64,000 nucleotides of DNA. It comes from an uncultured Nitrospiraceae bacterium. GTDB taxonomy: Bacteria > Nitrospirota > Thermodesulfovibrionia > Thermodesulfovibrionales > SM23-35. The notes under the pieces were generated by a model. The model saw only the letters and a program-made list of their open reading frames with translations. It searched no databases and was not told where the DNA came from. The stretch covers positions 800,001-864,000 of the forward strand of contig CAVSHB010000002.1 in NCBI GenBank assembly GCA_963727775.1, given 5' to 3'. Of the stretch, positions 1 through 64,000 are shown piece after piece. The translations under genes were made by a program, and so were the position numbers. The first letter of the stretch is position 1. Each line of letters begins with the position of its first letter.

Positions 1-28
1 GGCACCAAAAAAATAATTAGTTTCCAAG

Positions 29-67
29 AGCGGGGCAACGATCAAGTCATCTTTGCCCCGCTTTTTT
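29..67 (+). terminator. Intrinsic terminator of a gene upstream of the window
   Basis: Stem agcggggcaa/ttgccccgct followed by a T-run. Confidence 0.65.
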
Positions 68-116
68 GTCTTCAAACGCGCATATTTTAATTAGTATCAG
101 TATTGGAGGTGTGTAT

Positions 117-926
117 ATGAAAGATAGGGAGAAGACAAGAAGGCATCTCATGAGTAGATTAGATGGTCTGCGTGAGGGGATAGATAAACTGCAAGAAGCG
201 ATGGGCGAGTTTCAAAAATCAGAAGAGCAAATGCAAGAAAAACTTATCGAATATGAAAAATTATCCGCCATCGGCAGACTTACCGCTAATGTAGCACATG
301 AGATACGAAATCCGATTACGGTCATCGGAGGGCTGACGGAAAGATTAAAGAAAAACTTTGTTCAAGAACCGAAACAAAAGGAATATCTGGATCTGATTTC
401 ATCGGAGGTAAAAAAATTGGAAGAAATTTTAAAGGATGTTCTTATTTTCTCCAATAAAGCTGTTTTCAAAAGGGAGATGCAAGATATTCATAAGATAATT
501 AATGATTCTTTAAATACTTATAAAGATAAATGTGAATACATAAATATAAATAAATTATTTGGCTATATTCCCCATATATATATAGATGAAAAACAAGTTC
601 GTTTTGCAGTAGACAATCTCATATCAAATGCTATTGACGCGATGCCCGATGCAGGAGTGCTGACTATTATCACAAATGTAGAATCTTTAAACGGGAAAAA
701 CTATGTTACTTTAAAAGTAATGGATACAGGAGTAGGCATTTCAGAAGACAAATTAGCAATGATATATGAACCTTTTTTTACTACAAAAACAACTAAAGAA
801 GAGGCATGGCTGGGACTTCCTATAACGAGAAAAATTGTAGAAGGTCATGGTGGGTTAATTAAAGTAGATAGTGTTGTTGGAAAGGGGTCTACTTTTGCTC
901 TTTATTTTCCATATAGAGCAAAATAG
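117..926 (+). CDS. Cytoplasmic histidine kinase (coiled coil + HisKA + HATPase), no obvious sensor domain
   Basis: H-box AHEIRNP, N-box NLISNAIDA, DTGVG, PFFTTK, GKGSTF; ATG at 117 follows GGAGGT (ORF track starts at 66). Confidence 0.9.
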   Translation: MKDREKTRRHLMSRLDGLREGIDKLQEAMGEFQKSEEQMQEKLIEYEKLSAIGRLTANVAHEIRNPITVIGGLTERLKKNFVQEPKQKEYLDLISSEVKKLEEILKDVLIFSNKAVFKREMQDIHKIINDSLNTYKDKCEYININKLFGYIPHIYIDEKQVRFAVDNLISNAIDAMPDAGVLTIITNVESLNGKNYVTLKVMDTGVGISEDKLAMIYEPFFTTKTTKEEAWLGLPITRKIVEGHGGLIKVDSVVGKGSTFALYFPYRAK

Positions 927-1013
927 CAACATCACTCTTTTCAATAGGTTCTTGATTGTCCGGTCAAGCCGGATAATGATAAACACTGAGTTTATGGACA
1001 GACTCTACTTCGT

Positions 1014-1898
1014 TTAATTCGAGATATTAACGGGAATGCCCTTCTTCTCTTTGAGAGCTGAAAGCATCTTTATCTTGTCGATGTTTTCATATAGGTTCTT
1101 TTGCCGGAGCAGCCTTACGGCTTCATCATAATAATTAATGCGTAAAAATGGGTCCTTGTGTGCCTCTAAATAGACATTATTATTTAAGACGCCGATTTTT
1201 ACCGGCTGGCGTATAATGTTCACTTTGGTGCCGTTGGGAACAACCTGGAATAGCTTCGGTATATCTTCGGGATAAAGCCTTAAACAGCCGTGACTGGCTC
1301 TTCTGCCGACTGCAAAAGGTCTGTTTGTCCCGTGGAGTAGGATAGTGTTCGCGGAGAGCCTCAATGCATGAGAACCCAACGGGTTATCAGGCCCGGCGGG
1401 TACTACCCTCGGCAACTCCGGTTTTTCTTTCCTGATGGATTCAGGAACATGCCAGCTCGGTTTGACTATTTTCTCCGCCACCTTGTAAGTTCCAATAGGA
1501 GTTTCATTGCCTTCGCTGCCGATCCCTATAGGATATGTCCTGACTATGCCACGGTTCTTTTTTGAAAAATAATAGAGTCTCATTTCAGAGAGGTTTATTA
1601 CAATCCCGTCGTAGGCCGTCATATCCGGAATTACCCACGAAGTGGCCATCGTGACGTTTTTGCCGTCTCCCGGAATAAACGGATCAAGCCCGGGATTTGC
1701 ATCGGTTATCGAGTTATAACCGATTCCGAATTTCCTTGCTATCTCGATGAGGGACTCGTTTCCCTTAATTTTATACGTTTTCATCGAGCCGATTACTGTG
1801 CTGTCATGAGAATAGGGATAAATCTCAAAAGCATCTGATGATGCAGGTGATAAGACAGTAAGCGCAAGAAAAAAAATCAGAAGGATTCGAATATGCAT
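1014..1898 (-). CDS. L,D-transpeptidase (LysM + YkuD, ErfK/SrfK family)
   Basis: Signal peptide, LysM-like ESLIEIARKF, GPDNPLG, HGTN...SHGCLRL catalytic motif. Confidence 0.92.
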   Translation of the reverse strand: MHIRILLIFFLALTVLSPASSDAFEIYPYSHDSTVIGSMKTYKIKGNESLIEIARKFGIGYNSITDANPGLDPFIPGDGKNVTMATSWVIPDMTAYDGIVINLSEMRLYYFSKKNRGIVRTYPIGIGSEGNETPIGTYKVAEKIVKPSWHVPESIRKEKPELPRVVPAGPDNPLGSHALRLSANTILLHGTNRPFAVGRRASHGCLRLYPEDIPKLFQVVPNGTKVNIIRQPVKIGVLNNNVYLEAHKDPFLRINYYDEAVRLLRQKNLYENIDKIKMLSALKEKKGIPVNISN

Positions 1899-1975
1899 AT
1901 AAATGATATTAATAGACAGAGGGTATGAAATTCAAGCGGTATTCGTTGAATTGAATGCATAGAGAGGCAGTTCTC

Positions 1976-2731
1976 TTAGACAGCCATTATCTCCGATGAT
2001 GAGTAACGGCCGGCGGTATAAAAGGCAAGGCCGCTTCCAACAATCTCAAGGTGGGTTTTTAACGCAACTGCCGGGGTATTATTCTTCTCGGAAAGATGCG
2101 ACAGGCATGCCCATTTAAGTTTATGGCCCGACTGAAGCAGTTCCGCGGCTTCTCTGTTCGAAAGATGCCCTTCCGGACCTTGAATGCGTTTCTTGAGGAA
2201 AGCAGGGTACGGGCCATTTGAAAGCATCTCTGGGTCGTAATTGCTTTCGATAAAAACTGCGTCGAGCGAGGCAATCACCGGAAACAGTTCTTTAAAGACA
2301 TGTCCCAGGTCTGTTAATATCCCCAGCTTTTTCCCGCCTGAGGAAATGACGAATGCCGCCCCATCTGCCGCGTCGTGAGGAGTGGGAATCGTCTGAACGG
2401 ATACTCCGCCGAATTGAATACTACCTCCCGCGAGAAAATAGTTCACATTATTTAATTTGCCCAGCCTGTTTTTGCTCTCAGCCAGAGTCTTCGGGGTGAT
2501 ATAGATAGGCAGGCCATATTTTCTTTGGTATATACCGGCACAACGGATATGGTCGGAGTGGTCATGTGAGATTATTAAGGCGTTGACTGAACGGATATCA
2601 CGGCCGTATGCCTCAAGCCTCCGCGCAACTTCAGCTCCGCAGATACCTGCGTCGAAGAGCACCCTCATGCCTCCAGTCTCAACATAAATGCAATTTCCGC
2701 TGCTTCCCGACTGAAGCGAAATTGCAATCAT
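1976..2731 (-). CDS. MBL-fold metallo-hydrolase (YycJ/WalJ-like)
   Basis: SGSSGN, SHDHSDH, TDLG, ESNYD, GHLSN, HLSEKNN. Confidence 0.9.
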   Translation of the reverse strand: MIAISLQSGSSGNCIYVETGGMRVLFDAGICGAEVARRLEAYGRDIRSVNALIISHDHSDHIRCAGIYQRKYGLPIYITPKTLAESKNRLGKLNNVNYFLAGGSIQFGGVSVQTIPTPHDAADGAAFVISSGGKKLGILTDLGHVFKELFPVIASLDAVFIESNYDPEMLSNGPYPAFLKKRIQGPEGHLSNREAAELLQSGHKLKWACLSHLSEKNNTPAVALKTHLEIVGSGLAFYTAGRYSSSEIMAV

Positions 2732-2934
2732 CGGGTTGACCCCGAACTGTAAAGAAAGTTTTCCGGAAGACGGTTTAACATAAACAGTCTATTATAGTAG
2801 ATATTGTTAAAATTATCGGGGAAAAACTGAATTGAGGATTACGCCTTAACTACCGGCGCCGCAGACCCGCTATGACCGATTACCCTTTCTGTCACGCTGC
2901 CCATTAATGTCCAGGCGGCATTTATACCGATCAT

Positions 2935-3912
2935 TTATTTCATAAAAAACTGCGTAATATATTTTATCGCGAGGAGAACAATAATAACTCCAAGCATAAC
3001 TTTGATAAACTTCTGGGGAACGAATTTCTGGAACCGCGCGCCAAGGTATATGCCGATAAACCCTCCTGCGCCGAAGAGGAAACCGAGGAGCCAGTCAGGA
3101 GAAGTTACCATCCCGGCTTTGGCGGGTATTACGCTGTAAAAAATTACTCCTAAAATAGAGGTGATAAAAGTCCCCATTAGAGCTGCGCCGGCAACCGTGT
3201 AAACCGGCAGATGAAAAACTGCCACGCAGAACGGCGCAATAATTGCGCCGCCGCCGATGCCGTAAGTGCCGCCGATTATTCCGACGAAAAAGGCGAGAAA
3301 GAACATGGCGACTGTGCTGAATGAAAACCTCTCGCCCCAGAATTCGTATTCAACTTTTTTCAGGCTTACCGAAACGGTTTTTACAACAGCCTCGGGAGGC
3401 AGGCCTGAGGCCACTCTGCCTTTTTGCTGTTCTCTGATCTGTTTCGTCCTTTCCTTGAATTTATTTTCAAGCGCCTTCATCTTTGCTTTACCTTTTTTGG
3501 CCTTGCCCGTAATTTCATAAAGAAGACGTACGCCTATATAGAGCAATACGCATCCAACGAAAAGTTTAAATGTTCTCGGGTCAGGCAGGTAAATCACCCT
3601 GAGATAATAACCGATGAAAACACCCGGCAATGTACCCACAATGACGACCCATGTCAGAGGCCACGCCATGCGGCCTTCTTTGAGGTAGCGGTAAACCCCG
3701 CTCGGGATCGCTACAATGTTAAATACAAAGTTGGTAGCGCTCACGGAGGGACTCGTGAAATGAAGGAAGCTCATCTGGAACGGTAAAAGAAGAAAGGCGC
3801 CTGAAACCCCGCCCATAGAGGTGAAAAAGGAAACGACCAAGGCTACCAGAGGAGGAATGAAAATATAAGTCTTGACCCCCGATACAGGAAAAAGCATATA
3901 TAACAAATCCAT
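2935..3912 (-). CDS. TauE/SafE family (sulfite exporter-like) membrane protein
   Basis: Two hydrophobic halves with GGVSGAFLLLP and GIGGGAIIAP motifs. Confidence 0.85.
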   Translation of the reverse strand: MDLLYMLFPVSGVKTYIFIPPLVALVVSFFTSMGGVSGAFLLLPFQMSFLHFTSPSVSATNFVFNIVAIPSGVYRYLKEGRMAWPLTWVVIVGTLPGVFIGYYLRVIYLPDPRTFKLFVGCVLLYIGVRLLYEITGKAKKGKAKMKALENKFKERTKQIREQQKGRVASGLPPEAVVKTVSVSLKKVEYEFWGERFSFSTVAMFFLAFFVGIIGGTYGIGGGAIIAPFCVAVFHLPVYTVAGAALMGTFITSILGVIFYSVIPAKAGMVTSPDWLLGFLFGAGGFIGIYLGARFQKFVPQKFIKVMLGVIIVLLAIKYITQFFMK

Positions 3913-4146
3913 ATCAACCCTCCACCAAATTATTCATGCTAAAATTTACTATATCGCATAAAGAAAGACTCTCTGAAAAAGTATCTATAATTCCGATTTA
4001 AAAAGCAAATAAGATTTGCTTATATTTATATGTGCACAATTGGACAGACATAAAGCTTCAATGTGCTGTCATTCCCGCTCATTTTATTATGCACTTCGTG
4101 ATAATTGCATGATTGAAATCATCCGAAACGTTCATCTGATGTCTAA

Positions 4147-4176
4147 TTGACAGCTGTAGTTTGTACTTTGTATAGT
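4147..4176 (+). promoter_or_regulatory. Sigma-70 promoter of the fluoride-responsive genes
   Basis: TTGACA-N18-TATAGT about 10 nt before the riboswitch. Confidence 0.6.
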
Positions 4177-4186
4177 ATACTCAATC

Positions 4187-4310
4187 GGCGATGGGGTTCG
4201 CCTCTAACCGTTCCGGACGATCGGAAATGATGACCCCTACTATGTCGGCAAAGAGCTGAGGGCTTAGAGCAGTAACTCTTGGAGGCTTGCAGACACGGTA
4301 GGGGTCTTTT
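4187..4310 (+). ncRNA. Fluoride (crcB) riboswitch 1 with terminator platform
   Basis: GGCGATGGGGTTCGCC...AACCG...TGATGACCCCTAC; gacccctac pairs with gtaggggtc (4298-4306), followed by TTTT. Confidence 0.9.
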
Positions 4311-4346
4311 AGTTTATGTCCCCTCCGGTGGTGAGAATAAGGAGGA

Positions 4347-5492
4347 ATGTTAAAGATGGAAAACCAATGGCTTCAGGCTGCGTTATGGATGGGGCTTGCT
4401 CTTGTGGCGACATTGCTCTCTGTGAGGATCGCGATATCGATCGCCTTGCTCGAAATAATGGTCGGCGTGATCGGCGGGAACTTCCTGCCTCTCCAGAGGA
4501 CCGAATGGGTGAATTTCCTTGCCGGGTTCGGTAGCATCTTACTCACTTTCCTCGCAGGGGCGGAGGTTGAACCGGAGATTCTCAGGAAAAAATTCAAAGA
4601 GAGCTTCGGCATAGGCTTTCTGAGTTTTTTGATACCCTTTTTAGGGGCGATGGCGTATGCATATTACATAGGGGGTTGGACTTTCCAGCAGGCGGCGATA
4701 GCCGGTATTTCCCTCTCAACCACGTCAGTTGCCGTAGTATATGCGGTCATGATAGAGACAGGATATAATGAAACAGAACTCGGCAAACTTATCCTTGCTG
4801 CCTGTTTCATCACTGACCTCGGCACAGTATTGGCGCTGGGTATCTTTTTTGCAAATTATGACTGGCATTTAGTGCTTTTTATCGCGGTAACAATAATTAC
4901 TCTCCTCTTACTTCCTAAATTTACTCCCTGGTTCTTTATGAAAGTCGGCAGCCGGATCAGCGAACCGGAAACGAAATTTATCTTCCTGTTGCTTTTCGGC
5001 CTCGGAGGAATTGCTCTGACTGCGAAAAGTGAAGCGGTACTGCCGGCCTATCTGGTGGGGATGGTATTGGCTCCTTTCTTCCTGAAGAACAGGACGCTCA
5101 GCCACAGAATGAGAGTCACTGCTTTTACTATGCTCACGCCTTTTTACTTTCTCAAAGCAGGCTCATTGGTAAAACTTTCGGCGATGTGGAATAGCGCCTT
5201 GCTGATTCTGATTTTTCTCATGGTCAAAATGGCAGCGAAATTTATAGGGGTATGGCCGGCTACAAAAATTTTCAGCTTCGGTAAGAAAGAAGGTATGTAT
5301 ACAACCCTGCTGATGTCGACGGGTCTTACCTTCGGGACGATATCGGCGCTCTTCGGGTATACGAATAAGATCATTACTCAGGAACAATATACAATACTCG
5401 TTACTGCTGTTATACTTTCAGCAGTAGTACCGACAATAATAGCCCAAAGATGGTTTCAACCTGAGATAAAAAAGGAGGGGAATGATGTTTAA
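4347..5492 (+). CDS. Cation:proton antiporter (CPA2/KefB-like)
   Basis: Multi-TM protein with FLAGAE, STTSVAVV, ITDLG, PFYFL motifs. Confidence 0.88.
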   Translation: MLKMENQWLQAALWMGLALVATLLSVRIAISIALLEIMVGVIGGNFLPLQRTEWVNFLAGFGSILLTFLAGAEVEPEILRKKFKESFGIGFLSFLIPFLGAMAYAYYIGGWTFQQAAIAGISLSTTSVAVVYAVMIETGYNETELGKLILAACFITDLGTVLALGIFFANYDWHLVLFIAVTIITLLLLPKFTPWFFMKVGSRISEPETKFIFLLLFGLGGIALTAKSEAVLPAYLVGMVLAPFFLKNRTLSHRMRVTAFTMLTPFYFLKAGSLVKLSAMWNSALLILIFLMVKMAAKFIGVWPATKIFSFGKKEGMYTTLLMSTGLTFGTISALFGYTNKIITQEQYTILVTAVILSAVVPTIIAQRWFQPEIKKEGNDV

Positions 5493-5907
5493 GAAAATCT
5501 TAATAGCCAATGACGGCTCTGAAGGAGCAAAAAAGGCACTCAAAATTGCCATTGATCTCGCAAATAAATATAGCGCCGAACTCCACAGCATATCCGTAGA
5601 GGAGGGAGTGCCGCACTATGCAGCTACAATCGGAGAAGTAGAAGAATTCAGAAAAGAGGCGAATGAATTTTTCCAGAAAATCAATGACGAGGCAAAGGAA
5701 GAGGCAAAAATTTCCGGAATAGAACTTTATATAAAGGTTCAGGCAGGACATGAAGTTGAAACTATCGTGAATTATGCGAGGGAAGGGAAATTCGATCTCC
5801 TCGTGATAGGCTTTATGGGGCATTCAAAGATATTCGGAAGAGTCTGGGGGTCAACCTCACAGAATATTACAAAGCTGTCTCCTTGTACCGTTGTTGTGGT
5901 AAAATGA
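5482..5907 (+). CDS. Universal stress protein
   Basis: KKILIANDGS, DLLVIG, GSTSQNI, PCTVVVV. Confidence 0.93.
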   Translation: MMFKKILIANDGSEGAKKALKIAIDLANKYSAELHSISVEEGVPHYAATIGEVEEFRKEANEFFQKINDEAKEEAKISGIELYIKVQAGHEVETIVNYAREGKFDLLVIGFMGHSKIFGRVWGSTSQNITKLSPCTVVVVK

Positions 5908-5914
5908 TTTAAAC

Positions 5915-5993
5915 GGCGATGGAGTTCGCTCAACCGTCTCGCTTGATCGGGACTGATAACTCCTACCAAAGACTTCTTTGGTAGGAGTTTTTT
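5915..5993 (+). ncRNA. Fluoride (crcB) riboswitch 2 with terminator
   Basis: GGCGATGGAGTTCGCT..AACCG..TGATAACTCCTAC; terminator stem aactcctaccaaag/ctttggtaggagtt plus T-run. Confidence 0.92.
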
Positions 5994-6047
5994 AGTTTTG
6001 AGATAACAACATGACTCCTGCCGAGAGAAGGTGAAGGGAGGTTAATA

Positions 6048-7802
6048 ATGGTTCTCGACAAATACTCGCATTTCAAAGAAGAACTTGTAGAGTGTATCAA
6101 CTCTATCCTGACAATCGAAGGCATCACCGGCAGCATCTGTGAAGAAATCAGAGAAAAAATCGAAAATAATGTATTTAACCTTGTTGTTCTTGGACAGTTC
6201 AAGAGGGGCAAGACCACCCTCATAAATGCGCTCCTCGGAGCAGAAATATTGCCTACCGCTGTTGTACCTCTAACATCTATTGCAACAATCCTCACATACG
6301 GCGAGACGTTGAATATCAAAGTATATTTCAACGACGGCAGGGTGCCCGAAATTGAACCGGCGAGCCTCCCACAATATGTTACAGAAAAAGGAAATCCAAG
6401 GAACGAAAAGGATGTGCGGGAAGTCATCATTACCTACCCGTCGTCTTATCTGAAAGACGGTGTAAGGCTGATTGACACTCCCGGCGTCGGCTCCATTTAT
6501 GAACATAATACCGATGTTGCCTATCAGTATCTTCCAAAGTCGGATGCAGCCTTATTCCTCATTTCTGTGGACCAGCCGTTGAGCAAGGCTGAGTTGGATT
6601 TCCTTAAGGACGTAAGAGAGTATTCGAACAGGATATTCTTTCTTCTCAGCAAAGCGGACTACTTCTCCGAGCCTGACCTCCGGGAGTCGATGGAATTTTC
6701 AATGGATGTGCTCACAAAGGCGATGGGGACTGAAGTGCGGATCTTCCCGGTTTCTGCAAAACTTGCCCTTGAAGGGAAGGTTTCAGGCGCCGAAGACCTT
6801 GTCAATAAAAGCCGACTTCCACAATTTTCAGAAGTGCTCAACAATTTCCTTATGGAGGAAAAGGGAAAGATACTGATCATATCGATTGCGAACAATCTGC
6901 TCCGGCTGATCTCTCAGGTGAGGTTCGCACTTGAACTTGAAATGAAATCGCTCTTCACACCCCTTGAGGAACTGCAGGAGAAGATAAAGATCTTCGAAAA
7001 GAAGGAGAAGGATGTCCTGACGGAAAAGGGCGATTTTGACTTGCTGTTGGATGCTGAAGTTAAAAAGATAATCAACAACGTTCTTGAAGAAGACCTCAGG
7101 GTTTTCAGGCAGGAGTTGATTCTTAAAGTATCCGAAATCCTTGAAAGCCGCTACAAAGAGTATTCTGACATGTCTCTGAAGAAGCTTCGGGAGCAGCTTG
7201 AGAAGGAGATTATCACAGAAGTAAAACAGGCGTTTGCATCCTGGCGCATCATCGAAGATGAAAAGCTGGCAAAGACCTTTGAGACGGTCTGCAGGAGGTT
7301 TGTTACAAAGATCGATGAGACGGTGGATTCCCTTCATAAGTTTTCTTCCGAGCTTTTCGCGGTACCCTTTGATGCGGTGAAGGCAGAGGCGCTTTGGTCA
7401 TCGAAGTCCGAGTTTTACTACAGATTCCAGGAACAACCGGTGGGTATTGAGATAGTGACATCGTCGGTGACTTTGTTGCTGCCGAAGTTCATCGGCGAGA
7501 AGATAATCCTAAAGAAGATGAAGGAATACTTGTGTCGGGTTACTGACCTGCACACCGCCAGGGTCGGTTACGACTTTGAAAAGAAGCTGGACAAGGGCAA
7601 ACTCGATTTCAGATGGGAGATGCGCCGCAGGATAGAGGCAACCATCGAAGGGATCAGAACCGCCATAGACAAAGGAATGACTCAAAGATCCGGAGGTGAG
7701 AAGGAGGCGACTGAAAGGAAGAGCCAGGTCTCACATGTTCTTGTCCTGCTTGACGGAATTAAGGAAAAACTGATTCAGATACAGCAAAAGGTTTCTTCTT
7801 AA
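6048..7802 (+). CDS. Bacterial dynamin-like GTPase
   Basis: G1 GQFKRGKTT, G2 LPTAVVPLT, G3 DTPG, G4 SKAD, PVSAK, long helical C-terminus. Confidence 0.88.
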   Translation: MVLDKYSHFKEELVECINSILTIEGITGSICEEIREKIENNVFNLVVLGQFKRGKTTLINALLGAEILPTAVVPLTSIATILTYGETLNIKVYFNDGRVPEIEPASLPQYVTEKGNPRNEKDVREVIITYPSSYLKDGVRLIDTPGVGSIYEHNTDVAYQYLPKSDAALFLISVDQPLSKAELDFLKDVREYSNRIFFLLSKADYFSEPDLRESMEFSMDVLTKAMGTEVRIFPVSAKLALEGKVSGAEDLVNKSRLPQFSEVLNNFLMEEKGKILIISIANNLLRLISQVRFALELEMKSLFTPLEELQEKIKIFEKKEKDVLTEKGDFDLLLDAEVKKIINNVLEEDLRVFRQELILKVSEILESRYKEYSDMSLKKLREQLEKEIITEVKQAFASWRIIEDEKLAKTFETVCRRFVTKIDETVDSLHKFSSELFAVPFDAVKAEALWSSKSEFYYRFQEQPVGIEIVTSSVTLLLPKFIGEKIILKKMKEYLCRVTDLHTARVGYDFEKKLDKGKLDFRWEMRRRIEATIEGIRTAIDKGMTQRSGGEKEATERKSQVSHVLVLLDGIKEKLIQIQQKVSS

Positions 7803-7823
7803 TTCTAAAAAAGAGAAGTTATA

Positions 7824-7880
7824 GAACGATGGAGACCGTTCTTTTAAGTGTCCTGTTATATCAGGTCTGATGACTTCTAC
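7824..7880 (+). ncRNA. Fluoride (crcB) riboswitch 3, divergent variant
   Basis: GAACGATGGAGACCGTTC...CTGATGACTTCTAC; P1 covaried to GAACG/CGTTC; sits upstream of enolase. Confidence 0.72.
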
Positions 7881-7893
7881 GGATAAATCTTAG

Positions 7894-9210
<1,317 letters not shown>

Positions 9211-9218
9211 AAAGCGTC

Positions 9219-9473
9219 TTAAATCAAACTTAGCCAGAGATAACCAATAAATATGCATAAGATTGATAAAGGGATGCCAATTTTCATGTGCCCAATGAAG
9301 CCTATTTTAACCGCAGGTCTTGCCCCTTCTATCAGTATAAGGTTTCCTATGGACCCTAAAATCGTCAGATTACCGGCAAGGGTGCTGCTCATGGCAAGTA
9401 AAAGCCCTGTTTTTTCTTGATCAATAATCGATGGAATTATATTAAAGCCATTTATTAGACAACACACTATCAC
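9219..9473 (-). pseudogene. C-terminal fragment of an ArsB/NhaD/CitMHS-type anion transporter
   Basis: LAMSSTLAGNLTILGSIGNLI...KIGIP is the C-terminal motif of that family; only 84 aa present. Confidence 0.7.
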
Positions 9474-9580
9474 ATATAGAATAGGTTTTGACAGTATGAT
9501 ATATTTTTGCTACATGTATATAGCTGGTAAAATGGTTTTGATCTGAGTGAAAACTGAAATCCAAAAATCTTACTGATTAA

Positions 9581-10762
9581 ATGGATAGCCAGAAAAACAT
9601 TGCCTATCGCTTCATTGTCATCATGGGGATTGTCAGTATGTTTGGGGACATAACCTATGAAGGCGCTAGAAGTATTACCGGCCCTTATATGGCGGTCCTG
9701 GGGGCGAGTGCGGGCATGGTCGGTCTTATTACGGGTATCGGAGAGTTTGTAGGATATGCGCTGCGTCTTGTTTCGGGGCGGTTGGCTGACAGGGCCGGAG
9801 CGTACTGGCCCCTTACATTCATAGGATACGGTCTAATTTTTTTCATACCATTGCTGGGGTTGACGGGTTACTGGCAGCTTGCAGCGGTTTTTATCATTTT
9901 GGAGCGGATGGGAAAGGCGATTAGGACCCCTGCGAGAGATGCGATACTCTCCCATGCAACAAAGCGGGTGGGCCGGGGCTGGGGATTTGCTTTGCACGAA
10001 GCACTCGACCAGGTCGGTGCTTTTATCGGCCCGCTGATCTTTTACTCCGTATTTATTTTAAAGGGCGGCTATCGCGAAGGGTTTACTATCTTATGGATTC
10101 CCGCACTCTTAACTTTAGTCTTTCTCACTATAGCGAGGATTAAGGTACCGTCGTCTGAGAATTTCGAGATTCCTCTTGATATGCCCCGACACAAAGGAAA
10201 AGGAAGGCTTCCGAAGATTTTCTGGCTTTACACGATTTTTGCATTCTTTAGTGTCGCCGGGTTTGCCCATTTTCAGATAATCTCCTACCACCTTAAGGTA
10301 CAGTCGGTTTTTTCCGATACGTATATCCCCGTGCTTTATGCAACAGCCATGGCTGTAGATGCAGTGATAGCGCTGATTATAGGAAGAATATACGACAGGG
10401 TTGGGATGACCTCTCTGATATTGCTGCCTATTTTGACCTTCCCTGTTCCCTTTCTCGGTTTTTCACTAAACCACAATTTTGTGGTTATAAGCATTGTACT
10501 ATGGGGCGCGGTTATGGGGGTCCATGAGACGATTATGCGCGCCGCTATCGCCGATTTGACGCCTATAGAAAACAGAGGGTTTGCATACGGAATTTTTAAT
10601 GCCGTATATGGAGCTTCGTGGTTCTTGGGAAGCGCAATCATGGGTTTCCTCTATGACCTTTCACTCGGTTATTTGTTTGTCTTTGTCGCGCTCATGGAGT
10701 CGATCTCCGTCCCGATATTTTTTCTGATAAAAAGAGAAAACTTTATAATGGTCAAAAAATAG
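9581..10762 (+). CDS. MFS transporter
   Basis: About 12 TM segments, SGRLADR, GKAIRTPARDA, GRIYDR. Confidence 0.9.
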   Translation: MDSQKNIAYRFIVIMGIVSMFGDITYEGARSITGPYMAVLGASAGMVGLITGIGEFVGYALRLVSGRLADRAGAYWPLTFIGYGLIFFIPLLGLTGYWQLAAVFIILERMGKAIRTPARDAILSHATKRVGRGWGFALHEALDQVGAFIGPLIFYSVFILKGGYREGFTILWIPALLTLVFLTIARIKVPSSENFEIPLDMPRHKGKGRLPKIFWLYTIFAFFSVAGFAHFQIISYHLKVQSVFSDTYIPVLYATAMAVDAVIALIIGRIYDRVGMTSLILLPILTFPVPFLGFSLNHNFVVISIVLWGAVMGVHETIMRAAIADLTPIENRGFAYGIFNAVYGASWFLGSAIMGFLYDLSLGYLFVFVALMESISVPIFFLIKRENFIMVKK

Positions 10763-11622
10763 TGGCGGCGGGACGCAGGCTTGGTGTTCATACCTCTATC
10801 GCCGGCGGGTTACACCTAAGCCTGGAAAGGGCTCACGCTCTGGGATGTAATACGTTGCAGATATTTTCCCATAACCCGAGGGGATGGTCTGTGAAGAACA
10901 TTTCTGAAGAAGAAGCCTCCCGGTTTAAATTACTCAGAGAAAAGTTCAATATTTCCCCGGTTTATATCCACACATCTTACCTTATAAATATGGCGTCCGG
11001 AGACGAAGCGCTGAGAAGAAAATCCGTTGAGCTGCTTGCCGTTGAAATGGAAAGGGCTGATTCTATCGGCGCGGATTATGTGATACTTCATGCGGGAAGC
11101 GCATCCGGGGATGAGCGGCGGACCGCAAGGCAAAGGACGGTGGAAGCATTAAATGATCTTGAACTGATGGGACGATGGAAAGCGGGTCTACTCATAGAAA
11201 ATACCTCCGGTAAAAAAGGGGACATCTCCTCGGCTATCTCTGAACTGTCGGATATCATGAACGGCGCCAAAGGTCCGTTGATATCAGGCATATGCTTCGA
11301 CACCTGCCATGCCTTTGCGGCGGGATATGACATCCGCCGCGATGACGGTGTAAAAAGGATTTCAGATGAAATAAGAAGGGATATCGGAGACGGTAAAATA
11401 AAAGCGGTCCACCTTAACGATTCGAAAGGCGACTGCGGTTCGGGCGTCGACAGGCATGAACATATAGGTTTAGGGAAGATAGGGGCGGAAGCGCTAAGCC
11501 GTTTCATTCAATGCAGGCATTTCAAAGACGTCCCTCTGATCCTCGAAACTCCGAAGAAGAGAGAGTCCGATGATCCGATGAATTTGGCGAAAGTCAGGAA
11601 GCTGATGAGAATGAAACGATAG
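10762..11622 (+). CDS. nfo: Endonuclease IV
   Basis: GVHTSIAGG, HTSYLIN, IENT, DTCH, HLNDSK, DRHEHIG, LETP. Confidence 0.95.
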   Translation: MAAGRRLGVHTSIAGGLHLSLERAHALGCNTLQIFSHNPRGWSVKNISEEEASRFKLLREKFNISPVYIHTSYLINMASGDEALRRKSVELLAVEMERADSIGADYVILHAGSASGDERRTARQRTVEALNDLELMGRWKAGLLIENTSGKKGDISSAISELSDIMNGAKGPLISGICFDTCHAFAAGYDIRRDDGVKRISDEIRRDIGDGKIKAVHLNDSKGDCGSGVDRHEHIGLGKIGAEALSRFIQCRHFKDVPLILETPKKRESDDPMNLAKVRKLMRMKR

Positions 11623-11748
11623 TTCAAGAATTGAGAACGACTGTTCTGAATATAGGATCGTTTACAAAAATGCATTATTTGTTCTCAAATGTAATTTTTT
11701 TGTTGACAAATAGAATTTGTTGGTGTATAAATACATTAAGGTGAAAAA

Positions 11749-12294
11749 ATGTTAAAGAGTTTATTCTCATCATCAGTAAGGGCGGATGTGCTCTCGCTGC
11801 TTCTGAACAGCCCCGACGAACAGTTCTATATCCGTGAGATTGCGACACTCCTCAGAAAGAACCCATCAGGCATAAAGAGGGAACTCGATAACCTCGAAAA
11901 GATGGATATTGTGACGAGCGAAAGGATTGTCAACCTCAGATACTTCCAGGCGAATAAGGAGTCACCCCTGTTCTCTGAATTGAAAAATCTGATAACAAAA
12001 TCACTCGGCCTGCCCGGCGCGCTTAAGGCGGTCCTGAGGGCCGCCGGTACGAAGGCGGCTTTTATCTACGGTCCGTATGCTGAGGGGGACGATGTAGACA
12101 GAGTGGATCTTTTTGTTATCGGTGCGTCATCATCACTGACAAAAGAAATCAAGGACCTTGAAAAGAGGTTTGATCAAAAAATTAACTTTGCAATGATGGA
12201 TGAAGAGGAATACAGACTGAAAAAGAAGAAGGGTGATGCAAACCTGAAAAGGCTTTTATCAGGCAAAAGGATAACACTTATCGGCAGATTATAA
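11749..12294 (+). CDS. Winged-helix + nucleotidyltransferase-like protein (degenerate NTase motif)
   Basis: N-terminal LFSSSVRADVL..YIREIA..RELDNL wHTH; YGPYAEG..VDLFVIG; TTGACA-N17-TATAAA at 11703-11731. Confidence 0.75.
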   Translation: MLKSLFSSSVRADVLSLLLNSPDEQFYIREIATLLRKNPSGIKRELDNLEKMDIVTSERIVNLRYFQANKESPLFSELKNLITKSLGLPGALKAVLRAAGTKAAFIYGPYAEGDDVDRVDLFVIGASSSLTKEIKDLEKRFDQKINFAMMDEEEYRLKKKKGDANLKRLLSGKRITLIGRL

Positions 12295-12354
12295 ATGGGT
12301 AAGTGCTCCGCATCTCCTTCACCGGGAGTGCGGATAGAAAGGGGGTGAATTATC

Positions 12355-12414
12355 ATGGCAGCTACAAAGAAAGCAGCGAAGAAGCCGGCAAAGAAGACCG
12401 CAAAAAAGAAATAG
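12355..12414 (+). CDS. 19-aa Lys/Ala-rich micropeptide MAATKKAAKKPAKKTAKKK
   Basis: Strong RBS AAAGGGGGTGA, clean ATG..TAG, terminator downstream; too short for the ORF track. Confidence 0.7.
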   Translation: MAATKKAAKKPAKKTAKKK

Positions 12415-12446
12415 TTTAGATCTACATGCACACACACACATTTTTT

Positions 12447-12478
12447 AGGCTGGAGAGAACTTCTCCAGCCTTCTTTTT
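12447..12478 (+). terminator. Intrinsic terminator, probably bidirectional with lpxC
   Basis: aggctggaga/tctccagcct stem followed by tcttttt. Confidence 0.7.
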
Positions 12479-12556
12479 GCGGTCTTCCTACATATAAAAC
12501 TCTATTCTGCGGAAAAATTCAAGTAAAATTTATAACTTATTGAAAAATAAGCTATT

Positions 12557-13435
12557 TTAAGTAAGCGAAAGGGTTTGCGGCTGGCTGACTTCCGATACCA
12601 ATTCCCAATACTCCGGATGTGAAAACAGCTTTTTCAGGAACTTAAGGTTTGTGGTATGGCCTGACTTATTAGCAATAATATGACCTTGGATAGGAAATCC
12701 TGAGAGAGAAAGGTCGCCGATAAGATCGAGTATTTTATGACGGACAAATTCGTCTTTAAACCTTAATCCCGTGGAATTCAGCACCCCGGTTTCTCCGAGT
12801 ATTATGGCATTATCGAAGGAGCCGCCCCTTGCGAAGCCGTTTGCTTTAAGGTATTCGACGTCTTTCAGAAATCCGAAAGTCCTTGCAGGGGCTATTTCCA
12901 TAGTGAAGCTTTCCTCATTGAGGTCAAGGCTTAACTTTTGCTCACCGAGTAAATGATGGGTAAAGTGGATCCTGTAAGTTATACGCCTGCCGTTATACGG
13001 GAAGGCGGCAATCTCGGCATGGCCATCGGTAAGCACTATAGGGCTTGTAATTCTTATATAAGGTCTCTTTTTGCTCTGTTTTGCGATCCCGCTGTTGAGG
13101 ATCATGCTTGTCAGATCTATTGAACTGCCGTCGAGGATGGGGATTTCGGACCCGTTTACTTCTATAAAGGCGTTATCGATACCGAGTCCTGCCAAAGCGG
13201 CAAGCATGTGTTCAACCGTCCTTATTTTAGCACCGTTGAACCCGATCGTAGTGGCAAATGCCGTATCAGTGACCGAGCCGATGGAAGCCTTAATCGCCAG
13301 GTTCTTGTCTGACCGTATAAATAAGATTCCGGTATCCCGGGGCGCCGGCTTAAGGCATACCTTAGTGTTGCGACCGGTGTGAAGCCCGATACCTTCAAAA
13401 CTTACTTCCTGTTTTAGTGTCCTTTGTAAACGCAT
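12557..13435 (-). CDS. lpxC: UDP-3-O-acyl-GlcNAc deacetylase
   Basis: QRTL..GIGLHTG, TVEH, PILDGSS, APARTFGF, RHKILD, SGH. Confidence 0.97.
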   Translation of the reverse strand: MRLQRTLKQEVSFEGIGLHTGRNTKVCLKPAPRDTGILFIRSDKNLAIKASIGSVTDTAFATTIGFNGAKIRTVEHMLAALAGLGIDNAFIEVNGSEIPILDGSSIDLTSMILNSGIAKQSKKRPYIRITSPIVLTDGHAEIAAFPYNGRRITYRIHFTHHLLGEQKLSLDLNEESFTMEIAPARTFGFLKDVEYLKANGFARGGSFDNAIILGETGVLNSTGLRFKDEFVRHKILDLIGDLSLSGFPIQGHIIANKSGHTTNLKFLKKLFSHPEYWELVSEVSQPQTLSLT

Positions 13436-13843
13436 AGTTTATATAATAAGATTTTGTAAGTAATAAAAAATCTATTTATAGGTTGCAAGTATAATGCCAG
13501 ATAAAAAGGCAAGAATTTTACAGTTATTATTAACAGAGGTTTATTCAGGACAATGGCTCTATAAAAAGTCTTGGCAGTATAAGTTAAAGTGTTTGTTGAA
13601 ATATAATGCAAGACGGCAAACAGAAGGTGTGTTGTCTGTTATCAATGATGTGTGTATTATTTAACACAGTGATAACCCCATTGCCCTCTGATATGTTAAA
13701 ATCGAATTTATAAACTATTTAATTATTAGTACATATATTAGCACAGAACTGCTTATTTGAACCCTTTGCACCTCCCTTTCCGCACTAAGGCAGCTTCGGC
13801 GGGGTGAAAGGGGGAAGGATAGCGGGGTTATGGAGATAATAAA

Positions 13844-14626
13844 ATGCTGGGAATTATAGGCGGGAGCGGCCTCTACGGAGTTGAAGGGTTAGTCATGAAA
13901 AGGGCGAAGAAGATAAAAACGCCCTTTGGCGCGCCATCCGATTCTTATTCTATGGGTGAATTTTCGGGGAAGGACATTATATTTCTTCCAAGACATGGGT
14001 TGAAGCATAAAATTCCCCCCCATAAGATAAATTACAGGGCAAATATATGGGGGTTTAAAAAACTCGGGGTAGAAAGAATCATATCCTTCGGCGCTACCGG
14101 GGGAATAAGCCATGGTATGAAGCCGGGGACGATTGTTGTTCCCGATCAGATCATCGATATGACGAGCGGCAGGGATTCAACCTTCTACTCCGATGAAGGA
14201 GACGTTGTTCATATGGATTTTACAGAGCCGTATTGCCCTGAATTGAGGGCTTCTCTTTTTCGTGCCGGAGAGAGATCGGGAATCAAAGTCAAGAAATCGG
14301 GAACCTATGTGTGTACGAATGGTCCAAGGCTTGAAACCGGGGCCGAGATAAAGTTTTTTTCAGAAATCGACGCGGATATTGTCGGCATGACGGCGATGCC
14401 CGAGGCGGCGCTCGCAAGGGAAGCGGAGCTTTGTTATGCGGGGGTTGCCGTTGTTACAAATTATGCGGCCGGGATTAGGGAAAAGAAACTGACGGCAGCA
14501 GAGGTTATCGACGTGATGAATAAGACCACCGGGAGGCTAAAAGAACTTCTGAAAGCGGTTTTGAGTATGGTACCCTCTGAAAGAAACTGTGCGTGTAAGG
14601 AAGCCCTGGCAAAGGCGAAGGTTTAA
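13844..14626 (+). CDS. mtnP: S-methyl-5'-thioadenosine/thioinosine phosphorylase
   Basis: GIIGGSG, TPFG, PRHG, NYRAN, GPRLET, VGMT..PEA. Confidence 0.9.
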   Translation: MLGIIGGSGLYGVEGLVMKRAKKIKTPFGAPSDSYSMGEFSGKDIIFLPRHGLKHKIPPHKINYRANIWGFKKLGVERIISFGATGGISHGMKPGTIVVPDQIIDMTSGRDSTFYSDEGDVVHMDFTEPYCPELRASLFRAGERSGIKVKKSGTYVCTNGPRLETGAEIKFFSEIDADIVGMTAMPEAALAREAELCYAGVAVVTNYAAGIREKKLTAAEVIDVMNKTTGRLKELLKAVLSMVPSERNCACKEALAKAKV

Positions 14627-14633
14627 GCGGCAT

Positions 14634-16004
14634 ATGGAGACTATCCTTGTTGTAGAAGACAAAGAATCAATGGCGGAGATGCTGAGAGAGACCCTTGAGT
14701 CTGCAGGATATACCGTCATTTCGGCTGTTGACGGACTGGAGGGCATAAGGCATATCAAAGAGAGCAGGGTCGATCTTGTACTGACGGACCTTAAGCTTCC
14801 TAAAAAAGAAGGGATGGATATCCTCAATGCATCCAAAGAAGAAAACCAGGTCAGGCCCGTTATTATTATGACCGCATTCGGTTCTGTTGAGACGGCTGTA
14901 GCTGCAATGAAGGAAGGCGCTTTTGATTTTATTACAAAACCTTTTGATACCGACCACCTCCTTATGCTGATACAGAGAGCCCTGGAAACACTGAGGCTTC
15001 TTACGGAGAACATTCTTTTAAAAGAAGAGTTCGCTTCGAAGTTCGGGCTGCCCAGGATTATCGGTAGGAGTGATAGAATTATTGATGTCGCCCAAGTCGT
15101 GCAAAAGGTGGCGCCCACGAAAACAACTGTCCTTTTGATCGGCGAGAGCGGCACGGGAAAAGAGCTTTTTGCGAGGGCCCTCCATAATCTGAGTAACCGG
15201 AAGCAGTATCCTTTTGTGCCGATCAATTGTGCCGCGATCCCTAAAGACCTGCTTGAATCGGAGCTCTTCGGTCATGAAAAAGGCGCCTTTACGGGCGCGG
15301 AAATGAAGAAACTCGGCAAGTTCGAACTTGCCGATAAGGGGACTATTTTTCTCGACGAAATCGGCGATATGGATATGACATTGCAATCAAAGGTCCTCAG
15401 GGCGATTGAAGAAGGAGAAATAGAGAGGATAGGCGCTGTTAAGGCGATAAAGGTTGACGTAAGAATTGTCGCGGCAAGCAATAAAGACCTTGAAAAAGCT
15501 GTAGAAGATAAGAAATTCAGAGAAGACCTCTTTTACAGGCTGAATGTGTTCCCAATCAGGATCCCTCCTTTGAGGGAGAGGAAGGAAGACATTCCTTTGC
15601 TCGTGGATTACTTTATCAATAAATATCGCGTCGAGATAAAGACTACTGTGAAAAGTATTTCAGCAAAGGCTTTGGATATGCTTATGAAGTATTACTGGAA
15701 GGGCAATGTAAGGGAACTTGAAAACGCCATAGAGCGGGCGGTCATACTGTGTGACGGTGAGGTGATTACGTCCGACCATTTTATTCCCGGCAGGCAGTAC
15801 GGATATCAGTCTTCTGAAAAATCTTTCATTAATGAAGGCGCGCTCGAAGCTGTGGCAAAAGAGGCAACGAGGACCGCGGAGACCCAAAGGATCACGAATG
15901 TCCTTAAGGATACGAGGGGCAATAAAAGCAGGGCGGCGGAGATCCTTCAGGTGAGCTACAAAACATTGCTTACAAAGATCAAGGAGTACGGCATTGAGTC
16001 TTGA
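14634..16004 (+). CDS. Sigma-54-dependent response regulator (NtrC/AtoC family)
   Basis: REC domain, GESGTGKE, GAFTGA, FLDEIG, WKGNVREL, Fis HTH; ATG at 14634. Confidence 0.95.
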   Translation: METILVVEDKESMAEMLRETLESAGYTVISAVDGLEGIRHIKESRVDLVLTDLKLPKKEGMDILNASKEENQVRPVIIMTAFGSVETAVAAMKEGAFDFITKPFDTDHLLMLIQRALETLRLLTENILLKEEFASKFGLPRIIGRSDRIIDVAQVVQKVAPTKTTVLLIGESGTGKELFARALHNLSNRKQYPFVPINCAAIPKDLLESELFGHEKGAFTGAEMKKLGKFELADKGTIFLDEIGDMDMTLQSKVLRAIEEGEIERIGAVKAIKVDVRIVAASNKDLEKAVEDKKFREDLFYRLNVFPIRIPPLRERKEDIPLLVDYFINKYRVEIKTTVKSISAKALDMLMKYYWKGNVRELENAIERAVILCDGEVITSDHFIPGRQYGYQSSEKSFINEGALEAVAKEATRTAETQRITNVLKDTRGNKSRAAEILQVSYKTLLTKIKEYGIES

Positions 16005-16092
16005 CAGTATAATTCCCGGAGAATTATCATAAAATGTTGATTAATCGGTATTTTATCGGTTCGTTAAAGAACGTTTTTTCGGAGGGGTAAAA

Positions 16093-16848
16093 ATGTCTGG
16101 ACATTCCAAATGGGCGTCAATCAAGCATAAGAAAGCAAGCACTGATGCAAAGAAGGGCAAGATTTTTACGAAAATCGTCAAAGAGATCGCGGTTGCCGCG
16201 CGCGTTGGCGGTGGTGACCCCTCCGGAAATCCGAGGCTGAGGACTGCTATCGATAACGCGAAAGAAGTCAATATGCCGAGCGATAACGTTAAGCGGGCCA
16301 TTATGAAAGGAACGGGTGAACTACCCGGCGTATCATATGAGGAGGCTGTTTATGAAGGATACGGCCCCGGCGGTGTCGCTATCCTTATAGATGTGCTCAC
16401 CGACAACAAGAACAGGACCACCCCTGAGATAAGACATTTGATGTCGAAGAACAACGGTAATTTGGGTGAATCCGGATGTGTGTCCTGGATGTTCGAGCAG
16501 AAGGGATATATCCTTGTCGAGAAGACAAGGGTCGATGAGGACCCCCTGATGTCTGTCGCGCTTGACGCAGGCGCTGAAGACATGAAGAACGATCCTAAGG
16601 AAGACAATTACGAAATTATTATGGCCCCTGAGAATCTGGCTAAGGTAAAGGCTTCTATTGAGGCCTCAGGCGTCCCGGTTTCGCTCGCAGAGATAACGAT
16701 GCTCGCAAAAAATTATGTCACGGTAGATGAAAGACAGGCGGAGCAGATGATGAGGCTTACAGAAGCGCTTGAAGACCATGACGATGTACAGGATGTTTAT
16801 ACTAATGTAGATATCCCGGATGAGGTGATTGCCAAAATTGGGAAATAA
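16093..16848 (+). CDS. yebC: YebC/PmpR family protein
   Basis: [38 protein letters not shown]. Confidence 0.96.
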
Positions 16849-17470
16849 TCCGGGTTTTTCCATTCGTACCAGCTTCAAGAGGAGATTCTTAGCCGGGCTC
16901 CTTATATCCATACCTGCCGTCATCACTTTCCTCATCATCGAATGGTTTTTTAAATTTATTGACGGCTTTCTTGAGCCCATTTACTTTAGTATCCTCGGAT
17001 ATCATGTCCCGGGACTCGGGTTTATTTCCGCCGTAATACTGATATTCATAGTTGGTATTATCTCGACGAATGTTTTCGGCAGGAAGGTCATCGGATACTT
17101 CGAGAATGTCGTGCTGAGGATTCCGGTGTTGAAAGGGATATATACTGCTGTGAAACAGCTTGTTGACGCCTTTTCCCCGGACAGCAAGAGTTCGTCCTTT
17201 AAAAAATTTGTTGTTGTCGAGTATCCGAGACCGGATGTGTTCGCCTTCGGATTTTTGACCAAGGAATGCGTTGTCAAGCAGGAAAAAGACGGAAGCCAGT
17301 GTGTTTTAAAGGCTGTATATATACCCACGAACAATCTTTATCTCGGCGAGATTGCGCTTTTTAAAGAGGAAAGCGTGTTTTACACCGATATCCCGATAGA
17401 CGAGGGTATCAAGATTATCCTTTCAGGCGGTATAGCGACTCCCCCGAGGTTGTCTGAGGTGAAAGGATGA
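16829..17470 (+). CDS. DUF502 membrane protein
   Basis: FLAGLL..P..IT, RIP..KGIY..VKQ, VEYPR, ILSGG; start codon uncertain. Confidence 0.85.
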
Positions 17471-18882
17471 AAATGGCAGGAGTTGTCCTTGCTGCCGGAC
17501 TCGGCAAAAGGATGAATTCATCCTTACCGAAAGTCCTCCATAATATCCACGGCGTCACGATGCTCCGGTATGCGTTGGATGCCCTCAAGGGACTGAGACC
17601 TCAAAAGATTGTTGTGGTGGTGGGAAGACATTTTCAGGAAATAAAAGAATCATTGGGGGATGAAAATAACATCTCGTTCGCAGAACAGAGAGAGGCAAAA
17701 GGCACAGGAGACGCGCTCTTAAAGGCATCGGTGTCCCTAAAGGGTTTTAAAGGTACAATAGTCGTTGTGAACGGCGACGCCCCTTTAGTTACTTCCGGCA
17801 CCCTGAAAAAATTTCTGAAGCTCCATAGCAAGGGAAGAAATGCCGTCTCTATACTTTCATTTATATCCGAAGACCCCGGCTCATACGGCAGGGTCATAAG
17901 AGACGAGGACGGTCGTGCGCTGGCGGTCATAGAGGACCCTGACGCGACGGCATCCCAGAAGTTGATAAAAGAAGTAAACAGCGGGGTATACGCGATAGAG
18001 GCCGGAGCGCTCAAACTTTTGAAGGAGATAAAACTTAATAAACGTAAAGGCGAATATTATCTCACCGACATTGTCCACATAGCCAAAGTAAAAGGTATCA
18101 AAATAGATGCTTTTTGTATTGGTTCAGAGGATGAATTCCTTGGTGTCAACAGCAGGGAAGAACTTGAGAAGGCGCGCCTTCTTATGAAGGGCAGGATCAT
18201 ATGTAAATGGCTGGGGAAGGGCGTGCATTTTGCGGACATTAATTCGGTTTTTATATCCTCGAACAGCGATATAGAAAAAGATACTGTAGTGTATCCGAAC
18301 GTTCATCTTGAAGGCAAAACAAAGATAGGGAAGGGATGCACAATTTACCCGAATGTCAGGATTCTGGATAGTATTATAGGCGCCGGCGCAGTTATTAAGG
18401 ACTCCACTCTGATCGAGGGTTCGGTTGTAAAAGCCCGGGCTTTGGTCGGCCCCTTTGCTCATATACGTCCCGGGTCCGAGATCGGTCCGGACGCGAGGAT
18501 AGGGAATTTTGTTGAAGTGAAAAAATCGGTCATCGGTCCTGGGACAAAGGCATCACATCTTACGTATCTCGGAGATGCAAAGATAGGCAGGGATGTGAAC
18601 ATAGGAGCAGGCACGATAACATGCAATTATGACGGCCATAGGAAAAACGTTACAACAATTGAAGATAATGTCTTTATAGGAAGCGATTCGCAGTTGATTG
18701 CCCCGGTTAAGATAGGCAAAGGGGCCTATGTCGGCGCTGGTGCTACGATTACAAAGGACGTTCCTTCAAAGGCACTTGCCCTTAGCAGGGTAGAGCAGGT
18801 TAATATTAAAGACTGGGCAACGAAACGGCAGTTAAAAGTCGAGAGTGAAAAGTTAAAAACGAAAAAAAAGGAACATAAATGA
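17467..18882 (+). CDS. glmU: Bifunctional UDP-GlcNAc pyrophosphorylase/acetyltransferase
   Basis: LAAGLGKRM, PKVLH, EYYLTD, GNFVEVK, TCNYDG, hexapeptide repeats. Confidence 0.97.
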   Translation: MKMAGVVLAAGLGKRMNSSLPKVLHNIHGVTMLRYALDALKGLRPQKIVVVVGRHFQEIKESLGDENNISFAEQREAKGTGDALLKASVSLKGFKGTIVVVNGDAPLVTSGTLKKFLKLHSKGRNAVSILSFISEDPGSYGRVIRDEDGRALAVIEDPDATASQKLIKEVNSGVYAIEAGALKLLKEIKLNKRKGEYYLTDIVHIAKVKGIKIDAFCIGSEDEFLGVNSREELEKARLLMKGRIICKWLGKGVHFADINSVFISSNSDIEKDTVVYPNVHLEGKTKIGKGCTIYPNVRILDSIIGAGAVIKDSTLIEGSVVKARALVGPFAHIRPGSEIGPDARIGNFVEVKKSVIGPGTKASHLTYLGDAKIGRDVNIGAGTITCNYDGHRKNVTTIEDNVFIGSDSQLIAPVKIGKGAYVGAGATITKDVPSKALALSRVEQVNIKDWATKRQLKVESEKLKTKKKEHK

Positions 18883-18935
18883 AATGTTTTTATTAAACTC
18901 ATCACTTATCACTAATAACTCATTGAGGTTTTGAT

Positions 18936-20762
18936 ATGTGCGGGATAATCGGATATACAGGTAAGCGGAATGCGGTATCGGTGGTAATCGAGGGGTTGAA
19001 GCGCCTCGAATACAGAGGATACGATTCCGCAGGGGTTGCTTACTTTTCGAACAACGGGATTGAGGTGAGAAGGTGTACGGGCAAGATAAAAGAGCTCGCA
19101 TCTTTGCTCGAAGCTGAAAACCCTTCCAGCCATACCACGATAGGGCACACAAGATGGGCAACCCACGGGAGGCCGTCAGAGGAGAACGCCCACCCTCACA
19201 GGTCAAACGGTATCGTCTTAGTGCATAACGGGATAATAGAAAATTATCTTTCCTTAAAGAAAAAACTGACAGGTAAAGGATATTTATTCACTTCTGAGAC
19301 GGATACAGAGGTGCTTTGCCACCTTATAAACGATTATGCAAAAAAGCATCCTCTGGAAGACGCTGTACGCGAGGCGTTAAAAGAAGTCGAAGGTTCCTAT
19401 GCGATTGCCGTTATTAAGGAAGATGAACCTGACAAGATTGTAGGTGTTAGAAAAGACAGTCCTTTGGTTGTCGGAATAGGTGACGGAGAGTCCTTTGTTG
19501 CCTCTGATATACCGGCGTTCCTCAGTTATTCGAGAGATGTGATATTTCTTGATGATGGAGAGATGGTCGTCCTGACAAGCAGCGGCGTCAAGATTACAGG
19601 ACTTGATGGACTTCCCGTGCAGAAGGATGTAAGGTCTGTGTCATGGAGCCCTGCTATGGCGGAAAAAGACGGCTACAAACATTTTATGCTGAAAGAGATC
19701 AATGAGCAGCCGAGGGCCATTGCCGATACATTAAGGGGAAGATTTAATGCTGAAACCGGCGACGTGAACTTCGACGAGTTCGGCTTTGACGGAAAAGAAC
19801 TCAAAGCCGTCGAAAAGGTCTTCATCGTTGCCTGCGGGACCTCCTATCATGCTGCCATTATCGGTAAATATATTATAGAAGGCCTTGTGAGGATCCCCGT
19901 CGAGGTAGATATAGCATCGGAATTCCGGTACAGGAAACCGGTCCTCAAATCCGGAGACCTTATGATTGTAATAACTCAGTCCGGAGAGACCGCGGACACG
20001 CTTGCTGCACAGAGAGAAGCGAAAAAACTTGGGGCCAGGGTCCTCTGTATATCTAACGTCGTCGGCAGCACTGCTTCGAGAGAAGCTGACGCTCTATTTT
20101 ATACCCATTCCGGTCCCGAAATAGGAGTTGCTTCTACCAAAGCCTTTACAACCCAGATCGTCGGGCTTTATCTTTTGGCGGTGGGTATCGGAAAGATAAA
20201 AGGCATAATACCGGAGGACATTTCAAAGGAGTTTTTAAAAGAACTGCTTATGCTTCCGGGTAAGGTAGAAGAAATATTGGATAAAGATGAAAATATAAAA
20301 AATATTGCAAAAGAGTTTTTTAAGGCGAAGGACTTCCTCTATCTCGGAAGAGGAATCAATTATCCTGTCGCGCTTGAAGGCGCGTTAAAACTGAAGGAGA
20401 TATCATATATCCATGCGGAGGGGTATCCCGCAGGTGAGATGAAACACGGTCCGATCGCTTTAATCGATGAGGAGATGCCTGTTGTTGTCCTTGCCCCAAA
20501 GGATCATTTGTATGAAAAGATAGCCTCGAATATCCAGGAGGTGAAGAGCAGGGGAGGGAAGATCATAATAGTTACAAATGACGCCGACGGCGATGTATGC
20601 GGGAATTCCGGTAAGTGCATTCTTGTGCCTAAATCCAATCCGTATCTTTCAACGGTATTGATGGCTATACCCATGCAGTTGCTCGCTTATCACATCGGGG
20701 TTTTACGGGGATGTGACGTAGATCAGCCAAGGAATCTTGCCAAGAGCGTTACTGTTGAATGA
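18936..20762 (+). CDS. glmS: Glutamine-fructose-6-phosphate transaminase
   Basis: MCGIIG, HTRWATHG, QSGETAD, GVASTKAF, PRNLAKSVTVE. Confidence 0.98.
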   Translation: MCGIIGYTGKRNAVSVVIEGLKRLEYRGYDSAGVAYFSNNGIEVRRCTGKIKELASLLEAENPSSHTTIGHTRWATHGRPSEENAHPHRSNGIVLVHNGIIENYLSLKKKLTGKGYLFTSETDTEVLCHLINDYAKKHPLEDAVREALKEVEGSYAIAVIKEDEPDKIVGVRKDSPLVVGIGDGESFVASDIPAFLSYSRDVIFLDDGEMVVLTSSGVKITGLDGLPVQKDVRSVSWSPAMAEKDGYKHFMLKEINEQPRAIADTLRGRFNAETGDVNFDEFGFDGKELKAVEKVFIVACGTSYHAAIIGKYIIEGLVRIPVEVDIASEFRYRKPVLKSGDLMIVITQSGETADTLAAQREAKKLGARVLCISNVVGSTASREADALFYTHSGPEIGVASTKAFTTQIVGLYLLAVGIGKIKGIIPEDISKEFLKELLMLPGKVEEILDKDENIKNIAKEFFKAKDFLYLGRGINYPVALEGALKLKEISYIHAEGYPAGEMKHGPIALIDEEMPVVVLAPKDHLYEKIASNIQEVKSRGGKIIIVTNDADGDVCGNSGKCILVPKSNPYLSTVLMAIPMQLLAYHIGVLRGCDVDQPRNLAKSVTVE

Positions 20763-20777
20763 AAACGTGAATCAATG

Positions 20778-22289
20778 CTACGGTATCTGCACCTGTATCG
20801 GATTATGTTCCTCATTTGTAGTACCATCGCCAAGCTGACCGTTATTGTTACTTCCCCAGGTCCAGACTGTGTTATCGTTGCCCAAGGCAACGGTGTAGTC
20901 ATAACCTGCTGCGATGGCGATGATGCCCGGCAGTGTTATGCCCGGCAGTCCGACTACCGCTACAGGTATATTGCTTAGAGTTGTAGTCCCATTGCCAAGT
21001 TGGCCGTTGCTGTTACTTCCCCAGGTCCAGACTGTGCCGTCGTCTTTTAAAGCAACACTGTGCTCATGCGACGGCACCGAGGAATCAAAGCCTGCGGCAA
21101 TGGCTATTGCAGTTGATATATTGCTTACCTGTACAGGAGACGAGTTATTTGTCTTAGTCCCATTACCAAGCTGACCGTCACTATTATTCCCCCAGGCCCA
21201 GACTGTGTTGTCGTTTCTCAGGGCAATTGTGTGGTCAACACCCGCGGCAATGGCCAGTACACCGCTTAGACTGCTTAACTCTTCGGGAGATTTATTATTA
21301 TTTGTAGTCCCATCACCAAGCTGTCCTTTTTTATTATACCCCCAAGCGTGGACTGTGTTGTCGCTTTTCAGGGCAACGGTGTGGTCATGACCTGCTGCAA
21401 CTGCTATTACTTTTATCCCTGACGTATCTGAAGGTGGTGCAATTATCTGTTTAGGACTATTGATTTGATTTGTTGTCCCGTCACCAATCTGCCCATAGGT
21501 ATTATCACCCCAGGCCCATAGCGAGCCATCGCTTTTCAGGGCAACAGTGTGGTTCCCGCCTGCTGCAACTGCTATTACTATTGTCCCATCTGAAGGTGGT
21601 GCGATTATCTGTATAGGAGTGGTGTTTGGATCCGTGGTTCCATTACCAAGTTGACCGTTGCTGTTATCGCCCCAGGCCCAGACCGAGCCGTCGGTTCCCA
21701 GGGCAACTGTGTGATTATCGCCAACTGCAACGGCTGTAATGCTTGGTAGTCCGCTTGCTGTGCTTACATGTACAGGAGTGCTGCTTTGATTTGTGGTTCC
21801 GTTGCCAAGCTGGCCATAGGCATTATCACCCCAAGCCAAGACCGAGCCGTCGGGTTTTACGTAAACGGTGTGGAATGATGCTGCTATGCTGCCTTGACTA
21901 ATTTGGCTAAAATTAAATCCGGTTGCGTCGATCCCCTGAAGATAAAGTTTCCGACTTGACGGAAAGAAGTTATAGCCTGAAAGCGAGACGTATACCGCGT
22001 ATTGGCCGCTCGGCACACTGCTAAAGCTGTAATGACCGCTTGAATCTGTAGTCCTGTATGGTGAATCTGGGGAAATAGTTGGCGGCGTCCCAAGGGGAAT
22101 AGTTACAATCCCCGGTAAAAGATAAACTTTCACACCTGGAAGCGCTGATCCGCCTGATGTGACCTTGCCCGAAACACCATATTTCTGCCCGCCGCATCCT
22201 GAAAGCATAATCGTTGTAACTGAGCTTAATAACAAAACCAAAATTGCTGTAAAAAACTTTGAACGCTTCACCTTAATATAACTTGTCAT
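20778..22289 (-). CDS. RCC1/BLIP-II repeat lipoprotein with N-terminal carboxypeptidase-regulatory-like domain
   Basis: Lipobox [14 protein letters not shown]; seven WGxNxxGQLGxGT repeats. Confidence 0.88.
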
Positions 22290-22628
22290 GATAATAATCT
22301 CCTAAAATTGCTTTGGCTTAAGTTGAAATTTAATCTTACACATTATACATCAATTCATCATTTAAGGTCGACCGGCCGGAATACGAATCATAATTTATGG
22401 CCAGCCCGTTTTGACTTCATCCATACCATGAATCTATAATAATTAAGAGGGGCGTTTGCTTAGACTTAATAGCAGGCGGAGTTACCGGGTTTTTGGAGTT
22501 TTGAGTTTCCGGATTTATTCCTTCTTGCTGTGAAGAATCATACATAGACTGAAGAACTGCAGAACTCGGCATACTGTGGATTTAAATGGTAAAAATCTGT
22601 TAACATGAATAAGTCAAAGGAGAGATGA

Positions 22629-24722
22629 ATGCATGATTTAAATCCCCAGCAGAAAGAAGCTCTAATTTATACCGACAGTCCTTTGATGGTTTTTGCAGGC
22701 GCGGGAAGCGGGAAGACAAAGGTCATCGCTCACAAGTTCTCTTATCTGAATAAAGCAAAGAAATTTCCACGTGATTCCATCTTAACCGTTAACTATACGA
22801 ATAAGGCGTCTGACGAGATGAAGGAGCGGATAAACGGTATTCTCGACAAAGACCTTAACGGCGCCTGGATCGGCACCTTTCATTCACAGTGTAACAGGAT
22901 ACTTCGTAAGGAAATTAAGGCACTTGGTTATAATAATAATTTTTCAATCTATGATGAAGATGACCAGTGCAGCCTGATCAGGCATATATTAAAAGAATTC
23001 AAGATATATGAAGCCCTCTATAAAGGGATAGCATCGCGCATAAGTTTTCTTAAATCTTCCTTAATAAGTCCTGAGAAATTTCTTTCATCAGGAGACGGTT
23101 TCGGTTTCGATGAGAAACTGGCGAAGGTTTATGTCAGGTACCAGGATGATCTAAAGCGCAGCAACTCAATCGATTTCGATGACCTTATTATGATGACGGT
23201 GCAATTGTTCGAAAACCATCCAAAACTGCTTGAAAGATACCAGGAAAAGTTCTCCTATATACTCGTAGATGAGTTCCAGGATACCAACTTCGCGCAATAT
23301 GAACTCCTTAAACTCCTTGCCTCGGGTCACAGGAAGGTATGTGTTGTCGGAGACGATGACCAGAGCATATACAAGTTCAGGGGGGCAAATATAAACAACA
23401 TGCTCAATTTCGGGAATGATTTCCCCGGAGCAAAATTGTTAAAACTGGAACAAAACTACCGTTCGACCCAGTATATACTGAATGTTTCAGAAGCTGTTAT
23501 TTCACAGAATTCCAGGAGGAAACACAAAAAGCTGTGGACGGACAGGGGAGCAGGAGAGAAGGCGCATTTTTGCTGGCTGAACACGTATGAAGATGAAGCC
23601 AGATACATTGCCAAGGTTATAAAAGAATATTACCTGAAGGGAATATATAATTACAGGGACTTTGCAGTATTTTACCGGGTCAACCTTCAGTCCCGTATAC
23701 TCGAAGACGCATTGCGTGATGAGGGCCTTCCTTACCGGGTCGTCGGGAGCGTCAGTTTTTATCAGAGGAAGGAAATTAAGGACATAATTGCATATATGCG
23801 GGTATCGGTGAACAACGGAGACAACGTCAGCTTCAGAAGGGTCATAAACAATCCGCCCCGGGGGGTAGCCGCTTCTGTCCTGGCAAAGATAGAGCATGAG
23901 GCTAAGAAGAAGTCCTTGTCTTTATTTGATGCGCTGAAGACGGTGCTGCGCACCGGCAATATTAACAGTGCGGTTAAAGACAAAATTACCGAATTTATCA
24001 AAATGGTAGATGGTTTTACTGCTGCAAAACACAGATCCGCTGGGGATATGATTATAAATATACTTGAAAAATCCGGTTATGCGGAGACCCTGAAGGAGGA
24101 GAAAGCAAAGAATATTGAAGAGCTTCTCCTTGCCGCGGAAGGGAAGGACGTAAAGGAATTTCTCGACAAGGTATCGTTGTTCACAAATATGGATGAAGGG
24201 TGCGGAGTAGATTGTGTTTCACTTATGATATTGCACAATGCAAAGGGGCTTGAATTCCCTGCGGTATTTATTACGGGACTTGAAGAGGGGGTCCTGCCAT
24301 ACTGTAAAGCGATGAACCATGAAGACGAAATAGCCGAAGAGCGCAGGCTGTTTTACGTGGGTATGACCAGGGCAAAAGACGTCCTTTGGATGACGGGCGC
24401 AAGCAAAAGACGGTTGTACGCCAAAATGCAGGAGCAGGAGCCTTCAAGGTTTTTGAAAGATATACCAAAAGAATTTTGCCAGTGGATGGAAAAGATAACT
24501 GGCCATAGAATGATAAAGATTTCACCCGTAAAGAAGATGCTTAACCACCGGAACGCATTCTCGGTATACGCTGCCGGTTGCAGGGTAAAACATCCTTCCT
24601 GGGGAGTCGGTGTTGTGAGGGACTGTTGCGGAGACGGGGATGACGTTAAGGTCATGGTCAACTTCGCGAATTTCGGTGTGAAAAGACTTGCCGTGCGATT
24701 TGCAAATCTGGAAAAAATATAG
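22629..24722 (+). CDS. uvrD: UvrD/PcrA SF1 helicase
   Basis: AGAGSGKT, DEFQD, GDDDQSIY, NYRS, HNAKGLEF, EERRLFYVGMTRA, C-terminal tudor-like domain. Confidence 0.92.
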   Translation: MHDLNPQQKEALIYTDSPLMVFAGAGSGKTKVIAHKFSYLNKAKKFPRDSILTVNYTNKASDEMKERINGILDKDLNGAWIGTFHSQCNRILRKEIKALGYNNNFSIYDEDDQCSLIRHILKEFKIYEALYKGIASRISFLKSSLISPEKFLSSGDGFGFDEKLAKVYVRYQDDLKRSNSIDFDDLIMMTVQLFENHPKLLERYQEKFSYILVDEFQDTNFAQYELLKLLASGHRKVCVVGDDDQSIYKFRGANINNMLNFGNDFPGAKLLKLEQNYRSTQYILNVSEAVISQNSRRKHKKLWTDRGAGEKAHFCWLNTYEDEARYIAKVIKEYYLKGIYNYRDFAVFYRVNLQSRILEDALRDEGLPYRVVGSVSFYQRKEIKDIIAYMRVSVNNGDNVSFRRVINNPPRGVAASVLAKIEHEAKKKSLSLFDALKTVLRTGNINSAVKDKITEFIKMVDGFTAAKHRSAGDMIINILEKSGYAETLKEEKAKNIEELLLAAEGKDVKEFLDKVSLFTNMDEGCGVDCVSLMILHNAKGLEFPAVFITGLEEGVLPYCKAMNHEDEIAEERRLFYVGMTRAKDVLWMTGASKRRLYAKMQEQEPSRFLKDIPKEFCQWMEKITGHRMIKISPVKKMLNHRNAFSVYAAGCRVKHPSWGVGVVRDCCGDGDDVKVMVNFANFGVKRLAVRFANLEKI

Positions 24723-24733
24723 AAACAGTCTCG

Positions 24734-25021
24734 ATGCAGATAACGAAAGAAGAAATTGAACACATTGCCGTACTGGCGAGGCTGTGCCTTTCGGAAGAAG
24801 AAAAGGAGTTATTCGTCTTACAACTGAGCAGCATCCTCGATTATGTGGAAAAACTCAACGAGCTTGATACAAAGGATATAGAACCGACTTCACATGTCCT
24901 GTCTTTGAACAATGTCATGCGTGATGACTTGCAGGCCGCCTCGCTGCATAGAGAAGACGCCATGGTCAATGCGCCCTCCCACACAGAAAAATTCTACCGT
25001 GTACCGAAGATAATAGAGTAA
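24734..25021 (+). CDS. gatC: Asp/Glu-tRNA amidotransferase subunit C
   Basis: HIAVLARL, LNELDT, PTSH, MRDD, VPKIIE. Confidence 0.96.
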   Translation: MQITKEEIEHIAVLARLCLSEEEKELFVLQLSSILDYVEKLNELDTKDIEPTSHVLSLNNVMRDDLQAASLHREDAMVNAPSHTEKFYRVPKIIE

Positions 25022-25041
25022 AGAAAGGGTCGAAAAACATT

Positions 25042-25392
25042 ATGTTGCGTTGCATATTAAGAGCAAAAATACATATGGCCACAGTTACAGAGTCAAACCT
25101 CTCCTATGAGGGCAGTATTACCGTAGACGATGCAATCCTCAGGAAATCCGGGATAATCCCTTACGAACAGGTGATGATAAGTAATCTCAATAACGGAGAG
25201 CGGTTCGAAACGTATATAATTCCCGGCAAGAAAGGTGAGATATGTCTGAACGGCCCTACTGCGCGAAAGGGCATTGTCGGAGATAAAATTATAATCTTCT
25301 GTTACAGTTACGTAGAGGACGGCAAGCTGAGTAAGTTCAAACCTAAGATAGTCCGCCTAAATGAAGAGAATAAAATCCTCGGGAATAAATAG
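25042..25392 (+). CDS. panD: Aspartate 1-decarboxylase
   Basis: KIH.ATVT, YEGSITVD self-cleavage site, NGERFETY, ICLNG. Confidence 0.95.
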   Translation: MLRCILRAKIHMATVTESNLSYEGSITVDDAILRKSGIIPYEQVMISNLNNGERFETYIIPGKKGEICLNGPTARKGIVGDKIIIFCYSYVEDGKLSKFKPKIVRLNEENKILGNK

Positions 25393-25500
25393 CGTTCCTT
25401 ACCTAACCAGCTTGTAACCTCCTTCCTGTTCCCATCGTCTTTAACAGAAAGAGGTGAAGTCATGAAGAAATGTATCGAATGGGAGTAACAAAGTAAAGAC

Positions 25501-26064
25501 ATGAGCGCCTCTATGGAGGTATCAACCGACGAACACCTTATTAAGGCCACCCTGTCCGGAGATGATGAGGCGTTTACCGAATTGGTCCGGCGGCACAAAA
25601 GCAGGGTGTTCAGGATTGCCGCCCGTATTGTAAGGAGTAATTATGAGCTTGATGATGTCTGTCAGGAAATATTTCTTAAGGTGTATCAAAACATGAGAAA
25701 ATACCGGGGGGACGCTCCGTTCGAGCACTGGTTGACGAAAATAACTGTCAATGCGTGTTATGACAATCTCCGCAAGCAGCGCCGCGAGGGTAATAATGTG
25801 CCCTTGGATGATGTCATCATGTCAATCGGAGACCCTGCATGGGAAAAAGAGACTTCAGGCAAGGATGCCTGGAAGATTCTTAAGCATGCTTTGACTAAAT
25901 TGCGTCCTGATGACCGGCTCGTAATTACTTTGCTGAATCTGGAGGAGAAGTCGGTGCGCGAAGTCTCGAGCTTGACCGGGTGGAGCGAGGCAAAGGTGAA
26001 GGTGCGTGCGTTCAGAGCACGGAAGGAACTTAAAAGGATATTGGAGGGCGAAAATGGAAACTGA
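25501..26064 (+). CDS. ECF sigma factor
   Basis: GDDEAFTELV, DDVCQEIF, FEHWL, VKVRAFRAR. Confidence 0.93.
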   Translation: MSASMEVSTDEHLIKATLSGDDEAFTELVRRHKSRVFRIAARIVRSNYELDDVCQEIFLKVYQNMRKYRGDAPFEHWLTKITVNACYDNLRKQRREGNNVPLDDVIMSIGDPAWEKETSGKDAWKILKHALTKLRPDDRLVITLLNLEEKSVREVSSLTGWSEAKVKVRAFRARKELKRILEGENGN

Positions 26065-26362
26065 TTCAAATAATGAGAAGATTGACAGGCTTATTGCAAC
26101 TGCGCGGAAAGCCGCGCCATACAGAACGGAAATGGAGAACGGATTTGAAACCCGCCTGATGGCGAATATCCGGGCTAAGCGTGAACGTCAGTCGCCGTTT
26201 CTTATATGGGAGTGGCGACTCATTCCTGTTTTTGTTTCTATTGTTATCTTCCTGGGGATTTGGGTCTATTCATCAAGATATAGTTCCATGCCTGATCTGA
26301 GTGCGATAACCGGGCTTGGCAGCGAAGAGACCACTATGGTGGCTTTTTTAACAGGTGAATGA
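26054..26362 (+). CDS. Small membrane protein, probable anti-sigma factor
   Basis: Overlaps the ECF stop; GFETRLMA motif and one TM segment. Confidence 0.7.
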   Translation: METDSNNEKIDRLIATARKAAPYRTEMENGFETRLMANIRAKRERQSPFLIWEWRLIPVFVSIVIFLGIWVYSSRYSSMPDLSAITGLGSEETTMVAFLTGE

Positions 26363-26753
26363 GATGAAAAAATGGAAAGCGATAATCAGCGTCATACTTA
26401 TATTCCTGCTTGGTTCACTGGCGGGCGCATTGGTAACGCACAAAATTTACCAGCACAGGATAGGTAGCATTCTTAAAGGTGAAACGAGGCCGATGAGTGA
26501 AATGATAGTCCGGAGGCTGGACCATGAGCTGCATCTTGACCCAACCCAGTTGGAACAGTTGCGTGCGATAGTGAAGGAGACACATGAAGAAATGAAGAAT
26601 GTTCGCAGGCAATTCAGACCCCAGACAGAACAGATCTTCGCTCGTTCTCAGAACAGAATCCGGGCGATATTGCGTCCTGATCAGCTTGAGAAGTATGAAA
26701 AGATAATCGCGGAACGAAAGAAGAGAAGGGAGAACGATGAGAACAGTAAATAA
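26355..26753 (+). CDS. Membrane-anchored Spy/ZraP-like periplasmic protein
   Basis: N-terminal TM, LHLDPTQ and ILRPDQ (LTxxQ-like) motifs. Confidence 0.7.
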   Translation: MNEMKKWKAIISVILIFLLGSLAGALVTHKIYQHRIGSILKGETRPMSEMIVRRLDHELHLDPTQLEQLRAIVKETHEEMKNVRRQFRPQTEQIFARSQNRIRAILRPDQLEKYEKIIAERKKRRENDENSK

Positions 26754-27137
26754 CTATTGAACCCGTTTTCGTTGGCAGCTGCTCTCCAGTGCGTGTTTTA
26801 TATTCAATAAAACCTTATCTCTTTCGAGCGGCTTTTCGATGTATCTACACGCTCCCTTTCGAACTGCTTCTTTAATTGAAAACATATCACCGAAAGCAGA
26901 CATGATAATTATTTCCGGTGCATACGTTTGAGAGCTGAGCCTTTTCATGAGGTCTATTCCGTCCATCTCTTTCATGAAAAAATCCGTCATGACTAGATCA
27001 AACTTTAATCTCTTTGCAAGACTTAATGCTTCCTCAGCCGATAGTGCAACATGAGTCTCGTATCCTTCATCCGAAAGGATGACTTTGAGGATATTCGCCT
27101 GCAAAGGATCATCGTCCACAATAAGAATAACTGCCAT
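26754..27137 (-). CDS. Single-domain response regulator
   Basis: ILIVDDD, DLVMTD, MDGIDL, EKP. Confidence 0.9.
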   Translation of the reverse strand: MAVILIVDDDPLQANILKVILSDEGYETHVALSAEEALSLAKRLKFDLVMTDFFMKEMDGIDLMKRLSSQTYAPEIIIMSAFGDMFSIKEAVRKGACRYIEKPLERDKVLLNIKHALESSCQRKRVQ

Positions 27138-27227
27138 AAGAAATCTCCTCTTAAGTCAGATCGTCGCTCTGTCATTTCAAATTCACTTCCATAAAAGCGC
27201 CCCCATGTATAAAGAAAGGCTCTTAAT

Positions 27228-28861
27228 CCTAAAAAAAGCAGTTAGAGATCATGCCACACCAGTTTGAGGGAGCAATTTCCCTGAATTTATGTTCAAAGGG
27301 CCGATGATTTTTCTAAAAGCATGCATTGCTACAATCCTCATCCGCTCAGCGATATTCAACTGCTCCGCAGTGGTCCTAATATCCCCGAGGAACAGTGATA
27401 GTCGTAACAATGCTCCCCGCACCTTTTCAGCCTTTGCATGAGGACTGGTAATAGTCAGAAAAGTCTGTCCCCCATGTTTTGTCTGTTTCGCAACTGCGTG
27501 TAACAGCAACGGTCTGCTCGTTATTGCCTCATGATGTTTATTTGGATTGGCCAGGCGCACAAACAGCGACCACCAGTTATATACAAGAGCTACCATGCGA
27601 CTAATCATGCGGCATCGCTTCAAATCCTTTGTCGTATATCCGCCCCAGCCCCACTGATTCTTTAACTCGTCAAAGATATTTTCACTGTCTGCACGATCCC
27701 GGTAATGCTGTGCAATACTTGATACCTCATCAGAAAGAGAAGTCACCAGCACCGTGTACTCATACTTAGCCACTCCCCCTTGTGTCTCGATGAAACTCAT
27801 CTCCATTTGATCTTTCCCTTTTTTCTGCAAAAGAATATCCCCAGGTATAGGTCGGCGCAGCACGATCACCCGGCGACTACGGCTCCACCCAAATAACTTC
27901 AGCTCTGACTCCATTCCATAGTATCCGGCACCGGCTTTTACCCATTCTTCCATCTCAAACATTCTCTCGATCAATCTTTTTACATTCTTCGTAATCCTCA
28001 GCTTTGTGACATAATGTATACTACGTTTTTCTGCCTCTGATAACACTCCCTCTACTCCAAACGCTATATCTCCACGGATGAAGGCCGGCCGATTATCCCG
28101 GGGAATACTCTCTACCAATTCCCATAATCCAGCCGTGCTGTGACTCGATGCGGTCTCATTGCCCGCCTTCACTTCTACCTTTAACGCTAATCGTGTGTTT
28201 GCCATAAAATAACTGTGGTAACTGTGTGAGGGCCGCCCAGGTTTCTTAGGATTATATCCCACAACTGCCCCCTCTTGTTTGCCATACAGACACTTTACCG
28301 TCGTGTCCGTATCAAGTATCCAGGAGGGGCCTGATACTGCCGATAATACAGGCATCGTGCAGCGTGCAAGCTCTGATTCAAGCCATTGTATCCCAGTCCC
28401 TTCTTCTATCTGCAATAAGGCCCGACGCGCCGCATCTTCACTGATTATCTTATCCATCCCCAATAACTCGGGATTCACTCCATCACTTCGTATCGCTGCG
28501 ATATGTGCATATCGCTTATGTCCCGCAAGTATCGAAAGCATGAGAGTGCCTAACACGTTTCTCTTCTTCGGCGCATTCGGGCTGCTATAGGAGAGGGGAC
28601 ACTCTTTTACAAAGGAATCAAACAACCCGCTGACTTTCAGAAATTCTATGAAAAATGGCAACTGCCCCAATGGGGTAACAGCTGCATCAGGGTCCCATTC
28701 TACGTGTATCTTCCCCGCATATGTATCAATTCCTACTGAGTTGCTCCTTGCTATCGCACGCCGTTTTGCCTCACCCATTAGGTGAACCCTCCTGCCACTC
28801 TTTTTCCGTTTATTATTGCATGCTTCGCCCCTTATGTGTATCCCGTACCGCTTTTTTTAGG
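27228..28861 (-). mobile_element. IS1380-family insertion sequence
   Basis: Inverted ends cctaaaaaaagcagt / cctaaaaaaagcggt; 5-bp duplication TTAAT at 27223-27227 and 28862-28866. Confidence 0.88.
27249..28778 (-). CDS. IS1380-family DDE transposase
   Basis: LDTDTT..YGKQEG..GYNP, RGDIAF, YRDRADSENIFDELK, LVYNW. Confidence 0.88.
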   Translation of the reverse strand: MGEAKRRAIARSNSVGIDTYAGKIHVEWDPDAAVTPLGQLPFFIEFLKVSGLFDSFVKECPLSYSSPNAPKKRNVLGTLMLSILAGHKRYAHIAAIRSDGVNPELLGMDKIISEDAARRALLQIEEGTGIQWLESELARCTMPVLSAVSGPSWILDTDTTVKCLYGKQEGAVVGYNPKKPGRPSHSYHSYFMANTRLALKVEVKAGNETASSHSTAGLWELVESIPRDNRPAFIRGDIAFGVEGVLSEAEKRSIHYVTKLRITKNVKRLIERMFEMEEWVKAGAGYYGMESELKLFGWSRSRRVIVLRRPIPGDILLQKKGKDQMEMSFIETQGGVAKYEYTVLVTSLSDEVSSIAQHYRDRADSENIFDELKNQWGWGGYTTKDLKRCRMISRMVALVYNWWSLFVRLANPNKHHEAITSRPLLLHAVAKQTKHGGQTFLTITSPHAKAEKVRGALLRLSLFLGDIRTTAEQLNIAERMRIVAMHAFRKIIGPLNINSGKLLPQTGVA

Positions 28862-29027
28862 TTAATAGAAGTGGCAGCCAGTCTATTAGGGGGGAGACTG
28901 GCTGCCAGGCAAATGAGGCAATTCAAAGATTATGGGGTTAAACCATCTTTGCCTCTGGACTCCAAAAAATATCTGTTATTTCGATAGCATAGTCTTCAGT
29001 TTGCAAATTCTTAAGAAGATTCCATCT

Positions 29028-29573
29028 TCAATGGTGCACATGCCCTTTTTCCGGCTTCACCCGCTCTTTTTGTTCGCAAGATGGATACATTCCCATCCCA
29101 TCGTGTTCCCATCTCCCGTGTTTCTTTAAATTTCTTTTAAATTTCTTTTTTTGTTCGGGCGTCAATTGCGACTTGACCTCCTCAATCGCTTTTATGCGCG
29201 ATAAGCGTATATCTGTAACTATCGCGGCTATCTGATTCAACTTTGTCTCAACTCCATTCATATCCACCGGATCTTTATGAAGGATTTCCTTCAATTCTAC
29301 TCTGGCAATCTGGAGATCAGCCCTTTTCCTGATAGTATCCTTCCTCACCTTACTTTCGATCTCCTTTATCGCGTCTTCTTGTTTTTCATTAAGGTCGAGT
29401 CCTTTGAACTGCCTCCATATATGGGTCTCAGCCCACATCATCCTTCCCATGTCCCGGTGTTTCATTCCTGCCTTCATGGGCATCCCATCTCCGCACATCT
29501 CAGCAAACGAATTCTGTGATGCAAAGACCAAGAACAGAAAACCCAAACACAAACTGCTTAAGATCCTTTTCAT
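29028..29573 (-). CDS. Spy/CpxP/ZraP family periplasmic chaperone
   Basis: Signal peptide, Met/His/Gly-rich segment, LDLNEKQ and LTPEQ motifs. Confidence 0.85.
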   Translation of the reverse strand: MKRILSSLCLGFLFLVFASQNSFAEMCGDGMPMKAGMKHRDMGRMMWAETHIWRQFKGLDLNEKQEDAIKEIESKVRKDTIRKRADLQIARVELKEILHKDPVDMNGVETKLNQIAAIVTDIRLSRIKAIEEVKSQLTPEQKKKFKRNLKKHGRWEHDGMGMYPSCEQKERVKPEKGHVHH

Positions 29574-29849
29574 ATAAACCTCCTTTCATTTTTCCCGGAA
29601 TTCCGGATAAATCTTAGGTGTGCCTACCTCTTAGGCTCCTTCTTTAATTTAAAGACGATGAGTACAGGAGGATGGTTACATCCCCAAATGATGCGCAAGG
29701 CAGCAGAGGACCACGCGGTGGTCGCTCACGAGGGTTTTACAAATTATATAGGAGATGTTGTATTATATGAATCTGAGGATGAGGGAAAATTAAGGTGAAA
29801 AGTATCCTAAATAATACAGGCTCATCTATGTCCTTTTAAGGCCGGTTCC

Positions 29850-31223
29850 ATGGGTGAAGAAACGGGAATAACACCGATGTCATACCGGGCATGGTTTCAG
29901 TGTATCAACGACGAGTGCAGGGCTAACTATCCTCTCAATTCGATTATTTATCGTTGTGAGACTTGCGGCTCGCTGCTGGAAGTGCGGCACGACCTCCAGG
30001 CCCTTGCGCAACGCGACTCCAAGGCATGGATGAAGCTGTTTGAGGACCGCTACAAATCCAATGAGTGGCCCTTCGGCTCCGGCGTATGGGGGAAAAAGGA
30101 ATGGGTCCTGCCGCAGATCGCGAACGAAAACATAGTCTCATTGTACGAGGGCGGCACCAACCTTTTCTGGGCGGAGAGGTTCGGCAAAATACTTGGTCTG
30201 GAGGACCTCTGGGTCAAGCTCTGCGGCAACTCCCACAGCGGCTCGTTTAAGGACCTCGGCATGACAGTGCTGGTATCTCAGGTCAAACAGATGATAAGCG
30301 AAGGCGCGCCGATACAGGCCGTTGCCTGCGCGTCCACAGGAGACACCTCCGCCGCTTTGGCTGTTTACTGCGCTGCTGCCGGCATTCAGTCTGTTGTATT
30401 ACTCCCGAAGGGTAAGATCTCGATCGCGCAGCTCGTCCAGCCGATCGCCAATGGCTCATTGGTATTATCGCTGGACACCGACTTCGACGGCTGCATGCGG
30501 GTCGTCCAGGAAATTACTAAGGATGAGACGATCTACCTGGCGAATTCGATGAACTCTTTACGCATTGAAGGACAGAAGACCGTCGGCGTTGAGATCGTCC
30601 AGCAGTTTGACTGGGAGACCCCTGACGTGATCATTATCCCCGGCGGTAACCTCGGGAATGTTTCTGCGCTCGGCAACGGCATGCTTATGATGCGTGATCT
30701 CGGTTTAATAACCAGGCTGCCGCGCATCGTTGTCGCCCAGGCCGAGCGGGCTAATCCGCTGTACCGTTCATACCTGAATAACTTCGAGACCTTCGAGCCG
30801 ATGGAGGCACAGAAGACACTGGCCAGCGCAATACAGATCGGCAATCCGGTCAGCATAAAGAAGGCCATCCGCACGCTGAAGCAGTTCAGCGGCATTGTCG
30901 AGCAGGCAACGGAACAGGAACTGGCCGATGCCGCTGCGCTCGGCGACACCGCCGGTATGTTTAATTGTCCTCACACCGGAGTCGCCCTGGCAGCTTTGAT
31001 CAAACTGCTTAAGGCAGGCAAGATTGACAAGTCCGAACGCGTTGTGGTCATTTCGACGGCGCACGGGCTGAAGTTCACCGACTTCAAGGTCCGCTACCAC
31101 GAAGAGGCCCTGGAATTCACGTGCCGCTTCGCCAATAAACCGATCGAGCTGCCGCCCCGCGTGGATGCGGTCAAGGAAGCTCTCCGGCAAGCTCTGCAGC
31201 AAAGGAGAAATACTAATGTCTAA
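29850..31223 (+). CDS. thrC: Threonine synthase (plant-type)
   Basis: [11 protein letters not shown] lysine, [35 protein letters not shown]. Confidence 0.95.
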
Positions 31224-32424
31224 AAAATCATCAAGCGCGAGGAATTGGAAACCTGCTACACTCGCAATTCACGGCTTAGGCCGTACCCCTAAAGCTCATT
31301 ACGCGGTCTCAACGCCGATTGTACAGACCTCCAACTACTACTTCGATTCCACGGCCCAGGTGCTGGAGTTTATGAAGGCCAAGAGCAAGGGACGGGTGGT
31401 ACGTGAACACGAATACGGCCGCTACGGAAACCCGACACAGCAGGAATGCGAAAGGAAACTGGCGGCTATCGAGGGCGCTGAGCGGGCACTGCTTTTCTCT
31501 ACCGGCATGAGCGCGGTGATCCTGACTATATTGGCATACATGCGGCGCGACGGCCACATCATATTCACCAACGACTGCTACCGCCAGACGCGCGATTTTG
31601 CGACGAACATGCTGTCCGAGTTCGGGATACAGGTCTCTTTGGTAGACCCGAATGCCGGGGCCATCGCCGAAGCGATCCGGCCCAATACCAACATCATCTT
31701 TACAGAATCACCGACCAATCCATACCTGCGTGTGATGGACATCCCCGCGGTTGTAAAAGTCGCAAAGAAGCACGGCGCGATGACCATCATTGACGCTACC
31801 ATGGCCACGCCGTACAACATCAAGCCGATAGAATTGGGTGTGGACATCGTTGTGCACTCCGCCACCAAGTATCTCGGCGGCCACAACGACTTATTGGCCG
31901 GAGTTGCCCTCGGCGGGCACAACATGCTGAACAGCCTTAACCGTATACAGCGGATGATCGGCGCAACCCCCGGACCGTTCACCTGCTTTCTGCTCGAAAG
32001 GGGACTGAAGAGCTTTGCGCTCCGCATGGAGCAGCATAACCGGGCGGGATTGGCCATAGCCCGCATGCTGGAGTCCCACCCGAAGATTTCAAAGATCTGG
32101 TACCCCGGGTTGAAGTCGCACCCGGACCACCGTACCGCCGCAAAACAAATGCGCGGCTTCGGCAGTGTGATCACCTTCCTGGTCAAAGGCGGCGACAGGG
32201 AAACGCGCAGGTTTATAGATTCGCTGGAGCTTTTCCTTATTACGCCCAGCCTTGGAGGAACGGAAAGCCTGGTGACGCAGATGGCGCCGATGTCGTTCTT
32301 TGATTACCCCGAGGAATACCGCCGATCTATCGGCATGGTGGACAACCTGGTCCGCATCGCGCTGGGGCTGGAAGATGTGGACGACTTAATCGCCGACCTG
32401 AAGCACGCGCTGGATAAGATATGA
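31216..32424 (+). CDS. metB: Cystathionine gamma-synthase-like PLP enzyme (plant CGS-like)
   Basis: [55 protein letters not shown] before ATG 31216. Confidence 0.82.
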
Positions 32425-32490
32425 ACCGGCCTTCACTGTTTATCTGAATTCGTCGTTTGATCTTAACCCTTTAGTGGAGCGTGGTGAAAT

Positions 32491-32569
32491 CATAACCCCT
32501 CCTTACCTCCCCTTATCTTAAGGGGAGGAAGAACCCCCTCTTAAGGTAAGAGGGGCTTGGGGAGTTATG
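32491..32569. repeat. REP/MITE-like double-hairpin repeat, family A copy 1
   Basis: Palindromic ctccccttatcttaaggggag and cccctcttaaggtaagagggg; inverted homolog at 42020-42101. Confidence 0.75.
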
Positions 32570-32612
32570 TTCCCCGGTCTACTGAAGCCTTACGTTGACC
32601 CCCTCTTTTTTA

Positions 32613-32670
32613 TTGACATAAGATATTTGTTTATTTATACTGAACATAGGTTCACGTGAACAAGCGTTCA
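32613..32670 (+). promoter_or_regulatory. tetR promoter with tandem palindromic operators
   Basis: TTGACA-N17-TATACT; TGAAC-N4-GTTCA at 32641-32654 and 32657-32670. Confidence 0.75.
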
Positions 32671-33240
32671 AGCATAGAGTCGAGAAAAAGAATTATTCAT
32701 GCCGCTATGAATGTCTTCTCCAGGCACGGATACGCAAAGGCGAATATCCGGGAGATTGCGAAGAGGGCGGGAATAAGCGTGGGCGGTGTCTATCTGCACT
32801 TTAAGAACAAAGAGGACCTTTATCGGAGCCTTATCAACGAGGGCAGGAGGGATATGGGCGAAAGGATCGAGGCGGCGGTTGAGCAGACCCAATCCGCCAC
32901 TCAAGCTCTATCGAATTTCTTCAAACTCTATTTTGAGTATGCGGTGAGCCATAAGGAATTTATCCTTCTTCATATCAGAGAACATGGATTTACCTTCGGT
33001 ATGGATGAGAAAAGACAGTTTTTCAGCAAACAGAGGAAATTGGTAGAGCGGATCATTCGGAGAGGTATCCGCTCGGATGAATTCAGAAAATGCAACTCCG
33101 GGGACATGGCAAAGGTCATCATGGGTTCGCTGAGAGGCATTACACTCTCGGTGGCAGTGGATGACGATGTGATTATTACCCCTGGGATGATTAATGAATT
33201 TATATTGGAAGGCCTGCGGAAAAAGGACAGCAATAAATAA
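32656..33240 (+). CDS. TetR/AcrR family regulator
   Basis: FSRHGY..NIREIAKRAGISVGGVYLHFKNKEDL. Confidence 0.95.
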   Translation: MNKRSSIESRKRIIHAAMNVFSRHGYAKANIREIAKRAGISVGGVYLHFKNKEDLYRSLINEGRRDMGERIEAAVEQTQSATQALSNFFKLYFEYAVSHKEFILLHIREHGFTFGMDEKRQFFSKQRKLVERIIRRGIRSDEFRKCNSGDMAKVIMGSLRGITLSVAVDDDVIITPGMINEFILEGLRKKDSNK

Positions 33241-33297
33241 TTGCATAATTGACGAATTTGTAAAAAGGCAATATTTGCCGCAGAGTACACAGAGAAC

Positions 33298-34467
33298 ATG
33301 GAGCGCGATGATCAGGAGAGAGTCATGGAAAAAAAGCTGTTAAGGTCTATCAAAACTGAAGCCGTGTTTATTTGTTCCATCTTAAGTATTTTATTTATAA
33401 CATTTCTTCCGGCCTGCTCTAAGAAACCTGAGCCTCCTCCAAAGCCGCCCGTGTCAGTGACAGCAGGCGTGGTCGTTCAGAAGACAGTGCCTGTGCAGAT
33501 ACGCGTAATCGGCAATGTTGAACCCTATTCTACCGTATCGGTGAAATCCCAGATCGGCGGGATACTCATGAGAGTGCATTTCAAAGAAGGGCAGGACGTA
33601 AACAATGGTGCGCTTCTGTTCACTATCGATCCCCGCCCTTATGAAGCTGCGCTCAAACAAGCTGAGGCAAACCTTTCTAAAGACAGCGCTCAGCTCGAAA
33701 ATGCACAGGAAGAGGTCCGGCGTTATGCCGAGCTTGTGAAAAAAGGTTATGTTGCTCAGGAGCAATATGATCAGATACAGACGAATGCGGCTTCCTACGA
33801 AGCAACGGTAAACGCCGATAAGGCGGTCGTAGATAATTCACGTCTTCAGCTGAAATATTGTTATATTTATTCTCCTCTGACAGGGAGGACAGGAAATCTC
33901 TTCTCAAACGAGGGAAATCTTATTAAGGCCAATGCGGACAATCCAATGGTGGTAGTGAATCAGATCCAACCCATTTACGTGACTTTTTCCGTTGCAGAGC
34001 AATATCTCTCAGATATTAAGAAATATATGGCGGGTGGAAAAGTGACGGTTAATGCCTTTATTACAAAAGGCGATGACAATCCGGAAGAGGGATTGTTGAC
34101 ATTTGTGGACAATACGGTCGACGTTTCAACCGGAACAATCAAGTTGAAAGCCACTTTTGCCAATAAGAAAAAACGGCTCTGGCCCGGCCAATTCGTTGAT
34201 GTTGTTATGACATTGACGACGCAGCCCAACGCGATAGTCGTTCCCACGCAGGCGATTCAGGCGGGCCAGAAAGGTCAGTATGTTTTTGTCATAAAGAAAG
34301 ATCTCACAGTTGAAGATCGCCCCGTGGTTGTCGGCAGAGTTATCAATGGCGAAACGGTCATCGAAAACGGCCTGCAAGCGGGAGAAAAGGTCATTACGGA
34401 CGGTCAGCTCCGTCTTATTCCCGGTGCTAAGGTGCAGATCAAAGACAGGGCCGAGGGCGCAAAGTAA
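33298..34467 (+). CDS. RND periplasmic adaptor (MdtA-like)
   Basis: Lipobox-like LPAC, FKEGQDV, IDPRPY, TGTIKLKA, LWPGQFV. Confidence 0.92.
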   Translation: MERDDQERVMEKKLLRSIKTEAVFICSILSILFITFLPACSKKPEPPPKPPVSVTAGVVVQKTVPVQIRVIGNVEPYSTVSVKSQIGGILMRVHFKEGQDVNNGALLFTIDPRPYEAALKQAEANLSKDSAQLENAQEEVRRYAELVKKGYVAQEQYDQIQTNAASYEATVNADKAVVDNSRLQLKYCYIYSPLTGRTGNLFSNEGNLIKANADNPMVVVNQIQPIYVTFSVAEQYLSDIKKYMAGGKVTVNAFITKGDDNPEEGLLTFVDNTVDVSTGTIKLKATFANKKKRLWPGQFVDVVMTLTTQPNAIVVPTQAIQAGQKGQYVFVIKKDLTVEDRPVVVGRVINGETVIENGLQAGEKVITDGQLRLIPGAKVQIKDRAEGAK

Positions 34468-37400
34468 TGAACGTCCCGGAACTTTTCATCCGAAGACCCA
34501 TAATGACCACGCTGGTCATGGTCTCAATCCTTGTCTTCGGTCTTGCCGCTTACAGACTCCTCCCGGTAAGCGACCTCCCTAATGTGGATTTTCCCACTAT
34601 TCAGGTGACAGCCAGCCTGCCCGGGGCCAGTCCGGAGACGATGGCCTCCGCAGTGGCGACCCCTCTGGAGCGGCAGTTTTCGACCATCGCCGGCCTCGAC
34701 TCGATGACATCAACAAACGCCCTTGGAAATTCCCAGATTACTTTGCAGTTTAATCTCAGCAGAAACATTGACGCAGCAGGTCAGGACGTTCAGGCAATGA
34801 TCGCGAAGGCATCGAAGCAGCTCCCTCAGAACATGCCGGTGCCTCCGACCTACAATAAGGTAAATCCGGCCGATCAGCCTGTCATTTACCTCGCTCTCGG
34901 CTCTCCTACGCTTCCGATTTATAGCGTATACGAATATGCCGATACCTTCATTGCCCAGCGTATCTCCATGATAAGCGGCGTTGCCCAGGTGCAGGTCTTC
35001 GGTTCGCAGAAATACGCAGTCCGCGCACAACTCGATCCCAGGGCATTGGCAGCCAAGAAGATAGGTATTGACGACGTTGGAAACGCGCTCGCGTTGGGAA
35101 ATGTGAATCTTCCGACAGGGACCCTGCAGGGCCAAAAACAGTCGTTCACAATTCAGGCTTCAGGGCAGCTTTACAATGCCGAATCCTATCGGCCCTTAAT
35201 TGTCGCATACCGTGGCGGATCACCGGTCCGTCTCGACGAAATAGGCACGGTCATCGATAACGTGGAAAACAATATGGTGGCCAACTGGTACAATAATGAA
35301 CGGGCGGTCGTTCTTGCAATACAACGCCAGCCGGGCACTAACACCGTTGAAGTAGTGGATAGCATTAAGAAACTCCTTCCGGTCTTCAGGGCCCAGATAC
35401 CGCCCGCAGTCAAACTGGAAGTCCTCTATGACCGGTCCGTATCTATTCGCGAGTCGGTCCGCGATGTTAAATTCACTCTTTTACTCGCTCTGTCCCTGGT
35501 AGTGCTGGTCATTTTTCTTTTCCTTCGTAATCTCTCCGCAACGCTTATTCCGAGTCTCGCGCTGCCTTTTTCCATTATCGGCACCTTCGCCGCCATATAC
35601 GTTATGGGCTTCAGCGTTGACAACATCTCCCTAATGGCCCTGACGCTATCGGTGGGCTTTGTAGTAGACGATGCCATAGTCATGCTCGAAAATATCATGC
35701 GACATGTAGAAAAAGGCGAAAGCGTCTTCGAGGCTGCCCTTGCCGGCTCAAGAGAAATCGGATTTACCATATTATCAATGACCCTTTCCCTCGTTGCTGT
35801 CTTCATTCCCGTGCTCTTCATGGGCGGCATTCTCGGACGCATTCTCCACGAGTTTGCGGTGACAATCAGCATGGCGATCCTGATATCCGGATTTGTGTCT
35901 CTGACGCTCACTCCCATGCTCTGTAGCCGTTTCATACGGCCTGCGGGCACGGCAAGGCACGGTCGCCTTTATCTCATGATGGAGAAATTCTTCGACGGCA
36001 TGCTGCACACATATGAAAGGACTCTTAAGTTTGTACTTCACTATCGCCGGACTACTCTCGCAATTACAATCCTGCTCACTATAGCAACGGGCTATTTGTT
36101 CACAAAGATACCCATGGGATTTCTGCCGTCCGAAGACACCGGCCAGATATTTGCGTTTACCGAGGCGGCCCAGGGTATTTCCTTCGACGATATGGTGAAG
36201 CACCAGAAAGAACTGGCCGCCATAGTTTCCAAGGACCCTAATATCGATGCCTTTATGTCAGCCGTCGGCGCAAGCGGGCTGAGCGTTGCGAACAATGTCG
36301 GAAGAATGTTCATGCGCCTTAAACCCCGAAACGAACGGAAGCTGAGCGCTGACGAGATCATACAGGAACTCAGACCAAAGGTCTCGCAGGTGCCGGGCAT
36401 TATGATGTTCATGCAGAATCTTCCCTCTATCCGGATCGGCGGCACGCTGACAAAGAGCCAGTACCAGTTCACTTTGCAGAGCCCGGATACAGGAGAACTC
36501 TATCGGTCGGCCATTGAGCTGGAGAGCAAGCTGAAGGCGCTGCCTGAACTTCAGGATGTGACCAGCGACCTCCAGATTCAGAATCCACAGGTAAATATCG
36601 ACATTAACCGCGATAAGGCATCGGCCCTCGGCATAACCGCGTCGCAGATTGAAGATGCTCTTTACTATGCCTACGGCTCCCGTCAGGTCTCGACGATCTA
36701 TGCGCCGAACAACCAGTATCAGGTAATCCTCGAACTGGAGCCCAGGTACCAGACGGACCCTTCGGCCCTCTCAATGTTGTATATACACTCGAACACCGGC
36801 CAACTCGTGCCCTTGAACACTTTAGCGACCCTCACGCGAAATGTCGGTCCATTAACCGTCAACCACCTCGGCCAGCTCCCCGCGGTTACCATCTCCTTTA
36901 ACCTGAAGCCGCGTATCGCACTGGGAGACGCCGTGAAGATGGTAGATAAACTTTCGCATGCAACTTTGCCGCAGACTGTCAGCACGAGCTTCCAGGGGAC
37001 CGCCCAGGCGTTTCAGTCTTCGATGAAAGGTCTCTGGATTCTGCTGATAATGGCACTCCTTGTCATTTACATCGTATTGGGAATTCTCTATGAGAGCTTT
37101 ATCCATCCTCTGACGATTCTTTCAGGACTGCCCGCCGCCGGGTTCGGGGCTTTGGTAACCCTCATGATCTTCCACAAGGATCTCAATATTTATGCCTTTG
37201 TCGGGGTCATCATGCTTCTGGGGATAGTCAAAAAGAACGCCATCATGATGATCGACTTTGCACTGGAAGCCCAACGGAAACAAGGGAAAGCCCCGATGGA
37301 TGCGATTTATGAGGGCGCTATGGTACGTTTCCGTCCGATCATGATGACCACTATGGCGGCGCTTATGGGGACGTTGCCCATTGCTATCGGTTTCGGCGCC

Positions 37401-37589
37401 GGGGCCGAAGCCCGTCGTCCGCTGGGTTTGGCCGTTGTGGGCGGCCTTGTCGTTTCCCAGCTCCTGACGCTTTATATAACCCCGGTGGTATTTTATTATA
37501 TGGACAAGCTCCAGGAAAAGGTTGTCGCCTTTCGCAAACGCAGAGATAATAAAGGATCTGAGCTCACAAAGGGATATATAGGAGGTTAG
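34467..37589 (+). CDS. RND efflux permease (MdtB/MdtC-like)
   Basis: FIRRPIMT, GFVVDDAIVMLEN, GIVKKNAIMMIDF, RFRPIMMTT. Confidence 0.96.
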   Translation: MNVPELFIRRPIMTTLVMVSILVFGLAAYRLLPVSDLPNVDFPTIQVTASLPGASPETMASAVATPLERQFSTIAGLDSMTSTNALGNSQITLQFNLSRNIDAAGQDVQAMIAKASKQLPQNMPVPPTYNKVNPADQPVIYLALGSPTLPIYSVYEYADTFIAQRISMISGVAQVQVFGSQKYAVRAQLDPRALAAKKIGIDDVGNALALGNVNLPTGTLQGQKQSFTIQASGQLYNAESYRPLIVAYRGGSPVRLDEIGTVIDNVENNMVANWYNNERAVVLAIQRQPGTNTVEVVDSIKKLLPVFRAQIPPAVKLEVLYDRSVSIRESVRDVKFTLLLALSLVVLVIFLFLRNLSATLIPSLALPFSIIGTFAAIYVMGFSVDNISLMALTLSVGFVVDDAIVMLENIMRHVEKGESVFEAALAGSREIGFTILSMTLSLVAVFIPVLFMGGILGRILHEFAVTISMAILISGFVSLTLTPMLCSRFIRPAGTARHGRLYLMMEKFFDGMLHTYERTLKFVLHYRRTTLAITILLTIATGYLFTKIPMGFLPSEDTGQIFAFTEAAQGISFDDMVKHQKELAAIVSKDPNIDAFMSAVGASGLSVANNVGRMFMRLKPRNERKLSADEIIQELRPKVSQVPGIMMFMQNLPSIRIGGTLTKSQYQFTLQSPDTGELYRSAIELESKLKALPELQDVTSDLQIQNPQVNIDINRDKASALGITASQIEDALYYAYGSRQVSTIYAPNNQYQVILELEPRYQTDPSALSMLYIHSNTGQLVPLNTLATLTRNVGPLTVNHLGQLPAVTISFNLKPRIALGDAVKMVDKLSHATLPQTVSTSFQGTAQAFQSSMKGLWILLIMALLVIYIVLGILYESFIHPLTILSGLPAAGFGALVTLMIFHKDLNIYAFVGVIMLLGIVKKNAIMMIDFALEAQRKQGKAPMDAIYEGAMVRFRPIMMTTMAALMGTLPIAIGFGAGAEARRPLGLAVVGGLVVSQLLTLYITPVVFYYMDKLQEKVVAFRKRRDNKGSELTKGYIGG

Positions 37590-37590
37590 A

Positions 37591-38916
37591 ATGAAAATAC
37601 TTTTATTTTTTACGGCATTTTTCATGTTGGTAATTCCTCTCGATGCAAACGCAGAGGAAATTATAAAACAGGGCGAGTCATTGAATCTGGAGAGATGTAC
37701 TGAGATTGCATTGAAGCTGCATCCGAACATCGCCGCGGCGGTAAATACCGTCAATGTGAATGTGAGCCGCGTGGGCGAAGCAAAATCAAATTATTATCCC
37801 CAGATAAACTGGACCTCGAGCTATGACAGGATTTCATCCGCTTCGAAGACATCTTCAGCCATTACAATAGGTTCTTCATCCGGGGGAACCAGTTCCGTAA
37901 GCGGAACGGGTACCTTTGATCAATATTCTACCGGGCTTAGTCTCAGCCAGGACATTTATGATTTCGGGAAGACCCCGACCCAGGTGAATATCCAGAATCT
38001 TAATGTCGCTTCATCGCGCTCGGACCTCGAAAATGTGTCCGAACAGATAGTCTTTAACGTAAAGCAGTCATATTTCGGAGTATTGCAGACAAAGCGAACC
38101 CGGGATGTTTCAGCGGAAACGGTAAAACAGTTTCAGCAACACCTTGATCAGGCAAAGGGTTTTTATGAAGTGGGCACAAAACCGAAATTTGATGTGACAA
38201 AGGCAGAGGCGGACCTGAGCAACGCAAAGCTGAACCTGATAAAAGCTGAAAACTCCTTAAGGCTGGCGGTGGTGAACCTAAACAACGCAATGGGTGTGCC
38301 TGGAGCGCCTGAATATATCATCGAAGACAATCTTTCATACCGGCAGTATACCGTGACTTTTGAAGGCGCAATGGATAAAGCATATAAAAACAGGCCCGAT
38401 TTAAAATCGACTGTTGCAAAAAAGCAGGCGGCGGAGAGGTCCATCGACCTCGCAAAGACGGGGTACTATCCTGTCTTAACGGGCAGTGCAGGTTATGGTT
38501 GGTCCGGGGACAAAGTGTCTTCTCTTGACCGTGGCTGGAATGTGGGGGCAGCCCTTTCAATCCCCATATTCAGCGGCTATCTGACAAAATACCAGGTAGA
38601 GGAAGCAAAAGCAAATCTGAATGTCTTGAAGGCAAACGAAGAATTACTGAGGCAGACCATATTCTCAGACGTACAGCAGGCATACCTTAATCTTAAACAA
38701 GCGGAAGAGAGTATCCCTACTGCGGAACTTGGGGTGAAGCAGGCGCAGGAAAACTTTGAGATAGCAACAGGCAGATACGCCGCGGGTGTAGGAAATCCGA
38801 TCGAGGTCACCGATGCGGAAGTATTATTGACTAATGCAAAAACAGCCAATATCCAGGCGCTGTACGATTACAAAGTCGCACAGGCAAGTCTTGAGAAGGC
38901 TATGGGTGAAAGATGA
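37591..38916 (+). CDS. TolC-family outer membrane channel
   Basis: Signal peptide, YYPQIN, IYDFG, RPDL, PIFSG, RYAAG. Confidence 0.93.
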   Translation: MKILLFFTAFFMLVIPLDANAEEIIKQGESLNLERCTEIALKLHPNIAAAVNTVNVNVSRVGEAKSNYYPQINWTSSYDRISSASKTSSAITIGSSSGGTSSVSGTGTFDQYSTGLSLSQDIYDFGKTPTQVNIQNLNVASSRSDLENVSEQIVFNVKQSYFGVLQTKRTRDVSAETVKQFQQHLDQAKGFYEVGTKPKFDVTKAEADLSNAKLNLIKAENSLRLAVVNLNNAMGVPGAPEYIIEDNLSYRQYTVTFEGAMDKAYKNRPDLKSTVAKKQAAERSIDLAKTGYYPVLTGSAGYGWSGDKVSSLDRGWNVGAALSIPIFSGYLTKYQVEEAKANLNVLKANEELLRQTIFSDVQQAYLNLKQAEESIPTAELGVKQAQENFEIATGRYAAGVGNPIEVTDAEVLLTNAKTANIQALYDYKVAQASLEKAMGER

Positions 38917-40085
38917 AAAAAATTCTCATTGCTGGCCTGATTGTTATTGTTATTGCCGCAGCAGGATATTTTCTATTCAGGGGCAACGGAAATGAACCGA
39001 AATTCAGGACCGATAAAGTTGCCAAAGGTGATATAGAAATGGCGGTCACAGCCACCGGTACGGTAAACCCCGTGACTACTGTCCTTGTGGGCACACAGGT
39101 ATCGGGCACGATAAAAAAAATTTATGTAGATTTCAATTCTCCTGTGAAGAAAGGCCAGTTGACAGCCTTAATAGACCCGGCCCTCTTTGAGGCGCAGGTT
39201 AATCAGGCGAAGGCGAATCTCTTTTCAGCTCAAGCAAATCAGGAAAAAGCCGAGGCAACATTAGTTGACGCAAAGAGGACAATGGACAGGAATAAGGAGT
39301 TATTATCAAAAAATCTTATCGCACAAAGTGACCTCGATACGGCAGAAACAAACTATGAAACTGCAAAGGCTTCTGTAGGCGCTGCAAAAGCCCAGGTCGC
39401 ACAGAGCGAGGCGGCCCTGAGCTCTGCCGATACAAACCTTTATTATACGAAGATAATCTCTCCCGTAGACGGGATTGTTGTTTCGAGGAATGTCGACGTG
39501 GGGCAGACTGTTGCCGCCAGCTTCCAGACGCCGACGCTGTTCAGCATCGCGCAGGACCTCACGAAGATGCAGATCGATACGAATGTGGCTGAGGCGGACG
39601 TAGGGAGGTTAAAAGTAGGACAGGATGTCGAATTCACCGTGGATGCCTATCCGGACATCACCTTCAAGGGCAAGGTATTGCAGGTTAGGAATGCGCCGAT
39701 AATTGTCCAGAATGTCGTGACCTACGATGTAGTGATCCAGGTCAATAATCCCGACTTTAAACTTAAACCGGGGATGACCGCCAATGTGTCCATAATCATA
39801 TCAACAAAAAAGGACGTTCTGAAGATACCGAATGCAGCCCTTAGATTCAAACCCGTTGAGAAAAGCAAGCCTGCTGATAAGAGTAAGCCGGGAACGCAAC
39901 AAAAAGGGACTGCGGTCTGGGTACTCGAACAGGGCAAATCGAAACGCATACCGGTATCCTTAGGCATAAGCGACGGTAATTATACCGAGGTGATATCAGG
40001 GAACATTAAAGAAGGTCAGGAATTGATAGTCGAATCTCTCACAAAGACAAAGGCAGCAACCCCTTCAGGGCCAAGGATGTTTTAG
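38913..40085 (+). CDS. MacA-like periplasmic adaptor
   Basis: TATGTVNP..VGTQVSG, VDVGQTVAASFQTP, LKPGMTA. Confidence 0.92.
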   Translation: MKKILIAGLIVIVIAAAGYFLFRGNGNEPKFRTDKVAKGDIEMAVTATGTVNPVTTVLVGTQVSGTIKKIYVDFNSPVKKGQLTALIDPALFEAQVNQAKANLFSAQANQEKAEATLVDAKRTMDRNKELLSKNLIAQSDLDTAETNYETAKASVGAAKAQVAQSEAALSSADTNLYYTKIISPVDGIVVSRNVDVGQTVAASFQTPTLFSIAQDLTKMQIDTNVAEADVGRLKVGQDVEFTVDAYPDITFKGKVLQVRNAPIIVQNVVTYDVVIQVNNPDFKLKPGMTANVSIIISTKKDVLKIPNAALRFKPVEKSKPADKSKPGTQQKGTAVWVLEQGKSKRIPVSLGISDGNYTEVISGNIKEGQELIVESLTKTKAATPSGPRMF

Positions 40086-40086
40086 C

Positions 40087-40779
40087 ATGCCGATTATTGA
40101 AGCTCAGGAAATTACGAAAATCTACAGGCTCGGTGATATCGATCTGCATGCACTCGGAGGTGTGTCTGTAACGATAGGGAAAGGTGAATTTGTCGCGGTG
40201 ATGGGTCCTTCCGGCTCCGGGAAATCAACTTTTATGAATATATTGGGATGCCTTGACAAACCGACCGATGGAAAATATCTTCTGGAGGATACGGATATAG
40301 GTGGTCTCAACAGGGACGAACTGGCAGCCATAAGGAACAAGACAATAGGGTTTGTCTTTCAGGGATTCAACCTGTTGCCGAGGACATCCGCACTCGAAAA
40401 TGTTGAACTACCAATGCTTTATGACGGCATACCTGCAAAGGAGAGAAAGGAAAAGGCACTGGAAGCCCTCAAAAGCGTTGGTCTGGAAGGCAGGGGGGAC
40501 CATCATCCCAATCAGCTTTCAGGAGGACAGCAGCAGAGGGTTGCAATAGCAAGGGCGCTGGTAAATAATGCTCCCATAATACTTGCGGATGAACCGACAG
40601 GCAACCTCGACACAAAGACGAGCGCCGAAATAATGGAGATACTTGTGAAACTGAATACCCATTCAAATATTACGATAATACTGGTGACCCACGAGAATGA
40701 CATAGCCGCATACAGCAAGCGGACAATAAAATTCCTGGATGGACGTATTCTCTCCGATGGGCCGACGGTAAGATCATGA
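40087..40779 (+). CDS. ABC ATPase (MacB/LolD-like)
   Basis: GPSGSGKS, LSGGQQQR, LADEPTGNLD. Confidence 0.96.
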   Translation: MPIIEAQEITKIYRLGDIDLHALGGVSVTIGKGEFVAVMGPSGSGKSTFMNILGCLDKPTDGKYLLEDTDIGGLNRDELAAIRNKTIGFVFQGFNLLPRTSALENVELPMLYDGIPAKERKEKALEALKSVGLEGRGDHHPNQLSGGQQQRVAIARALVNNAPIILADEPTGNLDTKTSAEIMEILVKLNTHSNITIILVTHENDIAAYSKRTIKFLDGRILSDGPTVRS

Positions 40780-42005
40780 TTAATATACCGTCAACATTCA
40801 GAATATCGTTCAGGGCATTAAAGGTAAACAAGATGCGCTCGGCACTCACAATGTTAGGGATTATTATCGGTGTCGGCGCCGTCATTGCCATGCTCGCCGT
40901 GGGCACGGGAGCCAGTAAGAAAATCGCGGAGCAGATTGCCAGCATGGGAAGCAACCTGCTGATGATTCTTCCCGGTTCTACTACGGCAGGAGGCGTGAGA
41001 ATGGGCGCCGGGACCCAACCTACATTGACCATGGGTGATACGGAAGCCATCAGGAAGGAATGTCTGTCAGTCCAGGAAGTTGCCCCGGTACACAACGGAG
41101 TAGCACAGGTTATTTACGGACACCAAAACTGGTCAACAGGGGTTGTAGGCACTACCTCCGGCATGTTGATTGTCAGAGACTGGCCATTGGCTTCCGGCAG
41201 GACGTTTACTGATCAGGATGTCAAGAACGCTACAAAGGTGTGTTTGTTGGGACAGACCGTTGTGGACAACCTCTTTGGAGATATGGACCCTGTAGGTCAA
41301 TCTATCAGGATAAAAAATCTACCCTTTACTGTTATCGGCGTTCTTGCGCCGAAAGGACAGTCGGCCCAGGGACAGGACCAGGACGATACCATTTATGTCC
41401 CTGTGACGACGGCTCAAAAGAAACTTTTCGGTACCTCTTTCCCCGGAATGATCAGGATAATTATGGTAAAGGCTAAGAGCGCAGAGGACTTGGCATCCGC
41501 TGAAAAACAGATAAACGATTTGCTTAAGCAGAGACATCATATCGGGCCGAAGCAGGAGAGTGATTTTACCGTCAGAAACCTTACTCAGCTAATGCAGACT
41601 GCGGAACAGTCGACAAAGGTTATGACTTTATTGTTGGGGGCCATTGCATCGGTTTCTCTCCTCGTCGGAGGGATCGGGATCATGAACATTATGTTGGTCT
41701 CGGTCACTGAGAGGACAAGGGAGATAGGAATAAGAATGGCCATAGGCGCAAAAACATGGGACATAAGGCTGCAGTTCATAATCGAGGCGCTCACCTTATC
41801 GTTAATCGGAGGGATAGCCGGGATTATTTTCGGCGTATCCGGGTCAGAATTAATATCGGTTTTTGCGGGCTGGTCTACAATTATATCTCCCCTGTCGATT
41901 CTGCTGGCCTTCGGTTTTTCCGGACTGGTGGGAATATTCTTCGGGTTTTATCCGGCCTACAAGGCGTCACTGCTTGATCCGATAGATGCCTTGAGATATG
42001 AGTAA
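40776..42005 (+). CDS. MacB-like ABC permease
   Basis: RSALTMLGIIIGV, GGIGIMNIMLVSVTERTREIG, DPIDALRYE. Confidence 0.95.
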   Translation: MINIPSTFRISFRALKVNKMRSALTMLGIIIGVGAVIAMLAVGTGASKKIAEQIASMGSNLLMILPGSTTAGGVRMGAGTQPTLTMGDTEAIRKECLSVQEVAPVHNGVAQVIYGHQNWSTGVVGTTSGMLIVRDWPLASGRTFTDQDVKNATKVCLLGQTVVDNLFGDMDPVGQSIRIKNLPFTVIGVLAPKGQSAQGQDQDDTIYVPVTTAQKKLFGTSFPGMIRIIMVKAKSAEDLASAEKQINDLLKQRHHIGPKQESDFTVRNLTQLMQTAEQSTKVMTLLLGAIASVSLLVGGIGIMNIMLVSVTERTREIGIRMAIGAKTWDIRLQFIIEALTLSLIGGIAGIIFGVSGSELISVFAGWSTIISPLSILLAFGFSGLVGIFFGFYPAYKASLLDPIDALRYE

Positions 42006-42019
42006 TAGAATATCATTGG

Positions 42020-42101
42020 ATAACTCCCCTATCCCCCTCTTAGCCTAAGAGGGGGATAAAATTTCTCCCCTTAAGGTAAGGGGAGGTTAGGTGGGGTTAT
42101 G
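42020..42101. repeat. REP/MITE-like double-hairpin repeat, family A copy 2 (inverted)
   Basis: Reverse complement aligns with 32491-32569. Confidence 0.75.
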
Positions 42102-42197
42102 TTGTATTATGCACGCCCCTGAATAGGTGCGATGGTTTTTTTATCTTTGGCATAATTAAAGAGTTGTATTATCATATAACACCCGGGAGAGATTTCA

Positions 42198-43307
42198 TTG
42201 GAAGAAACGAAGATAGACGAGAGTAAAACAAATAACAATAACAAGAAAAAAATCGGCTTGATTGTTTTGGGTGTGATCATTCTTGTAGGCGCTGTGGTGG
42301 TCTTTTTCTATCTTAGATACAAGGCGACCCACATTACGACGGACGACGCGTTTGTGGACGGGAATATCCATACTATTGCTTCAAAGGTTCCAGGAACTGT
42401 GAAACAGGTTTACGTGAAATCCAACCAGTTTGTGAAGAAGGGGGACATCCTTGTTGAATTAGATATGGCTGATTACGAGGCAAAGCTCAATGAAACCTCC
42501 TCAAGCGCTGGTGCTGAAAAAGCAAAGCTTATAGAAGTTGGAACAAAAATCAAGGTATCACAAAGTAAGCTTGCGGAATTAAGTGCAGCTTTAGCAGCAG
42601 CAAAGGCAAATCTTGAATTGCAGGAGGCTAATCTCAGGCAGGCAGAAAGTGACAGCAGAAGGGCGGAGAATCTTTTTAAATCAGAAACTATCTCAAAAGA
42701 CAGATACGAAAAGACAATGACTGCTCAGGCTGTTACTCTTGCCCAGGTGAAGGCAGCTAAGGAGCAGGTCAAGCAGGTGGAGAAGGAACTCGATACCCAA
42801 AAGGACATCGTAAAGCAAACAGAAGCATCAAGGACCACGCAAATATCCACGATTAAAGAAAAAGAAGCAAAAAAAGATGCAGCACAGCTTAATTACAGCT
42901 ACACGAAAATCTATGCACCTGTAGATGGTTATGTAACAAAAAAGTCGGTCGAGATCGGTAATCAAATACAGGCCGGACAGCCATTGATGGCGGTTGTACC
43001 CCTTGATGTCGGTGATATCTACATAACCGCGAACTACAAAGAGACCCAATTGGAGAAGGTAAAGCCTGGGCTGAAGGTTGAGTTCAAGGTGGACACTTTT
43101 CCGGAGAAGACCTTTAAAGGGAAGGTGGAGAGCATCCAGTCCGGTACAGGTGCGATATTTTCATTATTCCCGCCTGAGAACGCAACCGGGAATTATGTTA
43201 AGGTTGTGCAGAGGATACCGGTTAAGATAGTGCTGGATAAAGATACAGATAAAGACCATATTCTCCGCATAGGCATGTCTGTTGTGCCGACGATAGTCGT
43301 TGAATGA
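42198..43307 (+). CDS. emrA: EmrA/HlyD-family adaptor
   Basis: TDDAFV, ANYKETQL, FSLFPPENATGNYVKVVQRIPV. Confidence 0.9.
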   Translation: MEETKIDESKTNNNNKKKIGLIVLGVIILVGAVVVFFYLRYKATHITTDDAFVDGNIHTIASKVPGTVKQVYVKSNQFVKKGDILVELDMADYEAKLNETSSSAGAEKAKLIEVGTKIKVSQSKLAELSAALAAAKANLELQEANLRQAESDSRRAENLFKSETISKDRYEKTMTAQAVTLAQVKAAKEQVKQVEKELDTQKDIVKQTEASRTTQISTIKEKEAKKDAAQLNYSYTKIYAPVDGYVTKKSVEIGNQIQAGQPLMAVVPLDVGDIYITANYKETQLEKVKPGLKVEFKVDTFPEKTFKGKVESIQSGTGAIFSLFPPENATGNYVKVVQRIPVKIVLDKDTDKDHILRIGMSVVPTIVVE

Positions 43308-43650
43308 TAACTAAGACAATTATTTATTAGTAATAGCCTACGTCCAGTCGTCAGTCTGTTATTCCGGGCCCGTCTGCTCACCTCAATGACCGGGCCGCAC
43401 GCAGGCGGAGCTGCCCCCAAACAATGCTCAAATGGCCCGCTACTGTCTATGAGTATTTCGATATACTCAAACTTTTATCCTTAATGAGTTACTATCAATT
43501 TCTCACATCTGACAGGAAAGAGTATTACGAGAACAGGGTTAAGTTCTATTGATACCTAAAGACTGTATACGGATTGTTTTAGAACTTTCATCTTCTCCTT
43601 TAAATTTCTCTTTATTTTTTAGATTGTTATTCCCATAATCTCAGTATTGA

Positions 43651-43875
43651 TTGACTATAGTGAATAAGTTTACTCTTGCTCAATCTATCTTCGACAGGCT
43701 GGTTGAGATTAATAGACTGGGCACAAGCGTAGTACTTGTCGAGCAGAACACGCGTATGGCCCTTGAAATTGCTCACAGGGGTTATGTTTCTAAGATCGGT
43801 GGAATTTTCACGGAAGACACGGGCCAAAACCTTCTTGAAAACGTCAAAATTAAAAAGGTATTTTTAGGTAGTTGA
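43651..43875 (+). pseudogene. C-terminal remnant of a LivF-type ABC ATPase
   Basis: IFDRLVEIN..VVLVEQN..ALEIAHRGYV..FLG; no Walker A. Confidence 0.75.
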
Positions 43876-43882
43876 GCGGTAT

Positions 43883-45316
43883 ATGAAGAAGGATAGAGAA
43901 CACAGAATGAAAAAGATAAAACTTTTCATGGCATCTCCAAGTGATACCTCTGAAGAAAGAAAAGCATTTGCAGCAGTAATTAATTCGATAAACCGTAGCA
44001 GAGCAGAGAAAGAAGGTTATCACCTGGATCCAGTTTTGTGGGAAGAATATGCATATCCAGAAGCCGAAAATCCCCAAGCAATCATCAATAAGCTTCTTGA
44101 TGACGCTGAACTGGTGATAGTTATATTCTGGAACAAGTTTGGTGCTCCGACTAAGAAGTTTCCCTCCGGTACAATGGAAGAACTCTTTCTGGTATTAAAT
44201 AAGAGAAAGACGACTGGTTCTCCCTCAATAAAAATATATTTCAGAACCCCTCTTCCTCCAAAGAGTACACATGACGTTGAAGAGCTAAGAAGAATATTTG
44301 AGATCAAGGAATCGATAAAAGAGGTAGCTTTTTATAAGAAATACAATACAGTTGAAGAGTTTAAGAGTTTACTTTACGAACACATCAATGCATGGCTTTC
44401 CGATTATGGAGGGAATCACTCAAAAAAGAAACAAAATGGTAAGAAAAAGATGATCAAACCGGCGTTGAGGGAGCCCTCTAATTGCAAAGAAGTAATAAAA
44501 GGTGTTTTCGTCAAAGTAGAAAAGAAATTTGACGGAGAAAAGTCCAGCATTAACTTTGGGTTTGAAGACTTAGATGACTTAATTGGAGAGATTGAAGATA
44601 TAAACCTTTTAGTTGTTGGTGGTGACATAGCGTCCGGTAAAACATCCTTAATGCTTGCTTTGGCTTACAATACCGCAGTTATAAATCGCGTTCCAACTTT
44701 GTATTTCACTACCCGTTCTAACAAGGAAGACATCGGTCGCATCCTATTATGTAGCATATCTCAAATGAATATAGATCATTTTAAGAAAGGCTTTGTGAAA
44801 AGGGATGATTGGCATAGGTTGACGCAATATGCCAGTAAACTTATTGACGCGCCACTTTTTTTTGATGATAATCCTGAAATGTCAGTTGACGAAATAAGGG
44901 AGCAAGTAGTTGGTCTGAAAAGAAAGAACCAGATGGGACTCATTATTATTGACGAGGTGAACTATCTCATATCTGAAAAGACAAAAACAGGTAAAAAGCT
45001 TAGACTTTTATCAAGAGACCTTCAAATACCAATAGTTGCCACGGCTTATTTAGAAATTCCTAAACGCTGTCCCCGCTCACCAGTCTTAAGTGACATGGAC
45101 GGGATAGGGGATTTAAAAAAAGAAGCTGATACGATCTTATTCTCTGATAGACCGCAGCATGTTTTCTCCGGCCTCAGCAGAGACACCGTAGAGATCATAA
45201 TTGCAAAGAACAAGAATGGGCCATCAGGTTTGGTATTAAGAAAGTATTATCTACCGGAATATTGCAGTTTTGGTGGCGACGTTCGAGATGATGATAGGGA
45301 TCGGGAATCATTCTAA
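43883..45316 (+). CDS. DUF4062 (TIR/NDT-like) domain fused to a degenerate DnaB helicase C-terminal domain
   Basis: N-terminus KLFMASPSD..EER..WE..PQ..IN..FW..FG.PT..SGTMEE; C-terminus GFEDLDDL, SGKTS, DWHRL, IIAKNKNGP. Confidence 0.8.
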   Translation: MKKDREHRMKKIKLFMASPSDTSEERKAFAAVINSINRSRAEKEGYHLDPVLWEEYAYPEAENPQAIINKLLDDAELVIVIFWNKFGAPTKKFPSGTMEELFLVLNKRKTTGSPSIKIYFRTPLPPKSTHDVEELRRIFEIKESIKEVAFYKKYNTVEEFKSLLYEHINAWLSDYGGNHSKKKQNGKKKMIKPALREPSNCKEVIKGVFVKVEKKFDGEKSSINFGFEDLDDLIGEIEDINLLVVGGDIASGKTSLMLALAYNTAVINRVPTLYFTTRSNKEDIGRILLCSISQMNIDHFKKGFVKRDDWHRLTQYASKLIDAPLFFDDNPEMSVDEIREQVVGLKRKNQMGLIIIDEVNYLISEKTKTGKKLRLLSRDLQIPIVATAYLEIPKRCPRSPVLSDMDGIGDLKKEADTILFSDRPQHVFSGLSRDTVEIIIAKNKNGPSGLVLRKYYLPEYCSFGGDVRDDDRDRESF

Positions 45317-45319
45317 CAG

Positions 45320-45552
45320 ATGATTGAACGCGATTTTGATATCCCTTTTATTGCCAATCTCTCTCTGAGAGAAAAGCAAATCCAGCAGAATTATCGCCCC
45401 GTTATTGCTGTTCATAAATGGTTTGCGAGGCGTCCGGGAACGCTCTTCCGTGGATTGATCTTATCGGAGTTTGCCTCAAAGCCTCTGCGGGAATCTTTTT
45501 ATGTCGGTAACGAGTTCCCCGGATTGCGCGTGGCGGATCCGTTCATGGGCGG
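45320..45552 (+). pseudogene. N-terminal fragment of a DUF1156-type DNA methyltransferase
   Basis: REKQIQQNYRP..VHKWFARRP and VADPFMGG, then the sequence switches to liv-like. Confidence 0.75.
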
Positions 45553-45730
45553 AGTCGGAAGCATAATATGCGCAGCGCTGGGCAACTTCCTCATCGCCTT
45601 TGCCCATAACTTCGGGGTCCGGAAGATATCTTCCCAGTAGCAGGACGCTATCGTCTTTCTCGTCCTTCTTGTCTTCCGCCTTTAGGCCCTACGGCTCTTT
45701 CGGAAAGAGATCAGAAAGGCGGAGGTGTAA
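45547..45730 (+). pseudogene. C-terminal remnant of a LivH-type branched-chain ABC permease
   Basis: GGVGSI..AALG..LI..NFG..ISSQ*QDAIVFLVLL with in-frame stops. Confidence 0.6.
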
Positions 45731-45807
45731 CGGATGACTTTCGGGGGCCGACGTTATATAATGAGAGCAGAAAGTAAGCATTATTAGATTGACAGGGGGT
45801 GAGATGC

Positions 45808-46002
45808 ATGAAACTGAGAGTAGTGGTTGAGCCGGATGAGGATGTATATGTAGCGTATTGCCCTGAATTACCTGGGTGTGTGACATACGGCAAGACAGAA
45901 GAAGAAGCCCGAAAGAATATAATGGAAGCGCTGGAACTCTATTTAAGACCCTCAAAAGAAGAGTTGGCAAAAGATGCGAAAGTTTATGAGGTTGCAGTTT
46001 AG
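45808..46002 (+). CDS. HicB-family antitoxin
   Basis: YVAYCPELPGCVTYGKTEEEARKNIMEALELY. Confidence 0.92.
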   Translation: MKLRVVVEPDEDVYVAYCPELPGCVTYGKTEEEARKNIMEALELYLRPSKEELAKDAKVYEVAV

Positions 46003-46021
46003 TGGGGGAAAGACAGCCTAG

Positions 46022-47724
46022 GAGTCTGTCGGACTTGAATTGCTGTTTTTGACAGCGGTTGGAATCCGAGAGAGTCGATTGTAGTTATTTTTCATGATTT
46101 GATCGTCTGTCATCGGTTCTTTCCTGCCGGTGTTTTGTTGGATACATTATGCCATCGCCATTTTCAGGCGCCTACCTGGCTGTTCCTCAATGCATGCAGC
46201 CTTTTGATGTTCCATGCAATGCAGATCATATCCCACTCGCCATTGACTGCAGTAAAACCACGCAACAGGAATCGGTCAAATCCCATAGCTGCCTTGATTA
46301 CCCCAAACGCCGGCTCCACAGTACTCTTGCGTATCGCATAAATTGCCTTACCGGCAACTGTCTTCAACCGATGTTTCATTCTTGTCACTGCATCAGCATC
46401 AACCGGCAATGGAGGCGGTTCGACGAATCGCTCCCATAAAGGCTGATTATGACTCTGCCGATCTACTGCTATATATGGCTCTATTCCTTTGCTCTCACAT
46501 TCTTGCACATTTGCTTCGCTGTAATACCCGCTGTCGGCTATTATAGTTTTTACTTTGCCAAGTTGTTCGGGCAGATATGTAAGCGCTTCAAGCGCTGGTT
46601 TCATCTGCTGTTTGTCATTGGATTGTTGTGTTACATGCGTTGCGACAATAAGCATTGTTTCTGTATCCACGGCTGCTTGAGCATTATAAGCCTGCTTGAA
46701 TCCTCCACCCGATGCCGGCATTATGCGAGATTCTTCATCGGTCAGATTGACCTGATCTTTGTCAGTTGGCCCGGCTGCAGGCGGCTTGGGTCCTTTGCCT
46801 CGGGGTTTCTTGCCGCTCTGCTTTTGTTTGGCTACACGCTCTGCCTGTTTCTTTTCACTGTCGGCTTGTTCCATTGCATGCCGCTCTGCCGCACGGCGCT
46901 CTATCTCAGCTTTTGCTTCAGCTATCATTTTCAGCCGCTTCTCTCGCCGCTCCAGCTCTTCCGGGATGTTCATGCCGTCAGGAATGTCAGCTTTGTCAGC
47001 AGCCTCAGCTTTCTTCATCAGTTCCGCCACTTCCACTTTCAACTTATTCTCTATTTTGCATGCATGCCCGTAGCTCAACGCCTTGTGCTTTGAGGCATTG
47101 GCTTTCATTTTGGTCCCATCCAAGCTGACCGTGCCTAACTTCAATACCCCGGTTTCTGCTGCTATCATTAGTATCTGCACAAACAGTTCTTTCAGCTTAG
47201 GCAAAAACCGACGTCGAAAGGTTGCTATTGTGTCATGGTCAGGGTGACTGTTGGCTGCCACATACCGGAATGCTACAGAGTCGTACGTGCTACGCTCTAA
47301 TTGCCTGCTCGAAAAGACTCCCGTCGCATATCCGTAAAATAATAATGCCACCAGCATCTCAGGGCTGTATGCCTCACTGCCTCGTCCTGCATAATCATTT
47401 TTCAACCGGTCAAGATTAAGCTGATCCACTATCTCTACGACAAATCTCGCCAAGTGACCCTCGGGCAACCATTCCTGCACCGACGGCGGAAATAAATATA
47501 TCGTCTCTCTGTCACATTGTTTGAACATTATGCTGATCTCCTGTTGTTCATTCTTATGCCGCTTGTCTATTATGCCATAAGGAACGCCCATGCAGGTCTG
47601 TCGGACTTAGATAATTACAGGCCGAAAAGATTTCTGCTGCCCAGTTTGCAATAAAGGTTCTTAAGAGACTGCCGTGTCCTTCAAGAAGTAAACTTTTCAG
47701 AAATGTTGAAAGTCCGACAGACTC
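46022..47724 (-). mobile_element. IS1182-family insertion sequence
   Basis: Inverted ends gagtctgtcggactt; CTAG duplication at 46018-46021 and 47725-47728. Confidence 0.9.
46164..47528 (-). CDS. IS1182-family transposase
   Basis: WLPEGHLARF, PDHDTI, LDGTKMKANAS, NLTDEESR, YNAQ, ADSGY, VEPAFG; AGGAG RBS before MFKQ. Confidence 0.92.
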   Translation of the reverse strand: MFKQCDRETIYLFPPSVQEWLPEGHLARFVVEIVDQLNLDRLKNDYAGRGSEAYSPEMLVALLFYGYATGVFSSRQLERSTYDSVAFRYVAANSHPDHDTIATFRRRFLPKLKELFVQILMIAAETGVLKLGTVSLDGTKMKANASKHKALSYGHACKIENKLKVEVAELMKKAEAADKADIPDGMNIPEELERREKRLKMIAEAKAEIERRAAERHAMEQADSEKKQAERVAKQKQSGKKPRGKGPKPPAAGPTDKDQVNLTDEESRIMPASGGGFKQAYNAQAAVDTETMLIVATHVTQQSNDKQQMKPALEALTYLPEQLGKVKTIIADSGYYSEANVQECESKGIEPYIAVDRQSHNQPLWERFVEPPPLPVDADAVTRMKHRLKTVAGKAIYAIRKSTVEPAFGVIKAAMGFDRFLLRGFTAVNGEWDMICIAWNIKRLHALRNSQVGA

Positions 47725-48088
47725 CTAGTGTCACTGCCGATGAGATCATAAGGGTTTTGAAGTCACTTGGATTCGAAAAAGTAGATCAGTCAGGCAGTCA
47801 TCAAAAGTGGAAACATCCTTTAACCGGCAAGCAGACGATAGTGGCCTATCATTCGGGAGAAATAATCAGGCCCAAGACATTCAAGAAAATTCTTGAAGGC
47901 GCTGGATTGACCGTAGATGATTTTATTGCAATCAGAAAGAAACTATGAGATATAGAGTGCTCATCGGGGTTGTGTTTTGAAATATAAGATTTGCCCGTGA
48001 AGACTTTGTACCTTGACTGACAAATTGACAAGGTGTTGAGTTTCTTTTATTATAGCCTTAAATATAAGCATGTTATTTAAAAGTACTT

Positions 48089-48370
48089 ATGACGCGAGAA
48101 TCGATTATAGAATCTATCAAGAATACCCTCAAAAGGTACGGCATCACCAAAGCATACCTCTTTGGCAGCTTTGCCCGGCTGGACGACGACTACCATGACA
48201 TAGACGTCGCAATCGAGCCGCCACAGGGCAAATTCTCCCTGTTTGATCTTGTCGGCGTAGAACAGGAGCTTGAGGATCTAACAGGCCAGAAGGTCGACGT
48301 GGTTATCTATCGCGCTCTTAACCCTCGTATTAGGAGCTATGTTGACCAAGACCTTGTGCCGATATTATGA
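48089..48370 (+). CDS. Minimal nucleotidyltransferase (MntA-type antitoxin)
   Basis: LFGSFAR..DIDV, LEDLTGQKVDV; TTGACA-N17-TATTAT at 48025-48053. Confidence 0.9.
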   Translation: MTRESIIESIKNTLKRYGITKAYLFGSFARLDDDYHDIDVAIEPPQGKFSLFDLVGVEQELEDLTGQKVDVVIYRALNPRIRSYVDQDLVPIL

Positions 48371-48426
48371 CAGCCGGAAAAGACGATCTTGTCTATATAG
48401 AGGACATGCTGTCGGCGATAGATTAA
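48367..48426 (+). pseudogene. Truncated HEPN/DUF86 toxin (N-terminus only)
   Basis: ATGA overlap with the MNT stop; MTAGKDDLVYIEDMLSAID* resembles DUF86 N-termini. Confidence 0.6.
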
Positions 48427-48443
48427 TCATTAAATTCCGACAA

Positions 48444-48502
48444 ATGATCGAACGAGCTTATGACATACCTTTATTGCCAATCTCGCCTCAGAGAAAAGTA
48501 AA
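48444..48502 (+). pseudogene. Second, frameshifted copy of the DUF1156 gene 5' end
   Basis: atgatcgaacg..tgacatacctttattgccaatctc..agagaaaag matches the sequence starting at 45320. Confidence 0.65.
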
Positions 48503-48584
48503 GAACTTCACACGCCCGTGCAGATTTCTAAAACTGAAGCCACTGAGTTAAAATATATAAAATGTGGACAAAGGGGGTGAAGTC

Positions 48585-48797
48585 ATGCGTTATAGAATTC
48601 TCATAGAGCAAGACGAAGACGGGATGTTTATCGCAGAATGTCCTTCTCTTCCCGGATGTGTTTCTCAGGGTAAAACGCGGAAAGAAGCTTTGGAAAATAT
48701 TCAAGACGCCATGAAAGGGTATGTCGAGAGTTTGAAGAAGCATAACGAGCCTATTCCTCCTCCGATTGAAGAAGAGATCGTAGAGGTGGCTGTTTGA
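48585..48797 (+). CDS. HicB-family antitoxin
   Basis: IEQDEDGMFIAECPSLPGCVSQGKTRKEALENIQDA. Confidence 0.93.
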   Translation: MRYRILIEQDEDGMFIAECPSLPGCVSQGKTRKEALENIQDAMKGYVESLKKHNEPIPPPIEEEIVEVAV

Positions 48798-48883
48798 GTA
48801 AATTACCAATTGTTTCGGGCCAAGAGCTTTGCCAAGTTGGCTTAACGACGGAAGAGTTGAAAGATTTAATTGAAATCGTATAA
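48794..48883 (+). pseudogene. HicA toxin with internal deletion
   Basis: MSKLPIVSGQELC joined directly to QVGLTTEELKDL; GSH catalytic core absent. Confidence 0.75.
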
Positions 48884-48997
48884 CCAACGAAGTTAAGCAT
48901 TTTTTGTCATTAATTTCTTTTTGATTTGCCTATTTCCTGATTGAAATAATATGATGAATGAATTAGAATACATAAGAATAAATATGAAAGAAGGTGA

Positions 48998-49246
48998 ATG
49001 ATTGTGCCAAAAACCATAACACTGCGATTGCGCGATGAAGTGTATGAGAAATTGAATCGCGCCGCTATGGAGGACAACAGGAGCATAGCGAATCTGATTG
49101 AGACACTCGCCATAGAAAAGCTCGAAGAAGAATCGCTGGCTGATGACTTTGAGATGGAGGAAATAGTTTCCAACGCCGCCTTGCTGAAAAAGCTCGACAA
49201 AGGCCACAGACAGGCTGCACAGAGGAAAGGCAGACTGGTTGGTTAG
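48998..49246 (+). CDS. CopG/RHH antitoxin
   Basis: KTITLRL..NRSIANLIE; overlaps the toxin start. Confidence 0.85.
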   Translation: MIVPKTITLRLRDEVYEKLNRAAMEDNRSIANLIETLAIEKLEEESLADDFEMEEIVSNAALLKKLDKGHRQAAQRKGRLVG

Positions 49247-49520
49247 ATACAGGATCTTTGAGACTGAGCAGTTTCTTGAGGACCTATCAGATAGCTTTGG
49301 ATCGCACGGTGAGCGTATAAGGAAGAAACTTTCAGAATATGTCTATCCTCAATTGAGAAACTCCCCGTATTTTGGTAAACACATCAAAAAGCTGAAGAAT
49401 TATAAGCCTGAGACCTGGAGATACAGGGTCGGTAATTACCGTTTTTTTTACGAAATCGATGAAACGGAGCATATCGTCTATATGATCGTTGCGGAGTCGC
49501 GCAAGGACAGTTACAGATAA
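49239..49520 (+). CDS. RelE/ParE-family toxin
   Basis: IKKLK..WRYRVGNYRFFYEID..RKDSY. Confidence 0.9.
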   Translation: MVRYRIFETEQFLEDLSDSFGSHGERIRKKLSEYVYPQLRNSPYFGKHIKKLKNYKPETWRYRVGNYRFFYEIDETEHIVYMIVAESRKDSYR

Positions 49521-49678
49521 CGGTCTGATCATTTCGTCAAATCAGCCTTTCCAGTACAATATCCAGGGACACCCCCATATTAAATGACATTAAGACTGTT
49601 ATTCTGAAAGCCCCTCAGGAATATTCTCCTGCCCGAAGAGCTTCCGAAAATTCTTTCCGTTGAAACAACCACCCTTTC

Positions 49679-49708
49679 TTGACAGCTGCATTGCAATGCA
49701 TTACAATG
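49679..49708 (+). promoter_or_regulatory. vapBC promoter with tandem palindromic operator
   Basis: TTGACA-N17-TACAAT overlapped by CATTGCAATG-CATTACAATG. Confidence 0.7.
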
Positions 49709-49737
49709 AATTATCTTGTAATAGGAGGGTAAATAGC

Positions 49738-49995
49738 ATGAACTCTCAACTAACAGTCAGATTGCCTGATAACCTTGAAAAAGGTATCTCGATGATCGCC
49801 AAAAAGCTTCATTTAAAGCGGGCTGATATCGTCAGAATGGCATTAGAGAGATTTGTTAAACAAGCTGAGGGGGGAGACGAGAGTAGCCCGTATGATAGGG
49901 TAAAGAGCCTTCTTGGAAGTGTTTCGAGCGGCATCTCCGACCTCGGGGAGTCACACCGGGAGCACCTCTTGAGGAAAATGAAGCGGCATGCGTAG
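49738..49995 (+). CDS. RHH antitoxin (VapB-like)
   Basis: QLTVRLP..RADIVRMAL, GSVSSGISDL; AGGAGG RBS. Confidence 0.85.
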   Translation: MNSQLTVRLPDNLEKGISMIAKKLHLKRADIVRMALERFVKQAEGGDESSPYDRVKSLLGSVSSGISDLGESHREHLLRKMKRHA

Positions 49996-50401
49996 CTTGC
50001 TGTTTGATACCGGCGCATTTGTCGCGTTGCTTGATAAAAGCGAAAAGAATCACGAGCGTTGCGTTGCCTTTTTAAAAGAGTTTAAAGGTAAGCTTTTCAC
50101 CACGGAACCGGTACTCACAGAGACCCTTTATCTGCTCGGACCATCAATAAAAGCTCAGCGGGTTTGCATTGACTTTATATTGAAAGGCGGAGCAACTTTG
50201 ATCCCCCAAGCAAAGGAAAGTTTATCTCGCGCATCTGCACTCATGGAAAAGTATGAGGACATCCCGATGGATTTTGCAGATGCTACCCTCGTGTCCCTCG
50301 CTGAAGAGATAGATGGAGTCGAGATACTCACTCTTGATCGGAGAGGTTTTAGTGCTTACCGTATTCGCGGGAAGACAGCATTTAAAATCTGGCCGGAGTA
50401 G
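49988..50401 (+). CDS. PIN-domain toxin (VapC)
   Basis: FDTG, VLTE, MDFADA, TLDRRGF. Confidence 0.92.
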   Translation: MRSLLFDTGAFVALLDKSEKNHERCVAFLKEFKGKLFTTEPVLTETLYLLGPSIKAQRVCIDFILKGGATLIPQAKESLSRASALMEKYEDIPMDFADATLVSLAEEIDGVEILTLDRRGFSAYRIRGKTAFKIWPE

Positions 50402-50414
50402 GTGGCACTGATTT

Positions 50415-51947
50415 ATGAATAAATGGATCATTACACTCACCGTTATGCTTCCCACGTTGATCGAGATCATAGATACGTCAGTTGTCAATGTATCTCTCGA
50501 TCATATCAGGGGCAGTCTCTCTGCAGGTATAGACGAATCAACCTGGACGATTACCTCTTATCTGGTATCCAATGCAATTATAATCCCCATGACAGGGTGG
50601 CTGAGCAGGGTTTTCGGCAGAAAGCGCTATCTGATTATCTCGATAATCACTTTTACCATAAGTTCTTTTCTCTGCGGCGCTGCCTGGAGTCTCCAGAGCC
50701 TTGTTGTTTTCAGGATACTCCAGGGGATAGGCGGCGGCGCGCTGCAGCCGTTGTCGCAATCCATTCTCCTTGAGACATTCCCGCCCCGTCAGCATGGGAT
50801 AGCGATGGCGGCATTCGGGGTCGGCATAATGTTCGGCCCTATTATCGGCCCGCTGCTCGGAGGCTGGATCACAGACAACTGGTCATGGCACTGGATATTT
50901 TTTATAAACGTGCCGATCGGCATAATCTCCGTACTCCTGACAATGGTCTTCATTACGGACCCTCCTTATATGAAAAGGATGAGGCTGAAGATAGATTACT
51001 GGGGGCTTGCTCTCCTTGCAGTGGGACTCGGCTGTTTGCAGATTGTGCTCGATAAGGGACAGCAGGAAAACTGGTTTTCATCGAGTTTCATCGTATGGCT
51101 GAGCGTTATCTCAGTGGTATCACTGGTATCGTTTGTTGTTGCTGAGCTATTTGCGAAGAACCCTATAGTCAATCTCAAGGCATTTAAAAATGTATCTTTC
51201 AGTACGGGGAATGTAGTGATGTTCATGGGGTTCTTCAATCTTTTTGCGAGTATCGTCCTGCTTCCGATCTATCTTCAGACGTTAATGGGATACACATCAT
51301 TCCTTGCGGGGTTCGTTTTAGGCCCCGGCGGGATCGCGACATTAATATCTTTGCCGTTGGCAGGGGCGCTGGTGAATAAAGTAAATCCGAAGGCGCTCCT
51401 GGCATTCGGGATTACAGTAAATGCATATGCGACTTATCTCATGTCTAACTTCAGCCTCAGCGCTGATTTTTATACCGTGATATGGCCGAGGATCGTACTG
51501 GGTATAGGGATGGGGTTTTTCTTTATCCCTTTGACTACAATGACAATGTCGGGCATAAAAAAAGAAGATATGGGCAATGCGTCGGCAATCTATAACCTCC
51601 TCAGAAATCTTGGGGGCAGCTTCGGTGTCGCCTTTGTAACCACCATCCTTTCACGGCGCGACCAGTTCCATCAAACCCGTCTTATTGAGCATCTCACCCC
51701 ATTTGACAGGACCTATCAGGCTATATCAGAAAAAACGACCCAGCTTCTTCAATACAGGGGACTTGAAAATTCTCAGTCGGCTAATGGCGGACTCGGGGTC
51801 ATGTATAGGGAACTTCTGAGGCAGGCGTCGATGCTGTCTTTCAACGACGCATTCCATCTTGTGAGCATCATGATGATATGTATTCTCCCTTTGGTGTTAT
51901 TGATGAAACGAAGTAAAGGAACAGCTTCTTCGCCAGGTATGCATTGA
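50415..51947 (+). CDS. emrB: EmrB/QacA DHA2 MFS efflux permease
   Basis: DTSVVNV, WTITSYL, FRILQGIGGG, GPIIGPLLGGWITD, WIFFINVP, RNLGGS. Confidence 0.92.
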   Translation: MNKWIITLTVMLPTLIEIIDTSVVNVSLDHIRGSLSAGIDESTWTITSYLVSNAIIIPMTGWLSRVFGRKRYLIISIITFTISSFLCGAAWSLQSLVVFRILQGIGGGALQPLSQSILLETFPPRQHGIAMAAFGVGIMFGPIIGPLLGGWITDNWSWHWIFFINVPIGIISVLLTMVFITDPPYMKRMRLKIDYWGLALLAVGLGCLQIVLDKGQQENWFSSSFIVWLSVISVVSLVSFVVAELFAKNPIVNLKAFKNVSFSTGNVVMFMGFFNLFASIVLLPIYLQTLMGYTSFLAGFVLGPGGIATLISLPLAGALVNKVNPKALLAFGITVNAYATYLMSNFSLSADFYTVIWPRIVLGIGMGFFFIPLTTMTMSGIKKEDMGNASAIYNLLRNLGGSFGVAFVTTILSRRDQFHQTRLIEHLTPFDRTYQAISEKTTQLLQYRGLENSQSANGGLGVMYRELLRQASMLSFNDAFHLVSIMMICILPLVLLMKRSKGTASSPGMH

Positions 51948-51963
51948 CGCAATTGTTTTTTCG

Positions 51964-52120
51964 CCCACTTAATTTATAAAATTTGCGAGTGCCGGCAGAT
52001 ACAGTATTTGCGCTCATTCTCGGCCCGGTACGAATCGGGCCTCCGAGGTAAATTCTTTCTTCGAAAGAATTTAAGGCCGCGCAAATACTGTATCTGTCGA
52101 TATTATGAAAAGTTCGGATT
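51964..52120. repeat. Structured ~160-bp intergenic repeat, family B copy 1
   Basis: Near-identical to 57797-57962; long stem cagatacagtatttgcgc/gcgcaaatactgtatctg enclosing two hairpins. Confidence 0.85.
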
Positions 52121-52147
52121 AGGTTAAAATAAGACCAAGAGGTACAC

Positions 52148-53308
52148 ATGCTGTTATTTTTAATTATATTCTTCCTTCTTTACGGAGGAATGCATCTGTA
52201 TGCTTTTCTGAAAGCAAAAGCTGCTTTTGCATTTGGTTTATATACTGGTATTTGTATCGCTTTGTGCATGCTGGTATTGCTCTTGGCCCCGATTATTATC
52301 CGCCTGTCTGAAAGATCCGGGTTTGAAGGGTTTGCACGCGCGATGTCCTACATTGGATATACTTGGATGGGAGTGTTATTTTTGTTCGCTTCCTGTTCAT
52401 TGGTCCTTGATCTCTACCGCATTATTGTTCATACAGCCGGCTTTGCAATGAAAAAGGATTTTTCGTATCTTGCAGTGTCGTCGGGTTATGCTTTTTCAAT
52501 TCCCCTTGCTTTGTCTGTGTTGGTCGCCGTCTACGGCTATTTCGAGGCAAAGGATATCCGCACTGAAAAAATAGTGCTGAAATCACCCAAAATTCCTGAG
52601 GATATCGGCAGCCTGAGGATAGTCCAGATATCCGATGTCCATCTTGGATTGATAGTTAGAGAAGAAAGATTGAAAAGGATTGTAGAAGAAGTGAAAAAGG
52701 CAAAGCCGGATATCCTTGTATCAACAGGCGACCTTGTTGACGGGCAGATAAACGGTCTCTCCGGACTCGCTGAAATTTTGCGGGAAATCAAGCCGCGATA
52801 TGGGAAATTTGCGATAACGGGCAATCACGAGGTTTATGCCGGACTTACTCAGGCAGTAGATTTTACTGAAAAGGCAGGATTTAGAATACTGAGGGGTGAA
52901 GGATTGACTGTCGCAGGTATTAACATTGCCGGAGTCGATGATCCTCAGGCCAAAGTTTACAGCCGTCTTAAAGGAGTTACAGAGACAAAGCTGCTGTCAG
53001 GACTTCCTCCGGAAAGATTTACCCTGTTGCTCAAGCACAGGCCTCTCATCGACAGCAATGCGGTCGGCCTTTTCGACCTTCAGCTTTCGGGACATGTTCA
53101 TAAAGGCCAGATCTTTCCATTCAGTCTGATTACAGGCTTATATTATCATCCTATTCAGGCGGGGTTTGCGGACCTTGCTCATAATTCCCATTTATATATA
53201 AGCAGGGGGGCGGGCACGTGGGGGCCGCCGATACGCTTCCTGTCGCCTCCCGAGGTAACTGTAATTGACATAGTCCGTTCAGACGAAGCTTTGTTAACCC
53301 CACCCTAA
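52148..53308 (+). CDS. Membrane-anchored metallophosphoesterase
   Basis: SDVH, GDLVD, GNHE, HRP, GHVHKGQ, SRGAG. Confidence 0.92.
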   Translation: MLLFLIIFFLLYGGMHLYAFLKAKAAFAFGLYTGICIALCMLVLLLAPIIIRLSERSGFEGFARAMSYIGYTWMGVLFLFASCSLVLDLYRIIVHTAGFAMKKDFSYLAVSSGYAFSIPLALSVLVAVYGYFEAKDIRTEKIVLKSPKIPEDIGSLRIVQISDVHLGLIVREERLKRIVEEVKKAKPDILVSTGDLVDGQINGLSGLAEILREIKPRYGKFAITGNHEVYAGLTQAVDFTEKAGFRILRGEGLTVAGINIAGVDDPQAKVYSRLKGVTETKLLSGLPPERFTLLLKHRPLIDSNAVGLFDLQLSGHVHKGQIFPFSLITGLYYHPIQAGFADLAHNSHLYISRGAGTWGPPIRFLSPPEVTVIDIVRSDEALLTPP

Positions 53309-53324
53309 AACGCTTTTATAGCGT

Positions 53325-53359
53325 AAAGGGCCTCAGAAAACGAGGCCCTTTTTCTTTTT
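53325..53359 (+). terminator. Intrinsic terminator
   Basis: aaagggcctc/gaggcccttt stem plus T-run. Confidence 0.75.
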
Positions 53360-53415
53360 ATGCACTATAATAGATATGCATTATTTTAGTTGGTATCAAA
53401 GGAGTATTTGAAAGA

Positions 53416-54246
53416 ATGAGAAAATTTCCATTTCTGCATCTTTTCCTTTTTTTGCTTACGTTTATGTCTACTCTCTTCTGGGGGGCACTGCACGCAGGGG
53501 TGGACTTATTGAAAGAGCCTGGAAAGATTTACATGGGACTCCCGTTTGCATTAACGTTAATGACAATCCTTTTGTGCCATGAGTTATCACATTATTTTAC
53601 ATCAAAAAGACATAGGGTAAAGGCAACATTGCCATATTTTATCCCGGCCCCGACTATCATTGGTACCTTCGGGGCATTTATTAAGATGAAATCCCCGATT
53701 GCTACAAGAGAAGCCCTCATTGATATCGGAGCGTCGGGACCGATTGCAGGTTTTATCATTTCAGTTATTGCGACCGTTATAGGTCTGAGCATATCCGAGG
53801 TGGTATCTGTCGCCCAAGCCAAAGGAGGACTGAACCTTGGTGATTCAATCCTCTTTTCTTTCCTGTCAAGAATGATATTAGGGGTCACGCCGTCCGGGTA
53901 TGACATCCTATTGAACCCAGTTGCCTTTGCCGGATGGATCGGCCTTTTTGTTACTTCCATTAATCTGATCCCGGTCGGGCAGCTTGACGGCGGACATATT
54001 GCCTATGCGCTTTTAGGGGACAGACATATTAAGCTTTCTATTTTACTTATTGTTGTAATGGCTTTCCTGGGACTCTTCTTATGGCAGGGATGGGCCATAT
54101 GGGCGGTTTTATTGGTAATACTCGGGCTAAGACATCCGCCCGTGCTTTATTGGGTACCCGGATTAGACTCTAAGAGGAAATTTGTCGGATGGCTCTCACT
54201 TGTAATATTTATACTGACATTTATTCCTATGCCGTTCAATTTTTAA
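53416..54246 (+). CDS. Site-2 protease (M50)
   Basis: HELSH, GASGPIAG, NLIPVGQLDGGH. Confidence 0.93.
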   Translation: MRKFPFLHLFLFLLTFMSTLFWGALHAGVDLLKEPGKIYMGLPFALTLMTILLCHELSHYFTSKRHRVKATLPYFIPAPTIIGTFGAFIKMKSPIATREALIDIGASGPIAGFIISVIATVIGLSISEVVSVAQAKGGLNLGDSILFSFLSRMILGVTPSGYDILLNPVAFAGWIGLFVTSINLIPVGQLDGGHIAYALLGDRHIKLSILLIVVMAFLGLFLWQGWAIWAVLLVILGLRHPPVLYWVPGLDSKRKFVGWLSLVIFILTFIPMPFNF

Positions 54247-54430
54247 GTGACTCATACTTAAAGAAGAAATCGTTTCTATGGTATACTATTTATTGACCGG
54301 TAGGATGAAATTCATATAACTGTAGTTGATTCTCTTCAATCCCTATGTATTTATAAAAGTTTTTGGGAAATTATTAATAATCCGTTCATTTCGTCATTGT
54401 TAAAACTTTCTATTAAAAAGGAGATTCTGC

Positions 54431-54874
54431 ATGAAGGTTATACTGAAAGAAGACGTTAAAAATATCGGCAGTATGGGGCAGATTGTGGATGTGGCTGATG
54501 GGTTTGCGAGAAATTACCTGGTGCCAAGAGCACTCGCTGCCGAGGCTAATGTAAAGAACATACGGTCTCTCGAACATGAAAAAACAATTATTCAGGAGAA
54601 GGCCAAAAAAATCAAGAACCAGGCCCAAGTCCTGTCGGACAAGGTTTCTAATATGACCATAATAATTAAGGCAAAGGCCGGTGAAGAAGGAAAACTATTC
54701 GGCGCTGTAACAACAATGGACATAGCCGAGCAGATGAAAAATGAAGGGGTGGATATCGACAAGAAGAAGATTGTCCTTGATGAGCCCATAAAGAGGGTTG
54801 GTTCCTATTCCGTAGGCATAAAGCTCCATCCTTCGGTTGCAACGCTGGTCAATGTGCAGGTTGTCGAGGAATAA
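54431..54874 (+). CDS. rplI: 50S ribosomal protein L9
   Basis: MKVILKEDV..VADGFARNYL, GKLFGAVT. Confidence 0.98.
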   Translation: MKVILKEDVKNIGSMGQIVDVADGFARNYLVPRALAAEANVKNIRSLEHEKTIIQEKAKKIKNQAQVLSDKVSNMTIIIKAKAGEEGKLFGAVTTMDIAEQMKNEGVDIDKKKIVLDEPIKRVGSYSVGIKLHPSVATLVNVQVVEE

Positions 54875-54920
54875 GAGTTTAGGCCGCTAAATAACAGAAG
54901 ATAATAAGGTATTTTTAAGA

Positions 54921-56294
54921 ATGAAAAGCGCAGAAGTACAGCTCGATAAGCTGCCGCCCCAGAACCTGGAGGCAGAGCAATCCATTCTCGGTGCGGTCCT
55001 CATAGATAACGATGCGCTGCCGAAAGCATTGGAGATCCTCGACCCCGAAGATTTCTATAAGCTGTCCCACAGAAAAATATTCAATGCAATGTCGGACCTT
55101 TTCGAGAAAAATGAAGCGATAGACCTAATAACACTGACGGACTGCCTGAAAAAGAAGGACGATCTGGAAACCGTCGGCGGTGTATCTTATCTCTCATCTC
55201 TGGTCAATATGACCCCGACTGCTGCAAATATAAAATATCATTCGCACATCGTAAGGGAAAGGGCTTTGCTGAGGGGGCTTTTAAGGTCTGCGAATGAGAT
55301 TGCAGGCAAGGTCTATGAAGAAAGTCTTGACGCAGAGGATCTCGTTGATTTTGCGGAGAGATCAATCTTCGATATATCCGACAAAAGAATTAAAGCTTCA
55401 TTTGTGACCTTAAAAGAGGTCATTAAAGACAGCTTTGAGATGATAGAACGTCTCTATGACAAAAAGGAATCTGTAACAGGAGTGCCTTCAGGTTTCAAGG
55501 ACCTTGATGACCTTACGACAGGGTTCCAAAAAGGTGATCTGGTCGTAATAGGCGGAAGGCCTTCGATGGGGAAAACGGCGTTCTCGCTTAATGTCGCCCA
55601 GTATGTCGGGCTTGAAATGAAAGAGCCGGTTGCGATATTCAGCCTTGAAATGTCAAAGGAACAGCTTGCTTTAAGAATGTTGTGTTCCGAAGCGAAGGTA
55701 AATTCGAACAGCATCAGAAAAGGGTTTATAAAAAAAGAGGACTGGCATAAACTGACGAGCGCGGCAAGCAACCTTACAAGCGCGCCGATTTTTATCGATG
55801 ATTCATCCGCTATTACAGTCCTTGAACTGAGGGCAAAGGCAAGACGGCTAAAAATGGAACATGGCCTCAGCCTTATTATTGTGGACTACCTGCAGTTGAT
55901 GAAAGGTAAGGGAAGTTTTGAAAGGCGTGAACAGGAGATATCCGATATATCCCGCTCTCTTAAAGCGCTGGCAAAAGAGCTGAGCGTGCCTGTTATTGCC
56001 GTCAGCCAGCTCAACAGGAGCGTTGAGTCGCGCAAACCTCCGAAGCCCATGTTGGCGGACCTGAGGGAATCAGGGGCTATTGAGCAGGATGCGGATGTTA
56101 TCCTTTTTCTTTACAGGGATGAAGTTTATAATAAGGACAATCCTGCCAATAAGGGAAAAGCGGAAGTTGACATTGCCAAGCAAAGAAACGGTCCTGCCGG
56201 AGTAACAGTCCATTTGGCGTATATCTCGAGCTGCACAAGGTTTATGAACATGGCGGACAGGGAGTATGGGGATATGGAGGAGGAAGCGTTTTGA
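54921..56294 (+). CDS. dnaB: Replicative DNA helicase
   Basis: PPQNLEAEQS, GRPSMGKT, FSLEM, DYLQL, SQLNR, DLRESGAIEQDAD, KQRNGP. Confidence 0.98.
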   Translation: MKSAEVQLDKLPPQNLEAEQSILGAVLIDNDALPKALEILDPEDFYKLSHRKIFNAMSDLFEKNEAIDLITLTDCLKKKDDLETVGGVSYLSSLVNMTPTAANIKYHSHIVRERALLRGLLRSANEIAGKVYEESLDAEDLVDFAERSIFDISDKRIKASFVTLKEVIKDSFEMIERLYDKKESVTGVPSGFKDLDDLTTGFQKGDLVVIGGRPSMGKTAFSLNVAQYVGLEMKEPVAIFSLEMSKEQLALRMLCSEAKVNSNSIRKGFIKKEDWHKLTSAASNLTSAPIFIDDSSAITVLELRAKARRLKMEHGLSLIIVDYLQLMKGKGSFERREQEISDISRSLKALAKELSVPVIAVSQLNRSVESRKPPKPMLADLRESGAIEQDADVILFLYRDEVYNKDNPANKGKAEVDIAKQRNGPAGVTVHLAYISSCTRFMNMADREYGDMEEEAF

Positions 56295-57094
56295 AACGGT
56301 CTCCCTCAGTCTCAGGGCAGTTTTATTATGACACTGCCTCAAAATTGACCGATCAAGTCGGGCAGTATATAGACAAAAATGCAAAAAAGGAAAGGGTAAT
56401 AGGTATTGTTTCTCCCCATGCAGGTCTCATGTATTCGGGAGCTGTTGCAGGGGCTGTTTATTCCGCGATAGATTTTCCTGAGACATTTATCCTTTTGGGA
56501 CCGAATCATACAGGACTTGGGTCGCGGATATCCATAATGGAATCCGGTGAGTGGGAGATACCTACCGGTATTTTTCAGATAGATGAGAAGATTTCCCATA
56601 AGATTGCCATGAGCGTGCCCATTGCGGCCAAGGACACAAAGGCCCATATGTTTGAGCACTCGATCGAGGTGCAACTGCCCTTTATCGCGTATTTCTCTCA
56701 AAGCGTAAAAATTGTTCCGATTGTCATGCTTTCAGCAACTGTTGAGGAATGCAGGTTGCTTGGAGAGGGAATTGCAGCAGCAGTTAAGGATGCGAACTAT
56801 CCGGTTGTTGTTGCGGCAAGTTCGGATATGAGCCATTATGTGCCTGATAATGTTGCACGGCAGAAAGATAAAAAAGCTGTAGACAGGATACTGTCTCTCG
56901 ACCCAGGGGGCCTGTATGAAGTGGTAATAAAAGAAAAGATATCCATGTGCGGATATCTGCCTGTTACGGCGATGCTGTTTGCCGCAAAGGCGCTCGGCGC
57001 AGGGTCCGCAAGACTTGTTAACTATTCTACATCGGCAGAGGTCAGTGGAGATTATGACCATGTTGTCGGTTATGCAGGAATTGTACTGAGATAA
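56291..57094 (+). CDS. amrB: AmmeMemoRadiSam system protein B (Memo-like)
   Basis: R.PSVSGQFY, PHAG..YSG, GPNH, EHSIEVQLPF, SSDMSH, SMCG, VGYAG. Confidence 0.93.
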   Translation: MKRSPSVSGQFYYDTASKLTDQVGQYIDKNAKKERVIGIVSPHAGLMYSGAVAGAVYSAIDFPETFILLGPNHTGLGSRISIMESGEWEIPTGIFQIDEKISHKIAMSVPIAAKDTKAHMFEHSIEVQLPFIAYFSQSVKIVPIVMLSATVEECRLLGEGIAAAVKDANYPVVVAASSDMSHYVPDNVARQKDKKAVDRILSLDPGGLYEVVIKEKISMCGYLPVTAMLFAAKALGAGSARLVNYSTSAEVSGDYDHVVGYAGIVLR

Positions 57095-57151
57095 CCTTGT
57101 TTTTTAATTTATAAGTATGTTATTTTATTAAGTTGAAATGGAGGTATATAT

Positions 57152-57469
57152 ATGTATGCAATAATTGAAAATGGGGGGAAACAGTACAGAATCTCTCCCG
57201 GCGAAACGATAAGAATAGAAAAAATACCGGATGAAGACGGCACAGATATTACTTTGGATAAAGTGCTGATGGTCAATAAAGATGACCAAAACGTTTATGG
57301 CTCGCCTTATATCAATGGCGCTAAGGTTATAGCATCGGTTGAGCATACGGGGAAGGGGCGCAAAGTTGTTGTGCACAAGCAAAGGCCCCGGAAGGTTTAC
57401 AGAAAAACCAATGGACACAGGCAGTTTTATACATCAGTGAAAATCAAAGAAATAGTTTTGGAGGGATAA
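57152..57469 (+). CDS. rplU: 50S ribosomal protein L21
   Basis: MYAII..GGKQY, GHRQFYT. Confidence 0.97.
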
Positions 57470-57471
57470 CC

Positions 57472-57732
57472 ATGGCGCATAAAAAAGGTGTAGGCAGTTC
57501 AAGAAACGGGCGCGACAGTCAATCACAGAGATTAGGCGTTAAAAGGTTCGGCGGGCAATCAGTACGCGCCGGAAATATACTTGTAAGGCAGCGGGGCACA
57601 AAATTCCACCCCGGTACAAACGTAGGCAAGGGATCTGATGATACTTTATTTGCATTGGTTGACGGAGTCGTGAATTTTGAACGCAAAGACAGGGCCAGGT
57701 TACAGATAAGCGTTTATCCGGCGGCACAGTAA
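57472..57732 (+). CDS. rpmA: 50S ribosomal protein L27
   Basis: [26 protein letters not shown]. Confidence 0.98.
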
Positions 57733-57757
57733 GCGACTTTTTAATTGGGAATATTGG

Positions 57758-57784
57758 AGGCGGGCCAAAATGCCCGCCTTTTTT
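57758..57784 (+). terminator. Intrinsic terminator after rpmA
   Basis: aggcgggc/gcccgcct stem plus T-run. Confidence 0.8.
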
Positions 57785-57796
57785 GTTTGAACATGA

Positions 57797-57962
57797 TTAA
57801 CCCACTTAATTCATAAAATTTTCGGGTGCCGACAGCTACAGTATTTGCGCTCATTCTCGGCCCGGTACAAATCTGGCCTCCGAGGTAAATTCTTTCTTCG
57901 AAAGAATTTAAAGCCGCTTAAATACTGCATCTGTCGGCAATCTTATGAATAGTTTGGGTTAA
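57797..57962. repeat. Structured ~160-bp intergenic repeat, family B copy 2
   Basis: Direct homolog of 51964-52120; imperfect terminal inverted repeat ttaaccca..ttcataa / ttatgaa..tgggttaa. Confidence 0.85.
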
Positions 57963-58057
57963 CCTGAATAAATAAATTTGATGACAGGCTTATGGACATA
58001 AAAACTTATAAAATGCAGCTGGCTTTTTCTTCCGGTCCAGGTATGAGATAATCTATT

Positions 58058-59077
58058 ATGCAATTTGTTGACTATGCAAAGATATATGTAAAGGCCGGTC
58101 ATGGGGGTAGCGGCTGCGTCAGCTTCAGGAGGGAGAAGTACGTTCCAAAAGGCGGACCGGATGGCGGAGACGGGGGAAGGGGCGGGCATATTATATTCAG
58201 GGCGACCGATGAGCTGAATACACTCCTGGACCAGAGGTATCATCGTGAATACAATGCAGACAAAGGACAGCACGGCATGGGAAAAAAGATGCATGGCCGG
58301 AACGGTGAGGACCTCATTATCCGCGTACCGGTCGGAACTATAATTAAGGATGCTGATACAGAAGAAGTCCTCGTCGACCTCAATGAATCAGGGATGGAGT
58401 ATATGATTGTCAAAGGAGGCAGGGGAGGGCTCGGCAATACACATTTTGCCACTTCTACCAGGCAGGTGCCCAGGTTTGCGCAACCCGGAGAGGAAGGCGA
58501 GTACAAGTGGCTGATACTTGAACTAAAGCTCCTTGCAGATGTGGGATTAATCGGACTTCCAAATTCAGGGAAGTCAACCCTTTTGTCTGTAATATCCGCT
58601 GCTCGACCGAAGGTTGGAGATTATCCATTTACAACATTGTCTCCGATGCTCGGAGTTGTGAAACGTGAAGATTACAGGAGTTTTGTTGTCGCTGATATCC
58701 CCGGACTTATCGAAGGCGCTCATAAAGGTGTGGGGCTCGGGTTCCAGTTTTTAAGGCATATTGAGCGAACATCGATACTCCTCCACCTTGTTGATATATC
58801 GGAAACCGGGGAGGGCGACCCTATAGAAAACCTTGAGAAGATCAATAAAGAGCTCGATCTATACAGTCCTGAACTCACAAAAAAACCGCAGGCGGTTGTC
58901 GGTACAAAACTTGATATTTCCGGTAATAATAAGCGGCTTGACAAACTGGAAAGCTATTGCAAAACAGAAAAAATAGATTTTTTACCGGTATCGGCGGCAA
59001 CCGGTGTAGGCATCAAAAAGCTTTTGTCGTATCTTTCATTGACGGTGGAAGATATGCGGAGTGCAAGAAAAAGTTAA
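58058..59077 (+). CDS. obgE: GTPase ObgE
   Basis: FRREKYVPKGGPDGGDGG, GLPNSGKST, YPFTT, DIPG, TKLD. Confidence 0.98.
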   Translation: MQFVDYAKIYVKAGHGGSGCVSFRREKYVPKGGPDGGDGGRGGHIIFRATDELNTLLDQRYHREYNADKGQHGMGKKMHGRNGEDLIIRVPVGTIIKDADTEEVLVDLNESGMEYMIVKGGRGGLGNTHFATSTRQVPRFAQPGEEGEYKWLILELKLLADVGLIGLPNSGKSTLLSVISAARPKVGDYPFTTLSPMLGVVKREDYRSFVVADIPGLIEGAHKGVGLGFQFLRHIERTSILLHLVDISETGEGDPIENLEKINKELDLYSPELTKKPQAVVGTKLDISGNNKRLDKLESYCKTEKIDFLPVSAATGVGIKKLLSYLSLTVEDMRSARKS

Positions 59078-59104
59078 CGCTCACAAGTCTATCTGAATAG
59101 GCAT

Positions 59105-59440
59105 ATGAGAAAGCAAAGGCCCAAAGAACCGTTTGTCCCTGTTGAAAGGCAGGAGACTATCCGGCAGAAGATAATATCATTGCTTGATGGAAAAACCCTA
59201 TCGGCAAAGGACATATCAGTTGAAGTCGGAGTTTCAGAAAAAGAGGTATACGGACATCTTGAGCATATTCAGAGGACAATGAATACAGTGAAACATAATT
59301 TTGTTATTACTCCTGCAGAATGCAAGAAGTGCCGTTTTGTCTTCAGAAAAAGGGACAGGCTTAAAAAACCTGGGAAATGTCCTGTGTGCCGCAGCGAACT
59401 TATAGAAGAGCCTTTGTTTTACGTCCGCAAACATAATTAA
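59105..59440 (+). CDS. HTH + zinc-ribbon putative transcriptional regulator
   Basis: EKEVYGHLEHI, CKKC, KPGKCPVC. Confidence 0.8.
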   Translation: MRKQRPKEPFVPVERQETIRQKIISLLDGKTLSAKDISVEVGVSEKEVYGHLEHIQRTMNTVKHNFVITPAECKKCRFVFRKRDRLKKPGKCPVCRSELIEEPLFYVRKHN

Positions 59441-59662
59441 ACATGGCGACATATATTTTGCCGCATAATTACAATTCAACCCTATAATTCATGCCACTTC
59501 ATGCGACAATTGTTATGACGGTATGTTTAGTTTGAGTTACAGCATACCACATATTCCGTAGCATTGCCGCTATCTGGTTCGATTTATTCCTGCAGCCAAT
59601 TCCGATAGGGGGTGCCGCCTCATTTAGCATGTATTTTCCTTTCTTGAGTCTAATGCCAATAT

Positions 59663-59693
59663 TGTGTAATAATATGTGTAAGATATTGTGTAA
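59663..59693 (+). promoter_or_regulatory. Three TGTGTAA direct repeats, probable antitoxin operator
   Basis: Copies at 59663, 59675 and 59687 (12-bp period) just before the vapB RBS. Confidence 0.55.
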
Positions 59694-59705
59694 AAGGAGG
59701 TCCCC

Positions 59706-59906
59706 ATGCCGACAAATCTGGCGATAGATAATGACCTTTTAAACGAGGCGCTGAAAATAGGAAAGCATAAAACTAAAAAGAATGCGGTTAATGAAGCCCT
59801 GCGAGAGTATATCGAAAGAAGAAAGCGGAAAGAAATTATCTCCATGTTCGGCAAAGTGGATATTGATCCTGCCTATGATTACAAAAAAGAGCGGAAGCGT
59901 AGATGA
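59706..59906 (+). CDS. VapB antitoxin
   Basis: MPTNLAIDNDLL..TKK.AVNEALREY. Confidence 0.9.
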   Translation: MPTNLAIDNDLLNEALKIGKHKTKKNAVNEALREYIERRKRKEIISMFGKVDIDPAYDYKKERKRR

Positions 59907-60310
59907 GGATACTCGTAGATACCTCTGTATGGTCTCTTGCCTTGAGGAGACAATCCTCAACGGTACATGCGGAAGCTGTACTGTTGAGGTCGCTCATCGA
60001 ACAGGGAGAAGATATCTCCATTCTTGGGATCATACTCCAGGAGATCCTCCAGGGAGTAAGGAATCCCAAAGACTTAAATCAATTGAAAGAATATTTTGTT
60101 GCTTTCCCTATCCTTGAGTTAATGCGGGAAGATTATATAAAAGCAGCGGAACTAAAAAATCACCTTATGAGGAATGGGAAACAAGTAGGCACGATAGACG
60201 TTCTTATCGCATCCGCGGCAATCTCTTACGGATGCTCCCTTTTTACGGCAGATCAGGATTTTACCTATATAGCAATGCACTCAAAATTGAAGCTTCTGAG
60301 TAAAAAGTGA
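59903..60310 (+). CDS. PIN-domain toxin (VapC)
   Basis: LVDTSVW, QEILQG, IDVLIA, TADQDF. Confidence 0.92.
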   Translation: MRILVDTSVWSLALRRQSSTVHAEAVLLRSLIEQGEDISILGIILQEILQGVRNPKDLNQLKEYFVAFPILELMREDYIKAAELKNHLMRNGKQVGTIDVLIASAAISYGCSLFTADQDFTYIAMHSKLKLLSKK

Positions 60311-60608
60311 GTTTTATTTCATGTGGTAGTGCCGATAAAATTATTTTCTGTGGGTATACTGCAGAAATACATGATTTGTTTTTTGACGCATTATTAGTTT
60401 TTCCCCGACAAGGCCTGAATCTACTGCTATACCGGAGCGGTCGGGATAATAATATCCGTACTCACCATTAATCTTTAAGGTAGGCGCTCAAGGTTTTGCC
60501 GGTGACGGCCATCATCTCTATGGCAAGTCGGAATCCGAACGGGGTGTCTTTTTCGAAGGTATGGTTGAAGGCCAAAAATATTTTTTGAACAAAGCCATAA
60601 CTTGTTAT

Positions 60609-61947
60609 CAGAAAGCGCCGTAAAACCCCTTCTCTTCAGGGCGGGGATATAAGGCGTGCAGTTAATTTGACGTTCTCACAGGCTAGGGATATAATATTAC
60701 ATTGCTGATACGCAAGGCATACAAATACAGACTGAAGACCAAACCGAAAATAGAAGCCCAACTCCGTCAATTCGCAGGCTGCTGTCGGTTTGTCTGGAAC
60801 AAAGCCCTTGCCCTACAGAAAGAGCAGATCGATAATAAAGAAAGCTGTCTCCCATATACCAAGCTGGCCGCTCTTCTCTTGAAATGGAAATCCGATCCTA
60901 ACCTGTCCTTTCTTCGGGACGCACACTCCCAGGTCCTTCAGCAGTCTTTAATGTCTCTGGAGAGGGCACTTAAAGACGCCTTTAACAAGCAAAGCCCAAA
61001 ACGGTTCCCGAAGTTTAAGAAGAAAGGCGTCCATGACTCTTTTCGATATCACCAGGGGTCTGCCATAAACGGCAATACCGTCTATTTGCCGAAGATAGGA
61101 TCGGTTCCATTTTACAAAAGCAGGGAGATTGAGGGAGACATTAAGAACGTTACCGTATCGCGCAGGGGTAAGTATTGGTTCATATCCATCCAGACCGAAA
61201 TAGAAGTCCACGAGCCGGTGCATCCTTCCGCATCTTCTGTTGCCATAGATATGGGAGTGAAGAGATTTGCGACGCTCTCTGATGGAACATACTATAAGCC
61301 CTTAAACAGCTTCAAGACCCTTTGTGTGAAGCTGGCGCATGAGCAACGGAATCTTTTCCGGAAGGTCAAAGGCTCCCGTAACTGGCACAAACAGAAGAGG
61401 GTAATAGCAAAGCTGCATATCCGCATAGCCGATTCGAGAAGCGACTACCTTCATAAGACCAGCACAGCCATAAGCAAAAGCCACGCTCTGGTAGTGCTGG
61501 AAGATTTGAAGATAGCCAATATGTCGGCATCAGCCAAGGGCACGCGCGAGAAACCTGGACGGAATGTTAAGGCCAAGTCAGGACTTAATAAGGCGATCCT
61601 CGATCAGGGATGGTACGAGTTCAGAAGGATGCTTGAGTACAAACAGCTCTGGAGGGGCGGTGACGTAATTGCGATCCCGCCTCAAAATACCTCCAGGACC
61701 TGCCCCATGTGCGGACACATCAGTTCGGACAACAGGAAGCGACAGGAGCAATTCAGATGCGTAAGGTGCAGCTACAGCGGCAATGCCGACTATGTAGCAG
61801 CGCTCAATATTTTGGCGGCGGGACATGCCGTGGCAGCCTGTGGAGAGATTGGTGCATCAAGACCGCTCCGTGAAGCAGGAACCTCCAGGGTGGCAGCATG
61901 AAGCTGTCCTCTGGAATCATCGGCCTTCAGGCCGGTGAGGATGTCAA
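60609..61947 (+). mobile_element. IS200/IS605 (IS1341-type, TnpB-only) element
   Basis: Left-end hairpin region cgccgtaaaacccc..cagggcggggatataaggcg; right end ggaatcatcggccttcaggccggtgaggatgtcaa; left boundary approximate. Confidence 0.8.
60702..61901 (+). CDS. tnpB: RNA-guided endonuclease TnpB
   Basis: KAYKYRL, GCCRFVWN, RuvC IDMG / VLEDL / NADYVAA, CPMC..CVRC zinc finger. Confidence 0.93.
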   Translation: MLIRKAYKYRLKTKPKIEAQLRQFAGCCRFVWNKALALQKEQIDNKESCLPYTKLAALLLKWKSDPNLSFLRDAHSQVLQQSLMSLERALKDAFNKQSPKRFPKFKKKGVHDSFRYHQGSAINGNTVYLPKIGSVPFYKSREIEGDIKNVTVSRRGKYWFISIQTEIEVHEPVHPSASSVAIDMGVKRFATLSDGTYYKPLNSFKTLCVKLAHEQRNLFRKVKGSRNWHKQKRVIAKLHIRIADSRSDYLHKTSTAISKSHALVVLEDLKIANMSASAKGTREKPGRNVKAKSGLNKAILDQGWYEFRRMLEYKQLWRGGDVIAIPPQNTSRTCPMCGHISSDNRKRQEQFRCVRCSYSGNADYVAALNILAAGHAVAACGEIGASRPLREAGTSRVAA

Positions 61948-61960
61948 ATAGTAAATCAAT

Positions 61961-62920
61961 ATGAAGAACATTGTAGTCATCGGTGGTGGAACAGGTAGTT
62001 ATACTATCCTTAAAGGATTGAAAGCTTATACAGATCAATGTAGTCTCACTGCCATAGTCTCTATGATGGATAGCGGAGGCGACACTGGCGTATTAAGAGA
62101 CGAATATGGGGTTCTGCCCCCAGGGGATATTAGGAGATGTTTGGTTGCTCTCTCAGAAGAAACAGAACTAATCAAAAAATTGTTTCAATTCAGATTTTCT
62201 AAGGGCTCTTTGAAAGGCAAAAATTTTGGAAACATTTTTTTAACCGCCTTATCTGAAATAATGGGTAGTGACGAACTGGCTATAAGGGAGACAGGAACGA
62301 TACTTAAGATTAAAGGTGAAGTATTTCCTGTGACTTTAGATAAAGTAGATTTATGTGCCGAGTTGGAAGATGGCACTATTGTAAGAGGTGAAACAAATAT
62401 TGACATCCCAAAACATAACCCGACAGTACTAATTAAACGTGTCTTTCTTGACCCCAAGGCAAGGGCTTATTCTGATGCTGTGAAAGCTATTTTAAAAGCT
62501 GATGCAATTATTATGGGACCTGGAGACCTCTATACTAGTATCATCCCTAACTTTTTGGTTTCAAGAATACCGAAAGCTATTTGTGATTCAAAAGCAATTA
62601 AAATATATATATGTAATCTTATGACGAAGTATGGAGAGACCCATAATTATTCCGTTGCAGATCACCTCAAGACCATCTTACGCTATATTGGGGGGAAGAG
62701 CATTGATTATATGATCGTAAATAACGGCAAACCTTCCGTTGGATTATTAAAAAAATACGAAAGGGAAAAATCTTTCCCAGTCTTGTATAAAAATGAAGAA
62801 TTTTACGAATTCGGTGTTAAAAAAGTCATCGAAGCAGATGTAATGAACAAACGAATTCTTATCAGACATCATCCTGAGAGAATTGCAGAAGTGATTTTAA
62901 CGGTAATCAAAAAAAATTAA
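61961..62920 (+). CDS. YvcK/CofD-related (gluconeogenesis factor) protein
   Basis: VIGGGTG, DSGG, PPGDIRRC, GPGDLYTSIIPN, NLMT..GET, RH. Confidence 0.92.
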   Translation: MKNIVVIGGGTGSYTILKGLKAYTDQCSLTAIVSMMDSGGDTGVLRDEYGVLPPGDIRRCLVALSEETELIKKLFQFRFSKGSLKGKNFGNIFLTALSEIMGSDELAIRETGTILKIKGEVFPVTLDKVDLCAELEDGTIVRGETNIDIPKHNPTVLIKRVFLDPKARAYSDAVKAILKADAIIMGPGDLYTSIIPNFLVSRIPKAICDSKAIKIYICNLMTKYGETHNYSVADHLKTILRYIGGKSIDYMIVNNGKPSVGLLKKYEREKSFPVLYKNEEFYEFGVKKVIEADVMNKRILIRHHPERIAEVILTVIKKN

Positions 62921-63055
62921 ATGAAGGCACCATTTTTCATATAATGAGATATTGTATCTTTAATGCTTTTGTGCTAATTTTTATCTGTAGGTAGATAGGC
63001 AATTTCCTTGTGAGCTAAGTCTGAAAATCCTTTTACTATTAAGGGAGAAATTTGT

Positions 63056-64000
63056 GTGTCTAAATCCAAGCCATTAATAATGATATCCAAATTGTTGGTA
63101 GAGAAATATGGAGCTCTCGGGTTAAAAGCTGCTGAACGATTATCTCAGTGGTATTCAGGAGAAGTCCTTTATGCCTACCCGGAGATTATTGAAAAGCATC
63201 TGGAAGAAAAATATATAGATTTATTGTTTGATGCCTTTTGGCAAGTATTGCCATTTGGAACCGGTGGCCGTCGAGGCAAGGTGGGGTATGGCCCGAACCG
63301 GCTTAACGCTGCAACGATCGCTATGACTATTCAAGGCCATTGTAATTATTTGCGCAAGGCTTTTCCTAAAGAAAGAAATCTTGCTGTTGTCGTCGCTAAC
63401 GACGTGCGTGTTTTTAAAGATATCTCTGGTGTCTATGAATTCCTTGGAAAAAATCATCCTTTGTTGGGAGTATCTTCCCGGTCATTGGGGAAATTAGCTT
63501 GTGAGATTTACGCTGGCAATGGGGTTGTGGCTTTTTTTGCGGAACCAAAGAATGAAAAAGCGATACTGAGCACACCGGAACTCTCTTTTTTGATAAGCAA
63601 TCTTAAAGAAAAATGTTTCAAGGTTATAGGTGGAATCAACCTCTCTGCTTCTCACAATCCGCCAGATGACAACGGCGTGAAGGTTTATGATGAATTTGGA
63701 AGTCAACCTATTGCACCAAATGATCAACTTTTGGCAGACGTTGTGGAGCAAGTAACTGAAATCCACAGCCTGCCTTTTGATAAGGCGCTCGCGCAAGGAC
63801 TCATCCGCGGGATCCCTGTGGAATTGCATCTGGAATATATTGAGACCTACGTCAAAATATACAATAATATTTATAAACCTGAGATGGATGTACCAATTAT
63901 TTATACCCCTTTATGTGGATGCGGGCTTACAACGGTTGGCGACGTACTCAAGCATCTGGGATTCCCCTTTTTAGTACCGCCTGACCAAGGGCCAGACGGG
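63056..64000 (+). CDS. Phosphoglucomutase/phosphomannomutase family protein (runs off the window end)
   Basis: GTG after AAGGGAG; open frame with FGTGGRRG, STPELSF, SASHNPPDDNGVK; absent from the ORF track because there is no stop in the window. Confidence 0.88.
   Translation, partial: MSKSKPLIMISKLLVEKYGALGLKAAERLSQWYSGEVLYAYPEIIEKHLEEKYIDLLFDAFWQVLPFGTGGRRGKVGYGPNRLNAATIAMTIQGHCNYLRKAFPKERNLAVVVANDVRVFKDISGVYEFLGKNHPLLGVSSRSLGKLACEIYAGNGVVAFFAEPKNEKAILSTPELSFLISNLKEKCFKVIGGINLSASHNPPDDNGVKVYDEFGSQPIAPNDQLLADVVEQVTEIHSLPFDKALAQGLIRGIPVELHLEYIETYVKIYNNIYKPEMDVPIIYTPLCGCGLTTVGDVLKHLGFPFLVPPDQGPDG

Follow-up and report, generated by a model that had tools for sequence, protein, structure and literature searches.

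Our analysis identifies, in a stretch of 64,000 nucleotides of bacterial DNA (the window), an intact gene that fuses a DUF4062 domain to a DnaB C-terminal domain stripped of its catalytic residues, and it makes a defence function of the product, as an anti-phage NADase, probable. A more tentative proposal concerns the trigger: the protein may be a one-gene abortive-infection NADase whose dead helicase domain serves as bait for phage loaders or inhibitors of DnaB, binding to which is predicted. Seen across phyla, bacteria might repeatedly have copied their own helicase, removed its catalysis and fused it to a NADase, so building integrated decoys that sense hijacked host replication; we advance this with equal reserve.

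The open reading frame of 477 aa (43883-45316, forward strand) is intact, as the preliminary description had stated, and Pfam found both of the parts named there: DnaB_C at residues 223-453 (E 8e-40), and DUF4062 at residues 14-100 (E 8e-5), the latter with 23.2 bits slightly below the cut-off of 24.7. The N-terminal primase-binding domain is, as described, absent from the fusion in Pfam searches and present in the canonical DnaB at 54921. BLASTP aligned the C-half of the fusion to this DnaB with 32% identity over 278 columns (E 2e-45). Walker A GKT is retained in the alignment, and all the motif swaps listed earlier are there: FSLEM to FTTRS, SQLNR to AYLEI, LRESGAIEQD to MDGIGDLKKE and KQR to KNK. 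An AlphaFold2 model of the whole fusion (pLDDT 75) consists of two domains and a low-confidence linker, and resembles DnaB structures in the PDB. Translation starts at Met1 or Met9, the latter being the N-terminus in most relatives. The gene has a GC content of 38% versus 45% for the genome; promoter-like sites numbered 9, against 5.5 +/- 2.3 in shuffles. All features are listed in Table 1.

Table 1. Features of the fusion gene and its surroundings (positions in the window).
Feature	Position	Strand	Basis or remark
Whole fusion gene: DUF4062/NIR domain, linker, degenerate DnaB C-terminal domain	43883..45316	+	477 aa, start Met1 or Met9 (43907)
DUF4062 (NIR) TIR-like domain, residues 9-178, predicted NADase	43907..44416	+	Pfam; PADLOC PDC-S60 N-terminus; model; hhalign
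Glu100 of SGTMEE, predicted catalytic residue	44180..44182	+	alignment
Lys-rich low-confidence linker, residues 179-200	44417..44482	+	pLDDT <50
Linker helix (LH) equivalent, residues 201-216	44483..44530	+	helix in model; corresponds to E. coli DnaB 182-199
Walker A loop GDIASGKT, residues 247-254, Lys253 retained	44621..44644	+	GKT invariant
Arg278 at catalytic Glu position (host Glu243, E. coli Glu262)	44714..44716	+	Glu in 0/18 family members vs 141/142 canonical DnaBs
Docking helix (DH) equivalent, residues 307-321, Trp310 (E. coli Trp294)	44801..44845	+	Trp 18/18; among best-kept segments
KNK replacing KQR finger motif: Lys retained, Arg gone	45206..45214	+	Arg in 1/17 family members vs 141/142 canonical
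DUF1156-type DNA methylase gene, 5' remnant	45320..45552	+	DNA likeness to intact methylase
Variable cargo between emrA-like and emrB-like genes: fusion, methylase remnant, IS, toxin-antitoxin genes	43308..50414	.	interval comparison among family loci
Canonical DnaB, the genome's only other DnaB-like gene	54921..56294	+	Pfam, genome search

DUF4062, renamed NIR, is a TIR-like NADase of anti-phage systems (10.64898/2026.05.01.722283, 10.64898/2026.09.04.749371, 10.64898/2026.06.25.731849). It requires a Glu at about position 97-108 (10.64898/2026.05.01.722283, 10.64898/2026.09.04.749371) and hydrolyses NAD+ via this Glu once the sensor assembles on a phage protein (10.64898/2026.05.01.722283). 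For the N-domain of the window protein, hhalign gave 92% to a DUF4062 protein scoring over the Pfam cut-off, and a 90%-identical remnant in another locus (L043) itself scores 25.9 bits. PADLOC matched the N-part to the candidate system PDC-S60 (E 3e-31), solely over positions 3-182 of a 906-position model. Modelled alone, the domain forms five strands alternating with helices (pLDDT 85); a PDB sequence search with it returned no genuine match. The preliminary description had singled out a Glu in SGTMEE; the likely catalytic residue is the second of this motif, Glu100. In one alignment this position is Glu in 22/22 DUF4062 fusions and 87/88 TIR fusions, and it also matches the Glu found in a DUF4062-NACHT protein above the cut-off. 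These comparisons point to an effector of the TIR-like NADase family with its catalytic Glu in place, from which we infer NADase activity.

A homology search returned 48 matches, 18 covering both domains at 37-78% identity and the remaining 30 the DnaB part only. Selection was estimated on intact genes, with dS near saturation and the values therefore rough: dN/dS was 0.13-0.25 for the DnaB half in five pairs and 0.06-0.18 for the N-domain in four of the five. The DnaB half is thus under purifying selection, though not for enzymatic function. A conserved family with this architecture and without neutral decay of its helicase part, as had been presumed, is thus borne out by the two-domain relatives and these ratios. 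Distribution is patchy: among 390 class genomes the gene is whole in four, reduced to its N-part in one and internally deleted in one. A near-identical copy (L001, 8001-8783; C-part 94%) has an in-frame deletion spanning Glu100 through Walker A, and the dN/dS of the deleted copy is 0.57-1.2, on few changes. Two close relatives are broken, G160 by an in-frame deletion and G162 down to an N-domain-only remnant, and might speak for a chance fusion in decay. Against this stand 14 intact relatives (43-74% identity over at least 93% of the length), dN/dS well below 1 and the same architecture in more than 100 further proteins, so that decay is highly improbable and largely refuted by the family data. 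Viral contigs contained no window-type fusion and gave seven N-domain-only matches to a TIR-fusion query. No plasmid record covered 80% of the window protein, and one covered 80% of the TIR-fusion query; no phage record did the latter.

The fusion gene lies between emrA-like and emrB-like genes, a pair that in 29 family loci is at most 270 nt apart in 18, at most 1.1 kb in one, separated by other sequence in eight, and in loci ending too soon in two. This interval is an insertion hot spot (window 43308-50414; L043; L057-L085) whose toxin-antitoxin/AbiE-like cargo (by eye) varies between genomes; the G162 remnant, flanked by a Schlafen gene and an AbiE pair, occupies this interval as well. Upstream of the fusion, a 74-aa ORF (43651-43875) without Pfam match looks by eye like the tail of a LivF-like ABC ATPase. 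As for the setting proposed earlier, a methylase start in a toxin-antitoxin island, the toxin-antitoxin genes are there and the DUF1156 gene is present only as a cut 5' remnant: DNA similarity with the gene for the intact 735-aa methylase in L001 stops near 45552. There follow HicB, a DDE transposase, HicA, a nucleotidyltransferase, HicB, RHH+ParE and RHH+PIN genes. A 1.7-kb insertion sequence (about 46018-47728), which the genome carries in roughly a dozen near-identical copies, lies between hicB and hicA and may split the pair.

The defence-type neighbourhoods anticipated for homologs were found in six of eight other distinct flanked loci, counting genes within three of the fusion (a raw count). 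L001 has its intact methylase and a likely nuclease (read by eye) behind the deleted copy, L006 has a type IIG fragment nearby, and in L041 a TIR gene, three Mrr nucleases and DUF4062-NACHT share one island. L043 is also counted, and the neighbours at L042 and L040 are the candidates PDC-S05 and PDC-S01, i.e. candidate models only. L002 and L008 have no defence-type gene within three genes. The island of L041 also contains a fusion of TIR with a LacI-type periplasmic-binding fold (6848-8164) and a dCTP deaminase closing a four-gene run without Pfam or PADLOC match (11530-15719). The toxin-antitoxin genes around the fusion in the window, the plain housekeeping surroundings of some loci, the DciA of the host and the frequency of stand-alone degenerate DnaB domains could all be read as signs of a module unrelated to phage, be it for addiction, plasmid exclusion or replication stress, with DciA or other replication proteins of the host as its input. 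We regard this as rather improbable: no partner gene common to the scanned loci was found, and all tested DUF4062 proteins in the bacterial work of three preprints, as far as these were accessible, acted against phage (10.64898/2026.05.01.722283, 10.64898/2026.09.04.749371, 10.64898/2026.06.25.731849).

The pairing of effector and dead helicase is not confined to DUF4062. A search of 1.8 billion representatives yielded, within its best 150 matches, four fusions with DUF4062, all distant, and three with TIR. A profile search for the latter gave 120 proteins, including two short members, 4 TIR-only proteins and 11 canonical DnaBs, the last two groups being excluded; new here are the 103 TIR-domain proteins (TIR_2 + DnaB_C) with the same kind of dead DnaB domain. 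Source names include Marinobacter, Pseudoalteromonas, Burkholderiales, Ca. Electrothrix, Syntrophomonas and Nitrospirota, among others, and the Atlas independently holds a TIR-DnaB_C cluster of 62 members. Two of 401 phylum genomes encode the TIR fusion. One copy has integrases and genes for type I restriction, Ppl and Mrr as its neighbours. The second adjoins an HNH gene, with no PADLOC match among seven neighbours. One protein (P0248) combines a TIR-pseudo-DnaB fusion with a C-terminal DUF3775 domain. A search with P0061 added 20 DUF4062 and five TIR fusions whose C-domains have a mean identity of 61% to Chloroflexota-named DnaBs (most rows are without source name) and 29% to the window family.

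In a 36-row tree the Chloroflexota fusions cluster with Chloroflexota DnaBs (SH-aLRT 100), DUF4062 and TIR effectors interleave within this clade, and the AU test rejects a tree in which all fusions form one clade (p 1e-5). A single origin had at first received 97/86; it was lost without the motif columns and rejected after the Chloroflexota DnaBs were added, and we take the earlier joining of all fusions as probable attraction by shared loss. A shared origin of the window lineage and the wide TIR family has an AU p of 0.82. By these trees the helicase-effector pairing has arisen at least two times in bacteria, and the Chloroflexota lineage made its fusion from its own DnaB, with either effector. 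The C-half of the window protein as a recent copy of the DnaB gene at 54921 was likewise rejected, the window family never nesting among class DnaBs.

Several related proteins were seen along the way. Degenerate DnaB C-domains of 290-360 aa that stand alone are many and scattered in the tree (P0082, P0090, P0091, P0122, P0162, P0182, P0184, P0187 and P0196 among them); fragments may account for part of them, while a role as free decoy or regulator is possible for others. P0065, P0089 and P0055 comprise two full-length DnaB paralogues with N-domain but without the catalytic Glu and one protein with tandem degenerate DnaB_C domains. In P0172, DnaB_C follows a long N-terminal region, primase-like by eye, in which Pfam found no match.

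The same two catalytic residues have disappeared in every lineage. The catalytic Glu, present in 141/142 canonical DnaBs, occurs in 0/18 members of the window family, 3/105 TIR fusions and 0/25 Chloroflexota fusions; the Arg finger, again in 141/142 canonical DnaBs, occurs in 1/17, 23/103 and 0/21, respectively. Split by effector, the Chloroflexota fusions have Glu and Arg in 0/20 and 0/16 (DUF4062) and in 0/5 and 0/5 (TIR), against 89/89 for both in canonical rows. A DnaB N-terminal domain was found in 0/127 fusions and in 0/25 Chloroflexota fusions. The finger Lys and the subunit-contact helices are retained across all lineages. DNA-binding motifs of DnaB are the least conserved parts, which is why sensing of ssDNA through the DnaB loops was rejected.

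The nucleotide-binding site has fared differently among lineages: the Walker A Lys is present in 18/18 of the window family, 25/25 Chloroflexota fusions and 61/105 of the wide TIR family, the Walker B Asp is almost invariant, and Arg replaces the catalytic Glu in 83% of the window family. A defence NADase could accordingly use a dead RecA-type domain that binds nucleotide without hydrolysis and reports infection-changed pools, its helices serving self-assembly only. The constant Walker A Lys of two lineages, the Walker B Asp and the Glu-to-Arg change all suit such a sensor, a dCTP deaminase adjoins one locus, and Vesta is proposed to sense degradation products (10.64898/2026.09.04.749371, as far as accessible). 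We nevertheless hold it to be distinctly unlikely, given the many TIR-family members without the Walker A Lys and the retention in that family of the surface patch contacted by lambda P. Many simpler nucleotide-binding folds would presumably suffice; repeated use of DnaB would therefore indicate a DnaB-specific surface.

Such a surface may be the linker/docking-helix module. In published structures the loaders DciA, DnaC and lambda P engage this module on two neighbouring DnaB subunits, and binding of lambda P shears the module (PMC9912922, 10.1101/2022.12.30.522210). Expressed as a ratio to real DnaBs, agreement of the docking helix with the canonical consensus is 1.16 in the window family and 0.98 in TIR fusions. 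The corresponding ratios of the whole domain are 0.51 and 0.59, and two other helices lie at 0.36-0.49. The docking-helix Trp occurs in 100% of the window family, 87% of TIR fusions and 75% of canonical rows. Retention was further assessed by shifted masks in E. coli numbering, corrected for column conservation and repeated with independently chosen reference sets. LH+DH was equalled by 6-7 of 276-277 shifted masks in the window family and by 11 of 276-277 in the TIR family (raw shift counts, with several segments compared). The Chloroflexota lineage showed no enrichment of LH+DH (96/277; DH 41/277), nor did the four distant DUF4062 fusions show a clear one (52/276). The second lambda P patch is retained in the TIR family (equalled by 7-8/277 shifted masks) and not in the window lineage, where 194 and 229 of the 276-277 shifts reach its score. 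Judged from sequence, linker and docking helices thus seem to be the best-kept part in two of three lineages. Self-assembly alone could conserve these helices, as the module is a normal subunit contact too.

On the decoy reading, which we prefer, the fusion protein would form dimers or rings via the linker/docking-helix module. A phage loader or inhibitor would dock on these helices of the dead domain and thereby reshape or cluster the subunits. The NADase domains, about 35 residues ahead of the linker helix, would then reach an active arrangement, NAD+ would drop and the infected cell would stop. The effector occupies the place of the DnaB N-domain and precedes the linker helix by a stretch of constant size (Trp171-to-Phe209 spacing of 31-38 aa in 18/18 rows). 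Recurrent origin from the host helicase, recurrent catalytic loss and exchange of effectors are expected of a sensor module, and the effector swap together with the independent Chloroflexota origin favours a sensor role. The integrated decoy of the preliminary description is therefore upheld in part: the family, selection, the effector Glu, defence neighbourhoods and retention of the loader-binding helices speak for it, and the loss of the second lambda P patch here, together with a search of 390 class genomes that found no member of the lambda P family, against it. The SPP1 G39P family likewise had 0/390, with a control that was also without any match. Binders of host DnaB exist beyond lambda P, as the phage inhibitor Ped1 exemplifies (PMC13728149). 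A further point against the decoy is DciA, which the host genome encodes and which uses the same DnaB module; the bait would have to disregard or tolerate this loader.

The same retained contacts allow another defence scenario, in which the dead domain acts as a false subunit, co-assembling with phage DnaB-type helicases or phage-seized host rings that would cluster the NADases. Besides the subunit-contact helices and finger Lys kept in all lineages, it could draw on the identity of 61% between the Chloroflexota form and the DnaBs of its own group, on the Atlas, where the nearest feature matches of the C-domain are viral DnaB_C-only proteins, and on Avs20, known to be triggered by phage helicases (PMC13581612). 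Mixing with host DnaB would, however, be expected to poison replication in uninfected cells, and identity between the window lineage and class DnaBs is only about 34%; we consider a false subunit unlikely.

Should the decoy step be confirmed, this type of sensor would represent a new strategy in bacterial immunity. If the domain is bait, an essential replication protein would be guarded by a disabled copy wired to a kill switch and built repeatedly from host DnaB, and the fusion could serve as a reporter for discovering unknown phage proteins that load or inhibit the helicase. As the TIR form has members in Gammaproteobacteria, E. coli and phage lambda offer a way to test the idea. The fusions are often annotated as 'replicative DNA helicase' in public sources and may have been overlooked because of these labels.

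No named system with this architecture was known to the preliminary description, and our literature searches, with most subscription papers lying outside them, found none either: no paper on a DUF4062+DnaB or TIR-DnaB-like defence fusion appeared, nor one under the name PDC-S60. 'DnaB' and 'helicase' occur nowhere in the main texts of the three DUF4062 preprints, whose figures and supplements chart auxiliary domains and might show the fusion. The effector is already known; the DnaB-derived sensor is without description in the searched literature.

Among known systems, as far as their sources were accessible, Swarozyc is similar in being a single gene with N-terminal DUF4062, a catalytic Glu near position 100 and a C-terminal sensor, and is activated by assembly on a phage protein; its sensor is a HTH/winged portal-binding domain, whereas the C-half of the window fusion is DnaB_C (10.64898/2026.05.01.722283). 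Vulcan, Vesta and NIR-Avs2, too, combine a modular NADase effector, NIR/DUF4062, with differing sensors, but what accompanies it there are HEAT repeats, a partner phosphatase or a STAND-TPR module (10.64898/2026.09.04.749371). The C-terminal HEAT repeats of Vulcan are absent from the window fusion (Pfam, model), and the Vesta set-up, a small NIR protein plus an alkaline phosphatase gene, has no counterpart among the neighbours of the 477-aa fusion in the window or in the scanned loci. Evangelion is likewise a one-gene DUF4062 defence, tied to phage replication and recombination functions; it has a short unannotated auxiliary region with no helicase domain described in the main text, where the window fusion has a DnaB_C domain of 270 aa (10.64898/2026.06.25.731849). 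Avs20 detects the helicase step of phage replication, but as a STAND receptor binding a phage RecA-type fold, whereas in the window fusion a helicase-derived domain is the proposed sensor (PMC13581612). An Avs/NLR-like STAND NTPase with repeat sensor is absent from the window fusion (Pfam, PADLOC). PDC-S60 has the N-terminal domain in common with it; the rest of the model is unmatched. With the DnaB helicase it shares a RecA-type C-domain, Walker A and the linker and docking helices, but not the N-domain, catalytic Glu, Arg finger or DNA-binding motifs. In the integrated decoys of plant NLRs, a host target of pathogen proteins has been copied into an immune protein and has lost its own activity. 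The window fusion, if our reading is true, would belong to a decoy class parallel to these plant receptors, yet it is bacterial and without NLR core, and its bait would drive the effector directly.
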